Part shown: in pieces, positions 1 to 64,000 of the stretch
How the letters are laid out: every line of letters starts with the position of its first letter
How positions within the stretch are numbered: position 1 is the first letter of the stretch
Assembly (NCBI GenBank): GCA_964515075.1
Contig: CAZETE010000004.1
Span: 3,353-67,352, forward strand
Direction: 5' to 3'
Origin: an uncultured Actinomycetota bacterium
Lineage (GTDB): Bacteria > Actinomycetota > Geothermincolia > Geothermincolales > Geothermincolaceae
Length of the DNA stretch: 64,000 bases
Position numbers and translations under genes: made by a program
Notes under the pieces: model-generated
Database searches by the model: none
Told to the model about the DNA's origin: nothing
The model's input: only the letters and a program-made list of their open reading frames with translations

Positions 1-297
1 CGACTCCTCCTTCAGCCGCCGGAAGCGCGGGCTGTCCAGGATGAGCTGTTCGTCCAGCTGCTGCAGGATGGCCTCCAGCTGGCCGGTGGTGATGATGTCG
101 CCGTAGCGGCGGACGTAGGCGGCCTGGATCTCGCGGAGCGAGCGCCTGCCGTCGCAGAGGGAGGCGATGAAATAGGCCGCGGGCGAGACGGCCGCCACGT
201 CCGGGAAGTAACCCTCCGGGTCGCGCAGGCCGATCATCTCGCGGCCCTGATGGGTCAGGGGGAAGGCCTCCAGCCTGCGCGTCCTGGGGTGCTCCAT
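1..297 (-). CDS. PqqD-family / RiPP-recognition-element (RRE)-like domain protein, N-terminal part only; the ORF runs off the window start
   Basis: The reverse-strand ORF starts at ATG 297..295 and is still open at position 1. Its translation is MEHPRTRRLEAFPLTHQGREMIGLRDPEGYFPDVAAVSPAAYFIASLCDGRRSLREIQAAYVRRYGDIITTGQLEAILQQLDEQLILDSPRFRRLKEES. It contains the PqqD-type signature (L-CDG-RS/T-xxEI ... helical tail). Confidence 0.5.
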   Translation of the reverse strand, partial: MEHPRTRRLEAFPLTHQGREMIGLRDPEGYFPDVAAVSPAAYFIASLCDGRRSLREIQAAYVRRYGDIITTGQLEAILQQLDEQLILDSPRFRRLKEES

Positions 298-310
298 GGG
301 TGGCCGGCCC

Positions 311-583
311 TCACTTCCAGGCGGAGCGCTTCTTGGCTTCCCTCTCCCAGCCGACGTCCAGCGCCAGCCAGGCCTTGGCCCGGATCAGCTCGTCGGTGGC
401 GGGGTCGGCGACCAGGGCCATCAGCGCCTCGATGCCCCGCTGGTCCCCCAGCCGGGTGATGGCCTCGACCACCGCGTAGCGGAGTTCGCGGTCCTCGCTT
501 CCCAGGAGCTCGATGAGCTTGCCCACGTCGCGCTGGGCCTCCAGCTTGCCCACGTCGGGCTTTCCCCCCTTGAACAAGGCCAT
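311..583 (-). CDS. small HEAT-repeat (PBS-lyase-like) protein
   Basis: A 90 aa ORF with HEAT/PBS-lyase-like repeats (...DRELRYAVVEAITRLGDQRGIEALMALVADPATDELIRAKAWLAL...). It sits 14 nt upstream of the RRE-like ORF on the same strand. Confidence 0.5.
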   Translation of the reverse strand: MALFKGGKPDVGKLEAQRDVGKLIELLGSEDRELRYAVVEAITRLGDQRGIEALMALVADPATDELIRAKAWLALDVGWEREAKKRSAWK

Positions 584-700
584 GGCATCACCAGCCGGTC
601 GTCGCTTCGGACACTGCCTCTTCCCGTTTCCTCAGACCTGAATTATAGCACCGCCGAGGGCCCCGACCAACCGGCCGGCGCGGCCCGCCGCCGGGGGCCC

Positions 701-2806
701 TCACGGCCCCCTCACCACTTCCACCATCACGTACCCCCCCTCCACCAGGCGGAGGTTCGCCTCGAGCCCCTCGGCCAGGGGAAAGGATTCGAGGTCCTGG
801 TAGACGGGCGTCTCCTCCCGCCCCTGCCGCGTGCCGCGGACCAGCAGCACCTCGCCGCCCCGTTCCTCGAAATGGAAGGCCGCGCCGCCGGCCAGGGTGA
901 CGGCTTCCGCCGGGTCCCTCAAGCGGAAGGGGGAGGGGCGGCAGAAGACGAGGGTGGTGGCGCCGGGCCCCGCCGCCGCGGCCCCGGCCCCCCCGCCGAG
1001 GACGGGCTCGGCGTACCACGGGCCACCGTCCACGCCCCCCGTCCCGGTGATGAAGGAGCCCTCCCCGCCGGGCAGCGCGCCGACGGCCGGGTAGTTGGGA
1101 GCCAGGAAGTCGTAGACGGGGCGGGAGACGTCCACCGGCACCCACCCCACGCCGTAGAGATACGCCTGATTGAGGTAGCGGTCGAAGGAGAGGGCCGTGC
1201 GGGCCGGGATGCCCGCGGCGCGGCACAGGGCGGTGAAGGCCAGGGCGCGCTCGTAGTCGTCCCCCCCGCTTCCCCCGAGGACCCGCGCAACCGCCGCGCG
1301 CGCGTACTCCTCCCCCGCCGCGCCGGTGAGAGGCGGCGGGGGCAGGGCGCGGCTGGGGCAGGCGGTGAGGTAGAAGGCGCCGTGCCGGGCCAGGCGGAGC
1401 AGGACCGCCAGCATGTCCCCCCGCTCCTCCCCGGGGATGCCCTCCAGCACCGCGGCGATCTCCGGCAGGTCGCCGGGGACGCCGGCCATGGGCAGCAGGT
1501 AGGGCCGGGCCTCTTCCGGGAAGGAGTCCGGGAAGGGATAACGGCCTGCGGGGTCCAGGCGGAAGCCGTCCGAGCGGCGGGCCGCCGCCAGGACCTCCAC
1601 CTCCGTGCGGCCCGAGACCCCCCCGAGGACCAGGTCGAGCCCGTACGGCCCCCGGCGTTCCAGCTCCCAGGACACGCCGGCCGCTCCCGCCCTCACCCGG
1701 TAGTAGAACCATTCCGGCCTCAGGAAATCGGAGGACGGCAGGGAGAGGCGGAGGCCGGCCGGCCGGCCGCTCCCGCCCTCCACCCCGAACGCGGCCCGCG
1801 CCACCAGGCGCGAGGGCTGGTAGACCTGGTCGCCGCTGTAGTGGATGCCCGAGGCGGTCCTGGCGTAGACGGCCCCGCGCGCAGAGGCGCTGACGTGCTC
1901 CACCGGCTCCCCCAGCGAAGCGAGCTCCTCCTCCGTCCCGGCGGCGGGAGAGAGGCGGGTCAGCTTGCCGGAGTTCTTGCCCAGGAGGATGTCCTCCCCG
2001 CCGATGCGGGAGGCGGAGATGACGGGGTCGTCGCTCCGCCTGACCGCGACGAGCTCCCGGCCCTCCAGGCGGTACACGCCCCTGGCCGTCACCAGGTACA
2101 GCCCGCCGGCGGGCGCCTCCACCAGCTCCACCACGCGGAAGTTCTTCTCCCCCGGCACCTCCACGGGCAGCCCCCCGGCCTCTCCCGGCAGCAGGAGCTC
2201 CAGGCGGTTCTCCCACATCTCGCAGAGGAGCCCCCTCGAGGAGCCGGCCAGGCGCACCGGCGTGCCCGAAAGGCCGGCGCCGTCCCCCCAGGCCCTCTCC
2301 CAGCCGTCCCCGGACCGCCGGAAGACACCCCCGTCGCAGCCCGCGTAGACGCCGCCGGAGAGGTCGGCATGGACGGAGACGGCGACGCCCGGCACCGCTT
2401 CGGCGGCGCGTTCCCCCGCCCGGTCCATGCGCTGCAGCCCCCCCTCGCCCGCCGCCAGGTAGACGCATCCGGTCGCGAGGTCCTGCCGTTCTCCCGCGGC
2501 CTCGAGCGCGAAGTCCTCCACGCCGTCGCCGCAAGCCGGCAGGGGGGAGAGGTGGAGGCCGGGGTCGAGGGAGTACATCTCCCGGGAATAGGTCAGCACC
2601 CACAGGACGCCGCGGGCGTCCGCCTCCATCTTCTTGACCTCCAGGCCGGGGGGGAGCTCGAGGAAGGAGAAGGCCGGCCCGGCCTTGCCCGTCCCCCCCG
2701 CGCCGCCCCCGCGGCATCCCGGCGACGCGAGGAGCAGGGCCGCGGCCAGCGCGGCGGCCAGGCGGCTAGCGCGGCGTCTCCCTTCCATGACTCCATGATA
2801 CCCCAC
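701..2806 (-). CDS. lipoprotein with repeat/propeller-like N-terminal half and transglutaminase-like cysteine-protease domain
   Basis: A 701 aa ORF with a signal peptide and lipobox (LLLASPGC). The C-terminal half carries the transglutaminase-like core (..YARAAVARVLGGSGGDDYERALAFTALCRAAGIPARTALSFDRY..). The overlapping long ORFs on the other strand have no recognisable domains. Confidence 0.6.
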   Translation of the reverse strand: MGYHGVMEGRRRASRLAAALAAALLLASPGCRGGGAGGTGKAGPAFSFLELPPGLEVKKMEADARGVLWVLTYSREMYSLDPGLHLSPLPACGDGVEDFALEAAGERQDLATGCVYLAAGEGGLQRMDRAGERAAEAVPGVAVSVHADLSGGVYAGCDGGVFRRSGDGWERAWGDGAGLSGTPVRLAGSSRGLLCEMWENRLELLLPGEAGGLPVEVPGEKNFRVVELVEAPAGGLYLVTARGVYRLEGRELVAVRRSDDPVISASRIGGEDILLGKNSGKLTRLSPAAGTEEELASLGEPVEHVSASARGAVYARTASGIHYSGDQVYQPSRLVARAAFGVEGGSGRPAGLRLSLPSSDFLRPEWFYYRVRAGAAGVSWELERRGPYGLDLVLGGVSGRTEVEVLAAARRSDGFRLDPAGRYPFPDSFPEEARPYLLPMAGVPGDLPEIAAVLEGIPGEERGDMLAVLLRLARHGAFYLTACPSRALPPPPLTGAAGEEYARAAVARVLGGSGGDDYERALAFTALCRAAGIPARTALSFDRYLNQAYLYGVGWVPVDVSRPVYDFLAPNYPAVGALPGGEGSFITGTGGVDGGPWYAEPVLGGGAGAAAAGPGATTLVFCRPSPFRLRDPAEAVTLAGGAAFHFEERGGEVLLVRGTRQGREETPVYQDLESFPLAEGLEANLRLVEGGYVMVEVVRGP

Positions 2807-2870
2807 GCCGGCAGCGAAAAGGCGGCCCTTGCGAGCCGCCTCCGTTCGTGCGCGCCCGGGCGCCCGGGAC

Positions 2871-3275
2871 CTAGAGCGGGTCGGGGTTGCGGAAGCTGGG
2901 CTTGTAGGTGACCCTGCGCATCTTGTTGAAGACCACGTTCATGGAGCGGGAGAAGACGTCGGGCTTGAGCTCCTCCACCATCTTGGTGACGAAACGCTGG
3001 TTCTTGTTGAGCGATTCCGCGATGGCGGCGGGGTCCAGCTCGCCCATGAGCTTGGTCATGAACCCGGGGTTGGCGTTGATGGGGGCGGCCAGGGCCTTGG
3101 GGTCCAGTTCGGGGATGACCTTGCCCATGAACTCCCCGCTGTCGTTGACGATGCCGGCGACGATCTTGGGATCCAGCGTGGACAGCATGCCCTTGACCAT
3201 GCCGGCCAGCAGCTTGCCCATCAGGTTGGTGATGGTGCCGGCGATGGAACCCATCATCTCGAACAGTGCGCTCAT
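2871..3275 (-). CDS. small protein with four ~23-aa tandem repeats (LDPxxxAxxxNxNxxFxxKxxxE); function unknown
   Basis: A 134 aa ORF (MSALFEMMGS...) with internal repeats LDPKIVAGIVNDSGEFMGKVIPE / LDPKALAAPINANPGFMTKLMGE / LDPAAIAESLNKNQRFVTKMVEE / LKPDVFSRSMNVVFNKMRRV. Codon usage is typical of the host. It has a GGGAGGT ribosome-binding site and an AT-rich promoter region immediately upstream. Confidence 0.55.
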   Translation of the reverse strand: MSALFEMMGSIAGTITNLMGKLLAGMVKGMLSTLDPKIVAGIVNDSGEFMGKVIPELDPKALAAPINANPGFMTKLMGELDPAAIAESLNKNQRFVTKMVEELKPDVFSRSMNVVFNKMRRVTYKPSFRNPDPL

Positions 3276-3344
3276 CCTCTACCTCCCTTAGTAGATACCA
3301 ATACTGACCATCCAGTCTTTGCAGCTTCTCTTTGCTGCCATTCC

Positions 3345-3400
3345 ATTATAGTACACTCCGTCGGAAATTCCCACCCCAATTTAGCAGGCATTATGCTTCA
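3345..3400 (-). promoter_or_regulatory. AT-rich promoter region (minus strand) with a -10-like TACTATAAT for the repeat-protein gene
   Basis: The minus-strand sequence ...TTGGGGTGGGAATTTCCGACGGAGTGTACTATAATGG... lies about 70 nt upstream of the ATG. Local GC is far below the genome average. A ribosome-binding site GGGAGGT precedes the ATG. Confidence 0.4.
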
Positions 3401-3528
3401 GCTAGTTATATTGACTAGTTAGTACATATAACTTATAGTCATCAGGAGCCGCCTCTCGGGGCCCCGCACCCCCCTTCCCGCTAGGCCCGCCTCCCGGCGC
3501 CCCCGCCGCCGGGCCCCCGGCCGGCTCA

Positions 3529-3558
3529 TTGACATCGTACCGGCCTGCGCCCATAATT
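3529..3558 (+). promoter_or_regulatory. sigma70-like promoter (TTGACA-17nt-CATAAT) upstream of the homocysteine-synthesis genes
   Basis: TTGACA at 3529-3534, a 17 nt spacer, then CATAAT at 3552-3557. Confidence 0.45.
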
Positions 3559-3564
3559 GACTGG

Positions 3565-3842
3565 TCCGGGTCGTTGATAAGTGAATATCCGAGCAAAGGC
3601 TGAGAAGGGGAGGAGTAGGTCCGCCGGTTGCGCTACAGAGAGCCGAGCCGAGGTTGAGAATCGGTGCGCGACAACGGGCCGAAGATGGCCCCGGAGCTTC
3701 CCGCCGAAAGGGCGACCGAGTAGGCGAGGACGGACGCCCCCGTCACCACGGGCTTAGGGTATCGCGCCGTAGGCGCCGCACCTGAACGGGACGGTTCTCC
3801 GGAGGGATCCGCCGGCTGGTGCGCCGCCGGTGGGTTTTTCAT
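3565..3842 (+). ncRNA. ~270 nt 5' leader RNA (candidate riboswitch or attenuator, class unassigned) ending in a terminator-like hairpin
   Basis: No credible ORF lies between the promoter at 3529 and the DUF39 start at 3932. A GC-rich hairpin CCGGC-9nt-GCCGG at about 3812-3830 is followed by TGGGTTTTTCATTT. Promoter, structured leader and terminator preceding a sulfur-amino-acid biosynthesis gene is the classic riboswitch architecture. I could not match the SAM-I/S-box consensus convincingly. Confidence 0.35.
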
Positions 3843-3931
3843 TTAAGAGAAGGGGTGGTGCGGATGCTGTGGATCATGCCCGCGCCCCCGAAAGGTCTTG
3901 ACGGGTCCGGAGGACGCGAGGAGGTGCGCGA

Positions 3932-5119
3932 ATGGCGAAGACGATCGCCGAGATAAACGAGAAGATACGGGCGGGCAGCGTGGTGGTGGTCACCGCCGAG
4001 GAGATCATCGACCTGGTCAAACGCGAAGGCGCCGAGGCCGCGGCGGAGAAGGTGGACGTGGTCACCACCGGCACCTTCGGCCCCATGTGCTCCTCGGGGG
4101 CCTTCATCAACCTGGGCCATTCCAAGCCGCGCATCAAGATCTCCCGGGCCACCCTCAACGGGGTGCCCGCCTACTCCGGCATCGCCGCGGTGGACGTCTA
4201 CATAGGGGCCACCGAGCTGCCCGAGAACGACCCCTTGAACGAGGTCTTCCCGGGCGAGTTCAAGTACGGCGGAGGGCACGTCATCGAGGACCTGGTGGCC
4301 GGGCGCAAGGTCAGGCTGGAGGCCCACTCCTACGGCACCGACTGTTACCCCAACCGCCGCTGGGAGAGGGACCTCACCCTTTCCGAGATGGGCGACGCCT
4401 TCCTCTTCAACCCGCGCAACGGCTACCAGAACTACAACGTGGCGGTGAACCGCTCCGACCGCATCATCTACACCTACATGGGCCTGCTCCGCCCCGAGCT
4501 GGGCAACGCCAACTACTGCTCGGCCGGGCAGCTCAGCCCGCTCCTGAACGACCCCTGCTTCCGCACCATCGGCGTGGGGACGCGCATCTTCCTGGGCGGC
4601 GGCGTGGGCTACGTGGCCTGGAACGGCACCCAGCACAACCCGGAGGTGCCCCGCACCGCCGGGGGCGCGCCGCGCCTGCCCTCGGGGACCCTGTCGGTCC
4701 TGGGCGACCTCAAGGGGATGAGCCCCCGCTGGCTGGTGGGCAACTCCTTCCTGGGCTACGGCGCCACCATGAGCGTGGGCCTGGGCATCCCCATCCCGGT
4801 GCTGGACGCGGAGGTGGCGCGGGCCGCCGCCGTCTCCGACGCGGAGCTGTTCGCCCCGGTGGTGGACTACTCCCTCGACTACCCGCAGGGCACCGGCAAG
4901 CTCCTGGGGGAGGTGAGCTACGCCCAGCTGAAGAGCGGCTCCTTCCGGCTGGAGGGCCGGGAGGTGCTGGCCGCCCCCCTCTCCAGCTACCCGCGGGCCC
5001 GGGAGATCGCCGAGACCTTGAAGGACTGGATAGAGAAGGGCGGGTTCCTGCTGGGCGAGCCGGCGCAGCTGCTGCCCTGCCCCGCCCGGGACGGGACCGC
5101 GCCCGCAGGAGGTGAATGA
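3932..5119 (+). CDS. DUF39 (COG1900) homocysteine-biosynthesis enzyme (L-aspartate-semialdehyde sulfurtransferase, MA1821-like)
   Basis: A 395 aa ORF (MAKTIAEINEKIRAGSVVVVTAEEIIDLVK...) typical of the DUF39 family. It is directly followed by, and overlaps by 4 nt, the gene for its known NIL-ferredoxin partner. Confidence 0.8.
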   Translation: MAKTIAEINEKIRAGSVVVVTAEEIIDLVKREGAEAAAEKVDVVTTGTFGPMCSSGAFINLGHSKPRIKISRATLNGVPAYSGIAAVDVYIGATELPENDPLNEVFPGEFKYGGGHVIEDLVAGRKVRLEAHSYGTDCYPNRRWERDLTLSEMGDAFLFNPRNGYQNYNVAVNRSDRIIYTYMGLLRPELGNANYCSAGQLSPLLNDPCFRTIGVGTRIFLGGGVGYVAWNGTQHNPEVPRTAGGAPRLPSGTLSVLGDLKGMSPRWLVGNSFLGYGATMSVGLGIPIPVLDAEVARAAAVSDAELFAPVVDYSLDYPQGTGKLLGEVSYAQLKSGSFRLEGREVLAAPLSSYPRAREIAETLKDWIEKGGFLLGEPAQLLPCPARDGTAPAGGE

Positions 5120-5526
5120 CCGTGCATCGCAAGGTGGTTCTGCATTTCCCCCACGAGCAGGTGGACAAGCCCATCGTCAGCCGCCTGGTCAAGGACTTCG
5201 ACATGGACTTCAACATCCTCAAGGCCCAGATAACCCCGCGGGAGGAGGGCATCCTGGTGCTGGACCTCATCGGGCCGGAGGAGAACTTCAACCGCAGCAT
5301 CCGCTACCTGGAGGAGCAGCGGGTGGTCATCCAGCCCCTGTCGCAGGACATCCGGCGGAACGATGAGCGCTGCACCCACTGCGGCGCCTGCACGGGCGTC
5401 TGCCCCTCCCGGGCGCTCTTCATCGACAGGAAGAGCATGGAGGTCCGCTTCGACGAGGAGGAGTGCGTGGCCTGCGAGCTGTGCGTGCGCGTCTGCCCGT
5501 CGCGGGCCATGGAGGTCCACTACTGA
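5116..5526 (+). CDS. NIL-domain / 2x[4Fe-4S] ferredoxin partner of the DUF39 enzyme (MA1822-like)
   Basis: A 136 aa ORF with an N-terminal NIL domain and two CxxCxxCxxxCP motifs (CTHCGACTGVCP, CVACELCVRVCP). Confidence 0.8.
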   Translation: MTVHRKVVLHFPHEQVDKPIVSRLVKDFDMDFNILKAQITPREEGILVLDLIGPEENFNRSIRYLEEQRVVIQPLSQDIRRNDERCTHCGACTGVCPSRALFIDRKSMEVRFDEEECVACELCVRVCPSRAMEVHY

Positions 5527-5563
5527 CGGGGACGGCGGCGCCCCGGCCTCCCCGCGCAGCGCC

Positions 5564-7003
5564 TCACAGCTGCTCGAAGGCGAGGGAGAGGCGCCGCAGG
5601 CACTCCTCCCGGCCCAGGATGTAGAGGACGTAGGGGAGGGGCGGGCCGGCGGAGCGCCCGGTCAGCGCGATGCGCAGGGGCATGAAGATGTCGCGGGGCT
5701 CGAGCCCCCTCTCCCTGAAGCCCCCGGTGATCTCGGCCAGCAGGACGCGGGCCTCCTCCAGGGCGGCGACCCGTCCCCCCTCCAGGGCGGCCCTGGCCGC
5801 TTCCATCACCTGCACGGCCCCGCGGCCGGAGAGGGCGGCCGCCATGTCCGGCTCCAGCGGGGGGAAGGCCGTGTAGACCTCCAGGTAGCGGGGGAGCTCG
5901 TTCAGCCGCTCCAGGTTGTCGCGGACGGATATGACCATGTCGGAGAAGAGCGGGTGGGCGGCCGCCGGGCCGGCGAAGGGGCGCGCCAGCTCCACCAGGC
6001 GGGCGGGGTCCGCGCGCCGGATGTGCTGCCCGTTGAACCAGTCCAGCTTGTGGGTGTCGAACACCGAGGGGCGGCGGGAGAGGGTCTCCAGCCGGAACTC
6101 CTTCACCAGCTCGGGCAGGGAGAGCACCTCGCGGCCCTCTCCCTCGGGAGACCAGGAGAGCAGCGCCAGGTGGTTGGCCACCGCCTCGGGCAGGTAGCCG
6201 GCGGAGCGGAACTCCCCCAGCGAGGCGGCCCCGTGGCGCTTGGAGAGCTTGGCGCCGTCGGCGCCCAGCAGCAGGGAGTGGTGGCAGAACGCGGGCACCC
6301 GGTAGCCGAGGGACCGGTAGAGCAGCACGTGGCGGGCGGTGTTGGTGAGATGGTCCTCGCCCCGCACCACGTGGGTGATGCCCATGGCGGCGTCGTCCAC
6401 CACCACCGAGAAGTTGAAGCCGGCCGAGCCGTCGGAGCGGAGGACGACGAAGTCCCCGATGACCTCGGAGGAGAAGGAGACCCTGCCGTGCAGCAGGTCC
6501 ACGAACTCGATGGGGCCGGGGGGGACGCGGAAGCGCAGCGCCGGCCTGCGCCCCTCGGCCTTGAGGCGCTCGCGGTCCTGCGCGGTGAGGGCGCGGCAGG
6601 TGCCGTCGTAGAGGGGCATGCGGCCCTCGGCCCGGGCCCGCTCCTTCCCGGCCTCCAGTTCCTCCGGGGTGCAGTAGCAGAAGTAGACCAGCCCCTTCTC
6701 GGCCAGGCGGCGCGCCTCCCGCAAGTAGAGATCGCGGCGTTCGCTCTGGCGGTAGGGGGCGTGGGGCCCGCCGACGTCCGGGCCCTCGTCCCAGTCCAGG
6801 CCCAGCCAGCGCAGGTCGGAGAGGATGGAGGCCTCGCACCCGGCCGAGGAGCGCCGGGGGTCGGTGTCCTCGATGCGCAGGACCATGGAGCCGCCCATGT
6901 GGCGGGCGTAGAGCCAGTTGAAGAGGGCGGTGCGGGCCGAGCCCAGGTGCAGTTCCCCGGTGGGGGAGGGGGCGAATCTGACGCGTATCTCGTCCATGGT
7001 CAC
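5564..7003 (-). CDS. gltX: glutamate--tRNA ligase
   Basis: A 479 aa ORF (MTMDEIRVRFAPSPTGELHLGSARTALFNWLYARH...) with the class I HIGH region and a full anticodon-binding domain. Confidence 0.9.
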   Translation of the reverse strand: MTMDEIRVRFAPSPTGELHLGSARTALFNWLYARHMGGSMVLRIEDTDPRRSSAGCEASILSDLRWLGLDWDEGPDVGGPHAPYRQSERRDLYLREARRLAEKGLVYFCYCTPEELEAGKERARAEGRMPLYDGTCRALTAQDRERLKAEGRRPALRFRVPPGPIEFVDLLHGRVSFSSEVIGDFVVLRSDGSAGFNFSVVVDDAAMGITHVVRGEDHLTNTARHVLLYRSLGYRVPAFCHHSLLLGADGAKLSKRHGAASLGEFRSAGYLPEAVANHLALLSWSPEGEGREVLSLPELVKEFRLETLSRRPSVFDTHKLDWFNGQHIRRADPARLVELARPFAGPAAAHPLFSDMVISVRDNLERLNELPRYLEVYTAFPPLEPDMAAALSGRGAVQVMEAARAALEGGRVAALEEARVLLAEITGGFRERGLEPRDIFMPLRIALTGRSAGPPLPYVLYILGREECLRRLSLAFEQL

Positions 7004-7162
7004 GCTCGGGTCTCCTCGTCTTTACGCTCCGGGCGGGCGCGGTCCAGGTGCATTGTAGCACACGGCCGGGACATCCCGGAGGGCCGGGCGGGCGCGGGGT
7101 TTTGTCCCGGGTAGCGGCTATACTCGGGGCGTTGAGGCGGCCCGGCGGATGGGAGGTCCCGC

Positions 7163-8536
7163 TTGAAGCCCAGGAGCGTTTTCGTCTGCAGCGAGTGCGG
7201 CGGCTCGGCGGTGAAGTGGCTGGGCCGCTGCCCGGAGTGCGGCGAGTACGGCACCATGCAGGAGGAGCGGGCCGCGCCGCCCCCCGGCTCCCCTTCCGGC
7301 CGGGCCCCCCTGCGCTCCGTCCGGCGCGACCCCCTCCCCCTCTCCTCGCTGGAGGGCGGCGGGGAGGAGCGCCGCTCCACCGGCCTGGCCGAGCTCGACC
7401 GGGTGCTGGGCGGGGGCATGGTGCGGGGCTCGGTGGTGCTCGTGGGGGGCGAGCCGGGCATCGGCAAGTCCACCCTGCTGCTGCAGGCGGCCAGCCGGCT
7501 GGCCGGGGCGGGGCGGCGGGTGCTCCTGGTCAGCGGCGAGGAGTCCTGCGCCCAGGTCCGCATGCGGGCGGAGCGCCTGGACGCCGTCTCGCCCGACCTC
7601 TTCCTCTTCTGCGAGACCGGGCTGCCCGAGGTGGTGGAGGCCGTCGAGGGCATGCTGCCCGAGGTGGTGGTGGTCGACTCCATCCAGACCCTGGCCAGCC
7701 CGGAGGTCGCCTCCCCCCCCGGGGGGGTGAGCCAGCTGCGGGAGTGCGCCCTGCGCCTGCAGGCGCTGGCCAAGGAGCGGGGCGTCACCACCTTCCTGGT
7801 GGGCCACGTCACCAAGGACGGCTCGCTGGCCGGGCCGCGCGTGCTCGAGCACATGGTGGACACGGTCCTCTACTTCGAGGGCGAACGCCACGGCTCCGTG
7901 CGCATCCTGCGCGCCTCCAAGAACCGCTTCGGCTCCGTCTCCGAGGTGGGCGTGTTCGAGATGGGCGACTCCGGCCTGCGGGAGGTGGAGGACCCCTCCC
8001 TCCTCTTCAGCCGCCTGCGCCCGGAAGGGGTCTCGGGCGTCGCCCCGGTCATCGCCATGGAGGGCAGGCGCCCCCTGCTGGTGGAGGTGCAGGCGCTGGT
8101 CACCCCCACCTCCCTGCCGGTGCCCAAGCGGGTGGCCTCCGGACTGGACCAGCGGCGCTTCGCCCTCGACCTGGCGGTGCTGGAGAAGCGGGCCCGCCTG
8201 AGCTTCTTCGACCACGACGTCTTCTGCGGCACCGCCGGCGGGCTGCAGGTGGCGGAGCCCGCGTGCGACCTGGCCATCTGCCTGGCGGTGGCCTCCTCCC
8301 GGCTGGACGCGCCCCTGCCCGCGCACCTCGCCTGCTGCGGCGAGGTCAGCCTGGCCGGGGAGGTGCGCCCGGTCTCCCGCACGGAAGAGCGGGTGCGCGA
8401 GGCCCGGCGGCTCGGCTTCTCCGGGATGCTGGTCCCCGAGGCCGGGGAGGCTCCGGAGGGCGGGCGGGGGTTCAGGCTCGAGCGGGTGGGCGACATCCGC
8501 GCCGCCCTGCGCGCCTGCGGCCTGGGCGCCGATTGA
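7163..8536 (+). CDS. radA: DNA repair protein RadA/Sms
   Basis: A 457 aa ORF with an N-terminal zinc ribbon (CSECGGSAVKWLGRCPECGEY), a RecA-like ATPase with Walker A (GEPGIGKST) and a Lon-protease-like C-terminus. Confidence 0.93.
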   Translation: MKPRSVFVCSECGGSAVKWLGRCPECGEYGTMQEERAAPPPGSPSGRAPLRSVRRDPLPLSSLEGGGEERRSTGLAELDRVLGGGMVRGSVVLVGGEPGIGKSTLLLQAASRLAGAGRRVLLVSGEESCAQVRMRAERLDAVSPDLFLFCETGLPEVVEAVEGMLPEVVVVDSIQTLASPEVASPPGGVSQLRECALRLQALAKERGVTTFLVGHVTKDGSLAGPRVLEHMVDTVLYFEGERHGSVRILRASKNRFGSVSEVGVFEMGDSGLREVEDPSLLFSRLRPEGVSGVAPVIAMEGRRPLLVEVQALVTPTSLPVPKRVASGLDQRRFALDLAVLEKRARLSFFDHDVFCGTAGGLQVAEPACDLAICLAVASSRLDAPLPAHLACCGEVSLAGEVRPVSRTEERVREARRLGFSGMLVPEAGEAPEGGRGFRLERVGDIRAALRACGLGAD

Positions 8537-8568
8537 GCTTGCGCGCCCGCGCGGCGCGGCCCGGGGCT

Positions 8569-10083
8569 TCAGGTCTTCCAGCGGACGCCGTCGCGGCGGT
8601 CCTCGAGCTTGATGCCCTTCTCCTCCAGGCGCGCCCGGATGTAGTCGGCGGACTCCCAGTCCCGGGCGGCGCGGGCGCGGGAGCGCAGCTCCACCAGCAG
8701 GTCGATTAGCTCCTCCGCCGGCGGCAGGTGCGCGCGCCCCGGGCGGGCCGCGGGCTCCGCGGCCTCCCGGGCTTCCCCCTCCGCCGCCGCCAGCCCGTAA
8801 GCCCGCACGCCCGCCTCGTCCAGCGGCGAGAAGAGGCCGAACACCCGGCACAGCTTGAGCAGGACGTCCCTGCCCTGCCCGGCCATGATGGTCCCTGCCG
8901 GGGTGGCGAAGAGGGCCTGCTCGTCCAGGTAGGTGTTGAGCTCGCGCGCCAGCTCGAAGACGGCGCCCAGGGCGCGGGCGGTGTTGAAGTCGTCGTCCAT
9001 GGCTTCCTCGAAGCGCCTCTCCACCTCGAGCAGGAACCCGGTGAGCTCCACCTCCCGCTCGGAGCGCGCCGGGGCCGTGATGCCTTCACGGTCGAGGAAC
9101 TCGCCCAGCGCGAAGAGGCAGTTCTCCAGGCGCTCGTAGGCCCGCTTGGCCTCCTCCAGGGCCTCCGGGCCGAAGTCGATGGGGCTGCGGTAGTGGGTCT
9201 GCAGCACCAGCATGCGCAGCGCGTCGGGGGGATACTTCTCCACGATCTCGCGGACGGTGACGATGTTCCCCAGCGACTTGGACATCTTCTCGTCGGAGAT
9301 GTTGACGAAGCCGTTGTGCATCCAGTGGCGGACGAAGGGCGACGAGCCGGAGTAGGCCTCGCTCTGGGCGATCTCGTTCTCGTGGTGGGGGAAGATGAGG
9401 TCCTGGCCGCCCCCGTGGATGTCGAAGCCCATCCCCAGGTGCTCCAGGGACATGGTGGAGCACTCGATGTGCCAGCCGGGGCGCCCCCGGCCCCAGGGGG
9501 AGTCCCAGGAGGGCTCGCCCGGCTTGGCGCTCTTCCACAGGGCGAAGTCGGCGGGGTGGCGCTTGCGCTCGTCCACCTCCACCCGCTCCCCCGCCCGCAT
9601 GTCCTCCAGGGAGCGCTTGGACAGCTTTCCGTACTGCGGGAAGGACTCCACCGAGAAGTAGACGTCCCCGTCCACCTCGTAGGCGTGCCCCTTCCCCACA
9701 AGGGCCGCGATCATCTCCGCCATCTTCTCCACGTAGGCGGTGGCGCGGGGGGTGACGTCGGGCGGCAGGACGTTCAAGGAGACCATGTCCCGCTTGAACT
9801 CCTCCTCGTAGCGGCGGGCCAGCTCCTCCGGGGTGGTGCCCTCCTCCGCGGCGCGGTTGATGATCTTGTCGTCCACGTCGGTGAAGTTCTGCACGTGGGT
9901 CACGGCGTACCCCCTGTGCAGCAGGTAGCGCTTGATGACGTCGAAGGTGAGGTAGGCCCGCCCGTTGCCCGCGTGGATGTAGTTGTAGACGGTGGGGCCG
10001 CAGACGTACATGCCGATGCGGCCCTCCTCCCGCGGCCGGAGCTCTTCCTTGCGGCCGGTCATGGTGTTGTAGGCCTTGATCAC
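8569..10083 (-). CDS. cysS: cysteine--tRNA ligase
   Basis: A 504 aa ORF ([40 protein letters not shown]...) with the KMSKS motif. Confidence 0.93.
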
Positions 10084-10862
10084 GGGGCCTCCTCCTCGAC
10101 CAGCCTGACCTCGGCCAGCTTCAACCCGTCCTCGGTCCGCCTGAGGCCGGCCTCGGCGTGGGAGAGCTCCTCCTCGGCCCTGCGCAGCTCCCCCTCGGTG
10201 CGCTCCAGCTCGTCACGGGTGCGCGCCAGCTCCTCCTGGGTCTCGATGAGGTGCTCCTCCAGGCTCCCGAGCCGCCGGTTGAAGCGCTCGAACATCTCCT
10301 GCACGGGGTCGGGGATGTTCTCGTGATGCAGGTCCACCACCCGCTTGCCGGCGCGGGCCACCAGCCGCCCGGGGACGCCCACCACGGTGCAGTCGGGGGG
10401 CACGTCCCGGACCACCACCGCGCCCGCGCCCACCCGGGCGCCGTCGCCGACGGTGATGGGCCCGAGCACCTTGGCCCCGGCGGCGATGACCACGTCCCGG
10501 CCGATGGTGGGGTGGCGCTTGCCCTTATCCTTGCCGGTGCCCCCCAGGGTCACGCCCTGGTAGAGGGTGGCCCCCTCGCCGACCTCGGCGGTCTCGCCGA
10601 TGACCACCCCCATGCCGTGGTCGATGAAGACGTTGCGGGCGATGCGCGCCCCGGGGTGGATCTCGATGCCGGTGACCAGCCGGTTGAAGTGGGAGAGCAG
10701 GCGGGGCAGCACCGGTATGCCCGCCCGCCACATGGCGTGGGCGAAGCGGTGCATCCACAGGGCGTGCAGGCCGGGGTAGGCCAGCATGATCTCGACGACG
10801 TTGGCGGCCGCCGGGTCGCGCTCGCGCACCGCCCCGATGTCGCTCCTCAAGAGGTCGAACAT
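10080..10862 (-). CDS. cysE: serine O-acetyltransferase with an unusual ~75-aa coiled-coil C-terminal extension
   Basis: The hexapeptide-repeat acyltransferase core is present (..[38 protein letters not shown]..). The C-terminal tail ...[55 protein letters not shown] is predicted coiled-coil. The gene overlaps the cysS start by 4 nt. Confidence 0.85.
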
Positions 10863-10895
10863 GGCATCAGGCCTTCCTAAAAAGGGGGCTGGGGC

Positions 10896-13373
<2,478 letters not shown>

Positions 13374-13597
13374 TGCTTATCGACCTCCAGTCCTTACGTT
13401 TCGTTCAGAAGATTATATACCATCCATGCCATCTTCCGCCTTCGCTTCCCCCCCGGGCCCTCCCGTGCCGGCGCCCTGGGCGCTTCGTCCGTCCTCCCTA
13501 TATGGTGTTATCCCCACAACCGGGTTATTTATGCAGGGCCCGGCCCTCCCCGGCGGCGGCCGCAAAGCGGCGATGGAGGGGTGGTGTCCGGCGCCGT

Positions 13598-15100
<1,503 letters not shown>

Positions 15101-15107
15101 GGGCCGC

Positions 15108-15614
15108 CTAACTCTCGATCCGCAGGATTTCGTAGCGGATGTTGCCGGCGGGGGTGGGGACCTCCACCGTCTCCCCCTCCCGGCGGCCCATGATGGCCTT
15201 GCCCACGGGGCTCTGGTCGGAGATGCTGTTGCGGCTGCCGCGGGCCTCCGCCGAGCTGACCACGCGGAAGGCGCTCTCCTCGTTCATCTCCAGGTCCAGC
15301 AGGACCACGGTCACCCCCAGGCCGACCTCCCCCTCCGGGATGTCGTCTTCCTTGATGATGCGGGCGTTGTCCAGGACGCGCTCGATGTCGTGGATGCGCC
15401 CGGCCACGAAGGCCTGCTCGTGCTTGGCGTCCTCGTACTCGGAGTTCTCGGTTATATCCCCGTGGGAGCGGGCCTGCTCGAGCCGGCGGGCCACCTCCCA
15501 GCGCCTGACGTTCTTGAGGTGGTCCAGCTCCTCCACCAGCTTGGCGTGCCCCTCCCGGGTGAGGATGACGTCGTCCGGCCTCTCTTCCCGGTACTCCTGC
15601 TCCGTCCCCTTCAT
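15108..15614 (-). CDS. greA: transcription elongation factor GreA
   Basis: A GreA N-terminal coiled coil and C-terminal FKBP-like domain (...GDITENSEYEDAKHEQAFVAGRI...). The start is taken at MKGTEQEY. Confidence 0.85.
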   Translation of the reverse strand: MKGTEQEYREERPDDVILTREGHAKLVEELDHLKNVRRWEVARRLEQARSHGDITENSEYEDAKHEQAFVAGRIHDIERVLDNARIIKEDDIPEGEVGLGVTVVLLDLEMNEESAFRVVSSAEARGSRNSISDQSPVGKAIMGRREGETVEVPTPAGNIRYEILRIES

Positions 15615-15645
15615 GATCTCCCGTCTTTCTCCCAACAACAACAAC

Positions 15646-15666
15646 ATCCACGCGGCGTGTGGATGT
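15646..15666. promoter_or_regulatory. 7-bp inverted repeat CATCCAC-N7-GTGGATG in the greA/acd divergent intergenic region
   Basis: A palindrome 32 nt upstream of the greA start codon. It is a possible operator. Confidence 0.2.
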
Positions 15667-15843
15667 AGCCAACATTCTAACGCCTCCCGGGGCGGTTCGC
15701 AAATCGCCGTGCCCCGCCCGGCCGCCCCGGCCCCCGGCGCCGGCGCTTCCCGGGCACGCCTTTTGCGGATGCAGGGGATATAATATACTCGTCCTCGTCA
15801 GAGGATCGATCACGTAGTCGGAGCAGCCGTCGAAGGAGCAGGC

Positions 15844-17934
15844 GTGAGGAAGTTCTTCCAACCGAGGTCGGTGGCGGTCATCGGGGCGTCGGACAAGCCC
15901 GGCAAGGTCGGGCGGGTGGTGCTGGAGAGCCTGGTCAACTCGGGGTTCCCGGGCGAGATAGTGCCGGTGAACCCCAACGACCCGCAGATCATGGGCTTTA
16001 AGTCCTACCCCGCGGTCTCGGACATCCCCTACGTGCCCGACCTGGCCATGATCATCGTGCCGGCCAGGCTGGTCCCCGGCGTGCTGGAGGAGTGCGGCGC
16101 CAAGGGCATCGAGGCGGCGGTGATCATCTCGGCCGGCTTCAAGGAGGCGGGCAAGGAGGGCTACCGGCTGGAGCGGCAGCTGGCGGAGGTGGCCGCGAAG
16201 TACCCCATGCGGGTGCTCGGCCCCAACTGCCTGGGCCTGGCCGACACCTCCACCCCCATCAACGCCACCTTCGCCAGCATCTACCCCCTCACCGGGCGGC
16301 TGGCCTTCTTCTCGCAGTCGGGAGCGCTGTGCACGGCGGCCCTGGGCTGGTCGCAGGAGATCGGGCTGGGCTTCTCCAAGTTCGTCTCCATCGGCAACAA
16401 GATGGACATCGACGAGGTGGACCTGCTCAAGGCCCTGGAGGACGACTGGCACTCGGCGGTCATCGCCGGGTACCTGGAAGGCATCAACCGGGGCGAGGAG
16501 TTCCTCCGCCTGGCCGGAGAGGTCACCCGCAAGAAGCCGGTGATCATCTTCAAGGCCGGCACCACCCAGGCGGGGGCCAAGGCGGTGTCCTCGCACACCG
16601 GCACCCTGGCCGGCTCGGAGAACGCCTACATCGCCTCCTTCAAGCGCACCGGGGTCATCCGCGCGGAGACCATGGAGGACCTCTTCCAGGTCTGCCGGGG
16701 CTTCTCCCAGCAGCCGGTCCCCGCCGGCCGCGGCGTGGTCATCGTGACCAACGCGGGCGGCCCGGGCATCATCACCGCCGACGCCCTGGAGCACGAGGAG
16801 CTCAACCTGGCCGGGCTGGAGGCCTCGACCATCGAGTCCCTGAGGCGGTGCCTGCCGCCCGCCGCCGCCGTCTACAACCCGGTGGACGTCCTGGGGGACG
16901 CCCTGGCCGAGCGCTACCGGGACGCCTTGGAGATCCTGATGCTCGACCGCAACGTCGACAGCGTCGTGGTCATCCTCACCCCGCAGGCCATGACCCAGAT
17001 CCCCGAGACCGCCCAGGCCGTGGCCGAGGCCTGCGCCGGCAAAGGCAAGAGCATCTTCACGGTGTTCATGGGGGGCTCGGAGATCGAGCCGGCGGAGAAG
17101 ATCCTCTACGCCGCGGGCATCCCCAACTACCGCTTTCCCGAGGTGGCGGTGCGCACCATCAAGGCCATGGTGGACTACCGCGAGTACCTGGACCGGCCGC
17201 CCGACGAGTTCCGGCGGTTCCCGGCGGACCGGGAGGCGGTCCGGGAGGTCCTGGACCAGGTGAGGGCGGAGGGCCGCTACCAGCTGGGCGAGGTGGAGGC
17301 CAGCGAGGTCTTCCGCCATTACGGCATCCCGGTGGCCAGGACCATCCTCGGCACCAACCTCTTCGAGTGCATCGAGGCGGGCCGGGAGATCGGCTACCCG
17401 GTGGTGGCCAAGATCGCCTCCCCCCAGATCCTGCACAAGACCGACGTGGGCGGGGTCAAGGTGGGCCTGGAGAACACCGACGACCTCATCTCCGCCTACG
17501 AGGAGATCACCGCCAACGCCCGGCGGCTGATGCCCGAGGCCCAGATCTGGGGGGTGGTGGTGCAGGAGATGCTCAAGCCCTCCAAGGAACTGATCGTGGG
17601 CGTCAACCGCGACCCCCAGTTCGGGCCGCTGATCATGGTGGGCCTGGGCGGCATCTACGTCGAGGTCATCAAGGACATCAGCTTCCGCCTGGCGCCGGTG
17701 GGGGAGCGGGAGGCCACGGAGATGATCAGGGAGCTCAAGTCCTACTGGCTGCTCCGCGGGGCCCGGGGCGAGACGCCCGCGGACATCGGCAAGCTGGCGG
17801 AGGTCATCCAGCGCATCTCCCAGCTGGTCACCGACTTCCCCGACATCCAGGAGCTGGACATAAACCCCTTGAGGGTCTTCGACAAGGGCCAAGGCTGCAC
17901 GGCGGCCGACGCCAGGATGATCATAGGAGAGTGA
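15844..17934 (+). CDS. ADP-forming acetyl/acyl-CoA synthetase (NDP-forming), fused alpha-beta type
   Basis: A 696 aa ORF starting at GTG. It has a CoA-binding and succinyl-CoA-synthetase-like alpha part plus a C-terminal ATP-grasp beta domain (..YPVVAKIASPQILHKTDVGGVKVGL..). Confidence 0.85.
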   Translation: MRKFFQPRSVAVIGASDKPGKVGRVVLESLVNSGFPGEIVPVNPNDPQIMGFKSYPAVSDIPYVPDLAMIIVPARLVPGVLEECGAKGIEAAVIISAGFKEAGKEGYRLERQLAEVAAKYPMRVLGPNCLGLADTSTPINATFASIYPLTGRLAFFSQSGALCTAALGWSQEIGLGFSKFVSIGNKMDIDEVDLLKALEDDWHSAVIAGYLEGINRGEEFLRLAGEVTRKKPVIIFKAGTTQAGAKAVSSHTGTLAGSENAYIASFKRTGVIRAETMEDLFQVCRGFSQQPVPAGRGVVIVTNAGGPGIITADALEHEELNLAGLEASTIESLRRCLPPAAAVYNPVDVLGDALAERYRDALEILMLDRNVDSVVVILTPQAMTQIPETAQAVAEACAGKGKSIFTVFMGGSEIEPAEKILYAAGIPNYRFPEVAVRTIKAMVDYREYLDRPPDEFRRFPADREAVREVLDQVRAEGRYQLGEVEASEVFRHYGIPVARTILGTNLFECIEAGREIGYPVVAKIASPQILHKTDVGGVKVGLENTDDLISAYEEITANARRLMPEAQIWGVVVQEMLKPSKELIVGVNRDPQFGPLIMVGLGGIYVEVIKDISFRLAPVGEREATEMIRELKSYWLLRGARGETPADIGKLAEVIQRISQLVTDFPDIQELDINPLRVFDKGQGCTAADARMIIGE

Positions 17935-17941
17935 TAGGGTC

Positions 17942-19009
17942 ATGAAAGCCATCTACCTCATATCGGAGCAGGGTTTCTCGGGCCTGCACACCATGGCCCT
18001 GGGCCTGTGCCAGCGCCTGCAGCAGGACGGGCACAAGGTGGGGTTCATCAAGCCGCTGGGCAACCTCTACCTGAAGGAGGGGGACCGGGTCACCGACGCC
18101 GATGCCTCCTTCCTGGTGGGGACGCTCGGGCTGGAGGAGGAGGTCAGGGACGCCTGCCCGGTCGTCCTCACCCCGCAGCTGACCAACAACGCCCTGGTGG
18201 GGGAGGGGCAGGACTGGCGCAAGGCGGTGCAGCGGGCCTTCGCCCGCGTGGCTGAGGGCAAGGACGTGGTGGTGGTGCAGGGCTCCATGTCGGCCAGGCA
18301 GGGTACCCTGCTGGGCATCTCCGCCTACCAGCTGGCCCGCGAGCTCGATGCCCGCGTCCTGATGGTGGAGAGGCTCAACGAGGCCATGGTCGCCGACAAC
18401 GTGCTGCACGCCCGGAGCATCCTGGGCGAGTCGTTGATCGGGGTCATCTTCAACATGGTCTCGCCGGGGCGGCAGTCCTTCGCCCAGGACATACTGGCCT
18501 CATACTTCGAGAACACGGCGAAGCTGCCGGTGCTGGGGCTGGTGCCGGAGGACCGCCTGCTCAGGTCCATCAGCATCCGCGAGCTGGCCGCCAACCTGCA
18601 CGGCGAGGTGCTCAGCGGCGAGGAAGCCCTGGACAACCTGGTGGAGGGGGTCATCGTGGGGGCCATGGGGCCGGAGCACGCCATATCCTTCTTCCGCAAG
18701 CGCCGGGGGGAGTGCGTGGTGACCGGCGGAGACCGCTCGGACATCCAGCTGGCGGCCCTGGAGGCCAACGTACCCTGCCTGGTCCTTTCGGGCCACCTCT
18801 ATCCCTCGCCCATCATCCTGGGCAAGGCGGACGAGATGGGGGTGCCGGTGATCCTGGTCAACGACGACACCTTGACCGCGGCCGAGAAGGCCGACATGGT
18901 CATCAAGACGGCCCGCTCCCGCGAGCCCAAGAAGCTGGAGCGCCTCAACGAACTGCTGGACATGTACCTGGACCTGGACCGGCTCTACCGCCTGGCGGGC
19001 CTGGCCTAG
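17942..19009 (+). CDS. phosphotransacetylase-N-terminal-like protein (P-loop/DRTGG domain protein)
   Basis: A 355 aa ORF resembling the N-terminal regulatory region of bacterial Pta (the DRTGG domain). It starts 8 nt after the acyl-CoA synthetase gene. Confidence 0.65.
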   Translation: MKAIYLISEQGFSGLHTMALGLCQRLQQDGHKVGFIKPLGNLYLKEGDRVTDADASFLVGTLGLEEEVRDACPVVLTPQLTNNALVGEGQDWRKAVQRAFARVAEGKDVVVVQGSMSARQGTLLGISAYQLARELDARVLMVERLNEAMVADNVLHARSILGESLIGVIFNMVSPGRQSFAQDILASYFENTAKLPVLGLVPEDRLLRSISIRELAANLHGEVLSGEEALDNLVEGVIVGAMGPEHAISFFRKRRGECVVTGGDRSDIQLAALEANVPCLVLSGHLYPSPIILGKADEMGVPVILVNDDTLTAAEKADMVIKTARSREPKKLERLNELLDMYLDLDRLYRLAGLA

Positions 19010-19019
19010 GCGGGCCGGC

Positions 19020-20117
19020 TCAGCCGTCGAGGGCGCGGAGCAGGGGATAGGGGTTGACCGCCGCCCCGCCGCCGGGGTGGTACTCGAAGTGGAGGTGGGG
19101 GCAGCCCCGGGCGTTGCCGGTGTCGCCCACGTAGCCGATGACCGTTCCGGCGGCCACGCGGCCGGAGGCCGCGAACGACTGCAGGTGCATGTACCAGAAG
19201 ACGTCGCCGTTGTCCGCCCGCAGGAAGACGTAGTTGCCGGGGTTGCCCCCGGAGTGCTGCGTCACCGTCCCGCTGGTGATGGCCACGCAGGGCACCCCGT
19301 AGTTGGCCATGATGTCGTTGCCCTTGTGGACGCGGCCCACCCGGCGCGGGGCGCCCCAGTCGTTGGTGAAGCTGTGGGGGCCCGCCACCGGGAAGTACAT
19401 GCCGTTCACCGGGCCCACCGTCCAGTAGCCGCCGCCGCTCCCGCCGCCGCTCCCGCCGCCGCCGGCCGCCACCTGCCGGGAGACCAGGGCCGATATCTCC
19501 GAGTCCAGGCCGGAGAGGATGGACTGCTGCTGCGCCAGCCTGGACTGGATGGCCGCCCGCTGCGAGGCCTGGGAGGCGGCCTGGGCCTCGTAGCGGGCCC
19601 GGGAGCTCTCCAGGCCGGCGCGCCTCTCCCGTATGCGGGCGGCGGCGGAGCGGGTGGCGTCGATCATGCCCGCGTCGTAACCGCCGATCATGCGCATGTA
19701 GTCGTAGGAGTTGAGGAAGTCGCCGAAGGAGGCCGAGTCCAGCATGACCTCCAGGGAGGACGAGTTGCCCTCCATGTACATGGCCTTGACGCGCCGGCTG
19801 AGGATGCCCTGGTAGCGCTCCAGCTCCGCTTGGGCCGCCTCCAGCTCCGCCTGGTTGCGGGAGATGTCGGCCTCCAGGGCCGCCAGCTGGGACGCGGTCT
19901 GGTTGAGCATGACCGTGAGCCGGTCGAGCTCGGCCTGGTTGGCCTGCAGCTCCTGCTTGACCTGCCTGGCCCTCTCCTGCTTCTCGCTCAGGGAGTCCCC
20001 GCGGGCGGCGCCCGGGGGCAGGAGGACGAGCGCGGACGCCAGCAGGAAGCAGAGCGCCACCTCCGCCGCGCGGCGCCCGGGCCCGCCGGCGCGCCTGCCC
20101 CTGCCGCTCACCTTGAC
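19020..20117 (-). CDS. secreted coiled-coil M23 family metallopeptidase (EnvC-like)
   Basis: A signal peptide, a long coiled coil, a Gly/Ser linker and the M23 motifs (HKGNDI..., ..CPHLHFEYH). I infer the start (GTG near 20117) from the position of the signal peptide. Confidence 0.7.
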   Translation of the reverse strand, partial: VKVSGRGRRAGGPGRRAAEVALCFLLASALVLLPPGAARGDSLSEKQERARQVKQELQANQAELDRLTVMLNQTASQLAALEADISRNQAELEAAQAELERYQGILSRRVKAMYMEGNSSSLEVMLDSASFGDFLNSYDYMRMIGGYDAGMIDATRSAAARIRERRAGLESSRARYEAQAASQASQRAAIQSRLAQQQSILSGLDSEISALVSRQVAAGGGGSGGGSGGGYWTVGPVNGMYFPVAGPHSFTNDWGAPRRVGRVHKGNDIMANYGVPCVAITSGTVTQHSGGNPGNYVFLRADNGDVFWYMHLQSFAASGRVAAGTVIGYVGDTGNARGCPHLHFEYHPGGGAAVNPYPLLRALDG

Positions 20118-20236
20118 GTCGGTCTCCGCCTTCGCCCGCACGGATCTCCTCTCTTTAGCGCGAAAAGTCCTCACATCTTGTAAAATTGTAGGATAAGCCA
20201 TTAGAAAAGGTCAAATCCCCGTGCTATAGTCGGGCT

Positions 20237-20890
20237 ATGGCCTTAGTCGTAGACGTCGAGAGGGAAGGGGTCTCCGCCGCCGCCCGCCGGGCGGCGGCGG
20301 CGCTCGAGGGCGGGGGGCTGGCGGTGCTCCCCACCGACACCGTCTACGGCCTGGCCGCCTCGGTCCACCGGCCGGAAGCGCTGCGGCGCATCTTCGCAGC
20401 CAAGGGGCGGCAGGGGGATAAATCCCTGGTGGTCATGGTCGCCAACGCCGGTGAAGCCGAGGGCCTGGCGGCGGAGGAGGAGCGCGGGTCCCTGAAGCGG
20501 CTGGCCCGCTTCTGGCCGGGCAGGCTGACCGTCGTCATCAGGCGCGGCGCGGCCGCCTGGATGGAGGGGGCGGCGCCGGGAAGGGACTCCTTAGGGCTGC
20601 GCGTGCCCGACCACCCCCTGGCCCTGGCGGTGCTGGCCCTCACCGGGCCCCTGGCGGTCACCAGCGCCAACCGCAGCGGGGGGGAGGCCCCGGTCTCCTT
20701 CGCCGACGTCCCGGCGAGCATCCTGGAGGCGGCGGACGTCGCCTGTTTCTCCCGCCACCCGGGGGAAGGGACTCCCTCCACCGTGGTGGAGGCCGGGGCC
20801 TCGGGGCTTAAGATCCTCCGCCAGGGCGCCATCACCCTCCCCGAGCTGGAGAAGGCCTGGCGCGGGGAGGCCCCGGACCGGCCCGCCTGA
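20237..20890 (+). CDS. tsaC: L-threonylcarbamoyladenylate synthase (YrdC/YwlC/TsaC family)
   Basis: A 217 aa ORF (..LAVLPTDTVYGLAASV.., ..TSANRSG..). Confidence 0.8.
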   Translation: MALVVDVEREGVSAAARRAAAALEGGGLAVLPTDTVYGLAASVHRPEALRRIFAAKGRQGDKSLVVMVANAGEAEGLAAEEERGSLKRLARFWPGRLTVVIRRGAAAWMEGAAPGRDSLGLRVPDHPLALAVLALTGPLAVTSANRSGGEAPVSFADVPASILEAADVACFSRHPGEGTPSTVVEAGASGLKILRQGAITLPELEKAWRGEAPDRPA

Positions 20891-20929
20891 AACCGCTGCC
20901 GCTTATATGCTAAACTCTCCTGGATCATC

Positions 20930-21538
20930 ATGATGAATGTACTCTTCGTCTGCACGGGAAACATCTGCCGCAGCCCCATGGCCGAGGCCATCTTCGAAGA
21001 CCGGCTGGTCAAGGGCTACCCTCACCTCTTCCCCCTGGTGAGGGCGGACTCGGCCGGCACCGCGGCCATCGACGGCAACCTGGTGACCGAGACGGCCGTA
21101 CAGGCCATGGACCTGTGGGGCATCGACTTGAGCCGCCACCGCGCCCGCTTCCTCGACTCCCGCCTGGCCCGCGAATCCGACCTCATCGTCACCATGGCCA
21201 GGGAACACCTGCTGGCCATAGAGCGGATGGGGAAGGAGCATCACGACAAGGCCCACACCCTCAAGTACCTCTCCTCGCGCAGGAAGGAGGCGCTGGCGCG
21301 GTTGGGAGACGCCCCCGTCCTGGACGAGGGCGAGCTGGGCGGGCGGCTGCTGGCGCTCAGGGCCCTGCTGGAGGAGGAGAGGCGGAGCGGGGGGCGGGAC
21401 ATGGAGATGATGTCCTCTGATATAATTGACCCCATCGGCGGCAGCCTCGAGACCTACCTGACGGTGGCCGAGGACATCTCCGCCGGCCTGGAGGAGTTGA
21501 TGCTGGTGCTGTTCGGACTGCCGGAGGTGGGGAGATGA
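20930..21538 (+). CDS. low-molecular-weight protein Tyr/Arg phosphatase (YwlE-like)
   Basis: It carries the CTGNICRSP P-loop at the N-terminus. Its position after tsaC and before rpiB matches the B. subtilis ywlC-ywlE-ywlF arrangement. Confidence 0.8.
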   Translation: MMNVLFVCTGNICRSPMAEAIFEDRLVKGYPHLFPLVRADSAGTAAIDGNLVTETAVQAMDLWGIDLSRHRARFLDSRLARESDLIVTMAREHLLAIERMGKEHHDKAHTLKYLSSRRKEALARLGDAPVLDEGELGGRLLALRALLEEERRSGGRDMEMMSSDIIDPIGGSLETYLTVAEDISAGLEELMLVLFGLPEVGR

Positions 21539-21984
21539 GGGTCGGGCTGGGCGCCGACCACGCCGGGCTCAGGCTCAAGTCGGCCATCGCCGCCCGGCTG
21601 GCCGAGTGGGGCCACGAGGCCTTGGACGCCGGCACCGGCTCCGGGGAGTCCTGCGACTACCCCGTCTTCGCCCGGCGGGTGGCCGAGGCGGTGCGCGACG
21701 GCGCCTGCGAGCGGGGCATCCTGGTCTGCGCCACCGGCGTGGGCATGGCCGTCTGCGCCAACAAGGTCCGGGGCGTGCGCGCCGGCGCCTGCAACGACCT
21801 GTACACGGCCCGCTTCAGCCGCCTGCATAACGACCTCAACGTCCTCTGCCTGGGGGAACGGGTCGTCGGGGAGGGCCTGGCCCTGGAGATAGTGGAGGTC
21901 TGGCTCCAGACCCCCTTCGAGGGGGGCCGGCACCGGCGCCGGCTGGGGCTGATCGAGGCCCTGGAGGGCGAAGGCGCGCAATGA
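21535..21984 (+). CDS. rpiB: ribose-5-phosphate isomerase B
   Basis: A 149 aa ORF ([15 protein letters not shown]...[13 protein letters not shown]...). Confidence 0.88.
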
Positions 21985-22025
21985 ACTTCGAACGCACATC
22001 CACCGTGAACGCAAAGGAGACCCGG

Positions 22026-23279
22026 ATGGACATGACCGCTTTGTGGAGGACCGACCCGGAGGTGGCGGGGATAATCCAGGCCGAACTGGAGCGGGAGCGG
22101 GGCAAGATCGAGCTCATCGCCTCGGAGAACTTCCCCTCCCTGGCCGTGCTGGAAGCGGCCGGCTCCGTGCTGACCAACAAGTACGCGGAAGGGTACCCGG
22201 GGAAGCGCTACTACGGGGGATGCGAGTGCGTGGACCTGGCCGAGGAACTGGCCATCGAGCGCGCCAAGCGGCTCTTCGGAGCGGAGCACGCCAACGTGCA
22301 GCCCCACTCCGGGGTGCAGGCCAATACCACCGTCTACTTCGCCGCCTTGAAACCGGGCGACGTCATCCTGGGGATGGACATGCGCCACGGCGGGCACCTC
22401 TCCCACGGGTCCCCGGTGAGCCTGTCGGGCACCCACTACCGGGCCTTCCACTACGGGGTGAGCCGGGAGACCGAGCGCCTGGACTACGACGAGGTGGCGG
22501 CGGCGGCGCGTTCCTGCCGGCCCCGCCTGATGGTGGCCGGGGGCAGCGCCTACCCGCGCGACATCGACTTCGCCGCCTTCCGGCGCATCGCCGACGAGGT
22601 GGGCGCCCTGCTCATGGTGGACATGGCTCACTTCGCTGGCCTGGTGGCCGGCGGCGTCCACTCCGACCCGGTGCCCCACGCCCACTTCGTCACCTCCACC
22701 ACCCACAAGACCATGCGGGGCCCGCGGGGCGGCATGGTCCTGTGCGTCGAGGAGCAGGCCCAGGCGGTGGACCGCGCCCTCTTCCCGGGGGTGCAGGGCG
22801 GCCCGCTGATGCACATCATCGCGGCCAAGGCGGTGGCCTTGAAGGAGGCCATGAACGACGAGTTCAAGGACTACGCCCGCCGCATCGTGGACAACGCGGC
22901 GGCGCTGGCCTCGGCGCTGGAGGAGCGGGGCTTCCGGCTGGTCTCCGGGGGCACCGACACCCACCTGATGCTCATCGACCTGCGCCCCCAGGGCATCACC
23001 GGCATAGAGGCGCAGCTGGCCCTGGACGAGGTGGGCATCACCGCCAACAAGAACGAGGTCCCCTTCGACGAGCGGCCCCCCGCCGTCGCCAGCGGCCTGC
23101 GGCTGGGCACGCCGGCCATGACCACGCGGGGCATGCGCGAAGCCGACATGGTCACCATCGCCGGGTTCATCGCCGAGGTCGTCAACAACATCGGGGACCG
23201 GACGGTCAAGGAGAGGGTGCGCGGGCGGGTGCGGGAGTTCCTGGAGGCCTTCCCCCTCTACCCGGAGATCCGGGGTTGA
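22026..23279 (+). CDS. glyA: serine hydroxymethyltransferase
   Basis: A SHMT signature and PLP-lysine region (..[14 protein letters not shown]..). The start is chosen at MDMTALW; the reading frame is open from 21981. Confidence 0.92.
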
Positions 23280-23290
23280 AGCCCGGGGCC

Positions 23291-23743
23291 ATGGACGACC
23301 GTCCCGACTGGAACGATTACTTCGCGGCCATCACCCGGCAGGTAGCCACCCGCTCCACCTGCCTGCGGCGGCAGGTGGGCTGCGTCATCGTCGTGGGGAG
23401 GCGCATCGTGGCCACCGGCTACAACGGGGCCCCCTCGGGCCTGGCCCACTGCTCCGAGGTCGGCTGCCTGCGGGACCAGCGCAAGGTCCCCTCCGGCGAG
23501 CGCCACGAGATCTGCCGGGGCCTGCACGCCGAGCAGAACGCCATCATCCAGGCGGCCCTTTACGGGGTGGCGGTGCGGGGGGGCGTCCTCTACTGCACCC
23601 ACCACCCCTGCACCCTCTGCACCAAGATGATCATCAACGCGGGCATCGAGCGCATCTTCTACCTGGAAGGCTACCCGGACGGGATGTCCGCGCAGCTGCT
23701 CGAGGAGGCCGGCGTGGGCGCCGAGCAGCTGCCGCCCGGATAG
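23291..23743 (+). CDS. dCMP deaminase (cytidine/deoxycytidylate deaminase family)
   Basis: [14 protein letters not shown]..., with zinc-binding HAEQNAI and PCTLCTKMI motifs. Confidence 0.8.
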
Positions 23744-23752
23744 GAGGCCCGC

Positions 23753-24934
23753 GTGCTGGTCTACGCCGTCACCTTCGCGACCGCCCTGGTCCTGGCCCTG
23801 ATCTTCACGCCGCTCAACCGCCGCTTCTCCCAGCGGGTGGGAGCCGTGGTGATGCCGCACGACCGCAAGGTCCACGAGAAGCCCACCACCACCATGGGGG
23901 GCATCGCCATGTACCTGGCGGTGCTGCTGGCCCTGCTGGCCTGCAAGATCCTGGTGAGCGCCCTGGACCCGGCCGGGCTGCCGAGGGGCATAAGCGAGGC
24001 TCTCTCCTCCCAGGAGCTCCTGGGCATCCTCCTGGCCTCCCTGATCATCCTGCTGCTGGGGATCTGGGACGACCTGCGCGAGCTGTCCCCGCTGGCCAAG
24101 CTGACCGGGCAGGTGGCGGCGGTGCTGGTGATGGCCTCCTTCGGGGTGGAGATCCGCAGCATCTCCTACATCCGCGGCGACCTCGTGGACCTGAGCGGCA
24201 GCCCCGCCGCCTCCATCCTCCTGACCCTGGTGTGGATGGTGGCCTTCATCAACTTCATCAACCTCATCGACGGGCTGGACGGGCTGGCGGCCGGCGTCGC
24301 CTGCATCTCCGCCGCGGCCTTCTTCATCTACGGCACGCAGGTGGGGCCGGACCAGGCGGTCCTGCAGGCCATGGTCATCTCGGCGGCCCTGGGCGGGGCG
24401 ACCCTGGGCTTCCTCTACTACAACTTCAACCCGGCCAGCATCTTCATGGGGGATTCCGGGGCCATGTTCCTAGGGTTCATCCTGGGAGCCGTCTCCATCC
24501 AGGGCATCCTCAAGCGCGCCGCCGTGGCCACCGTCTTCCCGCCCCTGATCATCCTGGCCATCCCCATCGCGGACACGGGGCTGGCCATCATCCGGAGGGT
24601 GCGGGGCCACCTGCCGGTCCACCACGCGGACAAGGAGCACATCCACCACCGCCTGCTCTACCTGGGGCACTCCCACCGGCGGGCGGTCATGCTGATCTAC
24701 CTGTGGACCATCCTGCTCACGGCGGTGGCCCTGGTCCTGGAGTTCGCCAGCAGCAAGAAGCTCTTTCTGGCCCTGCTGCTGGTAACCATAGGCAGCTTCT
24801 TTTTGAGCATCTTCCCCCGCTTCCTCAAGGCCCGGCGCGAGGAGGACTACATCCGCGACATGGAGGAGGAGTCCGGCCGGGCTCCCGACCTCTGGGTGGT
24901 GGAGCCCCCCGAGCCCGTCGACGACGAGGACTGA
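23753..24934 (+). CDS. undecaprenyl-phosphate N-acetylhexosamine-1-phosphate transferase (WecA/TagO, glycosyltransferase family 4)
   Basis: A polytopic membrane protein with the MraY/WecA signatures (..IWDDLREL.., ..NFINLIDGLDGLAAG..). Confidence 0.8.
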   Translation: MLVYAVTFATALVLALIFTPLNRRFSQRVGAVVMPHDRKVHEKPTTTMGGIAMYLAVLLALLACKILVSALDPAGLPRGISEALSSQELLGILLASLIILLLGIWDDLRELSPLAKLTGQVAAVLVMASFGVEIRSISYIRGDLVDLSGSPAASILLTLVWMVAFINFINLIDGLDGLAAGVACISAAAFFIYGTQVGPDQAVLQAMVISAALGGATLGFLYYNFNPASIFMGDSGAMFLGFILGAVSIQGILKRAAVATVFPPLIILAIPIADTGLAIIRRVRGHLPVHHADKEHIHHRLLYLGHSHRRAVMLIYLWTILLTAVALVLEFASSKKLFLALLLVTIGSFFLSIFPRFLKARREEDYIRDMEEESGRAPDLWVVEPPEPVDDED

Positions 24935-24971
24935 CCGGGGGCGGCGCCGCGGCGGGGAGCGGGCGGGGGGC

Positions 24972-27095
24972 CTAGGCTATGGTGGGGAGATGGGTCTCGG
25001 TCACCAGGTCCATGCGGATGACCCCGCGCTCGGCCAGCCGGAAGAAGACGTCCACCACCTCCGGGTCGAACTGGCGGCCCGACTCGTTGCGCAGCTCCGC
25101 CATGGCCTTCTCCACCGACAGGGCCTTGCGGTAGGGGCGGTCGGAGGTCATGGCCTCGAAGGCGTCGCAGACCCCGATGATGCGCGCGCCCAGGGGTATC
25201 TCCTCCCCTTTCAGGCCCTCCGGGTAGCCGCTGCCGTCGTACTTCTCCTGGTGGTGGTAGACCAGCGGCAGCACCGGCTCCAGCAGCTTGACCGGCTGGA
25301 GGATGCGGGTGCCGATGAAGGGATGGTACTGCATCTCCAGGGTCTCCTCCTCGGTCAGCTTGCCCGGCTTCTTCAAGATCTCCTCCTTGATGCCGATCTT
25401 GCCGACGTCGTGGAGGATGCTGGCGTTGCGGATGATGTCGACCTCCTCGGGGTCTAAGCCCATCTCCTCCGCGATGAGCACCGCGTACTCGGTGACGCGG
25501 TGGGAGTGCCCGTGGGTGTAGGAGTCGCGCGCGTCTATGGCCGATGCCAGGGCGGTGATGACGTCCAGGTAGATCTCCTCCAGGCTCTCGAAGAGCCGGG
25601 CGTTCTCGATGGCGATGGCGGCCTGGCTGGCCAGGCTGGTGAACAGGTTGATCTCGTGGGGGGTGAAGCTGTGCTGCTCGTTGGTGTAGATGTTGAGCAC
25701 CCCGATGACCTTGTCCTTGAGGCTCAAGGGCACGCTCAGCAGGGAGGTCAGGCCCTCTTCGCGCGCGTTGGCGGAGAAGACGTGCCGGGGGTCCGCGGAG
25801 ATGTCCGGGACGTGGATGGGCCGCCCCTCGGAGATGACCCGTCCGGCGATGCTCTCCCCCACCTTGATGTTGCCCTTGTGGATGTACTCCTCCGACATCC
25901 CGTGGGCGGCGGCCATCACCAGTTCCTGCGAGTCCTCGTCCAGCAGCATCAGCGAGGAGATCTTGGCGTCGAACAGCCCGATGCTCATCTGCACGATCTG
26001 CTGGAGCACCGTGTTCAGGTCGACGGCGGAGGTGATGGCCTTGTCGATCTCGAAGATGGCGTGCAGCTCGCCGATGCGGTCCTCCAGGTCGACGTAGAGC
26101 CGGGCGTTGTGGACGGCCACCGAGGCCTGGATGGCCAGGGCGTTGAGCAGGTTGAGGTCGTAGGAGCTGAAGGCGTTGCGGCGCAGGCTTCCCACGGAGA
26201 TGACCCCGTAGCTCTCCTCGCGCCACTTCATGGGCGCGTAGATGGCCGAGCGGATGCGCCGGGCCTCCAGGAGCTGCCGGAAGCGCGGTTCCTGATCGGT
26301 GTCCTCCACCACCAGGGGCGCGCCCATCTTCAACACCGTTCCCACCAGCCCGTACTCGCTGGGGATGCGGATGGAGCTCTCCATCTCGTTCATGTTGTAG
26401 GCGGCGGCGACGCTCAGGTACTCGCGGTCCGCCTCGAAGGTGAACACCGTCACCACGTCGCAGCCGATGGTGCGGGACACCGCCTGCATGAGGTTGTCGT
26501 AGATGGTGTTCTCCTTCAGGGTGGAGTCGAAGAGGGTGGCGAAACTGGCGAGGGTGGTCATCTCCATCATCCTCTGCCGCTTCTCCTTCCCCTCGTATTC
26601 CCGGCTCTCGGCCATGAAGCCCGAGATCCAGGTGGCGATGAGGATGACCCCCAGGGGGGTGACGAGGTTCCTGCCCAGCTCCGCCCAGACGATCTCCCGG
26701 GTGGAGAGGGTCAGCGCCGCGTAGGAGGCCATGGCGGCGAGGGAGTAGGCCGCCCCCTCCTTGATGCCGTACCAGAAAGTGACGGTGAAGCAGGGCAGGG
26801 ACAGCAGGTATTCGTAGCCCACCACCGGGTGGTTGCGGGTGACGTAGACGAAGGAGCTGAAGAGGACGATCTCGCCCGCGGTCATCAGGCCCACCGTCAG
26901 GTGCAGCTTCTCGTCGGGCGCCCGCTTGACGAAGATGTAAGAGACCACGAAGTAGGCCGCGGCGGCGGCGAGCATGGGGACGAACAGCGAGGCGGAGACG
27001 TCCCTGCGGATGAACAGGTACTGGACGGCGATGAACAGCAAGGCCAGGGCGCGGGTCGTCCGCAAGAAACCGAGCATCCGTTCCTTGAAGTCCAA
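24972..27095 (-). CDS. membrane-anchored GAF-GAF-HD-GYP c-di-GMP phosphodiesterase
   Basis: N-terminal transmembrane segments, two GAF domains and a C-terminal HD-GYP domain (..HGHSHRVTEYAVLIA...HDVGKIGI...HHQEKYDGSGYPEGL..). Confidence 0.8.
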   Translation of the reverse strand: MDFKERMLGFLRTTRALALLFIAVQYLFIRRDVSASLFVPMLAAAAAYFVVSYIFVKRAPDEKLHLTVGLMTAGEIVLFSSFVYVTRNHPVVGYEYLLSLPCFTVTFWYGIKEGAAYSLAAMASYAALTLSTREIVWAELGRNLVTPLGVILIATWISGFMAESREYEGKEKRQRMMEMTTLASFATLFDSTLKENTIYDNLMQAVSRTIGCDVVTVFTFEADREYLSVAAAYNMNEMESSIRIPSEYGLVGTVLKMGAPLVVEDTDQEPRFRQLLEARRIRSAIYAPMKWREESYGVISVGSLRRNAFSSYDLNLLNALAIQASVAVHNARLYVDLEDRIGELHAIFEIDKAITSAVDLNTVLQQIVQMSIGLFDAKISSLMLLDEDSQELVMAAAHGMSEEYIHKGNIKVGESIAGRVISEGRPIHVPDISADPRHVFSANAREEGLTSLLSVPLSLKDKVIGVLNIYTNEQHSFTPHEINLFTSLASQAAIAIENARLFESLEEIYLDVITALASAIDARDSYTHGHSHRVTEYAVLIAEEMGLDPEEVDIIRNASILHDVGKIGIKEEILKKPGKLTEEETLEMQYHPFIGTRILQPVKLLEPVLPLVYHHQEKYDGSGYPEGLKGEEIPLGARIIGVCDAFEAMTSDRPYRKALSVEKAMAELRNESGRQFDPEVVDVFFRLAERGVIRMDLVTETHLPTIA

Positions 27096-27298
27096 CGTCC
27101 TACCTCTGGCTCCCGTCAGCCGTTTCCTGACGCTACGTCATATCGCGGGCGGAAGAACGCCCTCCGACTCTATATCTTACTTCGGTTCGGGCGCTTTTGC
27201 CATTAAACCGTCCGACCCCTCTTTATGATACGCTTTTAGGGACCGGCTGTCCTTGCGCGACGACAAGCAGAGGGAGGTGTGCCGTGCTGGGAGGCTAC

Positions 27299-29188
27299 AT
27301 GGGCCGGGTGCTCGAGGTCGACCTGAGCACCGGCGAAACGCGTACTTTCTCACTATCCGACAGGATGCTGGAGCTCTACGTGGGCAGCAAGGGCCTGGGG
27401 GCCCGGCTGCTCTACGAGCTCCTGCCCCCCGGAGTGGACCCGCTGGGCCCGGAGAACGTCCTCATCGTCACCACCGCGCCCATGACCGGCACCGGGGCGC
27501 CCAGCGCCAACCGTTTCAACGTCACCTCCAAGTCGCCCGCCACCGGCCTCATCGTCAACTCCAACAGCGGCGGCAACTTCGGGGTGCACCTCAAGCGCTC
27601 GGGCTTCGACGCCCTGATCATCCGGGGCAGGGCGCCCAGGCTGAGCTGGCTGAAGATAGAGAACGGCGAGGCCTCCATCGAGGACGCCGCGCACCTGCGG
27701 GGCCTGGATACCGAGGAGACGCAGGAGAAGCTGCCCAAGAAGATGGGGAAGATGGTCATCGGGCCGGCGGGGGAGAACCTGGTCAAGTTCGCTTCCATCT
27801 TCTCCCAGGAGCGGGTGGCGGGCCGCGCCGGCATCGGCACGGTGATGGGCTCCAAGAACCTCAAGGCGGTGGCGGCGGGCGGCGACCGGAAGCCCCGGCT
27901 GCCGGACGAGGAGAAGTACAGGGAGGTCTGCAAGGGATGGCGGGAGGTGCTCAAGAGGCACCCGGCCACCGGGGAGGCCATGCCCGGCTACGGGACGGCC
28001 GGCTTCATCAACGTCTGCAACGCCACCCACACCATGCCCACCCGCAACTTCCAGCAGGGCCAGTTCCGCGCCATCGACGCGGTGAGCGGGGAGACCCTGG
28101 CCGAGACCGAGTTGGTCAAGAACTACGCCTGCTTCGGCTGCGTCATCGCCTGCGGACGCCGGGTGGAGGTGGACGGCAAGGTAGTCAAGGGCCCGGAGTA
28201 CGAGACCCTGGGGCTCTTCGGCCCCAACCTGGGCAACGCCGACCTCAAGGCCATCCTGCGCTGGAACTACGAGTGCGACCTGCTGGGCATGGACGCCATC
28301 AGCGTGGGCAACATCCTCGGCTTCGCCATGGAGGCGGGGGAGAGGGGCCTGCTCCCGACGGACTTGAGGTTCGGCAGGACCGACGGCATCTCCCGGGCCA
28401 TCGAGGACATGGCCTTCAGGCGGGGGCTGGGCGACGAAATGGCCGAGGGGGTGCGCTCCCTCTCCCGCAAGTACGGGGGGGAGGAGTTCGCCATCCAGTC
28501 CAAGGGGCTGGAGATACCCTCCTACGAACCCCGGGGCGCGGTGGGCCACGGGCTGGGATACGCCGTCTCCAACCGCGGCGGCTGCCACCTGGCCGGCGGG
28601 TACATGATCTACCTGGAGGCCAACGGGCCGGTCACCGTCGACCCCCTGGCGACCACCGGCAAGGCCGGATTGACCATCCTCAACCAGACCGTGCTGGAGG
28701 CCGTGAGCAACCTGGGGTGCTGCAACTTCACCGTCTTCACCATGCTCCACCCGCTGCTGCTGGAGTGGAACGCTCGCTCGCGGCTGGTGGCCAAGGCGCT
28801 GTCGAAGGGCTTCCTCTACTCGGGGGACCTGCTGGGCGCGGCCCTGTCCCTGCCCGACTGGACCATGCCCATCCCGGCCCCCTTCAGCATGTTCCCCCAG
28901 GTGAAGGCGCACGCCGTGTGCACCGGCACCAACTTCACCATGGGCAAGTTCCTCGCCCTGGGGCAGCGGGCCAACAACATCGACCGCCTCTTCAATGCGC
29001 GCGAGGGATTCACCGCCAAGGACGACACCCTGCCCCGCCGCTTCACCGACGAGCTGCAGCGCATGGACGAGCCCGGCTCCATCGTGCGCCTGGAGAGGAT
29101 GAAGAAGCGCTACTACCTGCTGCGCGGCTGGAAGGCGGACGGCACGCCCCGGGACTCGACCTTGCGGCGGCTGAAGATAGAGAAGTAG
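27299..29188 (+). CDS. aor: aldehyde:ferredoxin oxidoreductase (tungsten/pterin-dependent AOR family)
   Basis: An AOR N-terminal domain (MGRVLEVDLSTGE...) with conserved (..APSANRFNVTSKSPATG..) and cluster/pterin-binding regions. Alternative in-frame starts exist at GTG 27281 and ATG 27197. Confidence 0.88.
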   Translation: MGRVLEVDLSTGETRTFSLSDRMLELYVGSKGLGARLLYELLPPGVDPLGPENVLIVTTAPMTGTGAPSANRFNVTSKSPATGLIVNSNSGGNFGVHLKRSGFDALIIRGRAPRLSWLKIENGEASIEDAAHLRGLDTEETQEKLPKKMGKMVIGPAGENLVKFASIFSQERVAGRAGIGTVMGSKNLKAVAAGGDRKPRLPDEEKYREVCKGWREVLKRHPATGEAMPGYGTAGFINVCNATHTMPTRNFQQGQFRAIDAVSGETLAETELVKNYACFGCVIACGRRVEVDGKVVKGPEYETLGLFGPNLGNADLKAILRWNYECDLLGMDAISVGNILGFAMEAGERGLLPTDLRFGRTDGISRAIEDMAFRRGLGDEMAEGVRSLSRKYGGEEFAIQSKGLEIPSYEPRGAVGHGLGYAVSNRGGCHLAGGYMIYLEANGPVTVDPLATTGKAGLTILNQTVLEAVSNLGCCNFTVFTMLHPLLLEWNARSRLVAKALSKGFLYSGDLLGAALSLPDWTMPIPAPFSMFPQVKAHAVCTGTNFTMGKFLALGQRANNIDRLFNAREGFTAKDDTLPRRFTDELQRMDEPGSIVRLERMKKRYYLLRGWKADGTPRDSTLRRLKIEK

Positions 29189-29210
29189 GCGTGGCGGCGG
29201 AGGAGGGGCC

Positions 29211-29459
29211 TTGGTAGAGGTGAAGCTCTTCGCCACCCTGCGCCGGGAGGCCGGGGAGAAAGGCTTCGAGACGGACGCTGCTTCGGTGAAAGACGTGCTG
29301 CGCGAGCTGGCCGCCCGCTACGGCCCCTCCTTCACCGGGCAGTTGAAGAAGGCCACCGTCCTGGTGAACGGGCGCAACGCCGCCCACCTCAAGGGCCAGC
29401 GGACCCGCCTCGCCGACGGCGACGTGGTCAGCATCTTCCCGCCCTTGGCCGGAGGGTGA
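29211..29459 (+). CDS. MoaD/ThiS-like ubiquitin-fold sulfur-carrier protein
   Basis: An 82 aa ORF (MVEVKLFATLRREAGEK...DGDVVSIFPPLAGG) ending in a Gly-Gly C-terminus. It lies immediately downstream of aor. Confidence 0.7.
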   Translation: MVEVKLFATLRREAGEKGFETDAASVKDVLRELAARYGPSFTGQLKKATVLVNGRNAAHLKGQRTRLADGDVVSIFPPLAGG

Positions 29460-29492
29460 GGGCGCGGGCGCGGCGCCTCCGCGGCCCCGCGC

Positions 29493-29828
29493 TCAGACCG
29501 GGGTGATGGTGATGCCCCCGGGCCCGTGGTCGTGATCGTGGTCGTGTTCGTGCGAGTGTGTGTGCGTGTGCGAGTGCGAGTGTGTGTGCGCATGCGTGTG
29601 CCCGTGCATCTGGGCCTCCACCAGCTCGGCGACGGCCGCGCGCACGAGTTCCTCCGCCTCGGCCAGCCCCTTGAGGCCCTCCTGCAGCTTGCCCGCAACG
29701 CCGTCCAGGTCGACGTTGGCGGCCAGGGCCGCCCACTGGCGGAGGTGGTCCTGCTCCAGGCGGACGCGGTCGGCCCCCTGCTTGAGGGATACCTTCAGGG
29801 TGGTGAGATCGATGCCTTCCTTACACAT
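29493..29828 (-). CDS. His-rich putative metallochaperone (helical N-domain plus C-terminal His tail; CooJ/Hpn-like)
   Basis: A 111 aa ORF: MCKEGIDLTTLKVSLKQGADRVRLEQDHLRQWAALAANVDLDGVAGKLQEGLKGLAEAEELVRAAVAELVEAQMHGHTHAHTHSHSHTHTHSHEHDHDHDHGPGGITITPV. It carries 16 His in the last 35 residues. The gene is convergent with the aor-moaD pair. Confidence 0.55.
   Translation of the reverse strand: MCKEGIDLTTLKVSLKQGADRVRLEQDHLRQWAALAANVDLDGVAGKLQEGLKGLAEAEELVRAAVAELVEAQMHGHTHAHTHSHSHTHTHSHEHDHDHDHGPGGITITPV
29527..29608. repeat. GT/GTGC-rich low-complexity microsatellite encoding the His-x tail
   Basis: cgtgatcgtggtcgtgttcgtgcgagtgtgtgtgcgtgtgcgagtgcgagtgtgtgtgcgcatgcgtgtgcccgtgcat. This simple-sequence DNA is prone to slippage. 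Confidence 0.5.
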
Positions 29829-29905
29829 GCTCCCCTCTCCCGTCCTTCGTCGGATAATACCTTCGGCGGCGGCTCCGGCGGCGGCCGGAGCGGGCCGCGG
29901 CAGCG

Positions 29906-30823
29906 TCAAACGCAGTCCTCCGGCCGGGCCTTGCCCAGGTCCACCATGGCGCGGCGCAGGATCTCCCTGCCCGCCTCGCTCATGGGGAGCATGGGCAGGC
30001 GCAGGGCGCCGGAGGGCTGCCCCATCCAGGCCAGGGCCTGCTTGAAGCCGGTGGGGTTGGGCTCGCAGAAGAGCGCTTCCACCAGCGGGAGCACCCGCAG
30101 GTGGATGGCGCGCGCCTCCCGCAGCCGGCCGTCCCAGACCAGCCGGCACATCTCCGCGAACTCCCGCCCCAGGACGTGGCCTACCGCGGCGATGCAGCCG
30201 TGCCCGCCCAGGCAGAGGATGAGGTAGGTGAGGGCGTCCTCGCCCGAGTAGACGAAGAGCTCCCGCCCGGCTTCGCCCAGCAGCCTGAAGAGGGACGACG
30301 CGTACTGGATGGCGCCGGAGGCGTCCTTGATGCCCACGATGTTGTCTATGGCGGAAAGACGCACCACCGTCTCCGGCTCGATGCTGCGCCCGGTGCGCGC
30401 GGGGATGTTGTAGAGGATGACGGGGAGGGAGGTGGCTTCGGCCACCGCCAGGAAGTGGCGGTACAGCCCCTCCTGGCTGGGCCGGTTGTAGTAGGGGCTC
30501 ACCTGCAGGGTGGCGTCCACCCCCAGCCTTTCCGCGGCCACGGTCATCTCCACGGCCTCGGCCGTCGAGTTGGAGCCGGTGCCGGCGATGACCGGGACCC
30601 GCCCGGCCGTCTGCTCCAGCACCACCTCGATCACCCGCAGGTGCTCCCGGTGGTCCAGGGTAGAGGACTCGCCGGTGGTGCCGCAGGGGACGATGCCGTC
30701 CGCGCCCTGCTCCTCGATGAGGTAGTCAACCACCCGGCGCAGGGCCTCCGCGTCGATCTCCCCCGAATCCTTGAAGGGGGTGATCACCGGGATGATGCAT
30801 CCCCGCAGGTCCCATCCAGACAA
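29906..30823 (-). CDS. dapA: DapA-family class I aldolase (4-hydroxy-tetrahydrodipicolinate synthase-like)
   Basis: The GTTGESSTL motif is present, and the Schiff-base lysine lies in the ..IVGIKDASG.. context. Confidence 0.7.
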   Translation of the reverse strand: MSGWDLRGCIIPVITPFKDSGEIDAEALRRVVDYLIEEQGADGIVPCGTTGESSTLDHREHLRVIEVVLEQTAGRVPVIAGTGSNSTAEAVEMTVAAERLGVDATLQVSPYYNRPSQEGLYRHFLAVAEATSLPVILYNIPARTGRSIEPETVVRLSAIDNIVGIKDASGAIQYASSLFRLLGEAGRELFVYSGEDALTYLILCLGGHGCIAAVGHVLGREFAEMCRLVWDGRLREARAIHLRVLPLVEALFCEPNPTGFKQALAWMGQPSGALRLPMLPMSEAGREILRRAMVDLGKARPEDCV

Positions 30824-30890
30824 TTACACCAACTCCTGCCTCTCGCTCCGTGGGATTACATGATATCAGAAGCGCGGGCCGCTTGATAAG

Positions 30891-30911
30891 CCCCGCCGGC
30901 GTTCGGCGGGG
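30891..30911. promoter_or_regulatory. strong GC hairpin (CCCCGCCG-GCGTT-CGGCGGGG) in the dapA-like / crtI-like divergent region
   Basis: An 8-bp perfect GC stem. No U-tract follows on either strand, so it is not a canonical terminator. Confidence 0.25.
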
Positions 30912-31020
30912 CCGCCTCTATTACAGTATGTAAATAATAAATGCTAGCTCTGCTGAAACCCCCATTATTACCATATTATGTCAATGCCGGGATTTTACGG
31001 CGAAATTACCCCCCACCCTA

Positions 31021-31049
31021 TTGACACCCCTTGCCAGGGTGGTAAGATG
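31021..31049 (+). promoter_or_regulatory. near-consensus sigma70 promoter TTGACA-N17-TAAGAT
   Basis: TTGACACCCCTTGCCAGGGTGGTAAGATGG. It would give a ~225 nt leader before the first CrtI-like gene. Confidence 0.45.
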
Positions 31050-31160
31050 GTATTTGTTCGCTAGGTGTCAGGGGGTAATCAGGCGTCTTTTGCGCCGCCG
31101 TATTGCTTCCCAGAAAGCCCAAGGTGCCGAGTAGAAAACGGTGCGCCCGAGCGCAGCGGT

Positions 31161-31186
31161 CCCAAAGGTTCCTTGGGTTTTTCTTT
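31161..31186 (+). terminator. weak hairpin plus U-tract (CCCAAaggttccTTGGG TTTTTCTTT) inside that leader; possible attenuator
   Basis: A 5-bp stem followed by a 9-nt T-rich run. An upstream CCCAAGG at about 31131 could form an alternative pairing. Confidence 0.3.
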
Positions 31187-31281
31187 GTGGACGAAACCCG
31201 GGGAAGCTCATATAATTCATTTGTCCCCGGGCGGGGCGCGCCGCCGGGGGCGCAGGGAGTATCGAGCGCGGGTAACGGGAG

Positions 31282-32685
31282 GTGCAGCCGCTAATGGATC
31301 TCAAGGACAAGCGAGTGGTGGTCATCGGCACGGGCATCGGAGGCTCGGGCGTCGCCGCCCTGCTGGCCAAGGAGGGCGCGAAGGTGCTGGTGCTGGAGCG
31401 CAACGGCTTCTGGGGAGGCAAGGCTGCCAGCTTCGAGCGCGACGGCTTCATCTACGATACCGGGGTGCACTGGGTGGCCCGGGGCGAGAAGGGCCCGCTG
31501 GGCGAGATCAGCCGCGAAGTCGGAGGGAGCCTGCGCTTCAAGGCGCTGGAGCCGGCCATGAAGCTGATGGTGGGGGGGCGCTCCACCCTGCTCACCCAGG
31601 AACTCGGCAAGCCGGAAGAGCTGGACCGCATCCTTTCCGAGCTGGAGGTGGCCGAGGGGGAGCGGGACAAGGCCAAAGGCTTCTTTCTGGACGTGATGCG
31701 GCCGCGCACCGCGGAGGAACTGGCCGCCCTGGAGGAGGTGCCGGCGACGGAGTACCTGAGCCAGTTCACCTCGGACCCTCAGTTCATGGTGTTCGTCTCC
31801 GGCATCATCGGCATGCACCTGACCATCTCCCCCAAGCAGGCCTCCGCCTCGGAGTTCATCTACTGCTTCGAGACCCAGGCGCGCAACCAGAACCTCTCCT
31901 ACCCCATCGGCGGCATTGGGGCCATACCCAAGGACTACCTGGACGCCCTGGAGCGCGCGGGCGGGGAGGTGCGCTACGATACCGAGGTCGCCCGCGTGGT
32001 GGTGGAGGACGGCAGGGCCACGGGCGTGGAGACCGCCGCGGGCGAGATGATCCCGGCGGACGTGGTCATCAGCAACAACGGCATCAAGGAGTCGGTGGAG
32101 CTGGCCGGGCGGCACAACTTCCCCGACGACTACGTGAAGATGGTGGACAACCTGCGCCTCTCGCTGGCCGCCGTCAGCGTCAAGTACGCCCTCGACGCCG
32201 AGGTGGTCAAGACCCACCTCAATTACTACTTCCCCACCCCCGACAAGATGGACAGCCAGACGGGCATCTTCTTCCCGGTGCCCTCGGCCGCCGACCCCGG
32301 CCTGGCGCCCCCCGGCTGCCAGCTGGTGCTGGCCGGCGCCCCGACCTCACCCAACCTGGACGACCCGGTGGCGGCCGACGCCGCCTGCGAGGAGGTCCTG
32401 GACAAGATCGAGGCCACCATGCAGTACCTCTATCCGGACATCGAGGAGCACGTGGTCTGGAAGCTGCGCACCAACACCCGGTACTGCGCCGACATCTCCG
32501 GGCGCAAGACCGGCGAGGTCATCGGGGTGGCCCAGAACCGCTTCCAGGTGGGCGGAAACCGCCCCGGGAACGTGACCCCGCTTCAGGGCTTCTACCTGGT
32601 GGGCTCGGACGTCGGCGGGCGCGGCGTGGGCATGGAGATGGCCGCGGACAGCGCCCTCATCCTCTGGCGCGAGCTCAAGGCCTGA
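31282..32685 (+). CDS. FAD-dependent oxidoreductase, phytoene-desaturase (CrtI/COG1233) family, paralogue 1
   Basis: An N-terminal Rossmann GxGxxG (VVVIGTGIGGSGVAALLAKEGAKVLVLER) and CrtI-family-like architecture over 467 aa. Confidence 0.8.
   Translation: MQPLMDLKDKRVVVIGTGIGGSGVAALLAKEGAKVLVLERNGFWGGKAASFERDGFIYDTGVHWVARGEKGPLGEISREVGGSLRFKALEPAMKLMVGGRSTLLTQELGKPEELDRILSELEVAEGERDKAKGFFLDVMRPRTAEELAALEEVPATEYLSQFTSDPQFMVFVSGIIGMHLTISPKQASASEFIYCFETQARNQNLSYPIGGIGAIPKDYLDALERAGGEVRYDTEVARVVVEDGRATGVETAAGEMIPADVVISNNGIKESVELAGRHNFPDDYVKMVDNLRLSLAAVSVKYALDAEVVKTHLNYYFPTPDKMDSQTGIFFPVPSAADPGLAPPGCQLVLAGAPTSPNLDDPVAADAACEEVLDKIEATMQYLYPDIEEHVVWKLRTNTRYCADISGRKTGEVIGVAQNRFQVGGNRPGNVTPLQGFYLVGSDVGGRGVGMEMAADSALILWRELKA
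32074..32659 (+). repeat. 586-bp tract identical to 33551..34136 (3' part of paralogue 1)
   Basis: I compared the two copies directly. They match without a mismatch from aacaacggcatcaaggag... to ...gacagcgccctca. A further ~128 bp upstream (31893-32020 vs 33370-33497) is near-identical. Confidence 0.85.
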
Positions 32686-32758
32686 CGGCGGAACGGCCGG
32701 AACGGACGTTGCCATCACGGAGCCCGGCCCGGCCGGGCTCCTCTCCTTCAAGGGAGGT

Positions 32759-34162
32759 GTGATCGAGAAGATGGGGCTTGAGGACAAGCGGATCATCGTC
32801 ATCGGCACGGGTATCGGCGGGGCGGGAGTGGCGGCGCTGCTGGCCGGGGAAGGCGCGAAGGTGCTGGTACTGGAGCGCAACGGCTACCCCGGCGGCAAGG
32901 CCGCCAGCTTCCAGCGCGAGGGCTACACCTACGACACCGGGGTGCACTGGGTGGCCCGGGGCGAGAAGGGCCCGCTGGGAGAGATCAGCCGCAAGGTCGG
33001 GGGAAATCTCCGCTTCAGGGTGATGGAGCCGGCCATCTACGTGGACGTGGGCGGAAGGCGCACCTCCATGACGCAGGACATGGACGACGAGGTAATGCTG
33101 GAGAAGGCCTTCGATGACCTGGGGGTCGCGCCCGAGAACCGCGAGGGGGCCAGGGCCTTCTTCCGGGACCTCCTGAAGCCCCGCTCCGAGGAGGAACTGG
33201 GGGAGCTGGACTCCTACCCGGTGTCCGACTACCTCATGCAGTTCACCGACGACCCCCAGTTCTTCGTGCTGATATCCGGGTTTATCGGCATGTACCTGGT
33301 GATCGCCCCCAGGCAGGCCTCCACCGGCGAGTTCATCCTCTGCTACTCGGAACAGATACGCGAGCGCAACCTCTCCTACCCCATCGGCGGTATTGGGGCC
33401 ATACCCAAGGACTACCTGGACGCCCTGGAGCGCGCGGGCGGCGAGGTGCGCTACGATACCGAGGTCGCCCGCGTGGTGGTGGAGGACGGCAGGGCCGCGG
33501 GCGTGGAGCTGGAGTCCGGGGAGGTCATCTCCGGCGACGTCATCATCAGTAACAACGGCATCAAGGAGTCGGTGGAGCTGGCCGGGCGGCACAACTTCCC
33601 CGACGACTACGTGAAGATGGTGGACAACCTGCGCCTCTCGCTGGCCGCCGTCAGCGTCAAGTACGCCCTCGACGCCGAGGTGGTCAAGACCCACCTCAAT
33701 TACTACTTCCCCACCCCCGACAAGATGGACAGCCAGACGGGCATCTTCTTCCCGGTGCCCTCGGCCGCCGACCCCGGCCTGGCGCCCCCCGGCTGCCAGC
33801 TGGTGCTGGCCGGCGCCCCGACCTCACCCAACCTGGACGACCCGGTGGCGGCCGACGCCGCCTGCGAGGAGGTCCTGGACAAGATCGAGGCCACCATGCA
33901 GTACCTCTATCCGGACATCGAGGAGCACGTGGTCTGGAAGCTGCGCACCAACACCCGGTACTGCGCCGACATCTCCGGGCGCAAGACCGGCGAGGTCATC
34001 GGGGTGGCCCAGAACCGCTTCCAGGTGGGCGGAAACCGCCCCGGGAACGTGACCCCGCTTCAGGGCTTCTACCTGGTGGGCTCGGACGTCGGCGGGCGCG
34101 GCGTGGGCATGGAGATGGCCGCGGACAGCGCCCTCAACCTCTGGCGTCACCTGACGAAATAG
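32759..34162 (+). CDS. FAD-dependent oxidoreductase, phytoene-desaturase (CrtI/COG1233) family, paralogue 2 (tandem duplicate)
   Basis: It is the same length as paralogue 1. The N-terminal halves have diverged while the C-terminal ~195 aa are identical to paralogue 1. Confidence 0.8.
   Translation: MIEKMGLEDKRIIVIGTGIGGAGVAALLAGEGAKVLVLERNGYPGGKAASFQREGYTYDTGVHWVARGEKGPLGEISRKVGGNLRFRVMEPAIYVDVGGRRTSMTQDMDDEVMLEKAFDDLGVAPENREGARAFFRDLLKPRSEEELGELDSYPVSDYLMQFTDDPQFFVLISGFIGMYLVIAPRQASTGEFILCYSEQIRERNLSYPIGGIGAIPKDYLDALERAGGEVRYDTEVARVVVEDGRAAGVELESGEVISGDVIISNNGIKESVELAGRHNFPDDYVKMVDNLRLSLAAVSVKYALDAEVVKTHLNYYFPTPDKMDSQTGIFFPVPSAADPGLAPPGCQLVLAGAPTSPNLDDPVAADAACEEVLDKIEATMQYLYPDIEEHVVWKLRTNTRYCADISGRKTGEVIGVAQNRFQVGGNRPGNVTPLQGFYLVGSDVGGRGVGMEMAADSALNLWRHLTK
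33551..34136 (+). repeat. 586-bp tract identical to 32074..32659 (3' part of paralogue 2)
   Basis: See the paired feature. The identical minus-strand 64-aa ORFs in the track (32226..32420 and 33703..33897) reflect the same duplication. Confidence 0.85.
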
Positions 34163-34959
34163 ACCACCAGCAGGGCCGCCGCCAGCGCGATGCGGTAGGC
34201 CACGAAGGGCTTGAGGTCCCTGGCCTTCACCCGGCGCAGCAGGAAGGCGATGGCGAGAATCCCGGTCAGAAAGGACGCGCCCGCGCCCAGGAGCATGGGG
34301 CCGAGGGTGCCCTCGGGCACGCCTTCCCCCACCATCTTCAGGCAGGAGAAGGCAAAGGCCGCCCCGATGGTGGGAACGGAGAGGAGGAAGGCGAACTCCA
34401 CCGCCTCCTCCCGCGTAAGCCCCTGCAGCAGGCCGGCGGAGACCGTCGCGCCCGAACGGGAGACCCCCGGGATCATGGCCAGGACCTGGAAGACCCCGGT
34501 GACCAGGCTGCCCCTCCAGCCCAGGTCCGCGGCCGTGAGCTCGAGCCGGGCGGCGCGGTCGGCCTGCCACAGGACCAGGCTGAAGAGGAACATGGCCAGC
34601 ACGATCAGCAGGGGCATGGCGGCCATCATGTCGGCCGAGTCGGCCGCGAAGGCCCCGACGGCCAGGGCGGGCAGGGCGGCCACGAACAGGTACGACGCCA
34701 TCAAGCGGTCGCGCTCCTCGCCCACCTTCCTCTCCACGAGGATGCGCCAGGCCGCCGCCAGCAGCCTCAGCAGGGCTGTGCGGAAGTAGACGACCACCGC
34801 CAGGAGGGTCCCGGCGTGCAGGGCCAGGTTGAAGGAGAGCCGCGGCTCCCCCCAGCCGGTCAACCAGAGGAGCAGGGCGAAGTGGGCGGAGGAGGAGATG
34901 GGCCAGAACTCGGTGAGCCCCTGTGCCGCCCCCAGCGTCAAGGCCTGGTACCAGGGCAT
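34147..34959 (-). CDS. uppP: undecaprenyl-diphosphatase
   Basis: A 270 aa polytopic membrane protein (MPWYQALTLGAAQGLTEFWPISSSAHF..., ..PGVSRSGAT..). Confidence 0.88.
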   Translation of the reverse strand: MPWYQALTLGAAQGLTEFWPISSSAHFALLLWLTGWGEPRLSFNLALHAGTLLAVVVYFRTALLRLLAAAWRILVERKVGEERDRLMASYLFVAALPALAVGAFAADSADMMAAMPLLIVLAMFLFSLVLWQADRAARLELTAADLGWRGSLVTGVFQVLAMIPGVSRSGATVSAGLLQGLTREEAVEFAFLLSVPTIGAAFAFSCLKMVGEGVPEGTLGPMLLGAGASFLTGILAIAFLLRRVKARDLKPFVAYRIALAAALLVVYFVR

Positions 34960-34960
34960 C

Positions 34961-36445
34961 TCAGGCGTCCCGCTTCCGCCCGGGGCCCCGCAGGTACCCG
35001 CCCCGGGCCGCCAGGCAGCTCATCACCCGCACCGCCCGCTCCGGCGTGGAGTAGATGCACACCTGCCGGTGCCCCTCGGGGAGCCTGCTCGCCTCGTCCT
35101 CGCGCTGGGGCATGCCCACGGTCAGGATGGGCTTGCCGTGGCGGGCGATGAGCTCGATGAGGGCGCTCATGAAATCCTCGGTCATGGCCTGCATGCGCCG
35201 CCGCATCGCCGCCCGCGCCTCGCCGTCCAGGTCGCTCGACCCGCTGGCCAGCATCTCCTGGAAGGAGACGTTGGCGTTGACCGTGCCCAGGGAGATCACG
35301 GCGTCGTAAGCGTCGCTGGCCGCCAGCTCCTCGAGGCAGCGGGTGTGGGACTCGACGTCGAAGACCCCCACCAGGTCCACGGGGTTGCCCTTGCTCCAGT
35401 AGGACGGGAGCAGCTCCGAGAACCTCCGCTTGAGCTCGTCGGGCAGCGGGTCCACCGAGAGCCCCTCGCGCTCGCAGAGGTCGGCCGTGACCACGCCCCA
35501 CCCGCCGCCCCAGGTGAGGACGGCCACCCGGCTGCCCCGGGGCAGGGGCATCTTCACCAGGGCGTCGGAGACGTCCAGCATCTCCTCGGTGGTGGCGGCG
35601 CGGACCAGGCCCAGCTGGTCGATCATCCCCTCGTAGACCTCCCGGCTGCCGGCCAGGGCCGCGGAGTGGGAGGCGGCGGCGGCGCTACCGGCGCGGGTGC
35701 CGCCCGCCTTGTAGATGACGATGGGCTTGGCCGCGCTGATCCGGCGGGCCGCCTCGCAGAAGCGGCGGGGGTCCTTGAAGCCCTCCACGTAGAGGAGGAT
35801 GACCCGGGTCAGGTCGTCCCGGGAGAAGTACTCCAGGTAGTCCACGAAGTCCAGGTCGCACTCGTTGCCGATGCAGACGAAGCGGGAGAAGCCCACCCCG
35901 CGATGCGCCCCGAAGCCCAGCATCTGGGTGCCCAGGTTGCCGCTCTGGGCGGCGAAGGCGATGCTGCCGGGGAGGGGGCGGATCGGGGGCATCAGCGCCG
36001 TCAGGCTGTGGGGGGCGGAATAGACGCCCATGGTGTTGGGGCCGACGACACGCAGGCCGCTGGAGTGGGCGCGCCGGACCATCTCCGCTTCCAGCTCCCG
36101 GCCTTCCGGGCCGGACTCGCTGAACCCCCCGGAGATGACGATGACCGCTCTGGCGCCCGCCCGGCCGCACTCCTCCATCATCCCCCCGGCCCGCCCCGCG
36201 GGGATGGTCATCAGCACCAGGTCCGGCCGGTCGGGGACCTCTTCCAGGCTGCGGTACACGGGCATGCCGTGGACGGTGCCGCCCCGCGGGTTCACCAGGT
36301 ACAGCCTGCCCCGGTAGCCTCCCCGCAGGATGTTGCCGGGGATGATGCTGCCCCACTTGTCGTAATGCCTGGAGGCGCCGAGGACCGCGACGCTGCGCGG
36401 GTTGAAGAGGGCCTCCGCGGCCTCCTGGGCATCCGGTACGCTCAT
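34961..36445 (-). CDS. CoA-binding acyl-CoA synthetase (NDP-forming) alpha-type protein without ATP-grasp domain
   Basis: A 494 aa ORF with a CoA-binding Rossmann fold and succinyl-CoA-synthetase-like flavodoxin domain (..RSVAVLGASRHYDKWG.., ..VGPNTMGV..). It is a paralogue of the alpha part of the 15844 gene. Confidence 0.7.
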   Translation of the reverse strand: MSVPDAQEAAEALFNPRSVAVLGASRHYDKWGSIIPGNILRGGYRGRLYLVNPRGGTVHGMPVYRSLEEVPDRPDLVLMTIPAGRAGGMMEECGRAGARAVIVISGGFSESGPEGRELEAEMVRRAHSSGLRVVGPNTMGVYSAPHSLTALMPPIRPLPGSIAFAAQSGNLGTQMLGFGAHRGVGFSRFVCIGNECDLDFVDYLEYFSRDDLTRVILLYVEGFKDPRRFCEAARRISAAKPIVIYKAGGTRAGSAAAASHSAALAGSREVYEGMIDQLGLVRAATTEEMLDVSDALVKMPLPRGSRVAVLTWGGGWGVVTADLCEREGLSVDPLPDELKRRFSELLPSYWSKGNPVDLVGVFDVESHTRCLEELAASDAYDAVISLGTVNANVSFQEMLASGSSDLDGEARAAMRRRMQAMTEDFMSALIELIARHGKPILTVGMPQREDEASRLPEGHRQVCIYSTPERAVRVMSCLAARGGYLRGPGRKRDA

Positions 36446-36478
36446 CTCCCTCCCTTCCGGCTCCCCCGGTGACCGGGG

Positions 36479-37333
36479 CTACAGGTCGCCCAGCTCCGTG
36501 CTGAGCCGGCGGAACTCCTCGTCCAGCAGCAGCAGCCGGTCCATCAACTCGGCGAAACCCGGGGGCAGGCCGTAATCCGACTGGAAGAAGGAGACGAGGT
36601 GCTCGGCCAGCCTGGAGTACATCCTGTCCGGGGCCCCTGCGTCGCCGGCCTGGACGTCGTCCCTCCCTTCCCGGAGGATGTCCCGCACGCCCGCGAAGAG
36701 CTTGATGAAATAGTCGGCGAAGGCCGCCGTTCCCTCCCCGGCCTCCGCCTGCAGGGCCTTTATGCAGGCCTCCGCCAAGTCGACGTCCCTGTCGATGGCC
36801 GCCAGGAGGTCGGCCCGCGGGGCGGCCGGCGCGCCCTCCTTGAAGGTCTCCATGCCCTGCACGAAGAACCCGTCCAGGATGGGGGAGATGTTGTAGAGTT
36901 GGTCGTAGGCCGACTCGAAGTCGCCCATCAGGGCCTGGCCGTTGCGGAAGAAGTCGAGCAGGCCGGCGTGGAAGTCCCGCAGCCCGCCCGGGGGCCTGGC
37001 CTTCTCCATCTCCCGGAGGGAGTCCGCGAAGAGCCTCTTCAGCTTCTGCGAGGTCTCCAGCCCCCTGATGGCCACCTGTTTGAAATCCTCCTCCGCCCCC
37101 CGCCCCTCGAGCTGCGAGAAGAGCGTGTCGGCCTCCTTGCCGAAGCGCCTGTAGGCGTCCCTGGCGGCGGCGGCGTACTCCTCCCGGCTCATCTCGCCGC
37201 AGCCCGACAGGGCGGCGGCGAGCAGCGCCACGGCGGCGAGCAGCGCCGCGGCGCGGGCGGCGCGGGCCCGTCCGGGCAGCCCGGCTTCGTCGAGGGCCTT
37301 CCCTGGTCTCATCTTCAGAAAATCATAGCACAT
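36479..37333 (-). CDS. lipoprotein of unknown function
   Basis: A signal peptide with lipobox (LLAAALSGC) followed by a helical, acidic domain. The start is probably the internal MRPGK. Confidence 0.5.
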   Translation of the reverse strand: MCYDFLKMRPGKALDEAGLPGRARAARAAALLAAVALLAAALSGCGEMSREEYAAAARDAYRRFGKEADTLFSQLEGRGAEEDFKQVAIRGLETSQKLKRLFADSLREMEKARPPGGLRDFHAGLLDFFRNGQALMGDFESAYDQLYNISPILDGFFVQGMETFKEGAPAAPRADLLAAIDRDVDLAEACIKALQAEAGEGTAAFADYFIKLFAGVRDILREGRDDVQAGDAGAPDRMYSRLAEHLVSFFQSDYGLPPGFAELMDRLLLLDEEFRRLSTELGDL

Positions 37334-37449
37334 GCGGGTCGGAACCGGCGCCGGCTTTATGAATCTGCCCGGAGATGGTAGAATTGACTGCGTTCGGGAG
37401 GGAAAACGGCTTCCGCGGACGGAAATGCGGGTCGGGCGGATAGGAGAGC

Positions 37450-37698
37450 ATGAGCAAGGACACCGGTTACACCGCCAGGGACATCTACAAGGTGCGGATC
37501 AGCAAGGGGTTCGTGGATGCCGACTTCGGAGAGGGCTTCCTGGTCGAGATCTGGGACTTCCGCACGCAGCGCATCGTCTACGGGGAGAAGTTTCACGACC
37601 TGGAGCGCGCCCGGCGGGTGGAGAAGGAGATCAAGGGCGACCTGGAGGCCATGACCCTCGACCGCTTCCAGCAGAACTACCTCAAGCGCAGGCCCTGA
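37450..37698 (+). CDS. small hypothetical protein (82 aa)
   Basis: MSKDTGYTARDIYKVRISKGFVDADFGEGFLVEIWDFRTQRIVYGEKFHDLERARRVEKEIKGDLEAMTLDRFQQNYLKRRP. The composition is protein-like, but I recognise no family. Confidence 0.4.
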   Translation: MSKDTGYTARDIYKVRISKGFVDADFGEGFLVEIWDFRTQRIVYGEKFHDLERARRVEKEIKGDLEAMTLDRFQQNYLKRRP

Positions 37699-37718
37699 AG
37701 CCGCGGGCGCGCGGGCTT

Positions 37719-38699
37719 TCAGTCCGCGTACATCTTCAGCAGGTTGTTGACCCTGCGCAGGACGTCCCGCCGCAGTTCCTCGGGCTCCAGGATCTCCACC
37801 TCGGTGCCGTAGCGCAGCAGCTCCTTCTCCAGCCAGGCCAGGTTCTCGGCGTAGAGGGTGCACAGCACCGACCCGTCCTTCTGCCGCTTCTTCCGGGAGA
37901 ACATGTCCTGCTCCATGACCCAGTTGGCGTAGAAGGGGGCGAAGCGCAGGCGGACTTGGCGTCCCTTGAACCTCGAGGGATCGACGGGAAAGCCCTTCAG
38001 GGCCTCCCGCTCCATGAACTCCTCCGGCTTGAACTTCCTCGCCAGCAGCTTGATCTCCCGGATGCGGTCCACGCGGAAGAGGCGGTTCTCGCCCGAGAGG
38101 TGGTCCCAGCCCAGCACGTACCAGTTGCCCGAGCCGAAGAGCAGGTTGAGGGGGTTGAGGCGGCGGCTGGTGAGCGCGTCCCGGCCCGAGCTCAAGTATT
38201 CCATCTCCACCTGGCGCCGCTCGTCCAGGGCCTGCCGCAGCAGCTGCAGCCGGGGGTGGTCGGGATGGTCCGGGCGGATCTCCACCGCGTCCGCCACCGC
38301 CGCCAGGCCCGCCTTCTCCCCCGGGAGCAGCGCCCTCTCCAGCTTGGAGAGGGCCGACTGGAAGGTGGCCGCCTCCTTCAGCCCCGCCAGGTCGGACAGG
38401 GCCCGCCCGGCCAGGTACAGCGAGATGAGCTCGCCGGCGGTGAAGCGGAAGGGGCGGGAGAAGTAGTCGGCCATGCGGATGAAGATGCCCTCCCCCTCGA
38501 AGACCACCTCGATGAGGTCGCCGGGGGTGTACTCCGGCTTGCCGCACAGGTTGACCAGTTCCAGTTCCTTGAGCAGGTCGCCGCGGGCGATGCGGAAGAC
38601 CCGGCAGAGCTCGTCCACCTTGACCCCGGGATGCTGCACGATGTAGGGGATCAGGTTGAGCAGGCGGTAGATCTGGGAATCGGTCCTGGCCACGCTCAT
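37719..38699 (-). CDS. HTH-WYL-WCX transcriptional regulator (PafC-like, second of a tandem pair)
   Basis: A 326 aa ORF: MSVARTDSQIYRLLNLIPYIVQH... (wHTH), then the WYL region (..RRLNPLNLLFGSGNWYVLGWDHLSGENRLFRVDRI..). Its start overlaps the stop of the upstream gene (ATGA). Confidence 0.78.
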   Translation of the reverse strand: MSVARTDSQIYRLLNLIPYIVQHPGVKVDELCRVFRIARGDLLKELELVNLCGKPEYTPGDLIEVVFEGEGIFIRMADYFSRPFRFTAGELISLYLAGRALSDLAGLKEAATFQSALSKLERALLPGEKAGLAAVADAVEIRPDHPDHPRLQLLRQALDERRQVEMEYLSSGRDALTSRRLNPLNLLFGSGNWYVLGWDHLSGENRLFRVDRIREIKLLARKFKPEEFMEREALKGFPVDPSRFKGRQVRLRFAPFYANWVMEQDMFSRKKRQKDGSVLCTLYAENLAWLEKELLRYGTEVEILEPEELRRDVLRRVNNLLKMYAD

Positions 38700-39712
38700 C
38701 CCTTCCTCGCGCCGAGGGCCGCCTTGATCTCCTTGAGGCGCGCGCGCATGGCCTCCCGCACCTGGGGGGGGTCGAGTATCTCCGCGTCCTCCCCGAAGGA
38801 GAGGGCCCAGGCCAGCAGGGTGTCCCGGCTCCTGGCCTTGAGGGTGAGGATGCCGCCCCCGTCCTTCTGCCGCTTGAAGGCATAGCCGTAGGAAGCGACG
38901 TTCTCCTTCACCCACCAGGCCACCTTGGGGGAGAAGCGCATGGTCACCTTGAACTCCGGCGAGTCCTCGAACTGCCAGGGCGGCTTGGCGGAATAGTCGC
39001 GCACCCGGAAGCCTTCGGGCCTTGCGAAGTCGGGCGCCTTGGACCTGGCTTCCGGGATCTCCACCTCTCCGTGCATGCGGGACACCCGGAAGCAGCGGAT
39101 GTCCGAGCGCAGGCGGCAGAAGCCCACCATGTACCAGCTGCCGTGCTCGAAGAAGAGGCCGTAGGGGTCGGCCTCGCGCCCCTGGGGCTCCGCGTCGTGC
39201 AGGGAGAGGTAATCGAAGCGCACCCTCTTCTGGTCGATGACCGCGCGCAGCAGCACCTGCAGGCGCTCCTCCGCCCGGCCGTCCCCGGTGATGCACCAGT
39301 CCATGGTGGGCAGCGCGTCCGGCCCGGCCGCGCCCAGGTCCGGTGTCAGCTTGAGCAGCGCCTTGCGGGCGTCCAGGGAGCAGGGGAAGGCTCCCTGCCA
39401 CACCAGCTTATGGAGCAGCCACAGGGCCAGCCGCTCGTCCGGGTCGAAGTCGATCTCCGGCAGGTAGTAAGCGTCCTTGGGGATGCGGTAGCCCTGCTCC
39501 TCCCCGAAGGGGTCGGTCGCCTCCACCTCGATGGGTATGCCCATGTCCCTCAACTCTCGCTTGTCCCGCTCGAACATGCGCTTGAAGGAGTTGATGTCGT
39601 CCTGCTGGTAGCCGCCGACCTTCTCCCGGATCTGCTCCAGGGTTACCGGCACCCGCGCCTCGAGCAGCGCGGTGATCAGGTTGAGCTGCCGTTCGGTCTT
39701 CCTCCTGCTCAC
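38696..39712 (-). CDS. HTH-WYL-WCX transcriptional regulator (PafB-like, first of a tandem pair)
   Basis: A 338 aa ORF starting at GTG: VSRRKTERQLNLITALLEARVPVTLEQIREKV... (wHTH), with the WYL region (..ADPYGLFFEHGSWYMVGFCRLRSDIRCFRVSRM..). Confidence 0.78.
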   Translation of the reverse strand: MSRRKTERQLNLITALLEARVPVTLEQIREKVGGYQQDDINSFKRMFERDKRELRDMGIPIEVEATDPFGEEQGYRIPKDAYYLPEIDFDPDERLALWLLHKLVWQGAFPCSLDARKALLKLTPDLGAAGPDALPTMDWCITGDGRAEERLQVLLRAVIDQKRVRFDYLSLHDAEPQGREADPYGLFFEHGSWYMVGFCRLRSDIRCFRVSRMHGEVEIPEARSKAPDFARPEGFRVRDYSAKPPWQFEDSPEFKVTMRFSPKVAWWVKENVASYGYAFKRQKDGGGILTLKARSRDTLLAWALSFGEDAEILDPPQVREAMRARLKEIKAALGARKG

Positions 39713-39784
39713 GTGGTCCCGCCCTCCGGGTAGATGGCTTCCGCCCCTATTATAAGCAAAGGGGGGCCGTAGTAATATAGCATC

Positions 39785-40345
39785 ATGTCCGCGGGTATCG
39801 TCTTCGCCGTTTTCGGCCTGGTCTTCCTGGCCGAGCTGGGGGACAAGACCCAGCTCATCGTGCTCGCCCTGGCGGCCCGGACGCGGGCGCGCACGGTGCT
39901 GGCCGGGGCCTTCTCCGCCTTCTTCCTGTTGGACCTGGCGGCGGTGGCCGCGGGGGCCGCCGTCTACCGCTGGCTGCCCCTGCGGCCGCTGCAGTTGGCG
40001 GCGGGGGGGCTGATGGCCCTCTTCGGCGCCCTCTCCATCCTGGGAAAGGCCGGCGGCCCCGGGGAGGAACGGGCGGGCGGGGGGTCGTTTATCAAGGTGT
40101 TGGGCCTGGTCATGCTGATGGAACTGGGGGACAAGACCCAGCTCACCCTGATGGCCCTCGCGGCCAGCCACGGGGAGCCGGCGTCCGTTTTCGTCGGCGG
40201 CACGCTGGCCCTGTGGACCTCCACGCTGCTGGCGGTGGCCCTGGGCGGGCGGCTCGCGCGGCGGGTCCCCGCGGGCGCCGTCCACAAGGTCTCGGGGGCG
40301 GTCTTCCTCGTCTTCGGCCTGGCCATGATCATGGACCTCGCCTGA
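39785..40345 (+). CDS. GDT1/TMEM165 (UPF0016) family cation (Ca2+/Mn2+):H+ antiporter-like membrane protein
   Basis: A 186 aa ORF with two copies of the E-x-G-D-K-T motif (AELGDKTQLIVLAL; MELGDKTQLTLMAL). Confidence 0.8.
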   Translation: MSAGIVFAVFGLVFLAELGDKTQLIVLALAARTRARTVLAGAFSAFFLLDLAAVAAGAAVYRWLPLRPLQLAAGGLMALFGALSILGKAGGPGEERAGGGSFIKVLGLVMLMELGDKTQLTLMALAASHGEPASVFVGGTLALWTSTLLAVALGGRLARRVPAGAVHKVSGAVFLVFGLAMIMDLA

Positions 40346-40386
40346 GGGAGCCGGGGTTCCGGGCGGGGTTATATTATAATGTGGGC

Positions 40387-41136
40387 ATGAAGAAGAACCT
40401 CTGGCTGGTGGCGCTCGGCGTGAGCCTGGCGTTCCTGTCCCTGGGACTCTACCTCGTGCACTACCTCGTCTTCCGGGATGCCCACCACATCTACATCTAC
40501 CTGGTGGGGGACCTGGCCTTCCTCCCGGTGGAGGTGCTCCTGGTCACCCTCATCGTCGACCGCATGCTGGGCATGCGCGAGAAGCGGGCGGTGATGGAGA
40601 AGATGAACATGGTCATCGGGGCCTTCTTCAGCGAGATGGGGCTGGAGCTGCTCAAGCGGTTCATAGCCTCCGGGGCCTTCCCCGGGGACCTGGCGGAAGG
40701 CGTCACCTTCACCGGGAGCTGGTCGGAGGCCGACTTCAAGCGGGCCGCCCTCGAGGCCCGCGAGTCCGACTACCGTCTGGACCCCGGGCGGGGCGGCCTG
40801 GCGGAGCTGCGGTCGTTCCTCGAGGGGGAGCGGCCCTTCTTCCTGCGCCTGCTGGAGAACCCCAACCTGCTGGAGCACGACACCTTCACCGACCTGCTCT
40901 GGGCGGTCAGCCACCTCTCGGAGGAGCTGTCCTTCCGCCGGGACCCCGACAGCCTGGGCGCCGCGGACTTCCGGCACGTCGAGAGCGACGTCCGCAGGGC
41001 CTTCCGGCTGCTCCTCTTCGAGTGGCTGCATTACCTGGCGCACCTGAAGGGCCGCTACCCCTACCTCTACTCGCTGGCCATGCGCACCAACCCCTTCGAC
41101 CGCGAGGCCCGCGCGGAGATAAGCGAGGCCTCCTGA
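40387..41136 (+). CDS. membrane-anchored hypothetical protein
   Basis: Two N-terminal transmembrane helices (MKKNLWLVALGVSLAFLSLGLYLVHYLVF...) followed by a soluble domain with no family I recognise. Confidence 0.45.
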   Translation: MKKNLWLVALGVSLAFLSLGLYLVHYLVFRDAHHIYIYLVGDLAFLPVEVLLVTLIVDRMLGMREKRAVMEKMNMVIGAFFSEMGLELLKRFIASGAFPGDLAEGVTFTGSWSEADFKRAALEARESDYRLDPGRGGLAELRSFLEGERPFFLRLLENPNLLEHDTFTDLLWAVSHLSEELSFRRDPDSLGAADFRHVESDVRRAFRLLLFEWLHYLAHLKGRYPYLYSLAMRTNPFDREARAEISEAS

Positions 41137-43425
<2,289 letters not shown>

Positions 43426-43468
43426 CCAACGCCCAGGGTCCTTGACGGAAGAGGAAGAGGGAAAGGAG

Positions 43469-44050
43469 ATGACCGTGCCGAGCGTAAAGGGAACCAGGAC
43501 CGAAGTGAACCTGCTCACCGCCTTCGCGGGGGAGTCGCAGGCCAGGAACCGCTACAGCTACTTCGCCAGCAAGGCCAAGAAGGAGGGGTACGTGCAGATG
43601 TCGCTGGTCTTCGAGGAGACCGCCAACCAGGAGAAGGAGCATGCCAAGCGGCTCTTCAAGTTCCTCGAGGGCGGCGAGGTCGAGGTGGCGGCGGCCTTCC
43701 CGGCGGGGGTCATCGGCGCCACCGCCGAGAACCTCAAGGCGGCGGCGGCCGGCGAGAACTACGAGTGGACCGACATGTATCCGTCCTTCGCCGCGACGGC
43801 GCGGGAGGAGGGCCTGGAGGAGATCGCCGTGGTGTTCGAGTCCATCGCGGTGGCCGAGAAGCAGCACGAACGGCGCTACCTGGGCCTGCTGGCCAACCTG
43901 GAGGCCGGCACCGTCTTCAAGAAGGACCAGCCGGTCAAGTGGCGCTGCCTCAACTGCGGCTACGTCCACGAGGGCGAAGGCGTTCCCGACAAGTGCCCCG
44001 CCTGCGACCACCCGCGGGACTACTTCGAGCTGCTGGCCGAGAACTGGTAG
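43469..44050 (+). CDS. rbr: rubrerythrin
   Basis: A ferritin-like di-iron four-helix bundle (..EKEHAKRLF.., ..EKQHERRY..) plus a C-terminal rubredoxin-like CxxC...CxxC (CLNCGY...CPACDHP). Confidence 0.88.
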
Positions 44051-44068
44051 GCGGTTGAGCCGGCCGGC

Positions 44069-44386
44069 TCAACCCCGCCGCCGCAGCGGCAGGCCGGACA
44101 GCCTCTTCAGCCAGGGCGTCGGGGGCCCCGGTGGAGCCGGGGCCCCCTCTTCCCGGGGGAAGGGGCTCTCGATGCCGTACATGGGCCGGCACGCCGAGGG
44201 GATGCGGCGGGGCCGGTCCGGCTGGCGGATGGCCTTCTGCGGGCAGGCCTCGTAGCAGCCGCCGCATTCGCCGCAGCGCCGCTGGTCGATGACGGCGACG
44301 TCCCCGGCCATGCTCAGCGCCCCCTTCTCGCAGAAACTCAGGCAGACGCGGCAGCCGACGCAGAGCCCCTCGTCCACCGTGTACAT
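44069..44386 (-). CDS. 2x[4Fe-4S] ferredoxin with Pro-rich C-terminal extension
   Basis: CVGCRVCLSFCE and CGECGGCYEACP motifs in the first 55 aa, followed by a ~45-aa proline-rich tail. Confidence 0.65.
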   Translation of the reverse strand: MYTVDEGLCVGCRVCLSFCEKGALSMAGDVAVIDQRRCGECGGCYEACPQKAIRQPDRPRRIPSACRPMYGIESPFPREEGAPAPPGPPTPWLKRLSGLPLRRRG

Positions 44387-44396
44387 GCGCGGCCCC

Positions 44397-45428
44397 TCAG
44401 CCTCCGAGGTACGACGAGAGGTCGGGCACCTCGATGCCGTCCAGGTTGTCGAAGGAGAGCGGGGCCCGGCCGGCCTGCACCGAGCGGATGATCCGGGCCA
44501 CCTGGTCGTTGACGGGGGTGGGCACCCCAGCTTCGGCCGAGCGGGCCGAGAGGTAGCCGTTGAGCGCCTCCACCTCGCAGGCCAGCCCCTTGCGCAGGTC
44601 CTGCAGCATGCTGGGCACCTGGTCGCGGTGGGGCCCCCAGACCATGCGCACCACGCCCACGGCCGTCTCCAGCCCCTGCGCGGCCACCTCCAGCATGACC
44701 ATGGGGTCCACGCCCTGCATGGGCTCCATCTTTATCCCCAGGGCCCGGGCGGTGAGGATGGTCTCGATGATGATGCACAGCGCGGCGGCCGCGGCCTTGT
44801 CGTCGTCGAGGATGCCGCCGTAGGTGCTGTCGATGGCCGCGCCCAGCCCGGACATGCTCACGTTGGCCAGCAGCTTGGTCCAGCGCACCCCCTTGAGGTT
44901 CTCGCTCAGGACCACCTCGCCGCAGTGGCCCAGCACCTGCTTGACCTGCTCGAGGCGCGGCGTGATGCGGCCGTCCAGCTCCCCCAGGTCGAAGGTCATC
45001 TTCTCCGGCTCGCTGGTCAGCTCGGAGACGCCGGGGCGCAGCCAGGTGGCCCCCCATCCGATGGCCCCGCCCATGGTGCGCTCCCGTCCCACCGCGGCGG
45101 CGACCTTCTCCTCGGGCACCCCGTTCTGCAGGGTCACCAGCACGCCGTCCGCGGCCAGATGCGGGATGATCTGGGGCAGCGCCGTCTCGTCGTAGGTGGC
45201 CTTGACCAGGTAGAGCACCAGGTCGAAGAGGCCCTCCAGCCCCTCCGGGGTGACGGCCTTCACCGGCACGGTCAGCTCCATGTGCCCGGTGACCCGCGCC
45301 CCGGAGGCGTTGAGGGCGTCCACATGGGCCCGGTTGGCGTCCACCAGGGTGATGTCCAGGCCGGCCCTGCTCACCAGGGCGCCGATGACGGTGCCCATGG
45401 AGCCCGCTCCCATCAGTGCCATGCGCAT
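44397..45428 (-). CDS. panE: 2-dehydropantoate 2-reductase (ketopantoate reductase family)
   Basis: MRMALMGAGSMGTVIGALV... with an N-terminal Rossmann fold and ApbA C-terminal domain. Confidence 0.78.
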   Translation of the reverse strand: MRMALMGAGSMGTVIGALVSRAGLDITLVDANRAHVDALNASGARVTGHMELTVPVKAVTPEGLEGLFDLVLYLVKATYDETALPQIIPHLAADGVLVTLQNGVPEEKVAAAVGRERTMGGAIGWGATWLRPGVSELTSEPEKMTFDLGELDGRITPRLEQVKQVLGHCGEVVLSENLKGVRWTKLLANVSMSGLGAAIDSTYGGILDDDKAAAAALCIIIETILTARALGIKMEPMQGVDPMVMLEVAAQGLETAVGVVRMVWGPHRDQVPSMLQDLRKGLACEVEALNGYLSARSAEAGVPTPVNDQVARIIRSVQAGRAPLSFDNLDGIEVPDLSSYLGG

Positions 45429-45557
45429 CGCGATCCCCTCCTTTCGATGACCTCACGGGCGGGTGGTTGCCGCCTCTACTCCATTATCGCCCATCCGCCT
45501 CGCGCCATCCAATCCGGGGCACCCGCACTCAAAGCGGCGGACGGGACGGCCGATAAT

Positions 45558-46220
45558 ATGACCGTCATGAAAAGGCTCTATCGTGCCGGGGGCGGCGCGG
45601 TCCTCGCGGCGCTCTCGTTGCTGGCAATCGTGTATATGGCGGGCTGCGGGTCGCCCCAGGCGCGGCCGGACATGGGGACGGAGACCGTCGACCCGCAGGT
45701 GGCGGCGGACTCCCTCTCCGTGAGGCTCAACGACCTGGAGGGCAAGCAGCAACAGCTGGAGCAGCGCATCCACGAACTGGTCAACCAGCGGCGGGCCGAG
45801 AACGGCCTGGCCGAGATGGCCTGGGAGGAGCGCCTGGCGGAGATCGCCCGCTACCACAGCCGGGACATGGCCGAGCGCTGCTACTTCGACCACCTGAGCC
45901 CGGAGGGCGAGGACTTCACGGCCCGCTACGCCATGTTCGGGTACGACGCCGGCAACCGGGTGGGCGACGTGGTCTACCGCGGGGCGGAGAACCTCTTCCT
46001 CAACAGCCTCTACAGGTCCTACACCTACATCAAGGACACCGGCGAGGTGGTGAAGTACGACTTCAGCACCCTCGAGGAGATCGCCCTGAGCACGGTGGAC
46101 GGGTGGATGGAGAGCGAGGGCCACCGGGAGAACCTGCTCATGCCCCACTTCATCAAGGAGGGCGTCGGCGTGGTCTTTGCCCGCGACGGCAGGATCTACA
46201 TCTCCCAGAACTTCAACTGA
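45558..46220 (+). CDS. CAP/SCP/PR-1-like domain lipoprotein
   Basis: A signal peptide and lipobox (LLAIVYMAGC), then the CAP domain (..ELVNQRRAENGLAEMAWEERLAEIARYHSRDMAERCYFDHLSPEG...HRENLL..). Confidence 0.72.
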   Translation: MTVMKRLYRAGGGAVLAALSLLAIVYMAGCGSPQARPDMGTETVDPQVAADSLSVRLNDLEGKQQQLEQRIHELVNQRRAENGLAEMAWEERLAEIARYHSRDMAERCYFDHLSPEGEDFTARYAMFGYDAGNRVGDVVYRGAENLFLNSLYRSYTYIKDTGEVVKYDFSTLEEIALSTVDGWMESEGHRENLLMPHFIKEGVGVVFARDGRIYISQNFN

Positions 46221-46270
46221 GCCCCTGACCGCGCCGGCGCCGGCACAACGGCCCGCCCGGCCCGCAAGTC

Positions 46271-46298
46271 GCAGGTTCGAGTCCTGCCAGGCGTGCCA
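46271..46298 (+). other. tRNA 3'-end-like fragment (T-arm GCAGG-TTCGAGT-CCTGC, acceptor strand, discriminator, CCA); putative integration-site remnant
   Basis: gcaggttcgagtcctgccaggcgtgcca reproduces the canonical T-stem/loop and 3' acceptor strand ending in CCA. I could not fold a matching 5' half upstream. GC content collapses immediately downstream. Confidence 0.4.
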
Positions 46299-46303
46299 GC
46301 AAT

Positions 46304-47242
46304 TCAAGCGGATGTGCGAGTATCCGCTTTTTCTTTTACATATGCCCTTGCATCGAAACTGAGTCGTATCCTGTAGTGCATGATGGTGACTATTGTCATC
46401 ACTCCGATTTGTGGAATCACAAACATCAGCACAGCAACGGGAATCGACACAACATCCGCCCAAGGATAGACAATCACGAAGGGCAAGCTGATCAGTGCAG
46501 TAATCACACAGACAAGAACAGCATCTTTCTTAAAGCTTATCCGCCTCTCTTTCTTCTTGCGATAGAAATAGTCGGCCAGCGCAACGAGGGAAACGAAGGC
46601 AAGGTAAACTACGACTGCCAATGGATACTCATAAGGCTTAGGCTTATCTAATGATTTGAAATATTCGTCCATTCTTTTATCTTCTTTTTCCAATATATAT
46701 GCCCCAAGACTATCTGCCCAATCAGCCAACTCGTCTTTCCCTTGTTGCTTATAGATTTGACTCAGCAAACCATATCCAGCAGCTTGGCTTGGCTGTCCGT
46801 ATTCAAATGCCAATGCCCTATAAGCAAGGGATTCAGCCTCGTTCAACATCCCATAATCAAGATAGGACATGGCTATAGCAATTAAAGTCGTAAAATCATA
46901 GGGGTTTGCATCAAACGCTTGCTGGAGAATCTCCGATACTCTCTCCCTGTTTCCGATTGAATTGTAGACATCGGCTAGACTTCTATAATCCCAAACAGAG
47001 AAGGACTCCGGGTCAAGCGCATAAGCTTTTTCATAGAGGCTTATAGCTTCTCTTGCCTCTTCTTGGGTAATCGAGTCCAAGCCCTTCTTGGTTATTGAAT
47101 CTGCTTGATCGATCAGCTTCTGTGCTTCGTCTTTCGATTGATCCTGTTGCGCCAATACTCCAACATTTGAGGTGGCCATAGCGGTGCACAGCAAAATAGA
47201 CCCAACGGTCAAGGCCTTCTTCCAAATGCCAAATGCATTCAT
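46304..47242 (-). CDS. secreted/membrane TPR-repeat protein (low-GC, foreign)
   Basis: The start is taken at MNAFGIWKKALTVGSILLCTAMA (signal peptide). It has TPR-like repeats and two C-terminal transmembrane helices. Confidence 0.55.
   Translation of the reverse strand: MNAFGIWKKALTVGSILLCTAMATSNVGVLAQQDQSKDEAQKLIDQADSITKKGLDSITQEEAREAISLYEKAYALDPESFSVWDYRSLADVYNSIGNRERVSEILQQAFDANPYDFTTLIAIAMSYLDYGMLNEAESLAYRALAFEYGQPSQAAGYGLLSQIYKQQGKDELADWADSLGAYILEKEDKRMDEYFKSLDKPKPYEYPLAVVVYLAFVSLVALADYFYRKKKERRISFKKDAVLVCVITALISLPFVIVYPWADVVSIPVAVLMFVIPQIGVMTIVTIMHYRIRLSFDARAYVKEKADTRTSA
46308..46337 (+). terminator. intrinsic terminator GCGGAT-GTGCGAGT-ATCCGC TTTTTCTTTT (for the CAP-domain gene)
   Basis: A 6-bp stem, an 8-nt loop and a 10-nt T-rich run. 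It lies within the 3' end of the convergent TPR gene. Confidence 0.5.
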
Positions 47243-47549
47243 ACTTAGCCTGCTCAGTTTATCGTCCTTTCTTCCCACAAAGCGAATGCCCCCTTTTCGC
47301 AAGTATTCTACCATCCATCAAGCCAGCATTGCTTTTCTACTCATCCCCACCCTCAGCTGGCGATACCCAGTATGGGGATACTGTAATCCTGTTCTGCGTT
47401 CATCAGTCTGGTTCGAACTTCGTCCACAGTGGGGTGCCAAATACAATAGTAAATCAGAGGGTATTACCTTCGTCCTGCTCTTAATGGGCCATGTTCCTTA
47501 TTAATTACCGTGCGATTTGTGTGCTACATGGTCACGCGCAAGGCGAGCC

Positions 47550-47921
47550 TCAGTCGTTTATTGCGTCCAACGCCCGTTGGCGTATCCTGTCTCGCTCTAT
47601 CACGGTGAACATCCCGGTCAAGGTAATGCTCTGCTCTCGAAGTATGCCTGACAAGATCTCTCCGGCTTCGTCCGGAGAAGCCGGAGCGAAGCGGAAGTAG
47701 ACGATGCCGTTGACATTGCGCGCCTTGTGCCGGAAGATCAGCTCTCCGTAATCACGGTCAAAGGTCAGGATGATACGATCCTCTTCGATTGCCCGTTCGA
47801 GCACTTGCCGGTCTGTCGCGCCAGGCATTTCGTCAGCGATACGAAGGACGTCATGACCACTCTCCTCGAGCAGCCTGGTACTTGACCGGGGAATGTTTTC
47901 GTTGGCAAGGAAGTCCATCAC
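47550..47921 (-). CDS. DUF5615 (COG4634) PIN-like putative toxin
   Basis: MMDFLANENIPRSSTRLLEESGHDVL...ILTFDRDYGELIF... is typical of DUF5615. Confidence 0.7.
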   Translation of the reverse strand: MMDFLANENIPRSSTRLLEESGHDVLRIADEMPGATDRQVLERAIEEDRIILTFDRDYGELIFRHKARNVNGIVYFRFAPASPDEAGEILSGILREQSITLTGMFTVIERDRIRQRALDAIND

Positions 47922-48163
47922 ACGGCTTTGGAGTCAAGAGGATAAAGGGATTCCTCACGCATGCATTCGGTCGCGAAGGCGAATATCGCCCGGATGTTCT
48001 CGGCAATAAGATTGGGGTACTCCTCAAGCACCCTGCTTTCCGTCCAGCCCTCGGCGAACAGGCCCAGGATAAATTCGACTGAGAGCCGGGTTCCTTTGAC
48101 CACGGGCTTGCCCATCAATACATCGGGATCAGAGGTAATAGTTTTTCTCCAATCGACTTCCAT
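47918..48163 (-). CDS. DUF433 (COG2442) putative antitoxin
   Basis: ..VLMGKPVVKGTRLSVEFILGLFAEGWTESRVLEEYPNLIAENIRAIFAFA.. Its stop overlaps the DUF5615 start (ATGA). Confidence 0.7.
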   Translation of the reverse strand: MEVDWRKTITSDPDVLMGKPVVKGTRLSVEFILGLFAEGWTESRVLEEYPNLIAENIRAIFAFATECMREESLYPLDSKAV

Positions 48164-48231
48164 CACGACTCCTTCCTTACAGGTATAGCGTACCACAAAG
48201 AAAAGACGGGGTCAGTCCGGGGTCCCGGGGC

Positions 48232-51183
48232 CTACTCCCCCGGCCGTTCCGGGAGGAGTTGGGGGTTGAGGATCTCCCGCAGGGTCAGGTCATCGCCGAA
48301 GACCAGCACCGGGATGCGCGCCGCGGGGTCGGCGGCGCCCCAGTCGGCGCAGGGGAAGACGGGGTAGCGCCCCGGGGCGGAGGGGCGGGCGGCCACGGAA
48401 CCGCTCACCAGGTCGACGCGCAGGCGGGCCAGCGCGGCGGGCAGGCAGAGGAACGCCGCCCCGCGGCTGTAGTAGCCGAGGGACTGGTCCATATAGCGGT
48501 TGCACTCGTAGGCGCCGCGCCGCGGCCCCTCGCGGGGGGGCTGCTCGCGGTAGAAGACGCTGTCCCAGAAGCCGCCGTTCATGTTGCAGGCCCACCAGTG
48601 CTCCAGGCCCCAGTAGCCCTCCAGCCGCCCGGCCTGCCCCTCCGGCCACCCCTCCGCCTCCAGGTAGAAGCCGAGGGCGTCGCGCCAGGCGTTCTGCGAC
48701 ATCCACTGGCAGTCGTCCCCGCCGCTGGTGTGCACGCATCCGAACTCGCGCCGCGTGGCCCGGTCCGCGGTGACCAGGTCCAGGCGCATGCGCTCCAGGT
48801 TGTCCGGCTCCAGCCCGGTCTGCCCCCCCGAGGCCAGCAGCCACAGCAGGCCGTTGGCCGGGTAGATGGAGCAGGCGTCCCGCTCGCAGGGCTGGGCGCC
48901 GGGGTCGCTGGAGACGGCGAAGTGGGCGCCCCGCCACATCGCCTCCCGCAAGGTCGCGTTGACCAGCTGCAGCCGCTCCTCGCAGGCGGCGATGAAGTCC
49001 TCGGGCCGCGCCTCCTGGGCCCCGGCCATGTCCGCCGCCGCCCGCACCGCCGCGGCCGCCTTCACCCCCAGGTAGGTCTGGTTGCGCCCGCTGATGAAGA
49101 AGAGGCGGGCCTGGTCGATGCTGTTGTCCGCGTTGACGTCGGGCAGGCCGTCTCCATCGGTGTCGCAGGAGAGGATGTACTCGGCGTAGCCCCGGACGCG
49201 GGGGAACAGCTCCCGCACCAGGGCGGTGCCGCCGGCCTGTTTCCAGTAAGCGTAGAGCAGCAGGATGAAGTCGGCGTTCTCCTCCACCTCCATGCCGAAC
49301 ATGTCGTAGGTCATGCCGATGATGCGGTTGTCCGTGCCGATGTCGTGGGACAGATAGGCGCCGATGCCGTCCTCCCGCTCGAAGAGCGTCCACTGGCGCA
49401 GCTGCCTCTCGAGCAGGTCCGGCCAGAAACTCAGGAAGAACCAGGCGCTGTTGTACTCCACGTCGATGGTGGACATGAAGTAGAAGGGCGGCCCCTCCCA
49501 GGCGGCGAACCATTCCCGGCCGTCCGGGTCGCTGACCCACCAGGCGTTGACGATGTAGTTCTGCAGGCCCAGGGCGGCCAGGCCCTTCCCCGCGGGGGTC
49601 ATGCCGCTGAGGCAGGGCTCGGAGAGCACCCCGTCGAAGAAGGCCGTCCTGGCCTCGATGTCCGCCCGCTCCGGCCCCAGCGCGTAGTCCAGCACCGCCT
49701 GAAGCGAGGTGAGGCCGGGGCCGTCGGGGCGGTTGTAGGCGAAGCTGAAGTCCCGCTCGCCCTCGACCTCCATCACCCCGTCCGGCGAGTGCGCGGCCAG
49801 CACCACGGTGCGCCGGGCCGACCCGCCGGGCGCCAGCCTGAAGCCCCAGGAGAAGCCGGAGTGGCCCCGCGGCCGCCAGGTGAAGGCCGCGTGATCGCAG
49901 GCGAGGGGGTAGCCTGCGGGGCCGGGCCAGATCCACGACGAATCCTCCACTTCCCGGTAATGCCAGTCGACGCCGGAAGCGTCGTCCAGGGCCACCGCCT
50001 CCTCGAAGCGGTACGCCGCGCCGGGGCATCCCTCGCCGGCGTAACTGCCGTCGGCGAAGTTGTAACGCTCGGAGAAGCGGTAGCCGGCCGCGCCCCCCTC
50101 GAGGGGGCGGGGCCTCTCCGCCTCCGACACGTAGCGGTGCGGCCGGGCGAAGAGGAACTCGCCCTCCTGCGGGGCCCCGGTGGGGTTGTCCAGCTCGACG
50201 TCCATGTAGAAGAAGGGGGCGCCGCTCAGCTTGAAGTCCTGCGGGTAGAAGGGCGCGGTCAGGGTGACGGTCGCCGCGAAGGGCAGCGAGGGGTCGCTGC
50301 AGCGGTAGGACACGCCGGTAATGGTCATCTCCTGGTGCATGCCGGAAAAGACGGGGTAGCGGTCGGTGAAGGGGAGGCAGCGCGCCTCCCCGCCGGGCGA
50401 GCGGAAGGCCAGCACCATCTCGGAGAGGTCGTCCGACCAGGTGCCGAGGGGGGACTGGCGCCAGCCCAGCAGCTGCGGCACCGGGTTGAGGCAGAAGCGC
50501 GAGCCGAAGCGCCCCAGCACCACCTCCGAGAGGTCCTGCCCTTCGCCGTTGGCGTAGCGGAGGGGCATGGGCCGGGGCACCCAGTGGCGGCTCTCCATCC
50601 CGTTGAACTCCAGCAGGGAGCGGCCCTGCGCCACCAGGCGCACGTAGCTGACGGTGGCCTCCCCCGCCTCGGCCTTGAAGGCGATGTCGACGCGGCCGCC
50701 CGGGGCGCGCACCCCCCGGGCGCAGGCCTCCCAGGGCACCCCGGCGCCCGCCCCGGCCGCCAGGTCGATGCCGGTCAGCTCGGGCAGGGGGACGCCGTCG
50801 GCGTAGACGGTGAAGACCCGCTCGCCCGGCGCGCGGCCCTGCCACTCCAGGCAGGAGACCTCGAGGTCGAAGACATCCCGGCGCAGGCCGCTGATGGAGT
50901 AGCAGAACTCCTTGCCCAGCCGGGCCTGGGCGAAGCGGTTGGCGTAATGGTCCAGCCCGTTGATGCCTAAAAAGCCGGGCGTGTCCAGCACCTTGCCGTA
51001 GGAGCCGCCGCCCAGCTCAACCACCAGGCGGCCGTCCGCCCCGCCGGGGGGGTGCGCCGGCCGGCGGGCCGGTGGCCCTCCCGTCTCCTTGGCGGCGGGG
51101 ACGAAGAGGCAGCAGGCCGCCAGGCCCAGCACCAGCAGCCCTGCCGCCGCCGCCGCCAGCAGGCTCATCCGCTTGTCGCTCAT
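48232..51183 (-). CDS. large secreted protein: N-terminal malectin-like carbohydrate-binding domain plus (alpha/alpha)6-barrel glycoside-hydrolase-like domain
   Basis: A signal peptide (LLVLGLAAC), a malectin-like segment (..FTVYADGVPLPELTGIDLAAGAGAG..) and a C-terminal region with six-hairpin-glycosidase-like sequence (..FAAWEGPPFYFMSTIDVEYNSAWFFLSFWPDLL..). I am unsure of the family assignment. Confidence 0.45.
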   Translation of the reverse strand: MSDKRMSLLAAAAAGLLVLGLAACCLFVPAAKETGGPPARRPAHPPGGADGRLVVELGGGSYGKVLDTPGFLGINGLDHYANRFAQARLGKEFCYSISGLRRDVFDLEVSCLEWQGRAPGERVFTVYADGVPLPELTGIDLAAGAGAGVPWEACARGVRAPGGRVDIAFKAEAGEATVSYVRLVAQGRSLLEFNGMESRHWVPRPMPLRYANGEGQDLSEVVLGRFGSRFCLNPVPQLLGWRQSPLGTWSDDLSEMVLAFRSPGGEARCLPFTDRYPVFSGMHQEMTITGVSYRCSDPSLPFAATVTLTAPFYPQDFKLSGAPFFYMDVELDNPTGAPQEGEFLFARPHRYVSEAERPRPLEGGAAGYRFSERYNFADGSYAGEGCPGAAYRFEEAVALDDASGVDWHYREVEDSSWIWPGPAGYPLACDHAAFTWRPRGHSGFSWGFRLAPGGSARRTVVLAAHSPDGVMEVEGERDFSFAYNRPDGPGLTSLQAVLDYALGPERADIEARTAFFDGVLSEPCLSGMTPAGKGLAALGLQNYIVNAWWVSDPDGREWFAAWEGPPFYFMSTIDVEYNSAWFFLSFWPDLLERQLRQWTLFEREDGIGAYLSHDIGTDNRIIGMTYDMFGMEVEENADFILLLYAYWKQAGGTALVRELFPRVRGYAEYILSCDTDGDGLPDVNADNSIDQARLFFISGRNQTYLGVKAAAAVRAAADMAGAQEARPEDFIAACEERLQLVNATLREAMWRGAHFAVSSDPGAQPCERDACSIYPANGLLWLLASGGQTGLEPDNLERMRLDLVTADRATRREFGCVHTSGGDDCQWMSQNAWRDALGFYLEAEGWPEGQAGRLEGYWGLEHWWACNMNGGFWDSVFYREQPPREGPRRGAYECNRYMDQSLGYYSRGAAFLCLPAALARLRVDLVSGSVAARPSAPGRYPVFPCADWGAADPAARIPVLVFGDDLTLREILNPQLLPERPGE

Positions 51184-51243
51184 AGCCTCATTCCAGACCG
51201 CGCGGCCGGGCCGGGCGCCGATGCCGGGAGCGGGCCCGCGCCC

Positions 51244-52803
51244 TCAGGCGTCGGCCGGGTAGAAGAAGAGCCCCACGGTGCCGGGGCCGGTGTGCGAGCC
51301 GATGACCGGGCCGGTCTCGTTGACGAGGATGCTTCCGGCCTCGCAGCCGAACGCCTCGGCCACCAGCTCCTTCAGGGCCTGGCCGGCCCGCTCGTCGGAG
51401 ACGTGGGTGACGCCCAGCACCGGCCGGCGGCCGCCCAGGTCCTCCTTGGCCAGCTCGACGATGCGCGCCACCGCCTTCTGGGTGCCCCGGGCCTTCTCCT
51501 TGGCGTCGATGGTACCGTGGATGGTCAGGATGGGCTTGACCTTGAGCACGCCGCCCAGGAAGGCCTGCGCCCCCCCGATGCGCCCCCCCTTGCGCAGGTA
51601 CTCCAGGGTGTCCACGGCGAAGTAGACCTTCGACCCGTCGACGACGGCCCGGAGCCGCTCCACGACGGCGTCGAGGTCCGCGCCGTCCCGGATCATCCCG
51701 AGGGCCTCCTCGATGAGCATGTAGATGCCCATGGAGGTGGACATGGAGTCCACCACCTCGATGCGGGTGCCCGCCATCTCGGCGGCGGCGGAGCGCGCCG
51801 ACTCCATGGTGCCGCTGATCCCCCCGGAGATGTGGATGGAGAGGATCTGCTCGTACCTGCCGGCCATCTCCTTGTACGCCTCCGAGAACTCGCCCACGCT
51901 GGGCTGGGAGGTGGTGGGAAACCCGTCGAAGGCCTTGAGTTTTGAGAAGAACTCCTCGTGCGTGAGGTCGACTCCCTCGCAGAAGGACTCGTCCGCGAAG
52001 ATGACCTTCAGCGGGACCACCTTGATATCGCGCTCGCGCACGTAATCCTCGTCCAGGTACGCGGTGCTGTCGGTCACTATGCCAATTTTCCCCGCCAATT
52101 CGCACTCCCCTTTCCTTGGTCCTCGCCTCTCCTCCATCAGGGAACAGGCCGCGCGCGCGGCCATCTGTTCGGCCTCCTTCTTGCTGCGCCCCTCTCCCTG
52201 CCCCGCCTTCTCCCCTCCCAGCCACACCTCGGCGTGGAAGAGCTTAGCGTGGTCCGGGCCCTCGCCCCAGGCGCGGTAGGCGGGCAGCACGCCGCGGGCC
52301 TTGACGGACCACTCCTGCAGCCGGGTCTTGTAGTCGGAGCGCGGGCCCCGGCTCGCCGCCTCCCGCATGCGCTCCCCCAGGACCCTCTCCACCAGCCTGC
52401 CGGCCTCCTCCAGGCCCTTGTCCAGGTAGACCGCCCCGATGAGGGCCTCCAGGGCGTCGGCCAGGACTGATTCCTTGCCCCGGGCGCCGTCCGACTCCGC
52501 CGACGGGCTGAGCAGTATGTGCTCCCCCAGGCCCGCCTCGCCCGCCGCCCGCGCCAGGGCCGCGTCGCTGACCAGCCAGGCCCGGGCCTTGGTGAGGTCG
52601 CCTTCCGCGGCCTCCGGGTCGCTGCGGTAGAGGTAGTCGGTGACCACCATCCCGAGCACCGCGTCGCCGAGGAACTCCAGCCGCTCGAAGGAGCCGGCGG
52701 CCCCGCCTCCCTGCCAGTGGGCGCGCGAGCGGTGGGTCAGGGCCAGCTCCAGCAGCCCCTTGTCGCGGAAGTCCAGCCCCAGGGATGCCTCGAGGTCCCC
52801 CAT
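51244..52803 (-). CDS. rnc: ribonuclease III fused in-frame to a DegV/FakB fatty-acid-binding domain
   Basis: The first 234 aa form a complete RNase III (..ERLEFLGDAVLG.., dsRBD ..KKEAEQMAARAACSLMEE). With no stop codon, a complete DegV follows (..KIGIVTDSTAYLDEDYVRERDIKVVPL....VGLFFYPADA). The internal sequence GGGGAG-N6-TTG at about 52096 could also allow separate DegV initiation. Confidence 0.75.
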   Translation of the reverse strand: MGDLEASLGLDFRDKGLLELALTHRSRAHWQGGGAAGSFERLEFLGDAVLGMVVTDYLYRSDPEAAEGDLTKARAWLVSDAALARAAGEAGLGEHILLSPSAESDGARGKESVLADALEALIGAVYLDKGLEEAGRLVERVLGERMREAASRGPRSDYKTRLQEWSVKARGVLPAYRAWGEGPDHAKLFHAEVWLGGEKAGQGEGRSKKEAEQMAARAACSLMEERRGPRKGECELAGKIGIVTDSTAYLDEDYVRERDIKVVPLKVIFADESFCEGVDLTHEEFFSKLKAFDGFPTTSQPSVGEFSEAYKEMAGRYEQILSIHISGGISGTMESARSAAAEMAGTRIEVVDSMSTSMGIYMLIEEALGMIRDGADLDAVVERLRAVVDGSKVYFAVDTLEYLRKGGRIGGAQAFLGGVLKVKPILTIHGTIDAKEKARGTQKAVARIVELAKEDLGGRRPVLGVTHVSDERAGQALKELVAEAFGCEAGSILVNETGPVIGSHTGPGTVGLFFYPADA

Positions 52804-52807
52804 GCGC

Positions 52808-53818
52808 CTACCCCGTCCCGGCGAGCGCCTCGATGCGGCCCGGCAGCCCGCCGGCGGCCGCCTCCGCCGCCACCTTCAGGGCCCCGGCCACGGCCCTGGC
52901 GCGCGAGCTGCCGTGGCCGATGACGCAGACCCCCTTCACCCCCAGCAGCAGCGCCCCGCCCGCCTCCTCGTGGTCCAGCTCCGCCTTGACCCGGGCCAGG
53001 GCGGGCAGCACCGGCTCGAGCGCCTCCCGCTCCAGCCGGCCCAGGGCGGAGGCGAGGGCCCCGGTGATGAAGGCGGCGGTCCCCTCGATGGTCTTCACGG
53101 CCACGTTGCCGGTGAAGCCGTCGGTCACCACCACGTCCACCCCCTTCCCCGCCAGGTCCCGCCCTTCCACGTTCCCCGAGAAGCTCAGCCGCGGGTCCGC
53201 CTCGAGCAGCGCGTAGGCCGCCTTGGCCAGCTCGCTGCCCTTGCCCGCCTCGCTCCCGATGTTGAGCAGGCCCACCCGGGCGTCCTCCCGACCGGTGAGG
53301 ATGCGCCAGTAAGCCGCGCCCATCAGCGCGAACTGCTTAAGGTGCTCGGGCCGGCAGTCGGCGTTGGCCCCCGCGTCCAGCAGGACCTTGGGCGCGTCGG
53401 CCGGCGGCAGCAGCACCGCCACCGCCGGCCGCTTGATGCCCTTGATGCGCCCCCAGGAGAGCAGGGCGGCGGACATGGCCGCCCCGGTGTTGCCGGCGGA
53501 GACCAGCGCGCCGGCCCTCCCCTCGCGCACGCATTCCGCCCCCCGCACCAGCGAGGAGTCCGGGTGGGCCCTCACCGACCAGGCCCCCTCGTCGGCCATG
53601 CCCACGGCCTCGGAAGCCTCTATTATCTCGAAGGGCGCCGCTCCCAGCAGGGCCACCTGTTCCTCGATGGCCTCCCGCATCCCGCTGAGCACCACCTCCA
53701 GGCCCAGCTGCTCGCGGGCCAGGACGGCTCCCGCCACCGTTTCTGAGGGAGCGTGATCGCCGCCCATGGCGTCCAGGACCACCCGGATGCCGGCGACTGG
53801 TTCCCGCTTTGCAGCCAT
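52808..53818 (-). CDS. plsX: phosphate acyltransferase
   Basis: A 336 aa ORF (..IRVVLDAMGGDHAP.., ..GFTGNVAVKT..). Confidence 0.9.
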   Translation of the reverse strand: MAAKREPVAGIRVVLDAMGGDHAPSETVAGAVLAREQLGLEVVLSGMREAIEEQVALLGAAPFEIIEASEAVGMADEGAWSVRAHPDSSLVRGAECVREGRAGALVSAGNTGAAMSAALLSWGRIKGIKRPAVAVLLPPADAPKVLLDAGANADCRPEHLKQFALMGAAYWRILTGREDARVGLLNIGSEAGKGSELAKAAYALLEADPRLSFSGNVEGRDLAGKGVDVVVTDGFTGNVAVKTIEGTAAFITGALASALGRLEREALEPVLPALARVKAELDHEEAGGALLLGVKGVCVIGHGSSRARAVAGALKVAAEAAAGGLPGRIEALAGTG

Positions 53819-53828
53819 GGAAGGGGCG

Positions 53829-54008
53829 TTAGTCTACCTTGGCGACCTCTCTTCCCGCGTAATATCCGCAGGAAGGGCAGGCGTGGTGGGGCAGTTTGGG
53901 CGCGTGGCACTGGGGGCATGCGGACTTGGTGGGCACCCGGCCGGCCTTCCACACCGACTTGCGCGAGGCCGCTCGCGAGCGGGACTTCTTCCTCTTGGGC
54001 ACTGCCAT
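53829..54008 (-). CDS. rpmF: 50S ribosomal protein L32
   Basis: MAVPKRKKSRSRAASRKSVWKA... with the CxxC...CxxC zinc ribbon. The start is chosen inside a longer ORF. Confidence 0.85.
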   Translation of the reverse strand: MAVPKRKKSRSRAASRKSVWKAGRVPTKSACPQCHAPKLPHHACPSCGYYAGREVAKVD

Positions 54009-54054
54009 ATCTTGCCACTCCTCCAATAGAATTAAAACCAAAGTCTGAGTATAG

Positions 54055-54627
54055 TTACTCTTCACCCTCCCGGTCAAGCCACTGCCTCAGCTTCTCGAGG
54101 CGCGGGTCGGTCCGCTCCTCCCGGCAGCCGCACTCCCCCCGATTGAGGTCGGCCCCGCAGGAAGGGCACACGCCGCGGCAGTCGGGACGGCAGAGCCGCC
54201 GGATGGGCAGGGAGAGGATGACCTGGTCGTTGACCATCTCGTTCAGCTCCAGCTCCTCCCCCTCCAGCCGGTAACTCTCCTCCCGCGGCACCTCCGCCTC
54301 CTCCCGCCCTTCCGGGGAGAGGAGGGGCAGGGTGGTGCGGGTGAAGAACTCGTCGACCTCCGCGGAGAAGGGGAAGTCCACCGGCGCGGCGCAGCGCGTG
54401 CACTCAAGGGGCAGGGTGCCGGCGATGGTCCCGGTGACGCGGATGCCGCCCGGCGAGCTCTCCAGCAGCAGGTCGAGGTCGGCCGGGCTGCCGGCCGGCG
54501 ACTCGCGCAGGCCCTCCTCCCCCATCGCCAGCAGGAGCCTTACGCGCAGGCGCTCGCGGGCGTAGGTGTCGCGCAGCAGCCTCCCCACGCCTATCTTCAG
54601 TTCCTTGCTGTCCAGATGACCGCCCAT
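54055..54627 (-). CDS. yceD: YceD/DUF177 family protein (23S rRNA accumulation protein)
   Basis: C-terminal Cys cluster (CRPDCRGVCPSCGADLNRGECGC). It occupies the conserved position upstream of rpmF-plsX. Confidence 0.78.
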   Translation of the reverse strand: MGGHLDSKELKIGVGRLLRDTYARERLRVRLLLAMGEEGLRESPAGSPADLDLLLESSPGGIRVTGTIAGTLPLECTRCAAPVDFPFSAEVDEFFTRTTLPLLSPEGREEAEVPREESYRLEGEELELNEMVNDQVILSLPIRRLCRPDCRGVCPSCGADLNRGECGCREERTDPRLEKLRQWLDREGEE

Positions 54628-54659
54628 CCATCTAGGTTAACGGCGGCGGCGGCCCCTTT

Positions 54660-56201
54660 TCAAGTGCCCGGGGCCGCCCCTTCCTCCCGCGCGAAGGCCA
54701 GGTCCAGGGTCTTGCGGGAGGGCCCGCGGGTGAAGCGGGACACCAGCGGCAGCACCAGCAGGGGCGCCAGCATGGACACCGAGGCGGCGAAGGGCACCCA
54801 GGGGGATTTGAGGGTGAAGGCCACCCCCATCTTCCCGGACCACCAGGCGGAGAGGGCCACCGGCAGGACCACGGCGCAGGCCAGCCCCGAGAGCATGGCG
54901 GCCCAGGCCCCCGCGCGGGTGGCCTTCCTCCAGAAGAGGCCGTAGAGGTAGGGGGCCAGGAAGGCGCCGGCCACCGCCCCCCACGAGAGGGACATCATGT
55001 TGACGATGAAGGTCCATTCCTTGAGGGCCAGCAGCAGCGACAGGGCCACGAAGGCCGCGCAGAGCGCGCGCATCATCAGGGTGGCGCGCCGCGGGCCCAG
55101 CCTTTCGTCTCCCCCGGCCATGTCGATGGTGACGGCGGAGGAGGAGACCAGGACCAGCGAGGAGAGGGTGGACATGGAGGCGGAGAGGATGAGCATCATC
55201 ACGATGATGGTCAGGGCGGTGGGCAGGTAGTCCTGGATCACGACCGGCATCAGGTTGTCCAGCCCGCCCGGTATCTGCCTGACCTGCTCGGCGGTGAAGA
55301 TGGCGCGGGTCACGGCCCCGGAGAAATAGGCCGCGAAGGCGCAGATGAAGGAGAAGGCGGTGGCCACGACGGCGGCCTTGCGGATGTGTTCCTCCCCCTT
55401 GATGGAGTAGAACTTCTGCACCATCTGCGGCAGGCCCAGCGGCCCCACCGAGGTCAGCACCACCAGGCTGAGCAGGCCCAGCCACGGCGGCGGGGCGTGG
55501 GGGGGGTTGGGCACCGCGTTGGCGTTGACGGCGTCGATGACCTCGGGCAGCCCCCCCGGGCCCGGAGACCCCAGCAGCTCGCCGGCTTTCCCGGTGAGGA
55601 AGAGCACCAGCAGCGCCGCTCCCGCCACCATGATCACTCCCTGGACGAAGTCGGTGAGGGTCACCGCCACGTAACCGCCCAGCACCAGGTAGATGCCGGT
55701 AAGCACGGCCATGGCCACCAGGGCCTGGGTGTAGTCGATGCCCAGGACGTTGGTGAAGAGGTAGGAGAGGCCCTGGTAGATGCTGGCGGTGTAGGGTATC
55801 AGGAAGATGAAGATGATCCCGGCCGAGACCCACTTCAGCCACCTGCTCTCGTAGCGCGCGGCCAGAAACTCCGGCATGGTCAGGGCGTTGAGCCTCACGG
55901 TCATGCCGCGGGTGCGCCGGGCCAGCAGCACCCACGCGAGCAGGGTGCCGAGCAGGACGTTGCCGGCCACGATCCACAGGTCGTTGAAGCCGTACTGCCA
56001 GCCGAAGCGGCCCGCGTACCCCACGAAGAGGACGGCCGAGAAATAGGTGGTGCCGTAGGCGAAGGCCGATACCCAGGGGCCGATGGTGCGGGAGCCGAGG
56101 AAGAAGTCCCCGGCGCTGCGGGTGCGCCGGGCGCTCCATATGCCGATGCCGATGAGCACGAGGATGTAGGCGGCGACGAAGGAGGCCTTGACGGCGTTCA
56201 C
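54660..56201 (-). CDS. sodium:solute symporter (SSS) family transporter
   Basis: A 513 aa protein with about 13 transmembrane helices and SSS-family sequence features (..GRFGWQYGFNDLW..). Confidence 0.8.
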   Translation of the reverse strand: MNAVKASFVAAYILVLIGIGIWSARRTRSAGDFFLGSRTIGPWVSAFAYGTTYFSAVLFVGYAGRFGWQYGFNDLWIVAGNVLLGTLLAWVLLARRTRGMTVRLNALTMPEFLAARYESRWLKWVSAGIIFIFLIPYTASIYQGLSYLFTNVLGIDYTQALVAMAVLTGIYLVLGGYVAVTLTDFVQGVIMVAGAALLVLFLTGKAGELLGSPGPGGLPEVIDAVNANAVPNPPHAPPPWLGLLSLVVLTSVGPLGLPQMVQKFYSIKGEEHIRKAAVVATAFSFICAFAAYFSGAVTRAIFTAEQVRQIPGGLDNLMPVVIQDYLPTALTIIVMMLILSASMSTLSSLVLVSSSAVTIDMAGGDERLGPRRATLMMRALCAAFVALSLLLALKEWTFIVNMMSLSWGAVAGAFLAPYLYGLFWRKATRAGAWAAMLSGLACAVVLPVALSAWWSGKMGVAFTLKSPWVPFAASVSMLAPLLVLPLVSRFTRGPSRKTLDLAFAREEGAAPGT

Positions 56202-56374
56202 GGCGCTCTCCGATCTCTTAGTGCGGCTGTGCTGCGTTCGTCGAAAGAAGCGGTCCGATTATATCACGCGGGGAGGGGAAAGGCATTGAGGGGCGGCGGG
56301 AGGCGGGGCGGAAAGGGGCCGGGCCCCGAGGTCGCGGTCCTCGAGGCCCGGCCCCGCTCCGCGGGTCGGCCCGG

Positions 56375-56857
56375 TCAGCGCAGGTCCTCGAACTCCTCCC
56401 GGGCCTCTTCCTCGGGCTGGCCCTGCAGCCGCTCCCGGGCGCGCTTGATCACCTCGAGCAGCTTGAAGCAGGTGACCTCCAGGTTGGCCAGGCGCTCGTC
56501 GGCGTAGTCCTCGGCCTCCAGCCGTATCTCGCGCGACCGGGAGTTGGCCTCCTCCATGATGCGGTCGGCGTCGGCCGTGGCCTGCTTGATTATCTCCGTC
56601 TCCGCGACGAGGGCCTCGCGCTCGGCGCGCGCCTCTTCCTTGATGCGGTCGGCCTCCTTGTAGGACTCGTCGATGAGCTCCTGCTTCTCCTTGACCATCC
56701 AGCGGGCCTGCTTCAACTCCTCCGGAAGGGAGCTGCGGAGCTCGTCCAGGAGCTCGAAGAGCTCGGTCTCGTTGACCATCACCGAGGAGGAGAACGGGAC
56801 GTGCTTGCTGGAGACGATGAAGTCCTCAATCCGGTCAAGCCTCTCGAATACGTCCAT
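56375..56857 (-). CDS. hypothetical coiled-coil protein (ATP-synthase-b-like composition)
   Basis: A 160 aa acidic, helical protein. It is the gene immediately downstream of coaD, which is the same position some helical proteins occupy in Firmicutes. Confidence 0.4.
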   Translation of the reverse strand: MDVFERLDRIEDFIVSSKHVPFSSSVMVNETELFELLDELRSSLPEELKQARWMVKEKQELIDESYKEADRIKEEARAEREALVAETEIIKQATADADRIMEEANSRSREIRLEAEDYADERLANLEVTCFKLLEVIKRARERLQGQPEEEAREEFEDLR

Positions 56858-56860
56858 CCC

Positions 56861-57367
56861 TTACGCTCCTTTCCTCTTCCTTCCGTACTTCTCGTCGAAC
56901 AGCCTGATGAGGTCTCCCTCGATCTCCTCCGGCACCAGGCCGGCGATGCTGCCGCCGTAGACGCCCAGTTCCCGCACGGCGCTGGAGCTCAGGAAGGAAT
57001 ACTCGGTCGAGGCCATCACGAAGAAGGTCTCGATGTTTTCGTCCATGATGCTGTTGATCTGCGACATCTGGAACTCGTACTCGAAGTCGCTGATGGCCCG
57101 CAGGCCCTTGACGATGGCCGTGGCGCCCAGTTCCCGGGCCAGCGGCACGAGCAGCGAATCGAAGGACCTCACCTCCACGTTGGCGAGGCCTCCGGTGGTC
57201 TTCTCGAGCAGCCGCACCCGCTCCTCCAGGCTGAACATGGGCTGCTTGGCGGCGCTGGCCGCCACGGCGATGACGAACCTGTCGAAGAAGCGGCTGGCCC
57301 GGGCGATGACGTCCAGGTGCCCGCTGGTAACGGGGTCGAAGGTCCCCGGACAGACGGCCACTCTCAT
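56861..57367 (-). CDS. coaD: phosphopantetheine adenylyltransferase
   Basis: MRVAVCPGTFDPVTSGHLDVI... shows the T/HxGH nucleotidyltransferase motif. It overlaps the rsmD stop by 4 nt. Confidence 0.88.
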   Translation of the reverse strand: MRVAVCPGTFDPVTSGHLDVIARASRFFDRFVIAVAASAAKQPMFSLEERVRLLEKTTGGLANVEVRSFDSLLVPLARELGATAIVKGLRAISDFEYEFQMSQINSIMDENIETFFVMASTEYSFLSSSAVRELGVYGGSIAGLVPEEIEGDLIRLFDEKYGRKRKGA

Positions 57368-57954
57368 GTCGGCGATGTCGCTCCTCCTTCTCCTGCCTCC
57401 GGGCGCTCCCACCCGTAGAAACCGATCTCCGTGTCCCCGTATATCTTTCTCTTGTATAACTTGATGTCCTTCGCCAGCGGCACGGCCTCCCGCCGCGCCG
57501 GCCCCTCCAGCACCAGCGTGCCCTCCGGCCCGAGCAACCCCTTTCCCAGGATAGCTAAAACAATACCCTGTAAATATTTCGTTTCAATTCTATAAGGTGG
57601 GTCGGCAAAAATCAAATCGAATGCGCCCTCGAGGCCGCCGCGTACGGCCTGATGCGCCTCGCTCCGGATCACCCGGGCCTGCCCCGCCCGGCCCACCGTT
57701 CCCAGGTTCTCATGGACCAGGGCCACGGCCCGGGACGAGCTGTCGACGAAGACGGCCTCCCGCGCGCCCCGGCTCAGGGCCTCGATGCCCAGCGCTCCGG
57801 TGCCCGCGAAGAGGTCCAGCACCCGCGCCCCGCGGACCCGGCCGCCCAGGGCGGCGAAGACCGCCTCGCGCACCCGGTCGGGCGTGGGCCGGATGCCGCT
57901 GCCCTTGAAGGCCTTGAGGCGGCGCCCCGCGTCCTCTCCCCCTATCACTCTCAT
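57364..57954 (-). CDS. rsmD: 16S rRNA (guanine966-N2)-methyltransferase
   Basis: ..DLFAGTGALGIEALSRGA...FADPPY.. are the SAM-methyltransferase motifs. Confidence 0.85.
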   Translation of the reverse strand: MRVIGGEDAGRRLKAFKGSGIRPTPDRVREAVFAALGGRVRGARVLDLFAGTGALGIEALSRGAREAVFVDSSSRAVALVHENLGTVGRAGQARVIRSEAHQAVRGGLEGAFDLIFADPPYRIETKYLQGIVLAILGKGLLGPEGTLVLEGPARREAVPLAKDIKLYKRKIYGDTEIGFYGWERPEAGEGGATSPT

Positions 57955-57967
57955 GAGACGATTATAC

Positions 57968-58056
57968 GGGGTCAGGCCCTGACGATAATTGACAAAACGC
58001 CGATGCCCCTGCAGGCCGCAGCCCAGTTTTGTCAATTATCGTCAGGGCCTGACCCC
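57968..58056. repeat. perfect 31-bp-arm inverted repeat with 27-nt loop (GGGGTCAGGCCCTGACGATAATTGACAAAAC ... GTTTTGTCAATTATCGTCAGGGCCTGACCCC)
   Basis: I checked the two arms base by base. It lies in the recG-rsmD intergenic space on the transcribed (minus) strand side. Confidence 0.7.
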
Positions 58057-58150
58057 GGATTGGGTGGGCGGGGGGGTGGGTTGGGTGGGTGGGTAGGGGG
58101 ACGGGTGGGTGGGAGGGGAGGGTAGGTGGTTGGGTGGGGGGGGGCGAGAG
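58057..58150. repeat. GGGT/GGGTG-rich tract of ~95 nt with G-quadruplex potential
   Basis: ggattgggtgggcgggggggtgggttgggtgggtgggtagggggacgggtgggtgggaggggagggtaggtggttgggtggggggggg. It is C-rich on the recG-sense strand, immediately 3' of the recG stop. Confidence 0.55.
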
Positions 58151-58155
58151 GGTGG

Positions 58156-60276
58156 TCAGGCGTGGAAGAGCCAGTCCAGGTTGGCGGAGAAGCGGCGGCG
58201 CACCTCCCGCAGCAGCTGGCGGTGCTCCTCCGCCTCCAGCCGCGGGTCCTCCTCCACCAGCTGGAAGGCGTCCCTGCGCGCCCGCTGCAGCAGCGGGTAA
58301 TCCCGGCGCAGCTTGGCCAGGCGCAGGTCCGGGAGGCCCGACTGGCGCTCCGAGAAGAGGGAGCCCTCGCCGCGCAGCTCCAGGTCCACCTCGGCCAGCT
58401 TGAAGCCGTCGGAGATGTCCTGCATAGCCTCCATGCGCCGCTGCGCCTCCTCGTTCTCGGCCGCGGAGAGCAGCAGGCACCAGGACTTGTGGCTCCCCCG
58501 GCCCACCCGCCCGCGCAGCTGATGCAGCTGCGACAGGCCGAAGCGGTCGGCGTCCTCCACCACCATCACCGTGGCGTTGGGGATGTCGATGCCCACCTCT
58601 ATGACGGTGGTGGACACCAGCACGTCCGAGCGCCCCTCGCGGAAGTCCTGCATGGCCCGGTCCTTCTCGGCCTTCTTCATCTGCCCGTGCAGCAGGCCGA
58701 CGGTCCGCCCGGGGAACACCCCGCGCAGGTTGTCCGCCTCGCTCTGCGCGGCCCTGGCCTCCAGGCGCTCGGACTCCTCCACCAGCGGGCAGACCACGAA
58801 GACCTGCCGCCCCGCCCGCATCTCCCGCTCGGCCAGCTCGTAGGCCTCGGCCCTTTCGCGCGGGTGGAAGACCCGGGTGACGGTCTCCGCCCGCCCCGCC
58901 GGCAGCTCGTCCAGCACCGAGATCTCCAGGTCGCCGTAGAGGGTGAGGGAGAGGGTGCGCGGGATGGGGGTGGCGGTCATGATCAGGTAGTGGGGGTGCT
59001 TGCCCTTCTCCTTCAGCGACACCCGCTGGCGCACCCCGAAGCGGTGCTGTTCGTCGACGACGACCAGCCCCAGGGCCGCGAAATCCACGTCCCGCTGGAT
59101 GAGGGCGTGGGTGCCCACCAGGACGTCCACCTCTCCCGCGGCCGCCGCCTCGAGGGTGCGCCGGCGCTCCGCCTCGGGCGTGGACGAGGTGAGCAGGGCG
59201 ATGCGCAGGGAGGGCACGCCCTCCGCCATGCGCTCGAGCGTGGCGTGGTGCTGCTCCGCCAGCACCTCGGTGGGGGCCATGAAGGCCCCCTGCATCCCGT
59301 TCTCCACCGCAAGCAGCAGGGCCAGCAGGGCCACCAGGGTCTTGCCCGAACCCACCTCCCCCTGGAGCAGGCGGTTCATGGGATGGCTCTCGCCCATGTC
59401 CGCGGCGATCTCCGAGAAGGAACGCCGCTGCGCCCCGGTCAGGCGGAAGGGCAGGCCGGCGAGGAAGGCCTCGACCAACTCCCCGGGCGGCGCGTGGGGC
59501 ACGCTTACGCTCTCCTCCCGCACCCGCTTGCGCCGGATGGCCAGGCCGGCCTGGAGGATGAAGAGCTCCTCGTAGATCATGCGCCGCCTGGCCTCCTTCA
59601 GAGCCTTCAAGCCGCTGGGGAAGTGGATCTCGCGCAGGGCCGCGGAGTGGGAGGGCACGCGGTACCTCGCCGTCAGCCTCTCAGGCAGGGGGTCGGGAAG
59701 CTCCCCGTATTCGTCCAGGGCCTGCTTGACCAGGCGGCGCAGCAGGGAAGCGGGGACTTTCTGGCTGGCCGGGTGGAGCGGGATGACCCGCCCGGTGTTG
59801 AGCGTCTCCACCCCCACCTCCCCGGGGTCGTTGAGGACGTCGTAGGCCGGGTAGGTCATCTGGAGCTGGTTGTAGCGGTACTGCACCTTGCCGGAGAAGG
59901 CCACCTCCGTGCCCACCTTGAGCCGGTCGGCCTGCCAGGGCTGGTTGAACCAGACCCCGTAGAGGTAGGCGGTCCCGTCGTAGACCCCCACCTGCAGGAC
60001 GCTCTGCCGCTGCGCCGTCTTCCGCTCGTCCACCCTGCGCACCGTCCCCACCACGGTGACCTCCTCGCCGATGCGCACCTGGCGGATGGGGACGACCTGG
60101 CTGCGGTCGAGGTAGCGCCGGGGGAAGTGGTAGACCAGCCCCTCCACCGTCTCGATGCCCATGGAAGCGAGGTGGCGGCGGATGCCCGGGCCGACGCCCT
60201 TCACCGCGTCGGCGGGCCGCTCGAGGGCGAGGTAGTTCCTCTCCCGCAGCTCCCTCAGGTCCTCCGGATCGTCCAT
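58156..60276 (-). CDS. recG: ATP-dependent DNA helicase RecG
   Basis: A wedge domain plus SF2 helicase motifs (..GEVGSGKT.., DEQHRFG, ..QLRGRVGRG..). The start is MDDPEDL within a longer ORF. Confidence 0.92.
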   Translation of the reverse strand: MDDPEDLRELRERNYLALERPADAVKGVGPGIRRHLASMGIETVEGLVYHFPRRYLDRSQVVPIRQVRIGEEVTVVGTVRRVDERKTAQRQSVLQVGVYDGTAYLYGVWFNQPWQADRLKVGTEVAFSGKVQYRYNQLQMTYPAYDVLNDPGEVGVETLNTGRVIPLHPASQKVPASLLRRLVKQALDEYGELPDPLPERLTARYRVPSHSAALREIHFPSGLKALKEARRRMIYEELFILQAGLAIRRKRVREESVSVPHAPPGELVEAFLAGLPFRLTGAQRRSFSEIAADMGESHPMNRLLQGEVGSGKTLVALLALLLAVENGMQGAFMAPTEVLAEQHHATLERMAEGVPSLRIALLTSSTPEAERRRTLEAAAAGEVDVLVGTHALIQRDVDFAALGLVVVDEQHRFGVRQRVSLKEKGKHPHYLIMTATPIPRTLSLTLYGDLEISVLDELPAGRAETVTRVFHPRERAEAYELAEREMRAGRQVFVVCPLVEESERLEARAAQSEADNLRGVFPGRTVGLLHGQMKKAEKDRAMQDFREGRSDVLVSTTVIEVGIDIPNATVMVVEDADRFGLSQLHQLRGRVGRGSHKSWCLLLSAAENEEAQRRMEAMQDISDGFKLAEVDLELRGEGSLFSERQSGLPDLRLAKLRRDYPLLQRARRDAFQLVEEDPRLEAEEHRQLLREVRRRFSANLDWLFHA

Positions 60277-60304
60277 GCGCCCGCGCGAGCCGCCGCGCCT
60301 TCCC

Positions 60305-61909
60305 CTACTCGGCCCCGATGATGTAGTGGTAGACGGGCTGGCCGCCGTCGATGACCTCGACCTCCAGGCCGCTCTCCTCGATGGAGCCCAGGATGCTCGC
60401 GCGGCTGGCCTCGTCGGCATCCTCCCCGACGATGAAGGTGATCAGGTCGGTCCCGTCGCCGGCCATCTCCCGGATGAGCTCGGTGGTGGTGGCCTCCAGC
60501 TCCTTGCCCGCCGAGACGATCCGCTTCCCGTACAGCCCGATGAAGTCGCCCTTTTTGATCTTGCCCGCCCCGGACCGCGAGTCGCGCACCGCCCGGGTCA
60601 CCGCGCCGGTGCGGATGGAGGAACAGGCCCTGGTCATGTTCTCCAGGTTGCCCTCCCAGGACTCCCGGGGATCGAAGGAGACCAGCGCGGTGAACCCCTC
60701 GGTGATGGCCTTGGCCGGTATCACTCCCACCTTCTTCGCGGTGAGCTCCCGGGTCTGTTCGGCCGCGGGGATGATGTTCTTGTTGTTGGGCAGGACCAGG
60801 ACCTCCTGCTGGGGCACGCTCTCTATGGCCTTGAGCATCTCGGCGGTGGAGGGGTTCATGCTCTGGCCCCCGTTGACGATGACGTCCACGCCCATGTCCT
60901 TGAGGATGCCCTTGATGCCCTCGCCGTTGGCGATGGCCACCAGGCCGATGCGCCTGCCGTTGAGGTCGGCCCGCCCGGCGGCGACCTCCTCCGCCTGCTC
61001 CCGGAGGTCGTCTATCTCCACCTGGGAGAGGCGCCCGACGGCGCTGGCCTCCTCGACGACGCGGCCGAGCTGGTCGGTGTGCACGTGCACCCGGTAAAGC
61101 TTCTCGCCGCCCACCACCAGGACGGAGGTGCCCAGTTCGCGCAGGCGCTCGCGGAAGGCGTCCACCCTGGCGTCCCGGCACTTGAGCATGAACTGGATCT
61201 CGTAGCGCCCCTCCTCTTCCTCGGCGGCCGGGGCGGCCGCGCCGGCCCCGGGGGCCTCGCGGTCGGCCGGGTATCTCTTGAGCTCCTCGCCGGTCAGGCC
61301 GGCGTAGATGCCCTCCAGGAAGACCACCAGCCCCCGTCCGCCCGCGTCCACCACCCCCGCTTCCTTGAGGACGGGCAGGAGCTCGGGGGTGAGCTCCAGC
61401 GAGGCGCGGGAGGCCGCGAGCACCCCGTCCAGCCACTCCTCCACGCTGCCCGCCTGCCGGGCCAGGGCCCGGCCCTGCTCGGACGCCTCCCGCACCACCG
61501 TGAGGATGGTGCCTTCCACCGGCTTCATCACCGCCCGGTAGGCGACCTCGGAGCCGCGGGCCAGGGCCTCGGACAGCTCGGCCACACCGGCGGTCTCGCA
61601 CTCCGCAAGGACCTCGCAGAGGCCCTTGAGGATCTGGGAGAGCACCACGCCGGAGTTGCCGCGCGCGCCCATCAGGGAGCCGCGGGAGATGGCGCGGCAC
61701 AGCGGGCCCATCCCGGCGGCCGGGGCCTTGCCCATCTCCTCCACCACCGCCTGCACGGTGAGGTACATGTTGGTCCCGGTGTCCCCGTCCGGCACCGGGA
61801 AGACGTTGAGCGCGTTGACCTCGTCGCGGTGCAGTTCCAGCGCGTCCAGCGCCTTCCTGACCAGGCACTCCAGGTCCCGCGCTCCGATCCGTTCCGTCAA
61901 GGGCCACAC
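60305..61909 (-). CDS. fakA: DAK2-domain protein YloV / fatty acid kinase FakA
   Basis: An N-terminal DAK2 domain (..NVFPVPDGDTGTNM..), a middle domain and a C-terminal DegV-interaction-like domain. It sits in the conserved yloU-yloV-recG position. Confidence 0.75.
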   Translation of the reverse strand: MWPLTERIGARDLECLVRKALDALELHRDEVNALNVFPVPDGDTGTNMYLTVQAVVEEMGKAPAAGMGPLCRAISRGSLMGARGNSGVVLSQILKGLCEVLAECETAGVAELSEALARGSEVAYRAVMKPVEGTILTVVREASEQGRALARQAGSVEEWLDGVLAASRASLELTPELLPVLKEAGVVDAGGRGLVVFLEGIYAGLTGEELKRYPADREAPGAGAAAPAAEEEEGRYEIQFMLKCRDARVDAFRERLRELGTSVLVVGGEKLYRVHVHTDQLGRVVEEASAVGRLSQVEIDDLREQAEEVAAGRADLNGRRIGLVAIANGEGIKGILKDMGVDVIVNGGQSMNPSTAEMLKAIESVPQQEVLVLPNNKNIIPAAEQTRELTAKKVGVIPAKAITEGFTALVSFDPRESWEGNLENMTRACSSIRTGAVTRAVRDSRSGAGKIKKGDFIGLYGKRIVSAGKELEATTTELIREMAGDGTDLITFIVGEDADEASRASILGSIEESGLEVEVIDGGQPVYHYIIGAE

Positions 61910-61952
61910 TCCTCCCCGTCAAACCCTTAAGCCAACAAGCCCGGCGGCCGCC

Positions 61953-62372
61953 TCAGTGGGCGCGCACGCCCTGGATGTGCACCTGGACGTCCTCGACCTC
62001 CAGTCCGGTGGCGCTGGTCACCGTGTACTTCACCTGGTCGATGAGGTTCCGCGCCACCTCGGTCATGTTGATCCCGGCCTCCACGATGATGAACAGGCTG
62101 AAGGAGACCTGGTTACCCTTTCTCTTCAGCTTGACCCCGCGCTTGAGGGTCTCCCGGCCCAGCAGCTGGGCCACGCCCTCCTGCAGGCTCTGGCCGGCCA
62201 TGCCCACCACGCCGTAGCACTGGGTGCAGGAGATGCCGGCCAGTTCGGCCAGCACGTCGTCTGAGATGCGGATGCCGCCCAGGGGTGTGCGGACCTCCCC
62301 GTCCTCCCGCACTTCCCTCTCCTTCGCCTCCAGCGGCGGCGCGGCCGCCTCCTCCCTGCCGCGGCGGATCAT
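61953..62372 (-). CDS. Asp23/Gls24 family stress protein (YloU-like)
   Basis: The ..GIRISDDVLAELAGISCTQCYGVVGM.. Asp23 core. Confidence 0.8.
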   Translation of the reverse strand: MIRRGREEAAAPPLEAKEREVREDGEVRTPLGGIRISDDVLAELAGISCTQCYGVVGMAGQSLQEGVAQLLGRETLKRGVKLKRKGNQVSFSLFIIVEAGINMTEVARNLIDQVKYTVTSATGLEVEDVQVHIQGVRAH

Positions 62373-62494
62373 CCCGCGTCCTCCTCCCGCGTTCCGGGCC
62401 TTCCCCGGAGCGCCCGCATCCGCGTTGGGGCGGGGAGGGCCCGGGGGCGACCTCGTTCCGGAGTCAATGGCCTGTCCATCATCTGAGCATTATA

Positions 62495-63964
62495 TCACTC
62501 GCGGAAGAATACCCGGTTGCGCCCGGATTCCTTGGCCTCGTAAAGGGCGGAGTCGGCCTTGGCCACGATGTCCGACCGGCTGGTTATCCCGGCCGAGGGG
62601 TAGCAGGTCACGCCCTGGCTGACGGTGACCTTGAGCCCCTTGCCGTGGCTGGCCATGAAGTCGTGGCTCTCCACCGCCCGGCGGATGCGCTCGGCCGTCT
62701 GCACCGCCTCGGGCAGGTTGGTCTCGGGCAGGAGGATGGCGAACTCCTCGCCGCCGTAGCGGGCCAGCAGGTCCATGGTGCGCAGGCACCCCTTGACCAG
62801 GTCCGCCATCTCCTTCAATATCTCGTCGCCGTAGAGGTGCCCGTAGGTGTCGTTGATCCGCTTGAAGAAGTCGATGTCCAGCATGATCAGGGAGAAGATG
62901 GTGCCGTACCTGTCCGAGCGCTTGTACTCCTTCTCGAAGAGCTCCTGGAAGAAGCGGTGGTTGTAGATGCGGGTCAGCCCGTCGGTGATGGCCAGGCGCT
63001 TGGCCGACTCGTAGAGGCGCGCGTTGTCCAGGACCATGGTGACCTCGTTGAGGATGAGGTTGAGCAGGGCCGGGGCGTCGCGTTTGAAGGCCGGGGTGGC
63101 CGGGCCCGCCAGCAGCAGCACCCCCACGATCTTCTTCTGGGCGGTCAGCGGCACGTGGAAGCAGGCCGGCGCCCTCTGCCCCTCGACCCCCTCCACCCTC
63201 AGCTCCTCGTTGAAAACGACCGGGTTGAGCTCCTCGACCCCCCTCCTCTCCCAGGCGTAGCCCACCGCGACGTCGACGAGGGCGCCGTAGAACTCCTCGA
63301 GGGAGGCGTCGGTATATTCCCGGTTGGGGTAGACGAAGAGGTCGTTCTCCTCGAAGAGGAGCAGCCCGCCCAGGTTGTAGCCGGCCAGCTTGCCGATGAT
63401 CTCGAAGACGGAGCGGATGGTCTCGGAGTAGTCCTGCAGGGTGACGGAGAGGCCGGCGATCTCGTTGAGCACGGTGGTCTCGTAGAGCTTGGTGTCCAGC
63501 AGGTCCATGACCTTGTCGATGACGTAATCCTCGGTGACCTCCCGGGTGCGCCGGCGGGCCGCCTCCCGGGCCTGGCCGGCCTCCTTCCCCTTCTCCAGCA
63601 GCCCCTCGACGGCCTCGAGGAGGGTCTCGGGCTTGAAGCCCTTGGTGATGTAGGCGTCGGCCCCGGTCTTCAAGCCCCAGAACATGTCGCTCTTCTGCTC
63701 CCTGCCGGTGAGCATGATGACGGGTATCCACGAGGTCTGGGGGTCGTCCTTGAGCAGCCGGCAGACCTGGTAGCCCTTGATCTTGGGCATCTCGATGTCC
63801 AGCATGATCAGGTCGGGCAGCAGGGAGTAGGCCCGGCTGACCGCCTCCACCCCGTCCCAGGCCACGTCCACCTCGTAGCCCTCTTTCTCCAGGATGGAGC
63901 TGTTGACCTTCACGACCAGCTTGTTGTCGTCGGCCAGCAGGATGTGCGCCTTCGGAGCCATTTC
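62495..63964 (-). CDS. response-regulator receiver / GAF-like / GGDEF diguanylate cyclase
   Basis: A REC domain (..ILLADDN...MLDIEMP.., phospho-Asp context), a central sensory domain and a GGDEF domain (..RYGGEEFAILL..). Confidence 0.8.
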   Translation of the reverse strand, partial: EMAPKAHILLADDNKLVVKVNSSILEKEGYEVDVAWDGVEAVSRAYSLLPDLIMLDIEMPKIKGYQVCRLLKDDPQTSWIPVIMLTGREQKSDMFWGLKTGADAYITKGFKPETLLEAVEGLLEKGKEAGQAREAARRRTREVTEDYVIDKVMDLLDTKLYETTVLNEIAGLSVTLQDYSETIRSVFEIIGKLAGYNLGGLLLFEENDLFVYPNREYTDASLEEFYGALVDVAVGYAWERRGVEELNPVVFNEELRVEGVEGQRAPACFHVPLTAQKKIVGVLLLAGPATPAFKRDAPALLNLILNEVTMVLDNARLYESAKRLAITDGLTRIYNHRFFQELFEKEYKRSDRYGTIFSLIMLDIDFFKRINDTYGHLYGDEILKEMADLVKGCLRTMDLLARYGGEEFAILLPETNLPEAVQTAERIRRAVESHDFMASHGKGLKVTVSQGVTCYPSAGITSRSDIVAKADSALYEAKESGRNRVFFRE

Positions 63965-64000
63965 CCCTCCCCGCGGGTCCACTCGTCGGTCAGGGAATAT

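Follow-up and report, generated by a model that had tools for sequence, protein, structure and literature searches.

A lineage-specific palindrome between recG and the leaderless rsmD promoter of an uncultured actinobacterium

The recG–rsmD junction and its palindrome

The window, that is, the whole 64-kb stretch of DNA that was analysed, carries recG, rsmD and coaD on its minus strand, together with housekeeping genes that include gltX, radA, cysS, clpC, lysS, greA and glyA, and it contains no transposase, no tRNA and no Rfam family; across the whole window, no known RNA family reached the gathering threshold. The closest named relatives of the RecG protein belong to Actinomycetota MAGs, including Candidatus Solincola, with 59–64% identity, and the organism is therefore considered a deep-branching, uncultured actinobacterium. 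Following the direction of transcription, the recG stop codon is succeeded by a C-rich tract, a long palindrome and the TATAAT-N6-ATG of rsmD, as listed here in the same order:

58156–60276, minus strand: recG, 706 aa (open frame to 60420; Pfam RecG_wedge, DEAD, Helicase_C and RecG_dom3_C; TGA at 58158–58156)
58061–58152, minus strand: rut-like, hypervariable tract of 92 nt, rich in C and poor in G on the mRNA strand of recG (67 C, 3 G, 15 A, 7 T)
58026–58057, minus strand: distal arm, 5' in the recG transcript, complementary to 57967–57998 over all 32 nt; identical in the second assembly (L031, see below)
57999–58025, no strand assigned: central 27 nt, which contains CCTGCAGG and folds, with a predicted 4-nt apical loop; 1 substitution in L031
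57967–57998, minus strand: proximal arm, 3' in the recG transcript, covering −13 to −44 of the rsmD promoter
57971–57983, no strand assigned: sub-palindrome GTCAGG-C-CCTGAC of the proximal arm, with its twin at 58041–58053
57961–57966, minus strand: TATAAT, the −10 box of rsmD, which begins 12 nt before the ATG, in a leaderless arrangement
57364–57954, minus strand: rsmD (16S rRNA m2G966 methyltransferase), 196 aa (Pfam Cons_hypoth95, E = 8e-48)
56861–57367, minus strand: coaD (phosphopantetheine adenylyltransferase), second gene of the promoter's unit (Pfam CTP_transf_like)

The placement of the repeat downstream of recG, as given in a preliminary description of this DNA, is confirmed by the Pfam domains and by the stop codon at 58156–58158, and a database protein that is 100% identical to the recG product, P0126, likewise has 706 aa. 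Residues 1–180 of RsmD align to positions 1–181 of the 182 positions of Cons_hypoth95, and the homologues are named RsmD and start with MR(V/I)IGGE; an N-terminally extended RsmD is contradicted by the Pfam alignment, which starts from residue 1, and by the homologues. The coaD gene overlaps the rsmD stop codon, and both the gene order and the 4-nt overlap are identical in L031. The spacer between recG and rsmD measures 201 nt in the window; within it, the hairpin starts 98 nt past the recG stop codon and 4 nt past the C-rich tract, its stem ends only 13 nt from the rsmD start, and the UAUAAU that represents the −10 box of the next gene directly abuts the stem end.

The palindrome had been described as a 31-bp inverted repeat at 57968–58056, and its arms (57968–57998 and 58026–58056) indeed match base for base, with full complementarity at a distance of 27 nt; one extra base on each side brings the perfect pairing to 32 bp (57967–57998 and 58026–58057) and, when one mismatch is allowed, the arms reach 35 nt and the element spans 57964–58060, 97 bp in total. 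The motifs TTGACAAAAC/GTTTTGTCAA reported for the arms are present in them. As for the 27-nt loop, the spacing is right, but the loop is not fully open, since these central nucleotides are partly self-complementary and add 8 inner pairs, which leads to a predicted hairpin of 40 pairs closed by a 4-nt apical loop. This near-perfect 97-bp palindrome is genuine and far beyond chance. The arm match was found in 0 of 100 dinucleotide shuffles, and it is by far the longest and cleanest of the 23 inverted repeats in the 64-kb window. The secondary-structure analysis that had been suggested as a check gave −75.2 kcal/mol for the RNA of the recG strand versus −33.8 ± 3.5 kcal/mol for shuffles (z = −11.8), and −45.3 kcal/mol for the DNA fold (z = −13.0). 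The GC content of the palindrome, about 55–58%, is lower than the 69% of the genome, and its ends read CGGGG.../...CCCCG, with CGTC only inside the arm. Moreover, each arm includes a 13-bp sub-palindrome of the form GTCAGG-N-CCTGAC, the two copies being 70 bp apart, and GTCAGGNCCTGAC has only two matches in the window, one in each arm, even with one mismatch.

Some other identities for the element were considered and rejected. A plant miRNA precursor, retrieved by a relaxed scan of RNA families, scored 35 bits against a cut-off of 230 and represents a generic match to a long hairpin. The only open frame across the palindrome shares words with no protein in 5.8 billion sequences, which discards a coding element, and none of the called proteins contains its translation. 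Sigma-70-type promoters starting from the TTGACA of the arms lack a −10 box at 16–18 nt on both strands, and the distance from the TTGTCA of the proximal arm to TATAAT is 23 nt. Surveying the hairpins behind every gene did not help to discriminate, because any 100-nt piece of such GC-rich DNA folds to about −40 kcal/mol.

Leaderless actinobacterial genes carry TANNNT around 12 nt upstream of the start codon and have no Shine-Dalgarno sequence (PMC3160421). The rsmD promoter fits this signature both in the position of its TATAAT and in the missing Shine-Dalgarno sequence, none being found upstream of the gene. Counting both strands, TATAAT occurs only 13 times in the 69%-GC window, and 12 of these 13 sites have a GC3-supported start no more than about 120 nt downstream; another clear TATAAT-N6-ATG is located at 40375 (+), and at 62494 the TATAAT comes immediately after a stop codon.

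On the other side of the palindrome, the C-rich tract is G-rich and G4-capable on the plus strand, with degenerate CCCA/TGGG repeats that TRF reports as TGGG. Its best 78-nt window (58066–58143) holds 58 C and 2 G, being about 5 times more extreme than anything elsewhere in the 64-kb window, and the complete 92-nt tract contains 52 YC dimers. RhoTermPredict (PMC6407284) looks for a 78-nt window in which the C/G ratio is above 1 and C residues recur at regular intervals, with a hairpin no more than 150 nt away; the tract exceeds these values many times over, and the hairpin follows 4 nt downstream.

The junction in a second assembly and in relatives

The same junction is found in contig L031, which derives from the independent ENA assembly ERZ3460579 of the same species and shares 98.7% identity with the window across 7.2 kb. 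The palindrome is present there with 3 substitutions in 91 positions and identical flanks; the distal arm has no change, the proximal arm has two (57995 and 57987) and the centre has one. Both changes in the arm break pairs (A-U to A.G and A-U to A.A) and are uncompensated, thus there is no sign of selection for pairing, and no covariation appears in the stem between the two sequences compared. The rest of the L031 contig differs at 0.6%, and set against 11 changes in the 706 third codon positions of recG, the 3 in 91 indicate that the palindrome changes at about the neutral rate, although these counts of strain differences are indicative only, given the 3.4x coverage of L031 and a probable 1-nt error in its recG.

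Aligned over 132 columns, the C-rich tracts of the two assemblies show 24 mismatches and 37 gap columns, compared with a difference of 0.6% elsewhere, and the tract of L031 is about 36 nt longer. This tract is either hypervariable or hard to assemble, and it is clearly slippage-prone. Assemblies tend to break in it, and contig L039 ends there. At about position 3125 of L031 (about 58165 of the window), a 1-nt deletion fuses recG in frame to the tract, so that a protein of 756 aa is called; the deletion is most likely a sequencing error, but the fusion illustrates that a Pro/Thr/His-rich tail could readily arise from the tract.

The comparison was extended to 12 further contigs with the order recG-rsmD-coaD, found via RsmD homologues. 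TATAAT-N6/7-ATG is kept in 11 of the 12 (L031, L001, L034/L038, L033, L003-5, L032 and L035-37) and is missing from L002. The distance from the recG stop codon to the rsmD ATG amounts to −4 nt in L002 (an ATGA overlap), 14 nt in L033 (TGA-C-TATAAT), 68 nt in L003-5, 116 nt in L001, 139 nt in L032, 156 nt in L035-37, more than 165 nt in L038, 201 nt in the window and about 237 nt in L031, and the spacer sequences are unalignable between lineages. A strong fold in this slot is seen only in the window and L031; that of L001 is weak (z = −2.2), the values for L003, L032 and L035 are −0.45, +0.76 and −1.09, L038 has no hairpin, and L033 and L002 have nearly no spacer. Since these relatives do without a strong hairpin in the slot, the hairpin is dispensable. 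Among the contigs compared, this palindrome is present only in the species of the window, and it is therefore a lineage-specific filling of a fast-evolving slot. If the ancestral slot was compact, the palindrome may represent an insertion, and if it was long, the short forms may represent deletions.

Two of the relatives show other features in the slot. In L001, whose RsmD is 83% identical, a different palindromic cluster lies at 9900–9988, with GTCATTGCGAGGAGCGGAGCG facing two direct copies of ACGCTCCGCTCGCGATGAC, and ends 2 nt before TATAAT; a literature search with the sequence of this palindrome returned unrelated primer matches only. In L038, with 77% RsmD identity, the arm is weakly matched by AGCCCCTGAC...AATTGACGGAACG, which scores 20–22 (shuffled sequence, 14.4 ± 2.1); equally high scores came from 21 of 1000 shuffles (p about 0.02).

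A proposed transcript end and the competing explanations

The best explanation for this arrangement, held here tentatively, is that the species-specific palindrome and the C-rich tract cap or terminate recG transcripts before the leaderless promoter of rsmD-coaD. From the position, strand and strength of the hairpin, the base content of the tract and the conservation of the leaderless promoter, we infer the following course of events. Transcription of recG would first yield a 92-nt unstructured, C-rich and G-poor RNA that would be an ideal loading site for Rho, and next the 40-bp hairpin of −75 kcal/mol, directly followed by UAUAAU, which could pause or dislodge the RNA polymerase. The hairpin could do so unaided at the weak AU-rich hybrid, as a suboptimal intrinsic terminator; more probably, Rho and/or NusG would take part. 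Afterwards, the hairpin could shield the 3' end of recG from exonucleases, or RNase III could cut it, a perfect 32-bp duplex being a substrate of this enzyme. In this way, read-through would be kept away from the promoter, whose transcripts need to have the rsmD AUG as their very first nucleotides; such insulation would matter because read-through RNA would bury this AUG, which has no ribosome-binding site. The palindrome itself could have originated in the lineage by insertion or by inverted duplication, and the host would have no strict need for it, because the relatives do without it.

With regard to intrinsic termination, mycobacterial RNA polymerase needs a U-tract and NusG helps at suboptimal terminators, according to PMC3993855. 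A terminator scan of 57300–58700 found 0 sites, in agreement with the earlier remark that no U-tract follows on the recG strand, and the stem tail UAUAAUCGU has 4 U in 9 positions, which falls short of the 7–9-nt U-tract; the other component of an intrinsic terminator, a stable, GC-containing stem-loop where the unit ends, is present with its 40 bp. Canonical terminators formed by a hairpin plus a U-tract are not enriched in comparison with shuffled sequence (6 versus 5.9 expected, 11 versus 6.4, and 11 versus 9.1), and other termination modes are therefore to be expected. None of the 48 window ORFs scanned against Pfam is a rho gene.

The junction resembles a Rho-dependent terminator (PMC6407284) in its C-rich, G-poor transcript stretch of at least 78 nt, in the hairpin within 150 nt and in its location at a gene end. 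However, its C/G ratio of 29 and its stem of 32+8 bp are far beyond the usual, its tract is hypervariable between strains, and termination by Rho is a prediction. It is also similar to intrinsic terminators, including the suboptimal or 'tail-less' actinobacterial ones (PMC3993855), as a stable hairpin at the 3' end precedes an A/U-rich hexamer, whereas the 7–9-nt U-tract is lacking, the next gene's −10 box serves as the 'tail' and the stem, as had already been pointed out, surpasses the normal length, being 3–4 times the usual. By analogy, the palindrome would be closest in its action to a terminator of the Rho type or to a suboptimal intrinsic one, and in appearance it is closest to a MITE such as Correia or ERIC.

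The existence of relatives without the hairpin, the neutral-rate drift and the absence of a U-tract count against a required function, and the hairpin is longer than any of the proposed roles needs. The palindrome belongs to a kind already known, extragenic palindromes that form hairpins where genes end, and this single lineage-specific hairpin of an uncultured organism gives no sign of a new molecular system or mechanism. Nevertheless, if hairpin and tract truly end recG transcripts, they would constitute a natural case of insulation of a leaderless gene from upstream read-through and would show how GC-rich Actinomycetota without canonical U-tract terminators mark the ends of their transcripts. 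In addition, the slot, compact in some relatives and occupied by unrelated palindromes in others, could be regarded as a small natural experiment on the origin of such modules. The preliminary description had named a single-copy element at the recG transcript end as the outcome that would speak against it, and the evidence favours precisely this reading, with a 3' end that is predicted.

A rather unlikely explanation is that of a palindromic mobile element of the MITE, foldback or REP type, selfish and non-autonomous, which would have landed in an AT-rich spot by the −10 box in a GC-rich genome and would have no function for the host. Its presence or absence differs between lineages while the flanks of the junction are conserved, the perfect arms suggest a young element, the L001 slot holds a different palindromic cluster, the GC content is below that of the genome, and the change between strains is close to the neutral rate; all of these are consistent with a mobile origin. 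Like the MITEs Correia/CREE, ERIC and RUP (PMC3184786), the element is about 100 bp in length, non-coding, intergenic and adjacent to a promoter, has long terminal inverted repeats that would form a long RNA hairpin and varies in presence between lineages. Its 32-bp arms (35 with one mismatch), its 27-nt core and its 97 bp in total, below the limit of about 400 bp, and its TIR-like arms match the description of MITEs in the same source, but it shows no target-site duplication, no second copy in the sequence searched and no known cognate IS. The flanks of the palindrome are ...CCCAATC and TATAATCG (on the minus strand, ...ACCCAATC and TATAATCGTC), and the check for target-site duplications that had been proposed for them came out negative, as there is no direct repeat at any plausible boundary of the palindrome.

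In the searches for further copies, only the two known arms were recovered within the 64-kb window with up to 3 mismatches allowed, and blastn-short against 40 sequences (381 kb, including about 130 kb from relatives) gave no further copy, nor does L031 hold a second one. The exact 18-mer CTGACGATAATTGACAAA was scanned against 185,579 species-representative genomes, JGI metagenomes and IMG/VR, collections from which the source genome is judged to be absent because no locus gave the expected double match. The scan returned 9 genome contigs, 16 metagenome contigs and 0 viral contigs, all 25 with a single match; as these matches end just outside the 18-mer (20–24 of the 31 arm positions), they are attributed to chance. 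The inverted repeats of Tn3-type transposons also begin with GGGGTC; these known transposon ends were discarded, since blastn against plasmids and phages found nothing better than E = 0.09, with no similarity and no TIR match. Moreover, the window encodes no transposase or RAYT-like gene.

REP units have 20–40 bp, a high copy number and a terminal GTAG or CGTC tag (PMC3733652). The palindrome shares with REP/BIME (PMC3733652), and with SPRITE, a terminator-like repeat of Streptococcus pneumoniae mentioned in PMC3184786, an extragenic position after a coding region, the codirectional genes and a plausible RNA hairpin, but neither the size, nor the copy number, nor the tag of REPs is seen, and given its 97 bp and its untagged ends it does not qualify as a REP. 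Of the proposed REP/MITE-like nature, what persists is the lineage-specific filling and the MITE-like size and TIRs, while the duplication, the tag and a transposase in the window are missing.

The palindrome might also be a neutral by-product of replication, generated by inverted duplication or by quasi-palindrome 'correction' through template switching on an older sequence upstream of the promoter, and functionless; this we consider improbable. The weak arm match of L038, which has no hairpin, would fit an older single-copy motif that was later duplicated in inverted orientation, and both the slippage-prone neighbouring tract and the neutral-rate change of the palindrome agree with such an origin. 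However, the similarity in L038 is marginal, the closer relative L001 shows none, and the 27-nt non-repeated centre is explained no better than by an insertion.

An extension of the preferred reading, in which hairpin and tract end recG transcripts, is that both form a self-contained and possibly mobile 'terminator-insulator cassette' that inserts at junctions between a stop codon and the −10 box of leaderless genes in deep-branching Actinomycetota, an idea that must be deemed speculative and quite improbable. Such a cassette would keep the upstream transcript apart from a promoter that has to initiate at the AUG, its hypermutable C/G4 tract would tune the amount of read-through, and the palindrome in the L001 slot would be a second, independent cassette.

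Still less probable is regulation of the rsmD-coaD promoter through the palindrome, either as the operator of a binding protein or as a cruciform driven by supercoiling, even though the proximal arm spans −13 to −44 of this promoter, each arm has a 13-bp palindrome, the proximal one being located in the promoter spacer, and the arm 12-mer GACGATAATTGA coincides with the −10 region upstream of panE, a gene of the CoA pathway, in L002, L003 and L005. The long operator suggested at the outset indeed overlaps the promoter through its arm, yet its sequence is not conserved at the orthologous rsmD promoters; furthermore, the sub-palindrome is found nowhere else in the window, the 32-bp perfect symmetry far exceeds what a regulator needs, the L031 substitutions in the arm are uncompensated and no regulator gene lies beside the palindrome. 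The panE promoter of the window differs (GGGCGATAATGGA), and the 12-mer match is therefore most simply a shared −10-like GATAAT. The coordinates of GACGATAATTGA upstream of panE (ketopantoate reductase) are 20494–20505 in L002, 19079–19090 in L003 and 9873–9884 in L005, and the window counterpart with GGGCGATAATGGA is at 45480–45495. The recombination hotspot that was also put forward found nothing in its support. Finally, an assembly or chimera artefact, conceivable in that amplification chimeras can make perfect foldbacks, has a negligible probability, as the palindrome is flanked by collinear conserved genes in the interior of a long contig and is not artefactual because the independent assembly ERZ3460579 carries it, with 3 substitutions and identical flanks.

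Other junctions and a low-GC island in the window

The next junction downstream, at 56263–56377 (−), contains a 23-bp GC-rich hairpin (56308–56362), a C-rich stretch and TGA-TATAAT; it shares its ingredients with the recG–rsmD junction in a different order and, likewise, has no U-tract. A compact junction in which a stop codon, TATAAT-N6 and ATG follow one another occurs at 62480–62497 (−) and 40375–40389 (+) of the window and at 309–325 of L033, thus recurring in the clade. These compact junctions are candidate internal leaderless promoters placed right behind the stop codon of the preceding gene, and the small ORF at 62482 is a candidate DUF1858 gene, as in the relatives. At 40373–40380, two TATAAT boxes on opposite strands overlap (ATATTATAATGT), and this pair is situated between the region of a WYL/WCX-domain gene and the leaderless gene that starts at 40387.

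Elsewhere in the window, a 2-kb island of low GC content (46220–48232; 39–56% versus 69%) separates genes for a CAP-domain protein and a GH116 protein that are adjacent in the relatives L001-L003, and it looks horizontally acquired. Its genes encode a TPR/DUF3021 membrane protein and a DUF433/DUF5615 pair that resembles a toxin-antitoxin system, and the only convincing canonical terminator of the window, with a hairpin plus a T-run, is found within the island at 46306–46329 (+).
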